A stretch of 64,000 nt of DNA from an uncultured Clostridia bacterium (GTDB taxonomy: Bacteria > Bacillota > Clostridia > TANB77 > CAG-508), in the NCBI GenBank assembly GCA_944393565.1, contig CALYAM010000002.1, positions 129,992-193,991 on the forward strand, given 5' to 3'. Below, piece by piece: positions 1 to 64,000 of this stretch. Numbering within the stretch: the stretch's first letter is position 1; every line of letters starts with the position of its first letter. The position numbers and the translations under genes are program-made. The notes under the pieces are model-generated. The model searched no databases and was not told where the DNA came from. It saw only the letters and a list, made by a program, of their open reading frames with translations.

Positions 1-131
1 TTTCAACTTGTTTAGGTTTTTTACATTTATATTACAAAAAAATATATTTCAATTTGTGAATACTTTTTCTTAATATTATTTCGAAAATTGTATACAAAAA
101 AAACAGCTTACGCTGTAAGCTGTTTTTTTAC

Positions 132-1931
132 TTATTCTTCAAAAATCGCTGCAAATTCATCTCCATCGATTTTTTCTTTTTCCAAAAGTATTCCTGCCAC
201 TGTATGAAGTTTATCAATATTTTGGCTTAAAAGATATTCTGCTGTTTTGTAAGCCTTGTCTATAATATTTTTTACCTCTTCATCTATAATTCCAGCTGTT
301 TCCTCACTAAAGTTCTTTTGCTGAGTAAAATCTCTTCCTAAAAATACTTCTTCTTGATTTGATCCAAATGTGATTGTTCCAAGTCTTGGACTCATTCCAT
401 AACGTGTAACCATATCCCTGGCAATCTTAGATGCTCTTTCAATGTCGTTGCTTGCACCTGTTGATATGTCATTTAGCACTAAGCTTTCTGCCACTCTTCC
501 CCCAAGTAAAGATACAATAGTTTCTTCCATTTCTGATTTTGACATAAATGATTTATCTTCTGTTGGGCGATACATTGTATATCCTCCTGCCATTCCTCTT
601 GGTACAATGGATATTTGGTGAACTGGATCTTGTGTAGGTAAAAATCTGCTCACTATCGCATGGCCAGCCTCATGATATGCCACTAGTTTATTTTCCTTTT
701 CGCTTCTTACTCTTGTTTTCTTTTCTGGTCCCATTGTTACTTTCACCATCGCATCTTCTATTTCTGTCATTCCTATTACATTCTTATTTCTTCTAGCTGC
801 TAAAAGTGCCGCTTCATTTAATACATTTTCTAAATCTGCACCAGAAAAGCCTGATGTGTTTTTTGCAATTATTTTTAGGTCAACATCATCACCTATTTTT
901 TTCTTTCTCGCGTGTACTTCTAAAATTTGCTCCCTTGCCCTTACATCTGGGGAAGATACAACAATTTGTCTGTCAAATCTTCCTGGTCTTAGAAGTGCTT
1001 TATCTAATACATCTGGTCTATTTGTTGCTGCAAGTACAATAACTCCTTCATTAGTAGCAAATCCATCCATTTCTACTAATAATTGGTTTAATGTCTGCTC
1101 TCTTTCATCGTGTCCACCACCAAGACCTGCTCCTCTTTGCCTTCCTACTGCATCAATTTCATCTATAAATATAATACATGGTGCATTTCTTTTTGCTTGT
1201 TCAAATAAATCCCTCACACGTGATGCACCAACACCAACAAACATTTCTACAAAGTCAGAACCACTTATAATAAAAAATGGAACTCCAGCTTCTCCTGCTA
1301 CAGCTTTGGCCAATAATGTTTTTCCTGTACCTGGGTGCCCAACTAGTAAAACTCCTTTTGGAATTCTAGCTCCCATGTCAGTAAATTTTCTTGGTGATTT
1401 TAAGAATTCTACAATTTCTTGTAGCTCTTCTTTTTCCTCATCTACACCTGCTACATCATCAAATGTTATTTTATTTCTATCTGCAGGTGTCATCATTCTT
1501 GCCTTGCTTTTGCCAAATGACATTGTCTTATTTCCACCTTGGCCTTGCCCCATAAGCAAAAACCAAAAGATAATCATTATAATTACAATTCCAAATGGTG
1601 AAAGTAAGCTTAAAACTGTAATTAAAATAGATTCTGTTTTTTCTGTAAGTACAATTTCTCCATTTATTAAGCGTTCTTGAATATAATCCATAAAACTATC
1701 TTTGCTAGGAATGTTTACTGTTTTTTGCTTAGATGATTCTTTTGTTGTCACATATGCTTCTTTTCCATTAGCCTCAATTTCAATCTCACTTATTTCGCCA
1801 TTTTCAATTTTTGTAACAAGTTCTGAATATGCCATTTTATTGTCTGAATTATCAATAATGCTAGTTAGCAATGCAATAAAAATAATTCCTCCAACTAGCC
1901 ACATGGCCAAGCTTTTTAAACTACTCTTCAA
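132..1931 (-). CDS. ftsH: ATP-dependent zinc metalloprotease FtsH
   Basis: N-terminal TM segments; Walker A motif GHPGTGKT; AAA second region; zinc-binding HEAGHA motif; 599 aa. Confidence 0.95.
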
Positions 1932-2050
1932 TATTTTGTCCTCCTATATTTGATTTCTTATATACATATACCATAATCATTTTGTAAAATCAATTATTTT
2001 TCTATAACATTTTTATTTCATACTAAGCGGTTTTTATTGTTCTTACGGAA

Positions 2051-3034
2051 TTAAATCTTTTCAAACACTATACTTTTATTTTTTATACTTATCTTTATTT
2101 TTTTGTTTGGTGTCAGAAATTTATTTCCTATATTTCTTTTGCATAAAGTTATAATATCCTCTATATTTATATTTTGTATTCCTAAAGTGTTTCCTAATAT
2201 TCTATCAATAGTATATCGCACTATACTTTTTTTTATTACTTTTTCTAATAAGTTAAACTTTCTTAAATCTAATATTATTTTGTTTTCATATTCGTTTTTT
2301 AGCACTTCTATATATGCATTTTGCGTTTGTTTTTCTATATATTTTGATTCCTCTTTTGCAATTTGAGATAATCTATTAACAGTTTTTACAAAATTAGGAT
2401 TAAATTCTTTTTCTACATATGGAATTACAACATTTCTTATTTTATTCCTTTGATATATTAATTCAACATTAGATTCATCTCTGCATGGGTTTAATTTGTT
2501 TTCAATACAATATTTTTCTATTTCATCTCTTGAAATATTTATTAGCGGTCTTATTATGTTATTATTTTTAATTTCGATTCCTTTAAGTCCTGTTATACCC
2601 GTCCCTCTGATTATATTAAGTAAAATTGTTTCTGCATTGTCATTTGCATTATGGGCAGTTGCAATCTTATTAGATTTTGTTTTGTGCATTATTTCATTAA
2701 AGTAGTCATACCTTACCTTTCTTCCTGCTTCTTCTGTTCCCATTCTTTCTTGTTTTGCAATGTTTTCTACTTTTACACGTTTTATAAATACAGGTATATT
2801 GTTTTTTTTGCAGTAGTTTTCCACATATTCTTCATCTAAAATACTTTTTGGTCGTATCATATGGTTAATATGTGCAACACATATTTCAAATAAAAGTCCC
2901 TGTTTTTTCAATCTTTCAAGAATATGTAAAAGGCAAATCGAATCTGGTCCACCTGATACTCCAACTACGATTTTATCTTTGGGTTCTATTAGGTTCTCTT
3001 CCTCTATTACTTTTTTTACTTTATCTATTAACAT
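2051..3034 (-). CDS. tilS: tRNA(Ile)-lysidine synthetase
   Basis: PP-loop motif SGGPDS near N-terminus; 327 aa; lies next to ftsH, as is typical. Confidence 0.85.
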   Translation of the reverse strand: MLIDKVKKVIEEENLIEPKDKIVVGVSGGPDSICLLHILERLKKQGLLFEICVAHINHMIRPKSILDEEYVENYCKKNNIPVFIKRVKVENIAKQERMGTEEAGRKVRYDYFNEIMHKTKSNKIATAHNANDNAETILLNIIRGTGITGLKGIEIKNNNIIRPLINISRDEIEKYCIENKLNPCRDESNVELIYQRNKIRNVVIPYVEKEFNPNFVKTVNRLSQIAKEESKYIEKQTQNAYIEVLKNEYENKIILDLRKFNLLEKVIKKSIVRYTIDRILGNTLGIQNINIEDIITLCKRNIGNKFLTPNKKIKISIKNKSIVFEKI

Positions 3035-3048
3035 ATTTTCCCCTATTT

Positions 3049-4389
3049 TTAGCCTCTATATTTTTCTATATTAGCAAATTTAGTATAGTTATTGAGCCAT
3101 AAGAGTTCCACTGTGCCTGTTGAACCGCTTCTATGCTTTGCTATAATTACTTCTGCCACGTTTTTCTTCTCTGTATCTGGATTGTAGTAGTCATCTCTAT
3201 ACAAAAACATAACAATATCGGCATCTTGCTCTATTGCACCTGATTCTCTTAAGTCAGATAACATTGGTCTATGATCTTGCCTTTGCTCTGCGGCTCTTGA
3301 TAGCTGTGATAATGCCACTACTGGTACATTAAGCTCTTTTGCAAGTATTTTCAGAGATCTACTAATTTCTGAAATTTCTTGTTCTCTGCTTGCTCCTTTT
3401 TTTCCTGTTCCTTGTATTAGTTGTAAATAGTCAATAATTACTAATCCTATATTTTTTTCAATTTTTAATTTCCTACACTTTGCTCTAATTTCCATTATTG
3501 ATATCCCTGGTGTGTCATCTACATAAATTGGTGCCTCTGAAAGTGGCCCTAATGCAGTAGCAAGTTTAAGCCAATCTGCTTCTTCTATTTTCCCTGTTCT
3601 TACTTTCTGGCTATCTACCATTGCTTCACTACATAATATACGGTTTACCATTTGCTCTTTAGACATTTCAAGTCCAAACACAATAACCGGCATGTTTGCT
3701 CTTATAGCAGCATTTGCCGCTATATTAAGTGCAAAAGCAGATTTACCCATAGCAGGACGTGCCGCAATTAGGATTAAATCTGATTCGTGTAATCCTGATG
3801 TAATTTGATCTAAATCCGCAAAACCTGTTGGTATTCCTGTAACATAGCCTTTTTGATTATATAATTTTTCAATTTCCGCAAACGTATCTATTAATACATC
3901 TTTTATAGGAGTATAGCCTTTTTGATTTTTTTTTTGCATAATATCAAAAATCTTTTTTTCTGCCACATCCATAATATTATCCACTTCTTCTGTTTGGCTG
4001 TAACCTAATGTGATAATATCATTTGATACTTTTATTAAATTCCTTAATATAGATTTTTCTTCTACGATTTTTATATAATGCTCAACATTTGAAGTTGTTG
4101 GTACTTTATCAGGTAATCCTGCTAAATATTCTATACCACCTACAAATTCAAATCTACCATTTTCAACAAGTTCTGCTTTTACTGTAATAATATCTATTGG
4201 CTCTGGTTTAGCATATAAGCTTAGTATCGCTTCATATATAGCTTTATTGTCTTCCCTATAAAAATCTTCTGGTTTTAGTACTTCTATTGCGCTAACAACT
4301 GCATCTTTGTCTGTAAGCATACTCCCTAATACTGCTTGCTCTGCTTCTATATCATGTGGCGGTATTTTTCCGAAGCTCCATATGAACAC
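3049..4389 (-). CDS. dnaB: replicative DNA helicase DnaB
   Basis: DnaB N-terminal domain; Walker A GKSAF; conserved IIDYLQLI motif; 446 aa. Confidence 0.93.
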   Translation of the reverse strand: MFIWSFGKIPPHDIEAEQAVLGSMLTDKDAVVSAIEVLKPEDFYREDNKAIYEAILSLYAKPEPIDIITVKAELVENGRFEFVGGIEYLAGLPDKVPTTSNVEHYIKIVEEKSILRNLIKVSNDIITLGYSQTEEVDNIMDVAEKKIFDIMQKKNQKGYTPIKDVLIDTFAEIEKLYNQKGYVTGIPTGFADLDQITSGLHESDLILIAARPAMGKSAFALNIAANAAIRANMPVIVFGLEMSKEQMVNRILCSEAMVDSQKVRTGKIEEADWLKLATALGPLSEAPIYVDDTPGISIMEIRAKCRKLKIEKNIGLVIIDYLQLIQGTGKKGASREQEISEISRSLKILAKELNVPVVALSQLSRAAEQRQDHRPMLSDLRESGAIEQDADIVMFLYRDDYYNPDTEKKNVAEVIIAKHRSGSTGTVELLWLNNYTKFANIEKYRG

Positions 4390-4414
4390 ACCCTTTCCAT
4401 CTCTATACGTAAAC

Positions 4415-4861
4415 TTATAAAGGCTCTACATTAATTGCTAGCTTTCCTGTTACTCCTTCATATAGTTTTATTTCTACTGAAAATCTTCCAAGAATTTTTA
4501 TCGTTTCTGGTAATAAAATTCTTTTTTTATCAATTTCAATATTATGTTTTTCTTTAAGTACTTCAGAAATTTCTTTTGATGTTATTCCTCCAAATATTTT
4601 TCCGTTTTCACCTGCTTTTACCCTCAATTCTAAGGTTAATCCACTTATTTTGGCTGCTTGCTCTTTTGCTTTCTCTAGTTCTTGCTCTTTTCTATATGCT
4701 TCTGAATCTTTTTTTTCCTTAAGTTTTGCTAGATTTTCTTTGTTTGCTTCTACTGCTAGTTGTTTTGGAAACAAAAAATTTCTTGCATAGCCATCGTTTG
4801 CATTTATAATGTCATCTTTTCTCCCAACACCTTTTATATCAGTTTTTAGTATAACTTTCAT
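4415..4861 (-). CDS. rplI: 50S ribosomal protein L9
   Basis: MKVILKTDIKGVGRKDDI... is a typical L9 N-terminus; 148 aa; follows gdpP as in other Firmicutes. Confidence 0.93.
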   Translation of the reverse strand: MKVILKTDIKGVGRKDDIINANDGYARNFLFPKQLAVEANKENLAKLKEKKDSEAYRKEQELEKAKEQAAKISGLTLELRVKAGENGKIFGGITSKEISEVLKEKHNIEIDKKRILLPETIKILGRFSVEIKLYEGVTGKLAINVEPL

Positions 4862-4873
4862 AGTATACCTCCT

Positions 4874-6878
4874 TTAACTTATTTCCGTAAAATATTCGTT
4901 TATGCGAATTATTAATTCTTGTTTTACTTCTTCTACGCTCATACCTTCAACTTGGGCTCCAGCAAGCGTAATATGACCGCCACCTCCGAAGTTTTTCTAA
5001 AATTACTTGTACATTAATGTCTCCTATTGATCTACCACTAATACAAACTTTTTCTCCTAAATTACCAATTACAAAAGATGCTGTTATATCACTAATTGTA
5101 AGTAGCTCATCAGCGGCTTTTGCACATATAACTCCTGTGTCTTTATCTTGTTTATCATATATAGAAATTCCTATACTGCCATTTATTATTTCTGCATTTC
5201 TTACAATTTCTGATATTATATTATAGCTTTCTAAATCGCTTTGAAACCATTTTTTTACTTTAATAATGTCTACTCCGCATTTTCTAAGGTATGCTGCCGC
5301 CTCGAAAGTTCTTACTCCTGTCTTAAAAGTAAAGTTCTTTGTATCTACCATTATTCCTGCATATAAAGCCTCAGTTTCTATTTCTAAAAGCTTTACTTCC
5401 TTTTCACAATATTGTAATATTTCTATGACAAGCTCTGCAGCAGATGATGCATATACTTCATGAAATGTAAGCGTTGGATTTTCAATAAATTCTGTACTTT
5501 TTCTGTGGTGATCTATAACAACAATTTTAGATGTTAGTTCTAATAGCTCTGGTACTTCTACATATGTTTTTTTATGAGTATCTACTATTATTAATAGGGT
5601 CTCTTTTCCAGTCTTTTGAATAGCCTCTGCTTTTGTTATAATTACATTTTTGTATTCTTCATTTTTTGTTAGGGTTTCCATAAACGTTGTTAGTGCTTGT
5701 CCTGATGCATTATCTACTATGTTTGCTTCTTTATTTAAGGTTTTAGCGAGTCTATATATACCAAGACTTGATCCCATAGAATCAATGTCTCCATTTGTAT
5801 GGCCCATGATAATAACATTTGATGATGCAATGATTAATTCTTCTAATGCCTGTGAAATAATTCTTGCTTTTACCTTTGTACGTTTTTCTATTTCTTGCGT
5901 TCTGCCACCATAAAAAACATATCTGCCATTCTCTCTAATGACTGCTTGATCTCCTCCACGTCCTAATGCTATATCCAAAGCAGAAAGAGCAGATTTATAT
6001 TTAGCATAATTACTTTCTCCTTCTTCTGATATAGCAATACTTACTGTTAATTGTTGTCTTCCTTCAATTTTTATTTCCTTTATCGTATCTAATATACTAA
6101 ATTTACTATTTTCTATTTGTTCTAAATAGCCTCTTTCAAAAACATATACAAATGTGTCCCTTTCTGTTTTAGTAATTAAGCCTCCTGTTAATTTCGCCCA
6201 ATCATATATTGTTTTTTCTAGACTTGCTATCATTTGTGGTCTTGCTTCTGCCGATATTCTTTGAATTATTTCTTCATAATTATCTACCATTATTATTCCA
6301 ACACATGTTTGTGAGCTTATATACTTAGAATAAAGCTCTATATTTTCTGTGTTATCTATGAAGTATAATGTCATCATATATTCATTGTTTTTTCCTTTTT
6401 TGCTTTTTACATATTCTCCTAGCACTTTGTATGTTTTTTTTCCTATCTTTATTTGTTTCATAATGCTTCGTTTTTCTTCATTAGAATGTACTATTTCTTG
6501 CTTTACCTCTTTTACAATTTCATCTAAATAAGAATTAATATCTGTACTGTTAAATTCATCAACGAATTTTGAACTTTTCCATATTATATTTCCATCTGTT
6601 TCTAATATAACAAGTGGGAATGGTGAATTAATTAAAGTGTTTTTTGCAGCAGAGTTTACATCTCCAATAAGCTCATGAATATGGTTTGAAATCTCTGCTT
6701 TTCTTTTTTTATCTACTTGATATGAGTACATTATAATTGCAAGAAATATAATTATAGCAAAAACGATAAATTTTGGCTCATATGCACAAAGCACAATTAA
6801 TAAAATTGCAATAATTACAATGTATATTTTTGTTCTTGACATAAGATTTTCAATTACTTTTCTATTTTGGTTTGGCAT
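4874..6878 (-). CDS. gdpP: cyclic-di-AMP phosphodiesterase GdpP (DHH/DHHA1 family), disrupted by a +1 shift at an in-frame CGG
   Basis: Two N-terminal TM helices, PAS/GGDEF-like middle, DHH motif. The ORF-track frame (4947..6878) ends in nonsense (LRRWRSYYACWSPS). The +1 frame continues with the conserved GGGGHITLAGAQVEGMSVEEVKQELI... to a TAA at 4874, just upstream of the rplI ribosome binding site. The shift is at codon CGG (plus-strand ccg 4986-4988), context cttCGGAggtggc. Confidence 0.8.
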
Positions 6879-6902
6879 AAAATCCCCCTTAATACACTTA
6901 TA

Positions 6903-6931
6903 ATTTTATCTTGAAATATACTTATTGTCAA
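6903..6931 (-). promoter_or_regulatory. sigma-A-like promoter for gdpP-rplI-dnaB (TTGACA-N17-TAAAAT on the minus strand)
   Basis: Reverse complement reads ttgacaataagtatatttcaagaTAAAAT, about 30 nt upstream of the gdpP ribosome binding site aagggggat. Confidence 0.5.
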
Positions 6932-7007
6932 GTATCCACGGGCTTATAGTAAAGGAGGTACGTTTTTCTTTGTACCCCCTTTTTTCATTTAATATAATAA
7001 TATAGCT

Positions 7008-10000
7008 TTATTCTTGTGAATATGCTCCTTTTTCTGTATCTTCAGTTTCTTCTTTTTCAGTACTTATATGTGTATTTCGATATAAGTTCATGCCTGTTCC
7101 TGCTGGTATTAGCTTTCCGATTATTACGTTTTCTTTTAACCCAATTAAATTATCTACTTTTCCCTTTACTGCAGCTTCTGTAAGCACCCTTGTTGTTTCT
7201 TGGAATGATGCAGCTGATAAAAAGCTTTCTGTTGCAAGAGACGCTTTTGTTATTCCGAGTAGTGCTCTTCTTCCAGTAGCTAGTTGCTTTCCTTCTGCAC
7301 GCATTTGTTCATTTAATTCTTCAAATTCATTAATATCTATTAGCGAACCTGGTAATAATGACGTGTCTCCTCCATCTTCAATCTTAATTCTTTTTAGCAT
7401 TTGTCTTCCTATTACTTCAATATGTTTGTCATTAATGTCAACACCTTGATTTCTATATACTTTTTGCACCTCAGATATTAAGTAATCATATACTCCTTCT
7501 GCTCCATTAATACTCAATATATCATTTGGATTAATAGAACCTTCTGTAATTGGGTCTCCGGCTTGTATTTCATCTCCATCTTTTACTTTTAATTTAGATC
7601 CAAAGCTTACTACATATGTTTTGCTATCATCTCCGCTTGTAACTGTTACTTCTTTTCTCTTTTTGCTATCGTTAACACTAATCCTTCCTGCTATTTCAGA
7701 TATAATTGCAAGTCCTTTTGGTTTTCTTGCTTCAAATAGTTCTTCAACTCTAGGAAGACCTTGAGTGATATCTCCTCCAGCTACACCACCATTATGTATT
7801 GTTCTCATTGTAAGCTGAGTTCCAGGCTCTCCAATTGATTGTGCTGCAATAATACCTATCGCTTCTCCTATGTTTACTTTTTCTCTTGTAGCAAGCCCCA
7901 TACCATAGCATTTTGAGCAAACACCGTGTTTTGTCTTGCAGCCCAATACTGAACGAACCTTTACTTTTTCAATTCCAGCTTCAATAATTTTATCAGCAAT
8001 TTTGTCTGTAATTATAGTGTTAGTATCCACAATTAATTCACCTGTTTGTGGATTAATTATATCTTCTAGTGGATATCTTCCTTCTAGTCTTTCACTCATT
8101 TTTTCTATAATTTGATTTCCATCTTTTATATCTTGTACAACGATTCCGTCATGAGTATTGCAATCGTCTTCTCTTACTATTATGTCTTGGCTTACATCTA
8201 CAAGCCTTCTCGTTAAATAACCTGAATCTGCTGTTCTTAATGCTGTATCTGCAAGTCCCTTTCTTGCACCATGTGAAGAAATAAAATATTCCAATACATC
8301 TAATCCTTCACGGAAACACGATTTAATTGGTATCTCAACTGTTTTTCCAGTTGTACTTGCCATTAGTCCTCTCATTCCTGCAATTTGACGTAATTGACTC
8401 ATATTTCCTCTCGCTCCAGATTGTGCCATCATGTATATAGGGTTTAAATCATCAAAATTACTTCTCATTGCCTCTGCTACATCGTTTGTTGCCTTTTCCC
8501 AAATTTTAATAACTTGGTTATAACGTTCATCATTCGTTATAAGTCCACGTTTGTATTGTTTTGATACTTCTTCAACTTCTTTATCTGCATTTGCCAAAAT
8601 ATCTTTTTTTGCCTCTGGTACTGCAACATCTGCAACAGATACTGTAATTGCACCTATTGTAGAATAATGGTAACCTGTTGATTTAATATAGTCAAGAAGC
8701 TCCGCTGTTCTAGATAATCCATGTACATTAATACATTTTGCAACTATTTTTGCAATATTCTTTTTAATAACTGGAAAATTTATTTCAGGCTCAAACGCAT
8801 TCTCAAGATTACTTCTGTCTACAAATCCTAAATCTTGTGGTATGCCTTTATTATATATTAGTCTTCCTACTGTTGTTTGTACTGCTTTAGTTTGAATTTT
8901 GCCATTTATTTCTTTGCTAATTCTTACTTTTATCTTCGCATGTAATCCTAAGTCTCCATTTTGATACGCCATAAGTGCTTCATCTTCATCTTTTAAGTAC
9001 ATGCCTTCTCCCTTTTCGTTTGGAGCATCCATTGTTAAGTAATAACTTCCTAATATCATATCTTGTGTAGGAACTGTTACTGGTTTTCCGTCCTGTGGCT
9101 TCAATAGGTTGTTAACAGATAGCATTAGAAATCTCGCTTCTGCTTGTGCTTCTGGTGATAATGGAACATGTATTGCCATCTGGTCTCCATCAAAGTCAGC
9201 ATTAAATGCTGTACATACTAATGGATGCAATTTTATTGCTCTACCTTCCACAAGTACTGGTTCAAAAGCTTGAATTCCAAGCCTATGTAAAGTTGGTGCA
9301 CGGTTCAGCATTACAGGGTGATCGTGTATTACCTCTTCTAATATATCCCATACTTCTGGTCTTAATCTTTCCACCATTCTTTTTGCATTTTTTATATTGT
9401 GAGCTATCCCTCTTCCAACTAACTCTTTCATAACAAATGGCTTAAATAATTCTATCGCCATTTCCTTAGGTACTCCACATTGATAAATCTTAAGCTCAGG
9501 TCCGACTACAATAACAGAACGTCCTGAATAATCAACTCTTTTACCTAACAAGTTTTGGCGAAAACGTCCTTGTTTTCCCTTTAGCATGTCTGAAAGTGAT
9601 TTTAAAGGTCTATTTCCTGCTCCTGTTACAGGTCTTCCACGCCTTGAATTATCTATAAGTGCATCTACTGATTCTTGTAACATTCTTTTTTCATTTCTTA
9701 CAATTATTTCTGGTGCGCCTAATTCTAATAATCTTTTCAAACGATTATTTCTGTTTATTACTCTACGATATAAATCATTTAGGTCTGATGTTGCAAACCT
9801 TCCTCCATCTAGTTGTACCATTGGTCTTAGTTCAGGTGGTATAACAGGTATTACATTCATAATCATCCATTCTGGTTTGTTTCCAGAAATTCTAAATGCT
9901 TCTACCGTATCTAATCTTTTGATAATTTTTACCTTTTTTTGTTCGCTTGCATTTTTTAATTCCTTTTTTAGCTTTTCAGATAGTTTTTCTATGTCTATTT

Positions 10001-10544
10001 CTGATAATAATTTATGGATTGCTCCTGCACCCATTTCAGCTTTAAAAGAACCTCTGCCATATTTTTCTTCGGCTTCATGGTATTCTTTTTCCGTCAATAC
10101 TTGGCATTTTGTAAGTCCAGTTGTGCCTTTGTCTGTTACTATGTAAGATGCAAAATATATTACTTTTTCAAGGCTTCTTGGTGATATATCTAGTACTAAT
10201 GCAATTCTACTTGGTATTCCCTTAAAATACCAAATGTGTGCAACAGGTGCTGCAAGTTCAATGTGTCCCATTCTTTCGCGTCTAACCTTTGATTTTGTTA
10301 CTTCCACACCGCATCTATCACATACAATTCCTTTGTAGCGAACTCTCTTATATTTGCCACAATGGCATTCCCAATCTTTTGTAGGTCCAAATATTTTTTC
10401 GCAAAATAGTCCATCTTTTTCCGGTTTTAAAGTACGGTAATTAATTGTTTCCGGTTTCTTTACTTCTCCTTTTGACCATTCACGAATTTTTTCATCGGAT
10501 GCAAGTCCGATTTTAATTTTATCAAACATGTCTAATTCGTCCAT
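7008..10544 (-). CDS. rpoC: DNA-directed RNA polymerase subunit beta'
   Basis: 1178 aa; NADFDGD catalytic motif; zinc-binding Cys cluster at the N-terminus. Confidence 0.97.
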
Positions 10545-10684
10545 TTAGAAGGAGCCCCCTTTCAAACTTTTGCCATTCTTTTTTGTAATATATATGTTTT
10601 TGTTATATACTCTGCTGTACATTTTTTTTGCTTTAAACTAAAAACATATATATTACTGGTAAAGTTTAAAACCTATATATTAAA

Positions 10685-13600
10685 TTATTCTTCATCATCT
10701 AGTATGTCGTCATCATTTAGTAAATTTTCTTCTGCTAAATCATTATCACTAACTTCTTCATATATGTAGTCTTCTATAATGTCTTCATCATCGTCTAAAA
10801 CATCTTCATCATCTACATCTGTGTTTAACTCTTCCATGTCGTCTGTGCCGATTGCTAGTTCTTCTGGGTCCACTTTGTTTTCATCTAAATTTAAGTCTAT
10901 TCCTTCGTCAATATTTTCTTTTAATTCTAGCTCTTTGTTATCTTCTGAATACAAACGTACATCTAATCCCAAACTTTGAAGTTCTTTTACTAAAACTTTA
11001 AAGCTTTCTGGAACACCTGGCTCTGGAACATTTTCGCCTTTTACAATTGATTCGTATGTTTTTACTCTTCCAACTACATCATCTGATTTTACTGTTAATA
11101 TTTCTTGAAGAGTATAAGCTGCTCCATATGCTTCTAATGCCCAAACTTCCATCTCACCAAAACGTTGTCCACCGAATTGGGCCTTTCCGCCTAGTGGTTG
11201 TTGTGTAACTAATGAGTATGGTCCAGTTGAACGCGCATGTATTTTGTCATCTACTAGGTGGTGTAATTTTAGCATATACATAACACCAACAGTAATTGGC
11301 TTATCAAATGGTTCTCCTGTTCTTCCATCATAGAGAATGGTTTTTCCGTTTTTTTCTAAACCTGCTTGTTCTAGTAAATCTTCAATTTCTTCTTCTGAAG
11401 CTCCATCAAATACAGGTGTAGATACTTTCCAACCTAGCATTCTTGCTGCTGCACCTAAATGTACTTCAAGAACTTGCCCTAAGTTCATTCGTGATGGAAC
11501 GCCAAGTGGGTTTAAAACAACATCTACTGGAGTTCCGTCTGGCATAAATGGCATATCTTCTACTGGTAATATACGTGAAATTACACCTTTGTTTCCATGT
11601 CGTCCTGCCATTTTATCTCCAACTGAGATTTTTCTTTTTTGTGCAATATATACACGAATAACTTGGTTTACCCCAGGTCCTAATTCGTCTGAATTACTTC
11701 TGTCAAAGATTTTGACATCAACAATGGTTCCTTGTTCTCCATGAGGTACTCTAAGTGATGTATCCCTTACTTCTCTCGCTTTTTCTCCAAAGATAGCTCT
11801 TAGCAATCTTTCTTCTGACGTAAGTTCAGTTTCGCCCTTTGGAGTTACTTTTCCTACTAAAATATCTCCTGGTCTTACTTCAGCACCAATACGTATAATT
11901 CCATCTTCGTTTAAATCCCTTAGACTATCTTCCCCTACATTTGGTATGTCTCTTGTAATTTCTTCAGGTCCAAGTTTTGTGTCACGACATTCACAATCAT
12001 ACTCTTCAATATGTATAGATGTATATACATCTTCTTTTACCAGTCTTTCACTAAGTAATATGGCATCTTCATAGTTATAGCCTTCCCATGTTGTAAATGC
12101 AATTAATACATTTTTGCCAAGTGCCATTTCTCCATTTTGGGTAGAAGGTCCATCTGCAATAACCTCCCCTTTTATAACTTTTTCTCCTAATTTTACAATT
12201 GGTCTTTGGTTAATGCATGTTCCTCCATTTGTCCTTTTAAATTTACGTAGCTTATATGTATCCGTATTTCCATTTGTGTTTTTTATTATAATCTCATTTC
12301 CTGTTACTTTTTGTACTGTTCCAGATTCTTTTGCATTTATAGTAATTCCAGAATCTATTGCAGCTCTATACTCTACACCTGTTCCTACTATTGGAGATTC
12401 TGTCATCATTAATGGAACGGCTTGACGTTGCATGTTTGCTCCCATTAAAGCACGTTTTGCGTCGTCATGTTCCAAGAAAGGAATCATTGCAGCACCAATG
12501 GATACTAGTTGTTTAGGTGATACGTCGATATAATCTACTCGTTCTGGCTCGACATCTGTAACTTCATCTAGATATCTTACTTTTATACGCTTATTTATAA
12601 ATTTTCCATTTTCGTCCATTGGCTCTGTAGCCTGTGCAATAACATAGCCATCTTCTTCATCAGCTGTCATATATTCTACTTTATCTGTAACTTTATGTGT
12701 TTTAGGATCTATTTTTCTGTATGGTGTTTCTATAAATCCGTATTCATTAATCATTGCATAACTTGTAAGCGCTGAAATTAACCCAATATTAGGTCCTTCA
12801 GGTGATTCAATTGGACAAAGTCTTCCATAATGTGTATAGTGAATATCTCTAACCTCAAAGCCGGCTCTTTCTCTTGATAGACCTCCAGGGCCCAAAGCCG
12901 AAATTCTTCTTTTATGTGTTAATTCAGAAAGTGGATTAGTTTGATCCATAAATTGTGATAATTGCGAACTTCCAAAAAATTCACGAATTGCTGAAGATAT
13001 AGGTTTTGTATTTATTAGAGTTTGAGGTGTAATAACATCTAAGTCTTGTATTGTCATTCTCTCTCGAACAACTCTTTCTAGTCTTGTAAGACCTATGCGG
13101 AATTGATTTTGTAACAGTTCCCCAACAGAACGAATACGTCTATTTCCTAAGTGGTCTATATCATCTACTTTTCCTAAACCATATTGTAGGTTTATCAAAT
13201 AATTAACTGATGAAATGATATCTTCTGTTGTTATGTGTTTTGGTACTAGTTCTCCAATTCTATCCTTTATTGTTTTGTTTAATTCTTTTTTGTCTGTATT
13301 GTCAAGAATATTTTTTAGTACTTCATAGTTAACGTTTTCTTTTATGGTAATTCCATCTAATACTTTTTCATCAACAAAGCTATGAATATCAACAGTTCCG
13401 TTTCCTATAATTCGAATTTTTTTATCATTTACCTTTACATCAACTATATTAATTCCTGTATTTTGGATTTCTCTTGCTTGCTCTTTTGTGATTTGGGCGT
13501 CTTTTTCCACAATTACTTCTCCTGTTTCTGGATTAGCAATAGTTTCAAATGCAATTTTTCCGCTAATTCTATTTGCTAAGCATAGTTTTTTATTATATTT

Positions 13601-14416
13601 ATATCTACCAACTTTTGCCAAATCATATCTTCTTTCATCAAAAAACAAACCATTAAATAAATTTCTTGCAGCATCTACTGTTGGCAATTCACCTGGTCTT
13701 AACTTTTTATAAATTTCTATTAATGCTTCGTCTGTTGTTTTTATTGGGTCCTTATTTAAAGTTGATATTAACTTATCATCTTCGCCAAATAAGTCCAAAA
13801 TCTGTTGATCCGTAGCAATTCCTATCGCACGTAATAATGTTGTGATTGGAATTTTCCTTGTTCTGTCTACTCTTACATAAAAAATGTCGTTGCTATCTGT
13901 TTCGTATTCAAGCCATGCACCACGTATTGGCATAACTGTTGATGTATATATTTTCTTCCCAGTTTTGTCAAATTCTTCTGCAAAATAACAGCCTGGTGAA
14001 CGAACCAATTGGCTTACAACAACCCTTTCTGCTCCATTTATAATAAATGTGCCACTGTCCGTCATAAGTGGGAAATCTCCCAAATAAATTTCTTGTTCTT
14101 TTATTTCTCCAGTTTCTCTGTTAATAAGTCTTACTTTTACGTGTAATCTTGTTGAGTATGTGGCATCTCTCTCTTTTGCTTCTTCTAGTGAGTATTTTGT
14201 TTTCTCCTCCATGTAGTAATCAAAAAATTCAAGAACTAAATTCCCTGAAAAGTCTACAATTGGAGAGATGTCTCTCAATACTTCTCCTAATCCTTCGTTT
14301 ACAAACCAATCATAAGAATCTTTTTGTACTTTAATCAAGTTTGGCATTTCAATAAAATCTCCAACCTTTGAAAAGTCCTTACGAGAGCATTTTTCGTGCT
14401 TAATTTCTTTTAACAA
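10685..14416 (-). CDS. rpoB: DNA-directed RNA polymerase subunit beta, with a long acidic C-terminal tail
   Basis: 1243 aa; conserved RpoB blocks; about 60 aa D/E-rich C-terminal extension. Confidence 0.97.
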
Positions 14417-14946
14417 AACGAATCACCCCTAAAACAGACGTTATAGCTTGGTTTGCTCAAGCATATAAACATCCTTTGATTTTTTGAGCAGATTTTCTTA
14501 GAATTTTATTCTAATTTTTATATTTAAAAAGAAGTCCCTCTCAAAAAATAAATGTTTTGCAATAGTATTTGCCTCTGCTCTTACGGCTATTCCTATTTGC
14601 ACCTTATTTAATTTTTAATTCCTCTTCTTTTAATTTACATAAATATAATTTAAGAACAGCAATAAAAAGGTATGCTGGCAAATCCATTTTACCAACTTAC
14701 CTTTCTATTTTCTATAATTAAATTATTCTTACCATATTATTAATATTAACCACCCTTGCTTTTCATAGTAGTTTAATATTCTCTTTATTGCTGTATACAC
14801 ATTCGAGCAAAAACATTTTAGAATTGCATATTATAATATCATAGTTTGTACTTGTTTGTCAATCATTTTTCCTTTTTATTTTTAAATTTTTTGTTTCATT
14901 TCAAATAAAATCTCCGAAATTTTTTTGGCATACCTAAACCATAATT

Positions 14947-15576
14947 TTACTTTTTCCTTGATTTGTAAAACTTATATGCAAATATAGCAAATATAATTAT
15001 TATTACTATTACAATAATATGTGATGCATCATCTAATATCCTTAATATATAATCTTTTTTGTCTCCAGCAAATGCTCCAATTAGAACTAATGCCGTATTC
15101 CATATTGCACTACCACATGTTGTGTATAGTATAAATTTAATAAGTGGCATTTCGCTCATTCCTGCAGGAATACTTATTAGGCTTCTTACAATTGGTATAA
15201 ATCTGCAAAAGAAAACTGTTTTATTGCCTTTTTCATCAAACCATTTATCTGCTGATTCAATGTCTTTTGGTTTTATTCTTAAAAGTTTTCCATATTTACT
15301 GCTTACTATTTTAATTAGTCTTTCTTTATTTAATATTTTGCCAATATAATAAAGTGCAATTGCTCCTATTAACGAACCAAATGTTGATGCAATTATTACT
15401 CCAATAACTGTCATATTGCTGTCGATCGTCATGAAACCACCAAATGTTAATATTACCTCACTTGGTATTGGTGGAAATAAATTTTCCATACATATTAATA
15501 GTCCTATTCCTATGTAGCCATAATTGTTCATTATTTCAATAATTAAATCTTCCATTTCGTTTTCCTTTCGTGTCAT
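14947..15576 (-). CDS. DedA/SNARE-associated family membrane protein
   Basis: 209 aa; multi-pass TM; DedA-like signature GKILNKERLI...FIPIVRSLISIPAG. Confidence 0.7.
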   Translation of the reverse strand: MTRKENEMEDLIIEIMNNYGYIGIGLLICMENLFPPIPSEVILTFGGFMTIDSNMTVIGVIIASTFGSLIGAIALYYIGKILNKERLIKIVSSKYGKLLRIKPKDIESADKWFDEKGNKTVFFCRFIPIVRSLISIPAGMSEMPLIKFILYTTCGSAIWNTALVLIGAFAGDKKDYILRILDDASHIIVIVIIIIFAIFAYKFYKSRKK

Positions 15577-15724
15577 TTTGCATTTTGATTTTTTTATTAT
15601 AACATTATTGTATAAAATAATCTATAATTTTTAAAAATATTATTATCAAAATATTTTTCTGGCAGACAATTTTGTCATACATTTTTATACCTTCGCATGA
15701 CATAATTGTCTTGGGTGATATTGC

Positions 15725-15916
15725 ATGATTCGCGAAAATAGAATAAAGAAAAATTGGACACAGGAGCAATTAGCTGAAAAAGCAGATATAAGTTGGAGAC
15801 AAATTCAAAGAATAGAAAAAAATGAAACTGAAACACGTGTACAAACATTAAGAAAACTGGTAAGAGTATTAGATATTCCAGAAGAAGAGGTTATTAAATT
15901 TTTAAAAGCAGACTAA
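15725..15916 (+). CDS. XRE-family helix-turn-helix transcriptional regulator
   Basis: 63 aa; QEQLAEKADISWRQIQRIE HTH motif. Confidence 0.75.
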   Translation: MIRENRIKKNWTQEQLAEKADISWRQIQRIEKNETETRVQTLRKLVRVLDIPEEEVIKFLKAD

Positions 15917-15995
15917 ATTTTATATATTCTTAGGAGTGTTTGTTAAAAATACTATATTATATAAAGAAAAAGCTGATTTTCCCATGCAATTAAAA

Positions 15996-16030
15996 GAAGG
16001 TATCCTAATAGGACACCTTCTTTTTTCTGT
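15996..16030 (+). terminator. rho-independent terminator (gaaggtatcctaataggacaccttc followed by a T-run)
   Basis: 6-9 bp stem gaaggt/accttc followed by tttttt. Lies downstream of the XRE gene and marks the left edge of the 1.6-kb duplicated segment. Confidence 0.55.
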
Positions 16031-17648
16031 TTTAGGACAATCTTAGTTTTATTTTTTTACTTTTTCTTTAGTACCTTTTTTTGTATTAGTACTATTCCTG
16101 TTACTAGCATTATACTTGCTACTATTCCTACTATGTAATATATTGTATTTCCTTCATCTCCTGTTGGATTATACATCGTTACTTCTGATACCCCTGTGTC
16201 TCCTTCTTTATCTCCACTTCCTGGTACATAGTTCCCTGGTATGCTCTCTTCATCTCTTCTTCCTACTTCGTTTATTCTGCTTATTATTTCTACTTCATTT
16301 ACATAGTTTAAATCATCGCTTCCTCCTACTGCTAGTATCTTACTTAATGTCATCGTTATTTCTTCTGTACTCTCTCCTGGTTCTAGTTCTTCATATAGTT
16401 TTTCTGTTGCCTCTACTGCTAATATTCCTCCTTCTATCTTCTCTTTTACTTCCCCTTTTACTATATTTGTTTCTACTCCTTCTCTCCAGCTTCCATTCTT
16501 ACTTGCATCAAATCCTAGTTTACCTGGGTAGTCATACACTTTATTTGCCCTCGTTGTTATTATTTTGTGTTGATTGCTTCCATACCTTTCGTCTCCTTCA
16601 AAATAGTTATACAACGTGTCTTTTTCTCCTCGGTTTTCTACCCTTATTTTAAAGTCTACTTCTAATTCTGCCCCATTTATTAACTCGTCATCTAGTTCTA
16701 TTTCATATGACCCATTTACTTCTTTTAGTCCACTGTTTATTCCGTTGCTTGTGTCTATTAATGTTATTCCTCTGTTGCTTATCTTTATTCCATTTACCTC
16801 TTTTATTGCTACTAGTTTTGATATCGGTCTTTTTATTAGGCCTAAGTTTACTTTGTGCCCTGGTCCTTCTTCTTTTATTCCTATTATCATTTCTTCTTCT
16901 GTGTCTGCATACATCCATGTGTTCCTTAGTAATTCTTCTTTGTTATTCCCTGCTAGTATTTCTCCTTTTTCATTTGTTTGCTCTACTGAGTAATTTATTA
17001 CTTCTAGTCTCCTATCTTTATTGTCTTTCGCACTTGATGTGTTTTCTCCATACCCTACATATGTTGTTGATTTATAGTCTTGCCCATTTAAGTTTATTGT
17101 CTTTTCTGTTTCTCCATATCTGAACCTTACTATATATCTTCCTGGTACATATCCTGTAAATATATATTCTCCTGTTCCTACATCTACTCCTCTTTCATTT
17201 TCATGTAGTTTTCCTCTTCTGTCCATATAGCTTACTTCTCTTCCTCCTGTTTCCATCTCTTGCCATATGTATTCATATTCTCTTCCTTCTATATTTACTA
17301 GTTCTATTAGTTGTACTATTACTCCACTTTTTAGTTCTTCGTTTTCTCTTCTTATTCCGTCTCCTATGTTTACTCCATCCATGTCTTGCCCTGTCACCAA
17401 GTCTTCCCACACATACCCTGTCATGTTTCTTTCTCCTCCTAAATGTAGGTTTAGTCCTGGCGCTCTGTCTGTGTCGTCCTCGTATGTTTCTACATATGTT
17501 TCCAATGTACTTATATCTATATTCCCTGGTTCAGAGTTCGTATCTATTAGCCCTTCTGGGGTTGTGTATCCTGTTATTTCTGTTATTGTATATTTCTCTC
17601 CTAATATTACTCCTCCATTTTCATCTTTTCTTACTTGATATTGTACAT
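16030..17648. repeat. Copy 1 of a 1619-bp perfect direct repeat, identical to 29422..31040 (3' part of the 1637-aa surface protein gene)
   Basis: A constant offset of 13392 is seen across all internal sub-ORFs, which have identical translations. I checked the ends base by base: identity starts at 16030/29422 and ends at 17648/31040. Confidence 0.9.
16057..17648 (-). pseudogene. 5'-truncated paralogous fragment of the 1637-aa surface protein, holding the C-terminal ~530 codons including the sorting signal and lacking the signal peptide
   Basis: The 482-aa ORF is identical to the C-terminal part of the protein at 29449..34362. Upstream the identity stops at 17648, inside the coding region. Beyond that the sequence matches the leader/promoter region of the second surface-protein gene (38751-38810). 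Confidence 0.75.
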
Positions 17649-17700
17649 TTTTGTAATATTTTGGCCATATTTTAATTGTATATCTTTTATGTAAATTTTT
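17641..17700 (-). promoter_or_regulatory. promoter/operator-like element, about 85% identical to the leader of the 1376-aa surface protein gene (38751-38810)
   Basis: Shared sequence ttttgtaatatt..catattttaatt.tata..ttttatgtaaa, containing TTTACA-N15-TAAAAT on the minus strand and the palindrome ATATT(GT)ACA-TTTT-TGTAATAT. Confidence 0.5.
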
Positions 17701-17713
17701 TAAGGAATAAAAC

Positions 17714-17750
17714 TAAAAAAATCCAACTCTTATCGGGCTGGATTTTTTCT
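17714..17750 (-). terminator. rho-independent terminator downstream of the AI-2E transporter gene
   Basis: Hairpin atccaactcttatcgggctggat flanked by an A-run and T-run. A near-identical hairpin follows the large surface protein gene at 29392-29414. Confidence 0.55.
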
Positions 17751-17793
17751 TTCTTGAGTTCAGTACAACTTTAAAACACCATATTTACTTTTG

Positions 17794-18921
17794 TTAGATT
17801 TTTTCGGAATTTAGTTTTTTGTTCCTTTTATATTCTATATAATCTGTAACAATAATTTTAATTACTGTAATAACAGGTACAGCTAAGAACATTCCAAGTA
17901 CACCAAAATATGCTCCTCCAACTGTCACAGCAAATATAACTAATAATGGACTTAGAGTTAATGAATTACCCACAATTTTAGGGTTAATTATATTTGCATC
18001 TATTTGTTGAAGTATTATAATTACAATTCCTGTCCAAAGAGCTTGTGTGAATCCTCCTGTTAAAGCTGTTATAATAAGTGTAATTGCAACTGCTATAATT
18101 GCCCCAAAATACGGAATTATATTGAATAGTCCTATCATAAAACCTAATAGTATGGCATATTTGACATTCATTATTAGCATTGCAACAGAAAGTATAGTTC
18201 CAATTACAATGCTGTCAATAATCTGACTTGAAATAAATTTATAAAACACTTCATTTGTTTTCGAAAAATATTTTCCAATATTATAGCAAACTCTTCTACT
18301 AAACATGGCTTCTGTAACTCTGTTTATAAATTTTAATATTTGTGTTCTTTCTAATAAAATATATATTGATACAACAATTGTAACAAAGAAACTGAAGATA
18401 CTATTTACAATTCCTATTGCACCTTTTACATAATTTATAATATTGTCTATGCTAAACCATTTCTTTATATCAATTTGTTCTAAGTTATGGATTATTTCTT
18501 TTGCACCTATTTGATTTAAAAGTGAATCACTAGGCTGGTTCTCTACGTATTCAGTTACATTTTTATAATAGTTTGGTAAATTTGTTGCCAAGTCTATAAG
18601 GCTTTTAGATAGTGTTGGTAATACAACATTAAATAAAATTAGTAATATTAAAAAGGCTATTAAATATGTTATGGCAACAGCTAAAGTTCGTGCTTTTTTT
18701 TGTATTATTTTTCGTTTTGACCTACATAATGCTTTTTCAATTCGCTTACATGGAAAATAAAAAATATATGCAACTAGAACTCCAATTAGAAATGGTGTTA
18801 GTATAGATATCAAATTTCCAAAAAACGAAGCAACTTCTGAATAGTTGTCAAACAGTTTGTATGCTATAATAGCACATACTACAAAAATAAAAACTTTAAT
18901 CCAATTTTTTTCTTCTTTCAT
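17794..18921 (-). CDS. AI-2E family transporter (PerM/YtvI-like permease)
   Basis: 375 aa; 8 TM segments; typical AI-2E (UPF0118) architecture. Confidence 0.75.
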   Translation of the reverse strand: MKEEKNWIKVFIFVVCAIIAYKLFDNYSEVASFFGNLISILTPFLIGVLVAYIFYFPCKRIEKALCRSKRKIIQKKARTLAVAITYLIAFLILLILFNVVLPTLSKSLIDLATNLPNYYKNVTEYVENQPSDSLLNQIGAKEIIHNLEQIDIKKWFSIDNIINYVKGAIGIVNSIFSFFVTIVVSIYILLERTQILKFINRVTEAMFSRRVCYNIGKYFSKTNEVFYKFISSQIIDSIVIGTILSVAMLIMNVKYAILLGFMIGLFNIIPYFGAIIAVAITLIITALTGGFTQALWTGIVIIILQQIDANIINPKIVGNSLTLSPLLVIFAVTVGGAYFGVLGMFLAVPVITVIKIIVTDYIEYKRNKKLNSEKI

Positions 18922-18936
18922 TTTTTACCTCTATTT

Positions 18937-19692
18937 TTATATATTTATATCAAGTTCAACAGGGCAGTGATCGCTTCCCATCACATCTGAATGAATCTTA
19001 ACATCTTTGATTTTATTTTTTATACTGTCAGATACAATAAAGTAATCAATTCTCCATCCTATATTCTTTTCTCTTGCTCTCCCCATATATGACCACCAAG
19101 TATATTCATTTTCTTTGTCTGGGTACAAGTATCTATATGCATCTGTAAATCCATTTTCAAGTAGAGTTGTCATTTTTTCTCTTTCTTCATCTGTAAAGCC
19201 TGCATTTCTATGGTTTGTTCTAGGATTTTTCAAATCAATCTCTTTGTGTGCCACATTTAAGTCTCCACATAAAATAACAGGTTTTTTTTCATTTAAGGCT
19301 TTCAAATAACATCTAAAATCTTCTTCCCACTTCATTCTGTATTCTAGCCTTGTTAACTCTCTTTGCGAATTTGGTGTATAGCAATTTACCATGAAGAAAT
19401 TATTGTATTCTAATGTTATGATTCTCCCTTCATTGTCATGCTTTGCTATATTCATCCCATATCTTATTTTTTCTGGCATAATTTTAGTAAATATTGCTGT
19501 GCCAGAATATCCTTTTTTTTCTGCACTATTAAAATATGAAAAATAGCTAGGAAAATTTATTTCAAATTGAATAGGTTGCATTTTTGTTTCTTGAATACAA
19601 AAAACATCAGCATTCTGTTTATTAAAAAATTCATCAAAGCCTTTTTTATATATGGCTCTTAATCCATTTACATTCCATGTAATTAATTTCAT
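18937..19692 (-). CDS. exoA: exodeoxyribonuclease III
   Basis: 251 aa; MKLITWNVNGLRA, QETK and the C-terminal SDHCPV are typical of Xth/ExoA EEP-fold nucleases. Confidence 0.9.
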   Translation of the reverse strand: MKLITWNVNGLRAIYKKGFDEFFNKQNADVFCIQETKMQPIQFEINFPSYFSYFNSAEKKGYSGTAIFTKIMPEKIRYGMNIAKHDNEGRIITLEYNNFFMVNCYTPNSQRELTRLEYRMKWEEDFRCYLKALNEKKPVILCGDLNVAHKEIDLKNPRTNHRNAGFTDEEREKMTTLLENGFTDAYRYLYPDKENEYTWWSYMGRAREKNIGWRIDYFIVSDSIKNKIKDVKIHSDVMGSDHCPVELDINI

Positions 19693-19898
19693 TTATACAC
19701 TCTTTTCCAATTTTTATTATACAAGTCGTTTAGATTCTTGTCAATGTATTGTTAGTACAGTAGGCAAATCTTTTTATCTGTTTCCAATTTAACTGTGTTT
19801 ATCATTTTTGCGTTATGTTATTTTTTTATATAGAAAATTTAATTTTCATATATAAAAAGCACTTTAAAGTGCTTTTTGTATAATCTATTTAAGATTTA

Positions 19899-20954
19899 TT
19901 ACATTTGGTTAAAATATACGTTTCCTCCTATATTTACACCTGATGCGGTTCCAGCAGCTCTAAAAGATAAGTAGCTGTGATTTCTTTTTCCATTTAATGC
20001 ATCAAGCACTGCTTGCTTAACATATGATGCATAATTACCATTTAGACGTTTTCTCCAATGATTGTCAATTGAATAGCAAAACTGTCCTTGTGACATATAC
20101 TGGCTTAGTGGGTCTGATCCCCTGCTTTTCCATTTGCTACTTACTGTTCTATTACATGCTGTTGTTATAACTGCAAGTGCTCCTTCATAACTTGAGCTAC
20201 ATTCTTGAGCTGTTATTGCACAAAGCAAGTCTAAATCTGCTTCTGAATAGCTCCATGTTCCATTTCCGTAGCTTATTGCTGTTGTTCTTCTTCCATTTCT
20301 TGAAACTGTTTGTCTTTGAACTTGTACTACTCTTGTTACAGGTTCTTTAATTATTTTCGAAGATATTTCTGTTCTTTCAATCTCAGCATCATTTTGATAT
20401 TTTACTTTATATGTTACTTCCTTAATACCATTTTGACCTGCTGTAAGCACTTGGTTTTGTGTTTTTGCAGCTCCATTTGAAACATCTTTTGTAACAGTTT
20501 CAAATGGTATTTCTTCTTGAACTACTATTATTTTTTCTACTATTGGTGCATAGTCTTTTAATAGCTCATCAATTCCTTTTTGCTCTTCTGTTTTCGCAAT
20601 TTCTTGTAATACTATTTCTTCCTTTGAAATTGTGATTGTTTTATCTTCGCCAAGTTCTTCTTCCAAACTTGGGTAAATATGTTCCTCTTTTGATAGTAAA
20701 ACATGATTTTCTTCTAATATCTCTGATACTTTTGTTTTACTAGTAAGTATTTGAACAGTTTCTCCATCGCTATATTTAATTTTTACTGTGTTTACTTTAT
20801 TATTTGAAGCAAATGCTACTGCACCAAATACAAATATAACACATATACTAAGCAATAAAATCTTTTTTAGTGAAACAGATGCCTTATCATCTTTTCTCAT
20901 AAAAAGTAATTCCTCCTTTGTTTTACAGGCTTTTATTTTTGTCGTAAAACACAT
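19899..20954 (-). CDS. cell wall hydrolase with N-terminal DUF348/G5-like region and C-terminal SleB-type (hydrolase_2) domain
   Basis: N-terminal signal/TM; the C-terminus (EADLDLLCAITAQECSSSYEGALAVITTACNR...) resembles the catalytic domain of the SleB/CwlJ spore cortex-lytic enzymes. Confidence 0.65.
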   Translation of the reverse strand: MCFTTKIKACKTKEELLFMRKDDKASVSLKKILLLSICVIFVFGAVAFASNNKVNTVKIKYSDGETVQILTSKTKVSEILEENHVLLSKEEHIYPSLEEELGEDKTITISKEEIVLQEIAKTEEQKGIDELLKDYAPIVEKIIVVQEEIPFETVTKDVSNGAAKTQNQVLTAGQNGIKEVTYKVKYQNDAEIERTEISSKIIKEPVTRVVQVQRQTVSRNGRRTTAISYGNGTWSYSEADLDLLCAITAQECSSSYEGALAVITTACNRTVSSKWKSRGSDPLSQYMSQGQFCYSIDNHWRKRLNGNYASYVKQAVLDALNGKRNHSYLSFRAAGTASGVNIGGNVYFNQM

Positions 20955-21156
20955 TTATAATTATACTACCATTTAGAAATTTTGTCAAATTTTAGGGAAG
21001 TACGGCTTTTAGCTGCTTTTTCAATGCATGTCCTACTAATCTATATATATGAAGCTCATTTTAAAATTATTACTTTTTTTAAAATTTTTTTCTATTGTAT
21101 ATATTTTAAAAATATGCTATTATATTTATTAATTATTATTAAGGAGGTTTTATAAT

Positions 21157-21711
21157 ATGTGGTGGGTTTTACTAGCAATAGTCTTAGTCTTAATTCTTGT
21201 TGTTGTTAATATCTATAACAGCCTCGTAAACTTAAGGCAAAAAGTAAAAAACGCATGGAGTCAAATAGAAGTACAATTGCAAAGAAGGTTTGATTTAATT
21301 CCAAATTTAGTCGAAACTGTAAAAGCTTATATGAGCCATGAACAAACAACTTTAACAAAAATAGCTGAACTTAGAACATCTTGGGCAAGTGCAAATTCTG
21401 TTGCAGAAAAAGCTAAATTAGATGATGAGCTTTCAGGTGTTTTGAAAACTATTATGGCAGTTTCTGAAAATTACCCAGAATTAAAATCTAATCAAAATTT
21501 TATGCAGTTACAACAAGATTTAAATGAAACTGAAAATAAAATTTCCTTTTCAAGGCAATTTTATAATGATACAGTAACAATGTACAATACGAAATTGGAA
21601 GTAGTACCTTCTAACATAATTGCTTCTATATTTCATTTTAAACCTGAAGAGTTATTTAAAGTAGAAAATGAAGAAGCAAGGAAAAGTGTAAAAGTAGATT
21701 TTAACAATTAA
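21157..21711 (+). CDS. lemA: LemA family protein
   Basis: 184 aa; N-terminal TM and the conserved LemA region NLRQKVKNAWSQIEVQLQRRFDLIPNLVETVK. Confidence 0.85.
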   Translation: MWWVLLAIVLVLILVVVNIYNSLVNLRQKVKNAWSQIEVQLQRRFDLIPNLVETVKAYMSHEQTTLTKIAELRTSWASANSVAEKAKLDDELSGVLKTIMAVSENYPELKSNQNFMQLQQDLNETENKISFSRQFYNDTVTMYNTKLEVVPSNIIASIFHFKPEELFKVENEEARKSVKVDFNN

Positions 21712-21715
21712 TTTA

Positions 21716-21752
21716 AAAGGATTGAGCAGTTTTAAGTTCAATCCTTTTATTT
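21716..21752 (+). terminator. rho-independent terminator after lemA
   Basis: Perfect 10-bp inverted repeat aaaggattga...tcaatccttt followed by ttatttaaa. Confidence 0.6.
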
Positions 21753-21776
21753 AAAGTATCTTTCATAAAAAAGTTT

Positions 21777-22574
21777 TTATATGTTAAATATTTTTTCTGT
21801 GTTTTGATATGTTATTTTCGCTACATCTTCTATTGATATTTGTTTTATCTGTGCTATTTTCTTTGCAGTATATTTTAAATTACTAGAATCATTTCTTGTA
21901 CCTCTTACCGGTTCTGGAGCTAAATATGGACTATCTGTCTCTATTAATAGTTTTTCAATTGGTACTTGTTTTATAATTTCATCTGCATTTTTTGCATTTT
22001 TGAATGTACAAGCTCCTGCAAGTGAAATATAATATCCCAATTTTAATGCATCTTTTATTAGTTCTAAATTTAGCTGGCAACAATGAAATACACCTTTTCT
22101 TTTGCATGGGCACTTCTTTAAAATTGCAATAGTATCTATATAGGCGTCTCTTGAGTGAATTACAATAGGCATATTAAGTTCATTTGCAAGTAAAATTTGT
22201 TCTTCAAAATATTTTTTTTGAAGAATTTTATTTTCCCTATTCCAATAATAGTCTAATCCAATTTCGCCTACTGCCACTACTTTATTGTTAGACAAACATA
22301 ATGCTTTTATTTCATTTATTGAAGTGGTTTTTTCGTCTATTATGTCATTTGGTGATATTCCACAGGTTGCATACATATTATTCATGCTTTTTGCTATTTC
22401 TATTGCTTTTCGAGAAGATTCATAATTATAACCCGCAATAATTACTTTTGTAACACCCTCTTTATGTATTTTTTTAAACACTTCATCTCTATCGCTATTA
22501 AATTTTTCATCATTATAATGTGCATGTGAGTCAAAAAATTGCATTTTTTCACGTTCCTTTATATTTTTATTCAT
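21777..22574 (-). CDS. tatD: TatD family metal-dependent DNase/hydrolase
   Basis: 265 aa; FDSHAHYND and GEIGLDYYW motifs. Confidence 0.88.
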   Translation of the reverse strand: MNKNIKEREKMQFFDSHAHYNDEKFNSDRDEVFKKIHKEGVTKVIIAGYNYESSRKAIEIAKSMNNMYATCGISPNDIIDEKTTSINEIKALCLSNNKVVAVGEIGLDYYWNRENKILQKKYFEEQILLANELNMPIVIHSRDAYIDTIAILKKCPCKRKGVFHCCQLNLELIKDALKLGYYISLAGACTFKNAKNADEIIKQVPIEKLLIETDSPYLAPEPVRGTRNDSSNLKYTAKKIAQIKQISIEDVAKITYQNTEKIFNI

Positions 22575-22944
22575 ATATCATAGTAACATATGCAGTAGCA
22601 TATTGTTTACAATGTGAAATTGAAATATCAATACTATGTATTCTGTTTTCAAACTCTACATCATGAAATATAATATATGGTTTACCAAATTTATCGTTTT
22701 TTATTTCTGCTTGTTTCCAATTTAGTTCAAATTTGTTTTCTAAAAGCACATACACTGCTTTAAATACAGCCTCTTTTGCCGCAAATCTTGCAGCATAATG
22801 TTCATATTTTGTATTTTTTTTGTTTTGGCAATATTCTATTTCTCCATCAGTGTATATTTCTTTTAAAAATCTTAATCCCGATTTTTCTATTGCATCTTGT
22901 ATTCTGTTTATTTCTATAATGTCTGTTCCACACGCGATTTTCAT
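22567..22944 (-). CDS. acpS: holo-[acyl-carrier-protein] synthase
   Basis: 125 aa; GTDIIEINRI 4'-phosphopantetheinyl transferase motif. Confidence 0.85.
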   Translation of the reverse strand: MKIACGTDIIEINRIQDAIEKSGLRFLKEIYTDGEIEYCQNKKNTKYEHYAARFAAKEAVFKAVYVLLENKFELNWKQAEIKNDKFGKPYIIFHDVEFENRIHSIDISISHCKQYATAYVTMIYE

Positions 22945-22958
22945 GCCATGTCATTCCT

Positions 22959-34476: not shown

Positions 34477-37400
34477 TTATCCTCTTAGTACTTTTTTATT
34501 TATAAAGTATATCCCTGTTGATAATACTATTAGTATTACTATTCCTAATGTTACATACATTATTTCTCGTCCTGTTTTTATCCCTAGTAATACGTCCGCT
34601 GATGACATGTCATCTTCTCCTTGTACTTTGTTCCCTTCTCTTGAATCTCTGTCTCCTATTTTTTCTTCATTGCTTGTTTCTGCTATCTCTGCTACATTAT
34701 TTATTATTCCTACATTCTCTTCTGTCATATTCTTCCTTAGTACTAGTTTTATTTCTTTTTCTTCTCCTGGTTCGATTTCTATGTCTTTTAGCTCGCTATT
34801 GTACAAGTTCCCATCTTGGGCTTGTATCCATGTCCTATTTAGTTCTGTACTAAATATCATTTCTTGTGGCATGTAATCTACTATGCTCTTTACTCGTCCT
34901 CCTATTTCTCCTTCATTTTTTATCCTTATTTTGTATTCTATTAATACTACTGTGTCTTTTATATATTTTTTGTTTATATCTGTTTTGGCTATTTTGCTTC
35001 CTTCTTCATATTCGTATTCTTTTGTCCCTTCTCGGTTCTGTACTATTATTTTACTTACCTCTTTTTCTAAACTCATATCAAATACTGGGATTCTAACTAA
35101 TCCTATATTTATGTGTTGTATGTTTTCTTCGCTTACCTCTATTACATCTGTTATTCCTATTCCTGCTCCTCCTTCTATAGCACTTGAGTTTACTTCTATT
35201 TCCCCTGTCTTTCTATATTCAGTTACCTTATATTTGTTCTCTTCATATTTAAATATTACTTGGTATTCTCCTTTTTCTATTCTTCCTATTTCATAGTTCC
35301 CTTTCTCATCTGTTGTCGTTTTCCCTTTTTCTTCCCCTTTTCTATCTACTAAGCTTACCTCTATATTGCTTATTAGTTCTTCTCCTTCTTCTTTTATTCC
35401 ATTTTTGTTTTCATCTAACCATGCTGTTCCACTTATTGTATACTTTTCTGTTTCTCCTGGTTCGCTTGGGTTACTTGGGTCATTTGGGTCACTTGGGTCA
35501 CTTGGATCACTTGGGTTGTCTGGATCACTTGGGTTATCTGGATTATCTGGGTTCTCCTCTCCATTTTCATTCTCTATTGTAATTTCCCATTCTAATTCCT
35601 CTTCCCCTACTATCATTTTTGCTATTACTTCTTTTATTTTTTCTTTTATTTCTCCTACTTCTGCTGTTATTTCACATATATATGTTTCTCCTGGATATAT
35701 TGTTGTTTGCTCTAATTCAAATGTTCCCTCACTTTGTGACATATCTGAAGTGTTGCCTTCTTTTCCAAACACTACTGATATTGGTTTTAGTTCTTCTGGA
35801 AGCTCTACTTTAACCTTAAATTCCCCTTTTTCAAGTCTTCCTACATTTTCTGCATTCATTATAAGTTTTACCATATCTCCCGCTTTGTTTGTTGTCTCTA
35901 CATTTTCTGTTCGTTTTGTTATATTTACCTCTGGTCTTATAATTGTAGATTTAACTATGTTTGATGTGATTTCTGTTTCCAAGCCATCGTATGTTGCTGT
36001 TACCTTGTTTGTAATTTCCCTTTCATATGTGCTTCCACTTAGCTTATTTGTTGTAACAATTAATGTTAATATTGCATCAGGTTCATATAACATATTTCCT
36101 ATGTTCCATGTTACAACTCTGTTTTTAGCATCATAGTTCACAGCATCTTCGATTTCTTTATATTGGTTTGTTTCTACATCATAAATAGTCATAATTGCTT
36201 TTTCATATGTCACTCCTGCTGGTAAATAGTCTTTTACTATAATGTTTTCAATTGGATCTGGTCCTTCTATTTCCGGTTCTGTTTCAGGTGGTACTTCTAC
36301 TTCATCATCTGGTTCTGGTAGTGGTTCTTCTGGCTCTGGTATTTGTTCTTCATCTTCATCTACTGGTAATAAATAGTCACTTATATTATTTACATTTATC
36401 ATATATGCTATTTGGTGTCCTTCAAGCACTTGGCTATTTTCTGCTCCAGTATTCATTATTAGCTCAAGTCTTGGTTTATTCTCTTCTGGCTTTGCTCCAT
36501 TTTCTTCTTCATTTGGTGTTCCTTCTGGTTCTTCTACTGGTGCTCCCACTATTGGTGTCTCTTCTTCTTTTTCTTCCTTTAGATTTGATGTTATTTTTGT
36601 TCTTGCTTGGTTTCCTTCTAGCTCTGCTATTATCTCTCCTTCTCCACTCTCTTCTTTGCTTGTTACATTTAGCCCTACTATTATTGTACTTCCATTCCCT
36701 TTTGCTGTTGTGCTAAATTTGCTTTGTTTCCCTTTTAGTTCTATTTCTATCTCTTTTTCTCCTTCTTCTGTTCCTTTTACTTCCGCTCTTCCTATTTCTA
36801 GTTCTGTATCAAACAATAAATTTGTATTTGTTATTTCTGCTTCTTCTATAAACTTTGGTAATTTTACTTTTACTTTCGGATTTTCATATAGTTTTGAATC
36901 TTCTTTGTTGTTTCCTAATTCTATTTTTATTTCTATTCCTTCTCTCTTTTGGTTTATGCTTTCTTTATTTGCTTCTATTTTTAAGTGGCTTATCGCTTCT
37001 TCTAGCTTCCCTTCTCCTTTTGCTTCATTCCCTTTTGCTTCTCCTTCTCCTCTTACTTCTATTTCTTCTTCTATTTTTTCTAGCTCGTCTATTTCTTCAC
37101 TTCTAATCTCTTCTTCCGCTTTTATTACTTTCCTATGTTCTATTATTAATGTCCCCTCTTCTTTTGGTTCACTTGTTTTTATTGTTATTCTTCCTTCTTC
37201 TGTTTCGTATTCTATTTTATATGCCCCTTCTTCTTCCTTACTATTTTTATCTATTTTTCCTATTTCTTCTCCTAATGCATTTTCTATTGTTATTATTCCT
37301 TCTTCTCCTAATATTTCTTTAAATCTTTTTGCTACTATTTTTGTTTCTTTATAGTATGTTCTTCCTTCTTCTCCTTTCATCTCTCCTTCTTTTGTCTTAA

Positions 37401-38607
37401 ATCTGCTCCCTTTTTCTTCTATTATTATCCCTTCTGTTATCTCTGCTTTCCCTATATGGATTTCTTCTTCTACTTTATATTCTGTTTCGTACCCTTTTGC
37501 ATACATTTTTGCCTTGTTTATTCCTTCTATTCCTATTTTTCCTCTTATTATACTTCCTCTTTCTTCTCCTATTTCTTCTTTTAATATCACTTCTATTTCT
37601 GTTTTGTTTCTCTCTTCTGTGTGGCTATAACTTTCTACTTCTATCTTACTCTTGCTTTCTATTTCTTCTTTCCCTTCTCCTTCTCCCTCTTTTGTTCCAT
37701 ATTCATATGTTATTATGTATCTGTCTTCTCCTCCTTCTTTGCTATATACTTCTCCTTCTATTTCTTCATTTCCTACTTCTATTTCTAGTTTCCCTTCGTT
37801 GTATTCCCATTTTACCTCTACTTCTTCTTTTCTCTTTCCATTTGTCATTTCTGTTCCTTGGCTGCTTACTCTTACTTCTTTTGCTTCTTCTCCTTTATAT
37901 CTTGGTACTTCTATTTCTATTCTTGTCTTCTTTATTGGTAGCCCTTCATTTTTCCTTCTTATTACTATCTCTTCTTCTATTATTGTTCCTTCTTCTTCTC
38001 CTTCTTTATATCCTCTCTTTGTTATTATTTCCCTTTCTGCTTCTATTTCTGTTTTGCTTTCCCATCCTATGTTTATTATTACTTCTTTGCTTATTTCTAC
38101 TTCTTCTCCCTCTTCTGTTACATATGTTCCTGTTAATTTTATCTTGCTGTTTTTATTTATCTCTTCTACTTTTAGTTTCTCTCCTATTTCTACTTCTACT
38201 GGTACTTCTAATATTGCCTCTGTTCCTTTGTTTATTTGTTTTAACTCTAATCTATTTCCTTCTTTTTTCCCTATTATTCCGTTTCCCTCTATTTCTCCTT
38301 TTATTCTATAATTCCCTTCTATTATTTCTATTACTCCATTTTTCATAAATCCGCTTTCTTTTACATTTATGTGCATGCTAATTACTGGTGTTTCTCCTAC
38401 ATCATATACTTCTGAATGTACTTTCTCTCCTTCTTTTTCTATGTATGCACTAAATTCTACATTCTTGTGCTCTGTCTTCTCATCTTGACTTTCTAAGTTA
38501 CCTTCCGCATAACTTACCATGCTATTTCCTATTAGTATTAGGTTCCCCGCTGTTAATACAACTACTAGTATGCTTGCTATTATTTTTCCCATTATCTTTC
38601 TTTGCAT
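34477..38607 (-). CDS. giant E/K/G/I-rich cell-surface protein (1376 aa) with SdrD-B-like and DUF11-like domains, a DNPS/DPSD proline-rich linker and a C-terminal sorting-like signal
   Basis: Signal peptide. Very long low-complexity Glu/Lys/Gly-rich region. YTISGTAWLDENKNGI...TDEKGNYEI is an SdrD_B fold. The C-terminus IKTGREIMY + TM + NKKVLRG parallels the downstream gene. The two genes are 114 bp apart and likely co-transcribed. Confidence 0.85.
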   Translation of the reverse strand: MQRKIMGKIIASILVVVLTAGNLILIGNSMVSYAEGNLESQDEKTEHKNVEFSAYIEKEGEKVHSEVYDVGETPVISMHINVKESGFMKNGVIEIIEGNYRIKGEIEGNGIIGKKEGNRLELKQINKGTEAILEVPVEVEIGEKLKVEEINKNSKIKLTGTYVTEEGEEVEISKEVIINIGWESKTEIEAEREIITKRGYKEGEEEGTIIEEEIVIRRKNEGLPIKKTRIEIEVPRYKGEEAKEVRVSSQGTEMTNGKRKEEVEVKWEYNEGKLEIEVGNEEIEGEVYSKEGGEDRYIITYEYGTKEGEGEGKEEIESKSKIEVESYSHTEERNKTEIEVILKEEIGEERGSIIRGKIGIEGINKAKMYAKGYETEYKVEEEIHIGKAEITEGIIIEEKGSRFKTKEGEMKGEEGRTYYKETKIVAKRFKEILGEEGIITIENALGEEIGKIDKNSKEEEGAYKIEYETEEGRITIKTSEPKEEGTLIIEHRKVIKAEEEIRSEEIDELEKIEEEIEVRGEGEAKGNEAKGEGKLEEAISHLKIEANKESINQKREGIEIKIELGNNKEDSKLYENPKVKVKLPKFIEEAEITNTNLLFDTELEIGRAEVKGTEEGEKEIEIELKGKQSKFSTTAKGNGSTIIVGLNVTSKEESGEGEIIAELEGNQARTKITSNLKEEKEEETPIVGAPVEEPEGTPNEEENGAKPEENKPRLELIMNTGAENSQVLEGHQIAYMINVNNISDYLLPVDEDEEQIPEPEEPLPEPDDEVEVPPETEPEIEGPDPIENIIVKDYLPAGVTYEKAIMTIYDVETNQYKEIEDAVNYDAKNRVVTWNIGNMLYEPDAILTLIVTTNKLSGSTYEREITNKVTATYDGLETEITSNIVKSTIIRPEVNITKRTENVETTNKAGDMVKLIMNAENVGRLEKGEFKVKVELPEELKPISVVFGKEGNTSDMSQSEGTFELEQTTIYPGETYICEITAEVGEIKEKIKEVIAKMIVGEEELEWEITIENENGEENPDNPDNPSDPDNPSDPSDPSDPNDPSNPSEPGETEKYTISGTAWLDENKNGIKEEGEELISNIEVSLVDRKGEEKGKTTTDEKGNYEIGRIEKGEYQVIFKYEENKYKVTEYRKTGEIEVNSSAIEGGAGIGITDVIEVSEENIQHINIGLVRIPVFDMSLEKEVSKIIVQNREGTKEYEYEEGSKIAKTDINKKYIKDTVVLIEYKIRIKNEGEIGGRVKSIVDYMPQEMIFSTELNRTWIQAQDGNLYNSELKDIEIEPGEEKEIKLVLRKNMTEENVGIINNVAEIAETSNEEKIGDRDSREGNKVQGEDDMSSADVLLGIKTGREIMYVTLGIVILIVLSTGIYFINKKVLRG
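35461..35560. repeat. tandem 9-bp repeat (about 10 units of cacttgggt / ggatcactt variants) inside the 1376-aa gene, encoding the NPD/NPS/DPS linker
   Basis: Seen directly: ttgggttacttgggtcatttgggtcacttgggtcacttggatcacttgggttgtctggatcacttgggttatctggattatctgggtt. Confidence 0.85.
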
Positions 38608-38750
38608 CTTTTATATTCCTCCTTGTATTATTTTCGACTTAATACTACTATTTTCTTTATTTTCACATGTTTTTTAGTCTTAGTCAATATATATTTTTTT
38701 AACTTTTTTTTCTATTATCTTATCGCATACGGAAATTACTGTTTGCTGAA

Positions 38751-38810
38751 ATATTACATTTTTGTAATATTGTATCCATATTTTAATTATATACTTTTTA
38801 TGTAAAGTTT
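38751..38810 (-). promoter_or_regulatory. putative promoter plus palindromic operator (ATATTACA-TTTT-TGTAATAT) for the surface-protein operon, in a divergent intergenic region
   Basis: Perfect 8-4-8 palindrome at 38751-38770. TTTACA-N15-TAAAAT on the minus strand. A homologous copy is fused to the truncated paralog at 17641-17700. Confidence 0.5.
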
Positions 38811-38949
38811 TCAATGGTTTTTCCTACTTTTTTCGCTTTAAAAGGAAAAAATGAATAAATTTTGTAACATTTTTTTCCTTACTTAGTACAATATACTAGT
38901 AATGTTTTATTTTTCATTACATATATTTATTCTAAGGGGGCTGTGTATT

Positions 38950-39327
38950 ATGGATAAAGATATATCAGATATGATGAAAAAATTTTCTGACATGATGGCT
39001 AATGGCTCTTCTGAAGAAAAAACTTCTAATTCTTCTTTTAATTTTTCAGATATTTCTCCTGATATGTTAAGCCAATTTGCCTCATTATTTAAAAAAAACA
39101 CTTCTGACAATAATAAATTTAACTTTGACATGGAATCTCTTTTAAAAATAAAAGCTGTTATGGAAAAAATGAATGCAAAAGATGATCCTAGAAATAATCT
39201 GCTACAATCACTTAAACCTTATTTAAAGCCTAGTAGGAAAGAAAAAGTTGATCAATATATTTCTTTACTTAATATGGGAAAGGTAATGGAAATTTTTAAG
39301 GAATCAAATGGAGGAAATAAAAAATGA
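38950..39327 (+). CDS. hypothetical small acidic protein (likely start MDKDISDMMKK)
   Basis: ORF track 38902..39327; a ribosome binding site gggggctgtgtattATG is more consistent with an internal ATG at 38950; no recognisable domain. Confidence 0.45.
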   Translation: MDKDISDMMKKFSDMMANGSSEEKTSNSSFNFSDISPDMLSQFASLFKKNTSDNNKFNFDMESLLKIKAVMEKMNAKDDPRNNLLQSLKPYLKPSRKEKVDQYISLLNMGKVMEIFKESNGGNKK

Positions 39328-39662
39328 TATTCCCTTATCCTTTTTTTCACTCATCGTTTTTCCCTAATATGTACCGTCCATATATTAGAAAATATAATCC
39401 ATTAATAAAAAAATATTCTGATGCTTCTAAAAAAAACTTAAGTGCGTCTAAAAATATAAATAATTCTTGTAATTGTGCAAAAAAAATTGAAAAATCCGAA
39501 GATAAAAACAGGCTCTCGTACGATAAACCTGTTTTTGAAATTTTAGGTGTTCCTCTTTATATAGATGATTTAATTATCCTTGGTTTACTCTTTTTCCTTT
39601 ATTTCGAAGAAGTTCAAGACCAAGAATTATTTGCTATTTTAATTTTACTATTTTTTTCTTAA
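39324..39662 (+). CDS. hypothetical protein with hydrophobic C-terminus
   Basis: 112 aa ORF overlapping the upstream stop by 4 nt (atga); no recognisable domain. Confidence 0.4.
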   Translation: MIFPYPFFHSSFFPNMYRPYIRKYNPLIKKYSDASKKNLSASKNINNSCNCAKKIEKSEDKNRLSYDKPVFEILGVPLYIDDLIILGLLFFLYFEEVQDQELFAILILLFFS

Positions 39663-39715
39663 AGTAATTGTTAACTACTAATTATTTTAAAGTATAAGCA
39701 TTTTTTGTATGATAA

Positions 39716-40330
39716 TTATTCTAATATTATTTTGTCTTCTACCACATATGCATAAGTTTTTTTGTTTTCTGTCTTTTCTCCTTTTTCTATTTCTTTTACT
39801 ATATTTGATATCCTAACTTGTGGAGCCTCTATGGATTCTGCTGCAATTATCGCTTTTTTATTTCCTTTTGCCCCTGCATGTGCTACTCCTCTTAATACAC
39901 CAACTATCGCAATATTTTCCCCTGCTATAATTTCTGCTCCTCCATTTAGGTCTCCAATTAACACAATACTTCCTTCGTATTCTAATTTTTGTCCCGAACG
40001 CAAAGACCCTTTATGAAATTTAGTGTCTGAATTTTGTATTTCATCTTCAAAAGTCTTTTTTATACTGTATAATCCTAAATCTCTAGGACTATCAAATTCT
40101 ATTTTAACATCAATATTCTGTTTTATTATCCCTTCTATTTCTTCTATCTCTTTGTTTTTTAAGACTTTACCTGTTATAAATATTGGTGTTTTTTCATTTC
40201 CATACATCTTTTTTAGTTCTAATAATTTTCTTTTTAATTCTTTTAAAATTTCCTCTTGTGATGCCTGTTCATGTATTTTTAGTAATATTTCATTTTGCTT
40301 TTGTTGTACCGTTATAGTGCTTCTTCTCAT
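39716..40330 (-). CDS. minC: septum site-determining protein MinC
   Basis: 204 aa; C-terminal beta-helix region LIGDLNGGAEIIAGENIAIVGVLRGVAHAG; sits downstream of mreBCD-pbp2. Confidence 0.85.
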   Translation of the reverse strand: MRRSTITVQQKQNEILLKIHEQASQEEILKELKRKLLELKKMYGNEKTPIFITGKVLKNKEIEEIEGIIKQNIDVKIEFDSPRDLGLYSIKKTFEDEIQNSDTKFHKGSLRSGQKLEYEGSIVLIGDLNGGAEIIAGENIAIVGVLRGVAHAGAKGNKKAIIAAESIEAPQVRISNIVKEIEKGEKTENKKTYAYVVEDKIILE

Positions 40331-40346
40331 TTTTTCCCCCTATATT

Positions 40347-42444
40347 TTATCTTATTTCCTCTGTATAACCAGTTGCTGTCATGTCCTCTTTTACTCCATT
40401 CATGTTCATTCCAAAATATTCTCCAATTATGTCTCTTGCAATTTCTGCTGTATACCAACCATGTCCGCCATTTTCTACTAATACAACTACTGCAATTTCT
40501 GGATTGTCATATGGCGCAAATCCTGTAAACCAAGCATTTATATCTCCTGTATTACTTTCTGTTGAACCCGTTTTTCCTCCTACTTCTATATTGAAATTTT
40601 TAAAAACTGAATGTGCTGTTCCTCCTGTTTCATATGTAACTGATCTCATTCCTTCTAATACAGCTTGAACATTTTCCTGATTAATGTTTAACTGTTCTTC
40701 TGTATCTTCTGTTATTCCAAGTTTTTCATTAACAAATGCATTTATTTCTTCTTTTGGTATTTCAGTTCCGTCTGCTCTTATAACACTTTTTATTAATGTT
40801 GGATTAACTACTTTTTGTCCATTAGTTAATATACTTATATATCTTGCTATTTGAATAGGAGAAAAATTATTATCACTTTGTCCTATTACTGCATTTAGTG
40901 TGTCGCCTAAATACCATATTTCCCCATTTTTGTTGCTATTTGTCTCTCCTGCCACAGTCCCTGATACTTCTCCTGGTAGTTCTATTCCTGTTTTTTGTCC
41001 CAGTCTAAAATAACTTGCGTATTGTTCTAATGTTGCTATCCCCATTCGGTAACCTACTTCATAGAAGAAAAAGTTACACGATTTTTTTATTGCATCTGAT
41101 ACATTTAATCTTCCATGTCCATACCCGTAATCATTATATATCCAACACCTAGGGTTATGTCCATGTGGATATATTCCTGTATCGTTTATTCTTTCCTCTG
41201 TTGTAATCACTCCAGTTTCAAGGCCAGCAATAGCAGTAACCATTTTAAATATTGAACCAGGTGCATATGCTCCTTGTACAGCTCTGTTAAATAATGCATT
41301 TCCTTCGTTATATTCATTCCACTTGCTTGTGCTAATTCCATTTGCAAATTCTTGTGGTTCAAAATCTGGCTCACTAGCAAGTGCCAATACTTCACCGGTT
41401 TTTACATTCATAACAACTGCTGCTCCACCTTTTGCTTCGCTGACACTTCCAAATCCACCGTTTCTTATTTTTTCAATATTTGCTTTTAAAGCATTCTCGG
41501 TTATTCTTTGTAGATTTGCATCTATTGTTAAAACTACGTTACATCCTGCTATTGCTTCTTCTGAAATATATTCGCCTGTTGTTGTACCATTTACAGACAT
41601 GTCTATTTGCCTCGTTCCATTTTGCCCTCTTAAGTATTCTTCTAATACATATTCCAAACCATCTTTTCCTATATAATCATTTGCACTATAACCTTCATTT
41701 TTTCTTTTTTTATATTCAGATTCTGAAATTGGCCCTACATAACCTAATATATGTGATGCTACGCTTCCTAGATTATATTTTCTTGTTGGCTCTGCTACCA
41801 TGCTTATTCCCGGAAACATTGCTCCTCTTTCCCCAAGCTCATTTATACTAGCATTAGATATTGACTTCGCTATCGTTACTGGTTTTGTTGAACTGTAACC
41901 GTTTTCTGAAATTTCATATCTTACTATTAATATTTTTCTTATATCTTCTGGTGCTTCTTGTTCAATTTTGTATTTTTCCTTTAGTTTAAAAAATGCACTT
42001 TCTGCCGTTTCATTTTCATCTAAATCATAATCTTGTTTAAAATTTTTTAAACTAGTTTCTGAAGAAAAAGTATATGCATATGGATTTAATGCAATTGGAA
42101 AGTTGTCTATGTATTCGTCTTCATTTTTCTCTAACACTTTCAGCATTTCTAATATTGAATTATTTAGTGTTTTGTCATCAATTTTTGTTTTATATAATTC
42201 TAATTTAGTCGTTATTGTATTGCTTGCAATTACTGATCCAGTTCTATCTAAGAAAGACCCTCTTGCTGCAAGCAACGTACTTTCTCTTGTTAGCCTTGTA
42301 TCGGATTTTTCTCTATATTCTGCTCCGATTTATAATTTGAAGATTAAATAATTGCATAATAAGTATAATTCCAATTAAATATATTAACACCGTCATAAGA
42401 TTATATCTTAATTTACTTCTTTGATTTATATTATTTTCTTTCAA
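40347..42444 (-). CDS. mrdA: penicillin-binding protein 2 (elongation-specific transpeptidase), disrupted by a +1 shift at an in-frame CGG near the N-terminus
   Basis: The 642-aa ORF (40347..42275) has a transpeptidase domain with SxxK. The missing N-terminus (TTG start about 42444, TM helix LMTVLIYLIGIILIMQLFNLQIIN) is in the -1 frame upstream. Junction at plus-strand ccg 42325-42327 (aatCGGAgcagaa); the +1 frame gives GAEYREKSDTRLTRE... Confidence 0.8.
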
Positions 42445-42475
42445 ATTTGAAATGTCTCCTTATATTAATTTTTTT

Positions 42476-43009
42476 CTAAAAATATCTTGTTAATATATTT
42501 GAGCCTTTAAAAGTTTCTTCTATTCTATAACCTACTTTTTGCATTAGTGGATATAGAATAATAATTAGTATTGAATTATAGATTGATTCAATCAGCAAGA
42601 TTTTTATTAGTGCAATAATCTCTATATCCATTTTATAGATAAATACTGATATAAAGTAGTCTGCACTTTCATAAAATAATGTTGCACCTATACACATTAA
42701 CATAATTGTTAATTTGCTATCTTTTGAAAAATTTTTATCTAAACGGCTACTTGCAAAACCAACTATCCCAAGGAGTATACCAGATATTCCTATTTTTTCC
42801 CCAATAAATATATCAAGCAATACTCCAAATAACATTCCCAAAATAGCCCCCGGAATTTGACCTGCAAATAATCCTATAAACAGTACATATATGACAAATA
42901 AATTTGGCATTATTCCGTATATCGTAAACCAGCTAAAAAAATTCGATTGAAGAAAATATATAATTAGAAATACTAATATTAACAGTATATATATAATTAT
43001 TTTTTTCAT
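42476..43009 (-). CDS. mreD: rod shape-determining protein MreD
   Basis: 177 aa polytopic membrane protein immediately downstream of mreC. Confidence 0.7.
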   Translation of the reverse strand: MKKIIIYILLILVFLIIYFLQSNFFSWFTIYGIMPNLFVIYVLFIGLFAGQIPGAILGMLFGVLLDIFIGEKIGISGILLGIVGFASSRLDKNFSKDSKLTIMLMCIGATLFYESADYFISVFIYKMDIEIIALIKILLIESIYNSILIIILYPLMQKVGYRIEETFKGSNILTRYF

Positions 43010-43031
43010 TTTTTTACCTTTTACACCTTAT

Positions 43032-43854
43032 TTAGGAATCTTTTTTCACTACTAAGACTGTCTCTATTTTGTCAAAATCCACTGCTGTTTCTATAATTGC
43101 ATAACGGTTTGTTATATTCTTTGTATTTACAATTTCTTTTATTGTTCCTATATGAATTCCTTTTTCGTAAATTCCTCCCATTCCTGATGTTTCAACAGCA
43201 TCACCTTGGACTAAACTTGCTTCTGCCGGAATATATGTTGCTTTTAATGTCTTATTTTCCTCCAACATTCCTCTTAGTAATATTCCTTCCCTTGATGTGC
43301 TAATTGTAGCACTTGTTGTACTTGCTGGGTCTATGATTGTTTGTACTTTTGCAGTTGTTTCAGATGCAGATATAACATGTCCTACTAATCCTTCTTCGGA
43401 TATTACAGTCATATTTATTCCTATTCCATCTCGTGTTCCTGCATTAATTACTATTATGCTACTTAAATTACTTGTATTTTTATTTATAATATATGCAGGT
43501 ACCGTATTATATTCAGAGTATTTTTCTGTCATTTTCATGTATTCTTTCAGAGTTGTATTTTCAGCTTTTATTACTTCTAGCTCTCTTAATGATGCTTCTA
43601 ATTCAGCATTTTGTTTTTTTAGTTCTTCGTTTTCTGTTTTTAAATTATTAATATCAGTAAAAAAGTCATCATTTCCAGCTAACTTGTTTTTTAAATATGT
43701 AAGTCCATTTTGAATTGGCATAACAAGTGTAGAAAATGCATTTTCTACACTTGTTATATTTTCTAAATTAAGATTCGACAGAATAACCAATAATATTAAT
43801 AATATTACTGTTATTATAATTCCGGACTATGCCATTACTTTTTTTTCTATACAT
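43032..43854 (-). CDS. mreC: rod shape-determining protein MreC, disrupted by a +1 shift at an in-frame CGG at codon 11
   Basis: The 252-aa ORF (43032..43790) lacks the native start. ATG at 43854 gives MYRKKSNGIV, then CGG (ccg 43822-43824, gtcCGGAattata); the +1 frame continues GIIITVILLILLVILSNLNL... into the ORF. Coiled-coil region and C-terminal beta domain present. Confidence 0.8.
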
Positions 43855-43856
43855 AT

Positions 43857-44888
43857 TTATCTTCTCTTTCTTGCATTAATTAAAACACTTTTTAGTCTCT
43901 CTAAGTCTTCTAATGTTTTCCCTGTTCCCTTTACAACACATTCTAATGGGTTTTCTGCAATGTACACTGGCATTCCTGTTTTTAGGCTTAATAATTTGTC
44001 TATGTTTTTTATTAAAGCTCCCCCACCAGCTAGGACAATTCCCTTTTCCATAATGTCTGAAGCTAACTCAGGTGGTGTCTTTTCTAATGTGTTTTTTACA
44101 GATTCTACTATTTCGTTTATTGAATCTGCAATTGCTTCTTCAATTTGTGTGGATGTTACTATTACATTTTTTGGAAGTCCTGTTGTTAAATCTCTTCCCC
44201 TTATTTCCATACTCATTTCTGTCATAAGTGGTTGAGCACATCCTATTTCCATTTTTATTTCTTCTGCTGTTGTTTCTCCTATTGCGAGGTTCATTTCCCT
44301 TTTTATATAATTTACTATGTCTTCGTCTAGCTCATCTCCAGCTATTCTAAGTGAGTTGCTGATTACAATTCCCCCAAGTGAAATAACTGCTACTTCTGTT
44401 GTTCCGCCTCCAATGTCTACTATAATATTTCCGCTTGGTTCTGCTACTTCTAAATTTGCACCTATTGCTGCAGCCATTGGTTCTTCTATTAAATATACTT
44501 CTCTTGCTCCAGCTTGTATTATTGATTCTTCTACTGCTCTTTCTTCAACTTCTGTTATTCCTGATGGCACACCAACTACTACTCTTGGTTTCCCAGCATT
44601 ATAGCGTGAGCATACTTTTGCTATTATATTTTTAAGCATTAATTGTGTTGCAGTAAAATCTGCTATTACACCATCTTTTAGTGGCCTTACTGCTTTTATT
44701 TGGTCTGGTGTCCTTCCTAGCATTTCTTTTGCTTCATGTCCTGTTGCCAGTATCTCCCCGCTTCTTCTATTTATTGCAACAACAGATGGTTCTTTTAATA
44801 TAACTCCTTTTCCTTTTAATGTTACTAATATATTAGCTGTTCCTAAGTCTATTCCAATATCTTTTCCTCCGAAGTTAAAAAGTTTCAT
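43857..44888 (-). CDS. mreB: rod shape-determining protein MreB (actin homologue)
   Basis: 343 aa; DLGTANILV and the actin-fold phosphate-binding motifs. Confidence 0.95.
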   Translation of the reverse strand: MKLFNFGGKDIGIDLGTANILVTLKGKGVILKEPSVVAINRRSGEILATGHEAKEMLGRTPDQIKAVRPLKDGVIADFTATQLMLKNIIAKVCSRYNAGKPRVVVGVPSGITEVEERAVEESIIQAGAREVYLIEEPMAAAIGANLEVAEPSGNIIVDIGGGTTEVAVISLGGIVISNSLRIAGDELDEDIVNYIKREMNLAIGETTAEEIKMEIGCAQPLMTEMSMEIRGRDLTTGLPKNVIVTSTQIEEAIADSINEIVESVKNTLEKTPPELASDIMEKGIVLAGGGALIKNIDKLLSLKTGMPVYIAENPLECVVKGTGKTLEDLERLKSVLINARKRR

Positions 44889-44904
44889 GTTTTTTCTTTC
44901 CTTC

Positions 44905-64000: not shown

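Follow-up and report, generated by a model that had tools for sequence, protein, structure and literature searches.

The stretch of DNA analysed here, referred to throughout as the window, spans 64,000 nucleotides and carries, at what we call locus 1, a pair of minus-strand genes for large surface proteins. The first of them, geneA (34477-38607), encodes a 1376-aa protein with a Glu/Lys-rich N-terminal half, and the second, geneB (29449-34362), a 1637-aa protein with a signal peptide, a C-terminal hydrophobic anchor and a KKVLKKK tail; both translations contain DUF11 and SdrD B-like domains according to Pfam. Homologues in Clostridia MAGs carry the name 'SdrD B-like domain-containing protein', and the label 'adhesin' is to be taken as an inference about proteins whose binding function is putative. 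The operon promoter, P_A (38747-38816, minus strand), recognised from the sequence and by comparison with a sister species, consists of TTGAAA (38814-38809), a 17-nt spacer and TATAAT (38791-38786), and is followed at 38751-38770 by a leader palindrome of 8-4-8 form (ATATTACAAAAATGTAATAT), which houses the switch point described below. A 31-nt core of P_A is identical at 31 of 31 positions in the sister species, where a second promoter-like site in the leader (38659-38687, minus strand; TTGACT, a 17-nt spacer and TGtGAAAAT) is conserved as well. No terminator was found in the 114-nt spacer between geneA and geneB, and the sequence suggests that P_A, geneA and geneB constitute one transcription unit.

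Rfam families gave 0 matches at gathering score in the whole window, hence no known riboswitch in the leader or in the fusion discussed below, and tRNA genes are likewise absent from it. When geneA was used as a homology query, no relative above 55% identity and no strain variant came up; exact look-ups of geneA and of its counterpart in contig L003 in a protein cluster table found no match, and an NCBI look-up of the geneB variant P0015 found no record. A paper on TANB77 'pilins' was set aside as a parallel, as it concerns Tad-type pilins that are not related to the proteins of geneA and geneB.

The 3' end of geneB is present twice. Positions 16030-17648 equal 29422-31040 over 1619 bp, with 0 differences in the window self-comparison and a mismatch directly past either end, thus confirming the base-for-base identity claimed in the first-pass annotation, with ends that cannot be extended. 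A match of this length, 1.6 kb without a mismatch, cannot be accounted for by chance in a 64-kb window of 30% G+C. One copy, X2 (29422-31040, minus strand), is the 3' end of intact geneB and is followed immediately by T2, an intrinsic terminator (29384-29421, minus strand; -17.2 kcal/mol, z -6.2). The other, X1 (16030-17648, minus strand), lies at a second site, locus 2, and comprises the last 530 geneB codons, the stop codon and 27 nt of 3' UTR, its in-frame translation being the C-terminus of the 1637-aa protein. X1 had been placed upstream of the full-length gene, a position that it occupies in plus-strand coordinates only; because all genes concerned lie on the minus strand, it is situated 13.4 kb downstream in the sense of transcription. 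The repeat had also been said to start in the U-tract of a terminator. More precisely, its end, 27 nt past the stop codon, is an A-tract on the coding strand (a T-tract on the plus strand) in front of the T0 and T2 hairpins, past which weak similarity continues for 8 nt more (NAGAAAAA).

Following the minus strand, locus 2 begins behind an AI-2E transporter gene with the intrinsic terminator T1 (17715-17749, minus strand), about 90% identical to T2 and located in front of a promoter-like element, P' (17649-17705, minus strand). Comparison with P_A identifies P' as a diverged copy of the upstream promoter of the operon, with TTAAAA (17703-17698), a 17-nt spacer and TACAAT (17680-17675); it fits the sigma-70-type pattern at 9 of 12 positions and has 6 changes inside the 31-nt core that stays invariant at locus 1 across two species. 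The element belongs to a second repeat pair in the window self-comparison, 17636-17703 against 38747-38814, whose 84% identity over 68 nt agrees with the figure of about 85% given earlier for the likeness of this flank to the promoter leader of the other gene. The view of this promoter as 'foreign' does not stand, since P' derives from the own promoter of the geneA-geneB operon, in which the two genes have no terminator between them. A third repeat pair, absent from the earlier description, is formed by T1 and T2 (17719-17745 against 29390-29416, 3 differences in 27 nt): the searched pattern matched at 24 of 27 positions and the core at 31 of 34 nt (about 90% identity), the pair is the sole one of its kind in the window, and 0 were expected by chance. 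Beyond the two known sites each, a window search found no further copies of the palindrome or of the T1/T2 terminator.

P' is fused to X1 at a junction (17638-17659, minus strand) where, in the alignment, the left arm of the palindrome is joined to geneB codon 1108 via a common ATGTA (ATATTACAAAAATGTA followed directly by CAATAT). The microhomology thus amounts to 5 nt (9/11) at an 8-4-8 palindrome, and the leader hairpin is lost in the fused version; such an anatomy supports the earlier proposal that the copy arose by recombination, joined through microhomology at a palindrome. Equally borne out is the description of X1 as a truncated copy that lacks the signal peptide and is fused to promoter-like sequence, to which we add that the start codon is absent too. 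The stretch of locus 1 with no counterpart at locus 2 (31041-38754, minus strand; 7719 bp, the common ATGTA counted once) comprises the leader, geneA and geneB codons 1-1107. Within X1, an internal ATG preceded by AGGAGG 10 nt upstream opens a 455-aa ORF (16057-17424, minus strand) without a signal peptide but with the C-terminal membrane anchor kept, which gene callers have annotated as 455 or 482 aa in other assemblies. Judged by its sequence, this ORF, and with it X1, is probably a pseudogene. On the far side, T0 (15992-16024), a bidirectional terminator hairpin (-20.5 kcal/mol, z -5.4), lies between X1 and a convergent gene for a 63-aa HTH protein.

The two copies are separated by S, an 11.3-kb block (17794-29111, minus strand) that, according to domain annotation, contains a split spoIIE, genes for an acyl-ACP thioesterase and a WG-repeat protein, acpS, tatD, lemA, a gene for a G5 protein, xth and the AI-2E transporter gene. 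A mobile element inserted between the copies was considered and rejected, since S is a conserved housekeeping block that is syntenic in many related MAGs. A large serine recombinase is encoded at 53163-54752; nothing ties it to the repeat ends, and a site-specific recombinase mechanism was rejected.

An exact repeat in a metagenome-derived genome raises the suspicion, voiced in the first-pass annotation, of an assembly artefact, that is, of a single genomic X whose second copy stems from an assembly or scaffolding error, either a misjoin or a duplication. Several facts could feed this suspicion: all sequences matching the locus are metagenome assemblies; the species was not found in the scanned collection of species-representative genomes with a TatD query, the best matches being 66-67% identical; short-read assemblers are unable to phase a 1.6-kb repeat; and two contigs, L002 (exactly 13392 bp) and L005, follow a path from P' through X to T2 that is absent from the window arrangement. 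However, all four junctions of X recur in independent metagenome assemblies. The P'-to-X and X-to-T0 junctions, which require a second copy, are found in at least nine and at least eight samples, respectively, among independent ENA and Logan assemblies made with different assemblers, and those of X with the 5' part of geneB and with T2 were likewise assembled independently. Moreover, some contigs span the whole of X with unique flanks, either from P' to T0 (L001, L024) or from geneB to T2 (L011, L015, L031), unitig-type contigs break at the X boundaries, as a true repeat predicts, and the locus occurs in four scaffolds above 50 kb, the one among the matches listed having the gene order of the window. 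In the sample of L002, coverage values of 3.75 and 3.43 give a ratio of 1.09 against an expected 1.12, which fits a two-copy X with a single-copy S, and the path taken by L002 and L005 is probably a cycle in the assembly graph. The repeat is not a one-off misassembly, and an artefact as its sole source is hardly credible to us. Two JGI metagenome matches to the P' junction were read as chance, their flanks bearing no resemblance to the window. At 32576-32592 six contigs break off, which coincides with an allelic hypervariable patch; no repeat exists in the window that would explain these ends.

Occupancy of the two loci differs between lineages. In the sister species the operon is present at locus 1 only, between minC and spoIIE, and the place of locus 2, from the AI-2E transporter gene to the HTH gene, is empty. 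The remnant state, in which T1 and P' are followed by the last 1619 bp, is shared by the window and at least nine other samples, and the identity of the P'-X junction in at least nine samples points to a single origin. Two further contigs from two samples, L003 and L004, carry instead a complete leader, geneA and geneB driven by P' at locus 2, including the second promoter-like leader site that is missing at locus 2 of the window; this comparison concerns locus 2, up to a point short of its 3' end. They are independent assemblies with common private SNPs (about 10 in the adjacent 1.9 kb), indicative of a separate lineage, and, one patch excepted, identity between the L003 operon and that at locus 1 of the window exceeds 99.5%. 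The two states of locus 2, full operon and 1.6-kb remnant, differ by exactly 7.7 kb between the ATGTA of the leader palindrome and ATGTA(CA)ATAT in geneB, and the change from P'-type to P_A-type sequence in L003/L004 takes place in the very palindrome that carries the junction of the window. Since P' drives a complete geneA-geneB pair in L003/L004, the fragment is best read as an internally deleted second copy of the operon, and not, as formerly proposed, as a 3' cassette relocated behind a new promoter.

Taken together, these data suggest that X1 is the 3' end of a gutted second copy of the geneA-geneB operon, and we regard the whole account of duplication and deletion as probable, though well short of certain. 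An operon copy reaching from promoter to terminator would have been inserted at locus 2 in circularly permuted form, [T-P-A-B] instead of [P-A-B-T], perhaps through a circular or tandem intermediate recombining at the AGAAAAA tract common to T0, T1 and T2. Gene conversion might then have kept the coding parts of both copies alike, and drift would have brought the short P' and T1 flanks to 84-90% identity. In the lineage of the window, a microhomology-mediated deletion at the palindrome would have taken the leader, the second promoter, geneA and 1107 geneB codons, leaving a presumed pseudogene with no in-context start codon, no signal peptide and a weakened promoter. This remnant may have remained identical to the live gene through non-crossover conversion, or the deletion may be recent. 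It would not be lost by crossover between X1 and X2, because such an event would delete S including acpS, an essential gene. The circular-intermediate step leans on a short, low-complexity microhomology. The order of the two states is not proven: the window type could instead have given rise to L003/L004 if P' and P_A recombined at a common 17-nt stretch, which would also account for the high-identity boundary of L003 at the same palindrome. That route would amount to a re-fill or to a 21-kb tandem duplication.

The contrast between the interior of X and its surroundings bears on the history of both copies. X is 100% identical, whereas P' and P_A agree at 84% of 68 nt and the T1 and T2 terminators at about 90%; at a flank divergence of about 14%, some 225 differences would be expected in X, and 0 of 1619 positions differ, so that diverged flanks around an identical X point to gene conversion or recent re-copying. 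In other assemblies X1 and X2 differ at one position (scaffold_54) or at none (scaffold_86) and co-vary, sharing 11 SNPs in scaffold_54 and 1 in scaffold_86, although collapse of the repeat in short-read assembly would look alike. The sole X1/X2 difference ever resolved lies at X position 1602, 18 nt from the boundary. A recent event or conversion, as put forward in the first-pass annotation, is needed in view of the 84-90% flanks; the complete identity may in part be a product of repeat collapse, which could inflate it; judged from the sequences, conversion that is very recent or ongoing is likely, not proven.

A different history would make the P'-X fusion older and stable, a landing pad or copy-number switch of which L003/L004 represent the 'filled' state: the left arm in P' and the right arm in X would take in the 7.7-kb segment of leader, geneA and 5' geneB from locus 1, or lose it again, toggling between one and two copies. 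The boundary in L003/L004 would then fall exactly at the junction palindrome automatically, provided that crossover is confined to the last 17 nt of P' homology, and the similarity above 99.5% of the L003 operon to locus 1 outside one patch, as well as a P' that appears long unconstrained, would fit too. Yet a promoter placed directly on an internal gene fragment still requires an earlier full copy and a deletion, the left arm, with 17-19 exact nt in a context of 84% similarity, makes a poor substrate for RecA-dependent exchange, and the states are lineage-specific, as indicated by the private SNPs, and not mixed among close relatives. We consider this history unlikely, and we regard as decidedly doubtful the proposition of a permanent 'docking site', made up of the P' and X arms, for reversible copy-in and deletion of the 7.7-kb operon body. 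If it were true, it would provide a heritable one-/two-copy switch, of dosage or of allele pairs, for the main surface proteins, with the essential block between the loci preventing loss and the leader palindrome acting as a hotspot for both reactions.

For the fragment itself, the first-pass annotation had suggested a silent or variant cassette, in which a promoter-proximal fragment stores sequence for copying into the expressed gene, and one complete gene next to a partial, untranslatable copy does resemble such a layout superficially; the alleles of geneA and geneB are also strongly mosaic between strains. But X1 is identical to the expressed gene, with 0-1 differing sites in other assemblies, and stores no alternative sequence, although repeat collapse could conceal differences in its interior; there is just one cassette, variation of X within the species does not exceed 0.7%, and the hypervariable patches of geneA (35969-36554) and geneB (32369-32669) both lie outside X. 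Lacking variant information, X1 is most improbable as a donor. Very improbable, too, is that P' drives a functional, anchor-only protein of 455 aa or that the X repeats permit tandem amplification of a 13.4-kb unit. The internal ATG with its AGGAGG and the 9 of 12 sigma-70-type positions of P' would suit the former, but without a signal peptide the SdrD-like domains would remain cytoplasmic, P' no longer matches at conserved promoter positions, and the second promoter is gone. As regards amplification, L002 and L005 follow the P'-to-T2 path that a tandem array or an excised circle would produce; assemblers yield the same path from a graph loop, however, and the coverage ratio of the L002 sample agrees with one copy of the intervening block.

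On the reading that we prefer, a gutted second operon copy, this is a fairly ordinary case of duplication, decay and homogenisation of surface-protein genes, with no new mechanism. To our knowledge, MAGs are the sole source of information on this group of uncultured gut Clostridia, probably TANB77/CAG-508, for which large surface proteins are a likely interface with host or diet. That lineages differ in having one or two copies of the main surface-protein operon, in addition to its allelic hypervariable patches, matters for strain typing and for the reading of copy number in metagenomes. The repeat is also a trap for short-read assembly, giving rise to 13,392-bp 'circular' contigs and to copies that are identical by construction, and these might pass for plasmids or recent events. 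Public assemblies alone sufficed to validate a striking exact repeat in a MAG and to reconstruct its history.

Among known systems, the proteins resemble the SdrD B-like/DUF11 (MSCRAMM-like) adhesins of Firmicutes in their Pfam SdrD_B and DUF11 domains, a signal-peptide-like N-terminus, a visible hydrophobic C-terminal segment and a basic tail, and differ from them in that the canonical LPXTG is absent, with YNPTG in geneB and GIKTG in geneA. Neisseria pilE/pilS, Mycoplasma genitalium MgPa and Borrelia vlsE rely on several partial promoterless copies that differ in variable regions. Our locus has in common with pilS, MgPar and vls one expressed gene and a partial copy elsewhere, presumably linked by gene conversion, but here the copy is single and identical, covers a region without a hypervariable patch and, atypically, keeps a promoter remnant. 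In Helicobacter pylori, the accounts in PMC3444412 and PMC4552749 describe babA, babB and babC as an adhesin family at three alternative chromosomal loci with strain-dependent occupancy, where exchange between the loci within one genome, by recombination or gene conversion, maintains similarity in parts of the paralogues and gives rise to chimeras. As in that system, locus occupancy varies here by strain, and similarity is higher inside the repeat than in the sequence flanking it. The proteins are unrelated, though, those of bab being Gram-negative outer-membrane proteins and ours Gram-positive-type SdrD B-like/DUF11 surface proteins, and whereas bab loci hold complete, differing genes whose exchange alters the binding phenotype, locus 2 holds in most cases an identical, truncated and probably dead fragment. 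The category that fits best is that of pseudogene relics left by microhomology-mediated deletion at palindromes and of segmental duplications held in place by essential genes between the copies, from which we see no essential difference: because direct repeats flank a block with acpS, deletion by crossover is expected to be lethal and, if so, direct repeats around this gene would tolerate conversion only.

The 1619-bp segments at 16030-17648 (X1) and 29422-31040 (X2) are identical, neither end being extendable in a self-comparison of the window, and a repeat search of the window recovered the same perfect direct repeat that the first-pass annotation had described. The G+C content of the window is 30% and almost all of its genes lie on the minus strand; therefore X1, previously placed upstream of the full-length gene, is located 13.4 kb downstream of it in the direction of transcription. 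Strand asymmetry is extreme, with 27,915 T vs 16,893 A and 11,882 C vs 7,310 G on the plus strand. Neither a tRNA gene nor an Rfam match was found in a scan of the 64-kb window, leader included.

In coding-strand order, minC and a divergent small gene precede the promoter P_A, followed at locus 1 by geneA (38607-34477, minus strand, 1376 aa), a spacer of 114 nt and geneB (34362-29449, minus strand, 1637 aa), whose last 1592 nt constitute X2 (minus strand) together with 27 nt of 3' UTR. Terminator T2 stands directly past X2, before an 11.3-kb housekeeping block comprising split spoIIE, an acyl-ACP thioesterase gene, genes for a WG-repeat protein and an unknown product, acpS, tatD, lemA, a G5 protein gene, xth and an AI-2E transporter gene. 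Locus 2 then reads T1, P' (a diverged promoter copy), X1 and T0, and past T0 appear a convergent 63-aa HTH gene, a VTT-domain gene, rpoB and rpoC. Both large products, which may be regarded as putative adhesins, start with a signal-peptide-like N-terminus and end in a hydrophobic stretch with a basic tail, and each contains DUF11 and SdrD B-like domains; YNPTG and GIKTG are found in place of the canonical LPXTG. Folding predicted strong hairpins followed by U-tracts for T0, T1 and T2 and no such structure in the spacer, which makes a single geneA-geneB operon under the control of P_A the most likely arrangement. The promoter copied to locus 2, formerly attributed to another adhesin gene and considered foreign, would accordingly be the operon's own. 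Elsewhere among the housekeeping genes, 51703-54752 (minus strand) contains a large serine recombinase of 529 aa (Resolvase, Recombinase, Zn_ribbon_recom) beside an AAA_14/DUF4143 ATPase; the two could represent a small integrated element or what remains of one, and no link between this region and the repeat was found.

Exact matching of the window proteins against public assemblies retrieved many independent metagenome contigs with 99-100% identity, in which all four junctions of the repeat recur: P' to X (L001, L002, L005-L010, L024), X to T0 (L001, L020-L029), geneB to X (L011, L015, L030-L033) and X to T2 (L002, L005, L011, L015, L031). The whole repeat is bridged between unique flanks from P' to T0 in L001 and L024, and from geneB to T2 in L011, L015 and L031, while unitig-style contigs end at the repeat boundaries, as expected of a true repeat. 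The locus is also present on four scaffolds of more than 50 kb; scaffold_54 has the gene order of the window, the other three being recorded as similar loci only, and one of the four, scaffold_86 (ERZ28614869), matches the window at 99.995% identity. Contigs L002 and L005 follow a path absent from the window order, P' to X to T2. L002 (ENA ERZ26779121 NODE_1164) measures 13,392 bp, exactly the start-to-start spacing of the repeat, and closes on itself (AI-2E, P', X, T2, spoIIE and onwards), with the same path in L005; it is almost certainly an assembly-graph loop, which in a plasmid or virus screen would resemble a small circular element. Its coverage was 3.75 vs 3.43 for a single-copy flank contig of the same sample, a ratio of 1.09, where 1.12 is expected if X is two-copy and the intervening block single-copy. 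The concern that the second copy was an assembly artefact is thus answered by the junctions, the bridging contigs and the coverage, and such an artefact can be excluded for practical purposes. In practical terms, the repeat is chiefly useful for documenting an assembly trap and for marking copy-number polymorphism.

A TatD scan of the species-representative genome collection did not retrieve the same species, the best matches (at most 67% identity) coming from uncultured gut and rumen Clostridia MAGs, the nearest including Clostridium sp. CAG:245, CAG:273, Ca. Merdicola and Ca. Scatovivens. Such neighbours would place the organism in the GTDB order TANB77. The nearest species in the collection, MAG GCA_944392885.1 (about 67-78% amino-acid identity), shows the order minC, small gene, geneA (1376 aa), geneB (1643 aa) and split spoIIE up to AI-2E, which is directly followed by the HTH gene, a two-component system and rpoB. 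Since this sister species carries the operon at locus 1 and an empty locus 2, locus 1 is ancestral and the content of locus 2 was added in the present species. In many MAGs of more distant relatives, adhesin homologues are located upstream of spoIIE; in a few, they follow AI-2E. The spoIIE gene itself (26777-29111, minus strand) is broken up into ORFs of 250 and 522 aa, to which other assemblies add a tail ORF of 66 aa; the sister species also has it split, but in a different way (L120 15316-17795; 304, 113 and 428 aa), a pattern suggestive of decay of this sporulation gene in the lineage.

Two contigs from different projects, L003 (ERZ28614790) and L004 (ERZ24773478), run from AI-2E through T1, a P'-type promoter and an intact palindrome, and, past the entire leader and geneA (1367 aa), reach into geneB. 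P' and P_A share runs of identity of at most 17-19 nt, which at usual k-mer sizes would not suffice for a chimeric join; in some strains, therefore, locus 2 contains a full copy of the operon under the same P'. The window junction reads AAAAATGTA followed by CAATATC, its intact counterpart AAAAATGTA followed by ATATTTTAGC, and geneB at the start of X ATATATGTA followed by CAATATC. The difference between the two locus-2 states is a deletion of 7,719 bp bounded by two ATGTA pentamers, one of which belongs to the leader's 8-4-8 palindrome; allowing a 2-nt gap, 9 of 11 nt match at the deletion ends. Recombination at a palindrome microhomology, as first proposed, is supported with respect to the junction, the event being best read as this deletion and not as the joining of a 3' cassette to a foreign promoter.

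A third repeat pair, absent from the first-pass annotation, links T1 (17719-17745) with T2 (29390-29416), differing at 3 of 27 positions and matching at 31 over 34 nt; it is the only such pair in the window, with none expected by chance. Locus 2 is consequently a circularly permuted counterpart of locus 1 (T-P-...-X vs P-...-X-T). All three terminators start with AGAAAAA, and the similarity of X1 and X2 carries on weakly through that tract.

The previously noted match of about 85% to the promoter leader was recovered as a 68-nt pair (17636-17703 and 38747-38814) with 84% identity. The P_A core, CATTGAAAACTTTACATAAAAAGTATATAAT (TTGAAA-17-TATAAT), is identical in the sister species at 31 of 31 positions, while P' has six changes in these 31 nt (TTAAAA-17-TACAAT). 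Two tandem promoter-like sites, TTGAAA-17-TATAAT and TTGACT-17-TGtGAAAAT, precede geneA (38659-38816; L120 about 5560-5720), and both are kept in the sister species, where 31 nt of the first are unchanged and the intervening palindrome is not conserved; the second site is absent from locus 2 of the window. P' and T1 have drifted 10-16% from their locus-1 counterparts, a rate at which about 225 differences would be expected in the 1619 nt of X, where there is none, a figure to be read knowing that short-read graphs collapse a 1.6-kb repeat and then write its sequence out twice. This contrast points to homogenization of the coding part after duplication, by gene conversion or later re-copying, although collapse could inflate the identity. 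The earlier suggestion of a very recent event or ongoing conversion is likely in this light, part of the 100% identity perhaps being a product of that collapse. In scaffold_54 both copies share 11 differences from the window and differ mutually only at X position 1602, and scaffold_86 has A at X position 1156 in both copies where the window has G in both; either concerted evolution or assembly collapse could account for these matched variants. Position 1602 (16047 and 29439), 18 nt from the 3' end of X, is an A/T polymorphism, mostly T in the T0 context (copy 1) and A in the T2 context (copy 2), and constitutes the sole resolved inter-copy difference in several samples, such as scaffold_54 and ERR11569302. 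The intervening block would be lost in any crossover joining X1 to X2; since acpS, which it contains, is normally essential, only non-crossover conversion would remain viable, which would explain the persistence of the repeat.

Taken together, we consider it reasonably probable that copy 1 is a decayed, homogenized remnant of a lineage-variable second copy of the surface-protein operon. In the simplest history, a promoter-to-terminator unit would have been duplicated to locus 2, the two operon copies homogenized, and the locus-2 copy then reduced by deletion in the lineage of the window. Integration of a circular or tandem-junction copy could fit the permuted order and the shared AGAAAAA tract. 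The main rival holds that the P'-X fusion is older, and that L003 and L004 were re-filled from locus 1, or arose by a 21-kb tandem duplication, through exchange within the last 17 nt of P' homology. Such an origin would explain why the boundary between P'- and P_A-type sequence in L003 falls at the window junction, yet it still requires an earlier full copy to form P'-X. The operon of L003 is more than 99.5% identical to that at locus 1 of the window, one patch excepted; L003 and L004 share private SNPs and are the lineage that diverges most within the adjacent 1.9 kb. The locus-2 states are lineage-specific, which argues against frequent toggling.

Regarding the content of the presumed remnant, the in-frame reading runs from a stop codon in the T1 tail through P' to geneB codon 1108; copy 1 is indeed promoter-fused and devoid of a signal peptide, as had been stated, and also lacks a start codon in context. 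Gene callers report a 455-aa ORF whose start is the internal ATG at 17424, preceded by AGGAGG at a distance of 10 nt; a functional product is unlikely, as copy 1 lacks an export signal and its promoter is decayed. Nor does the proposal of a silent or variant cassette hold, as copy 1 contains no alternative sequence and the hypervariable patches lie outside X. These allelic patches occupy DUF11-type domains of geneA (35969-36554) and geneB (32369-32669), with about 190 mismatches plus indels in some 700 nt in L003 and 44 mismatches in 300 nt in L015, the rest of the operon being more than 99.5% identical between strains; six unitig-type contigs (L034-L039) all stop at 32576-32592, the edge of the geneB patch.

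Donor cassettes of the pilS/MgPar type hold variant sequence and cover the variable region, two of their defining features; copy 1 does neither and resembles them in outline only. It also resembles ordinary pseudogene relics left by microhomology deletions. Closest in behavior are the bab genes of Helicobacter pylori, described as adhesin paralogues at alternative loci that are homogenized by intragenomic recombination (PMC3444412, PMC4552749).
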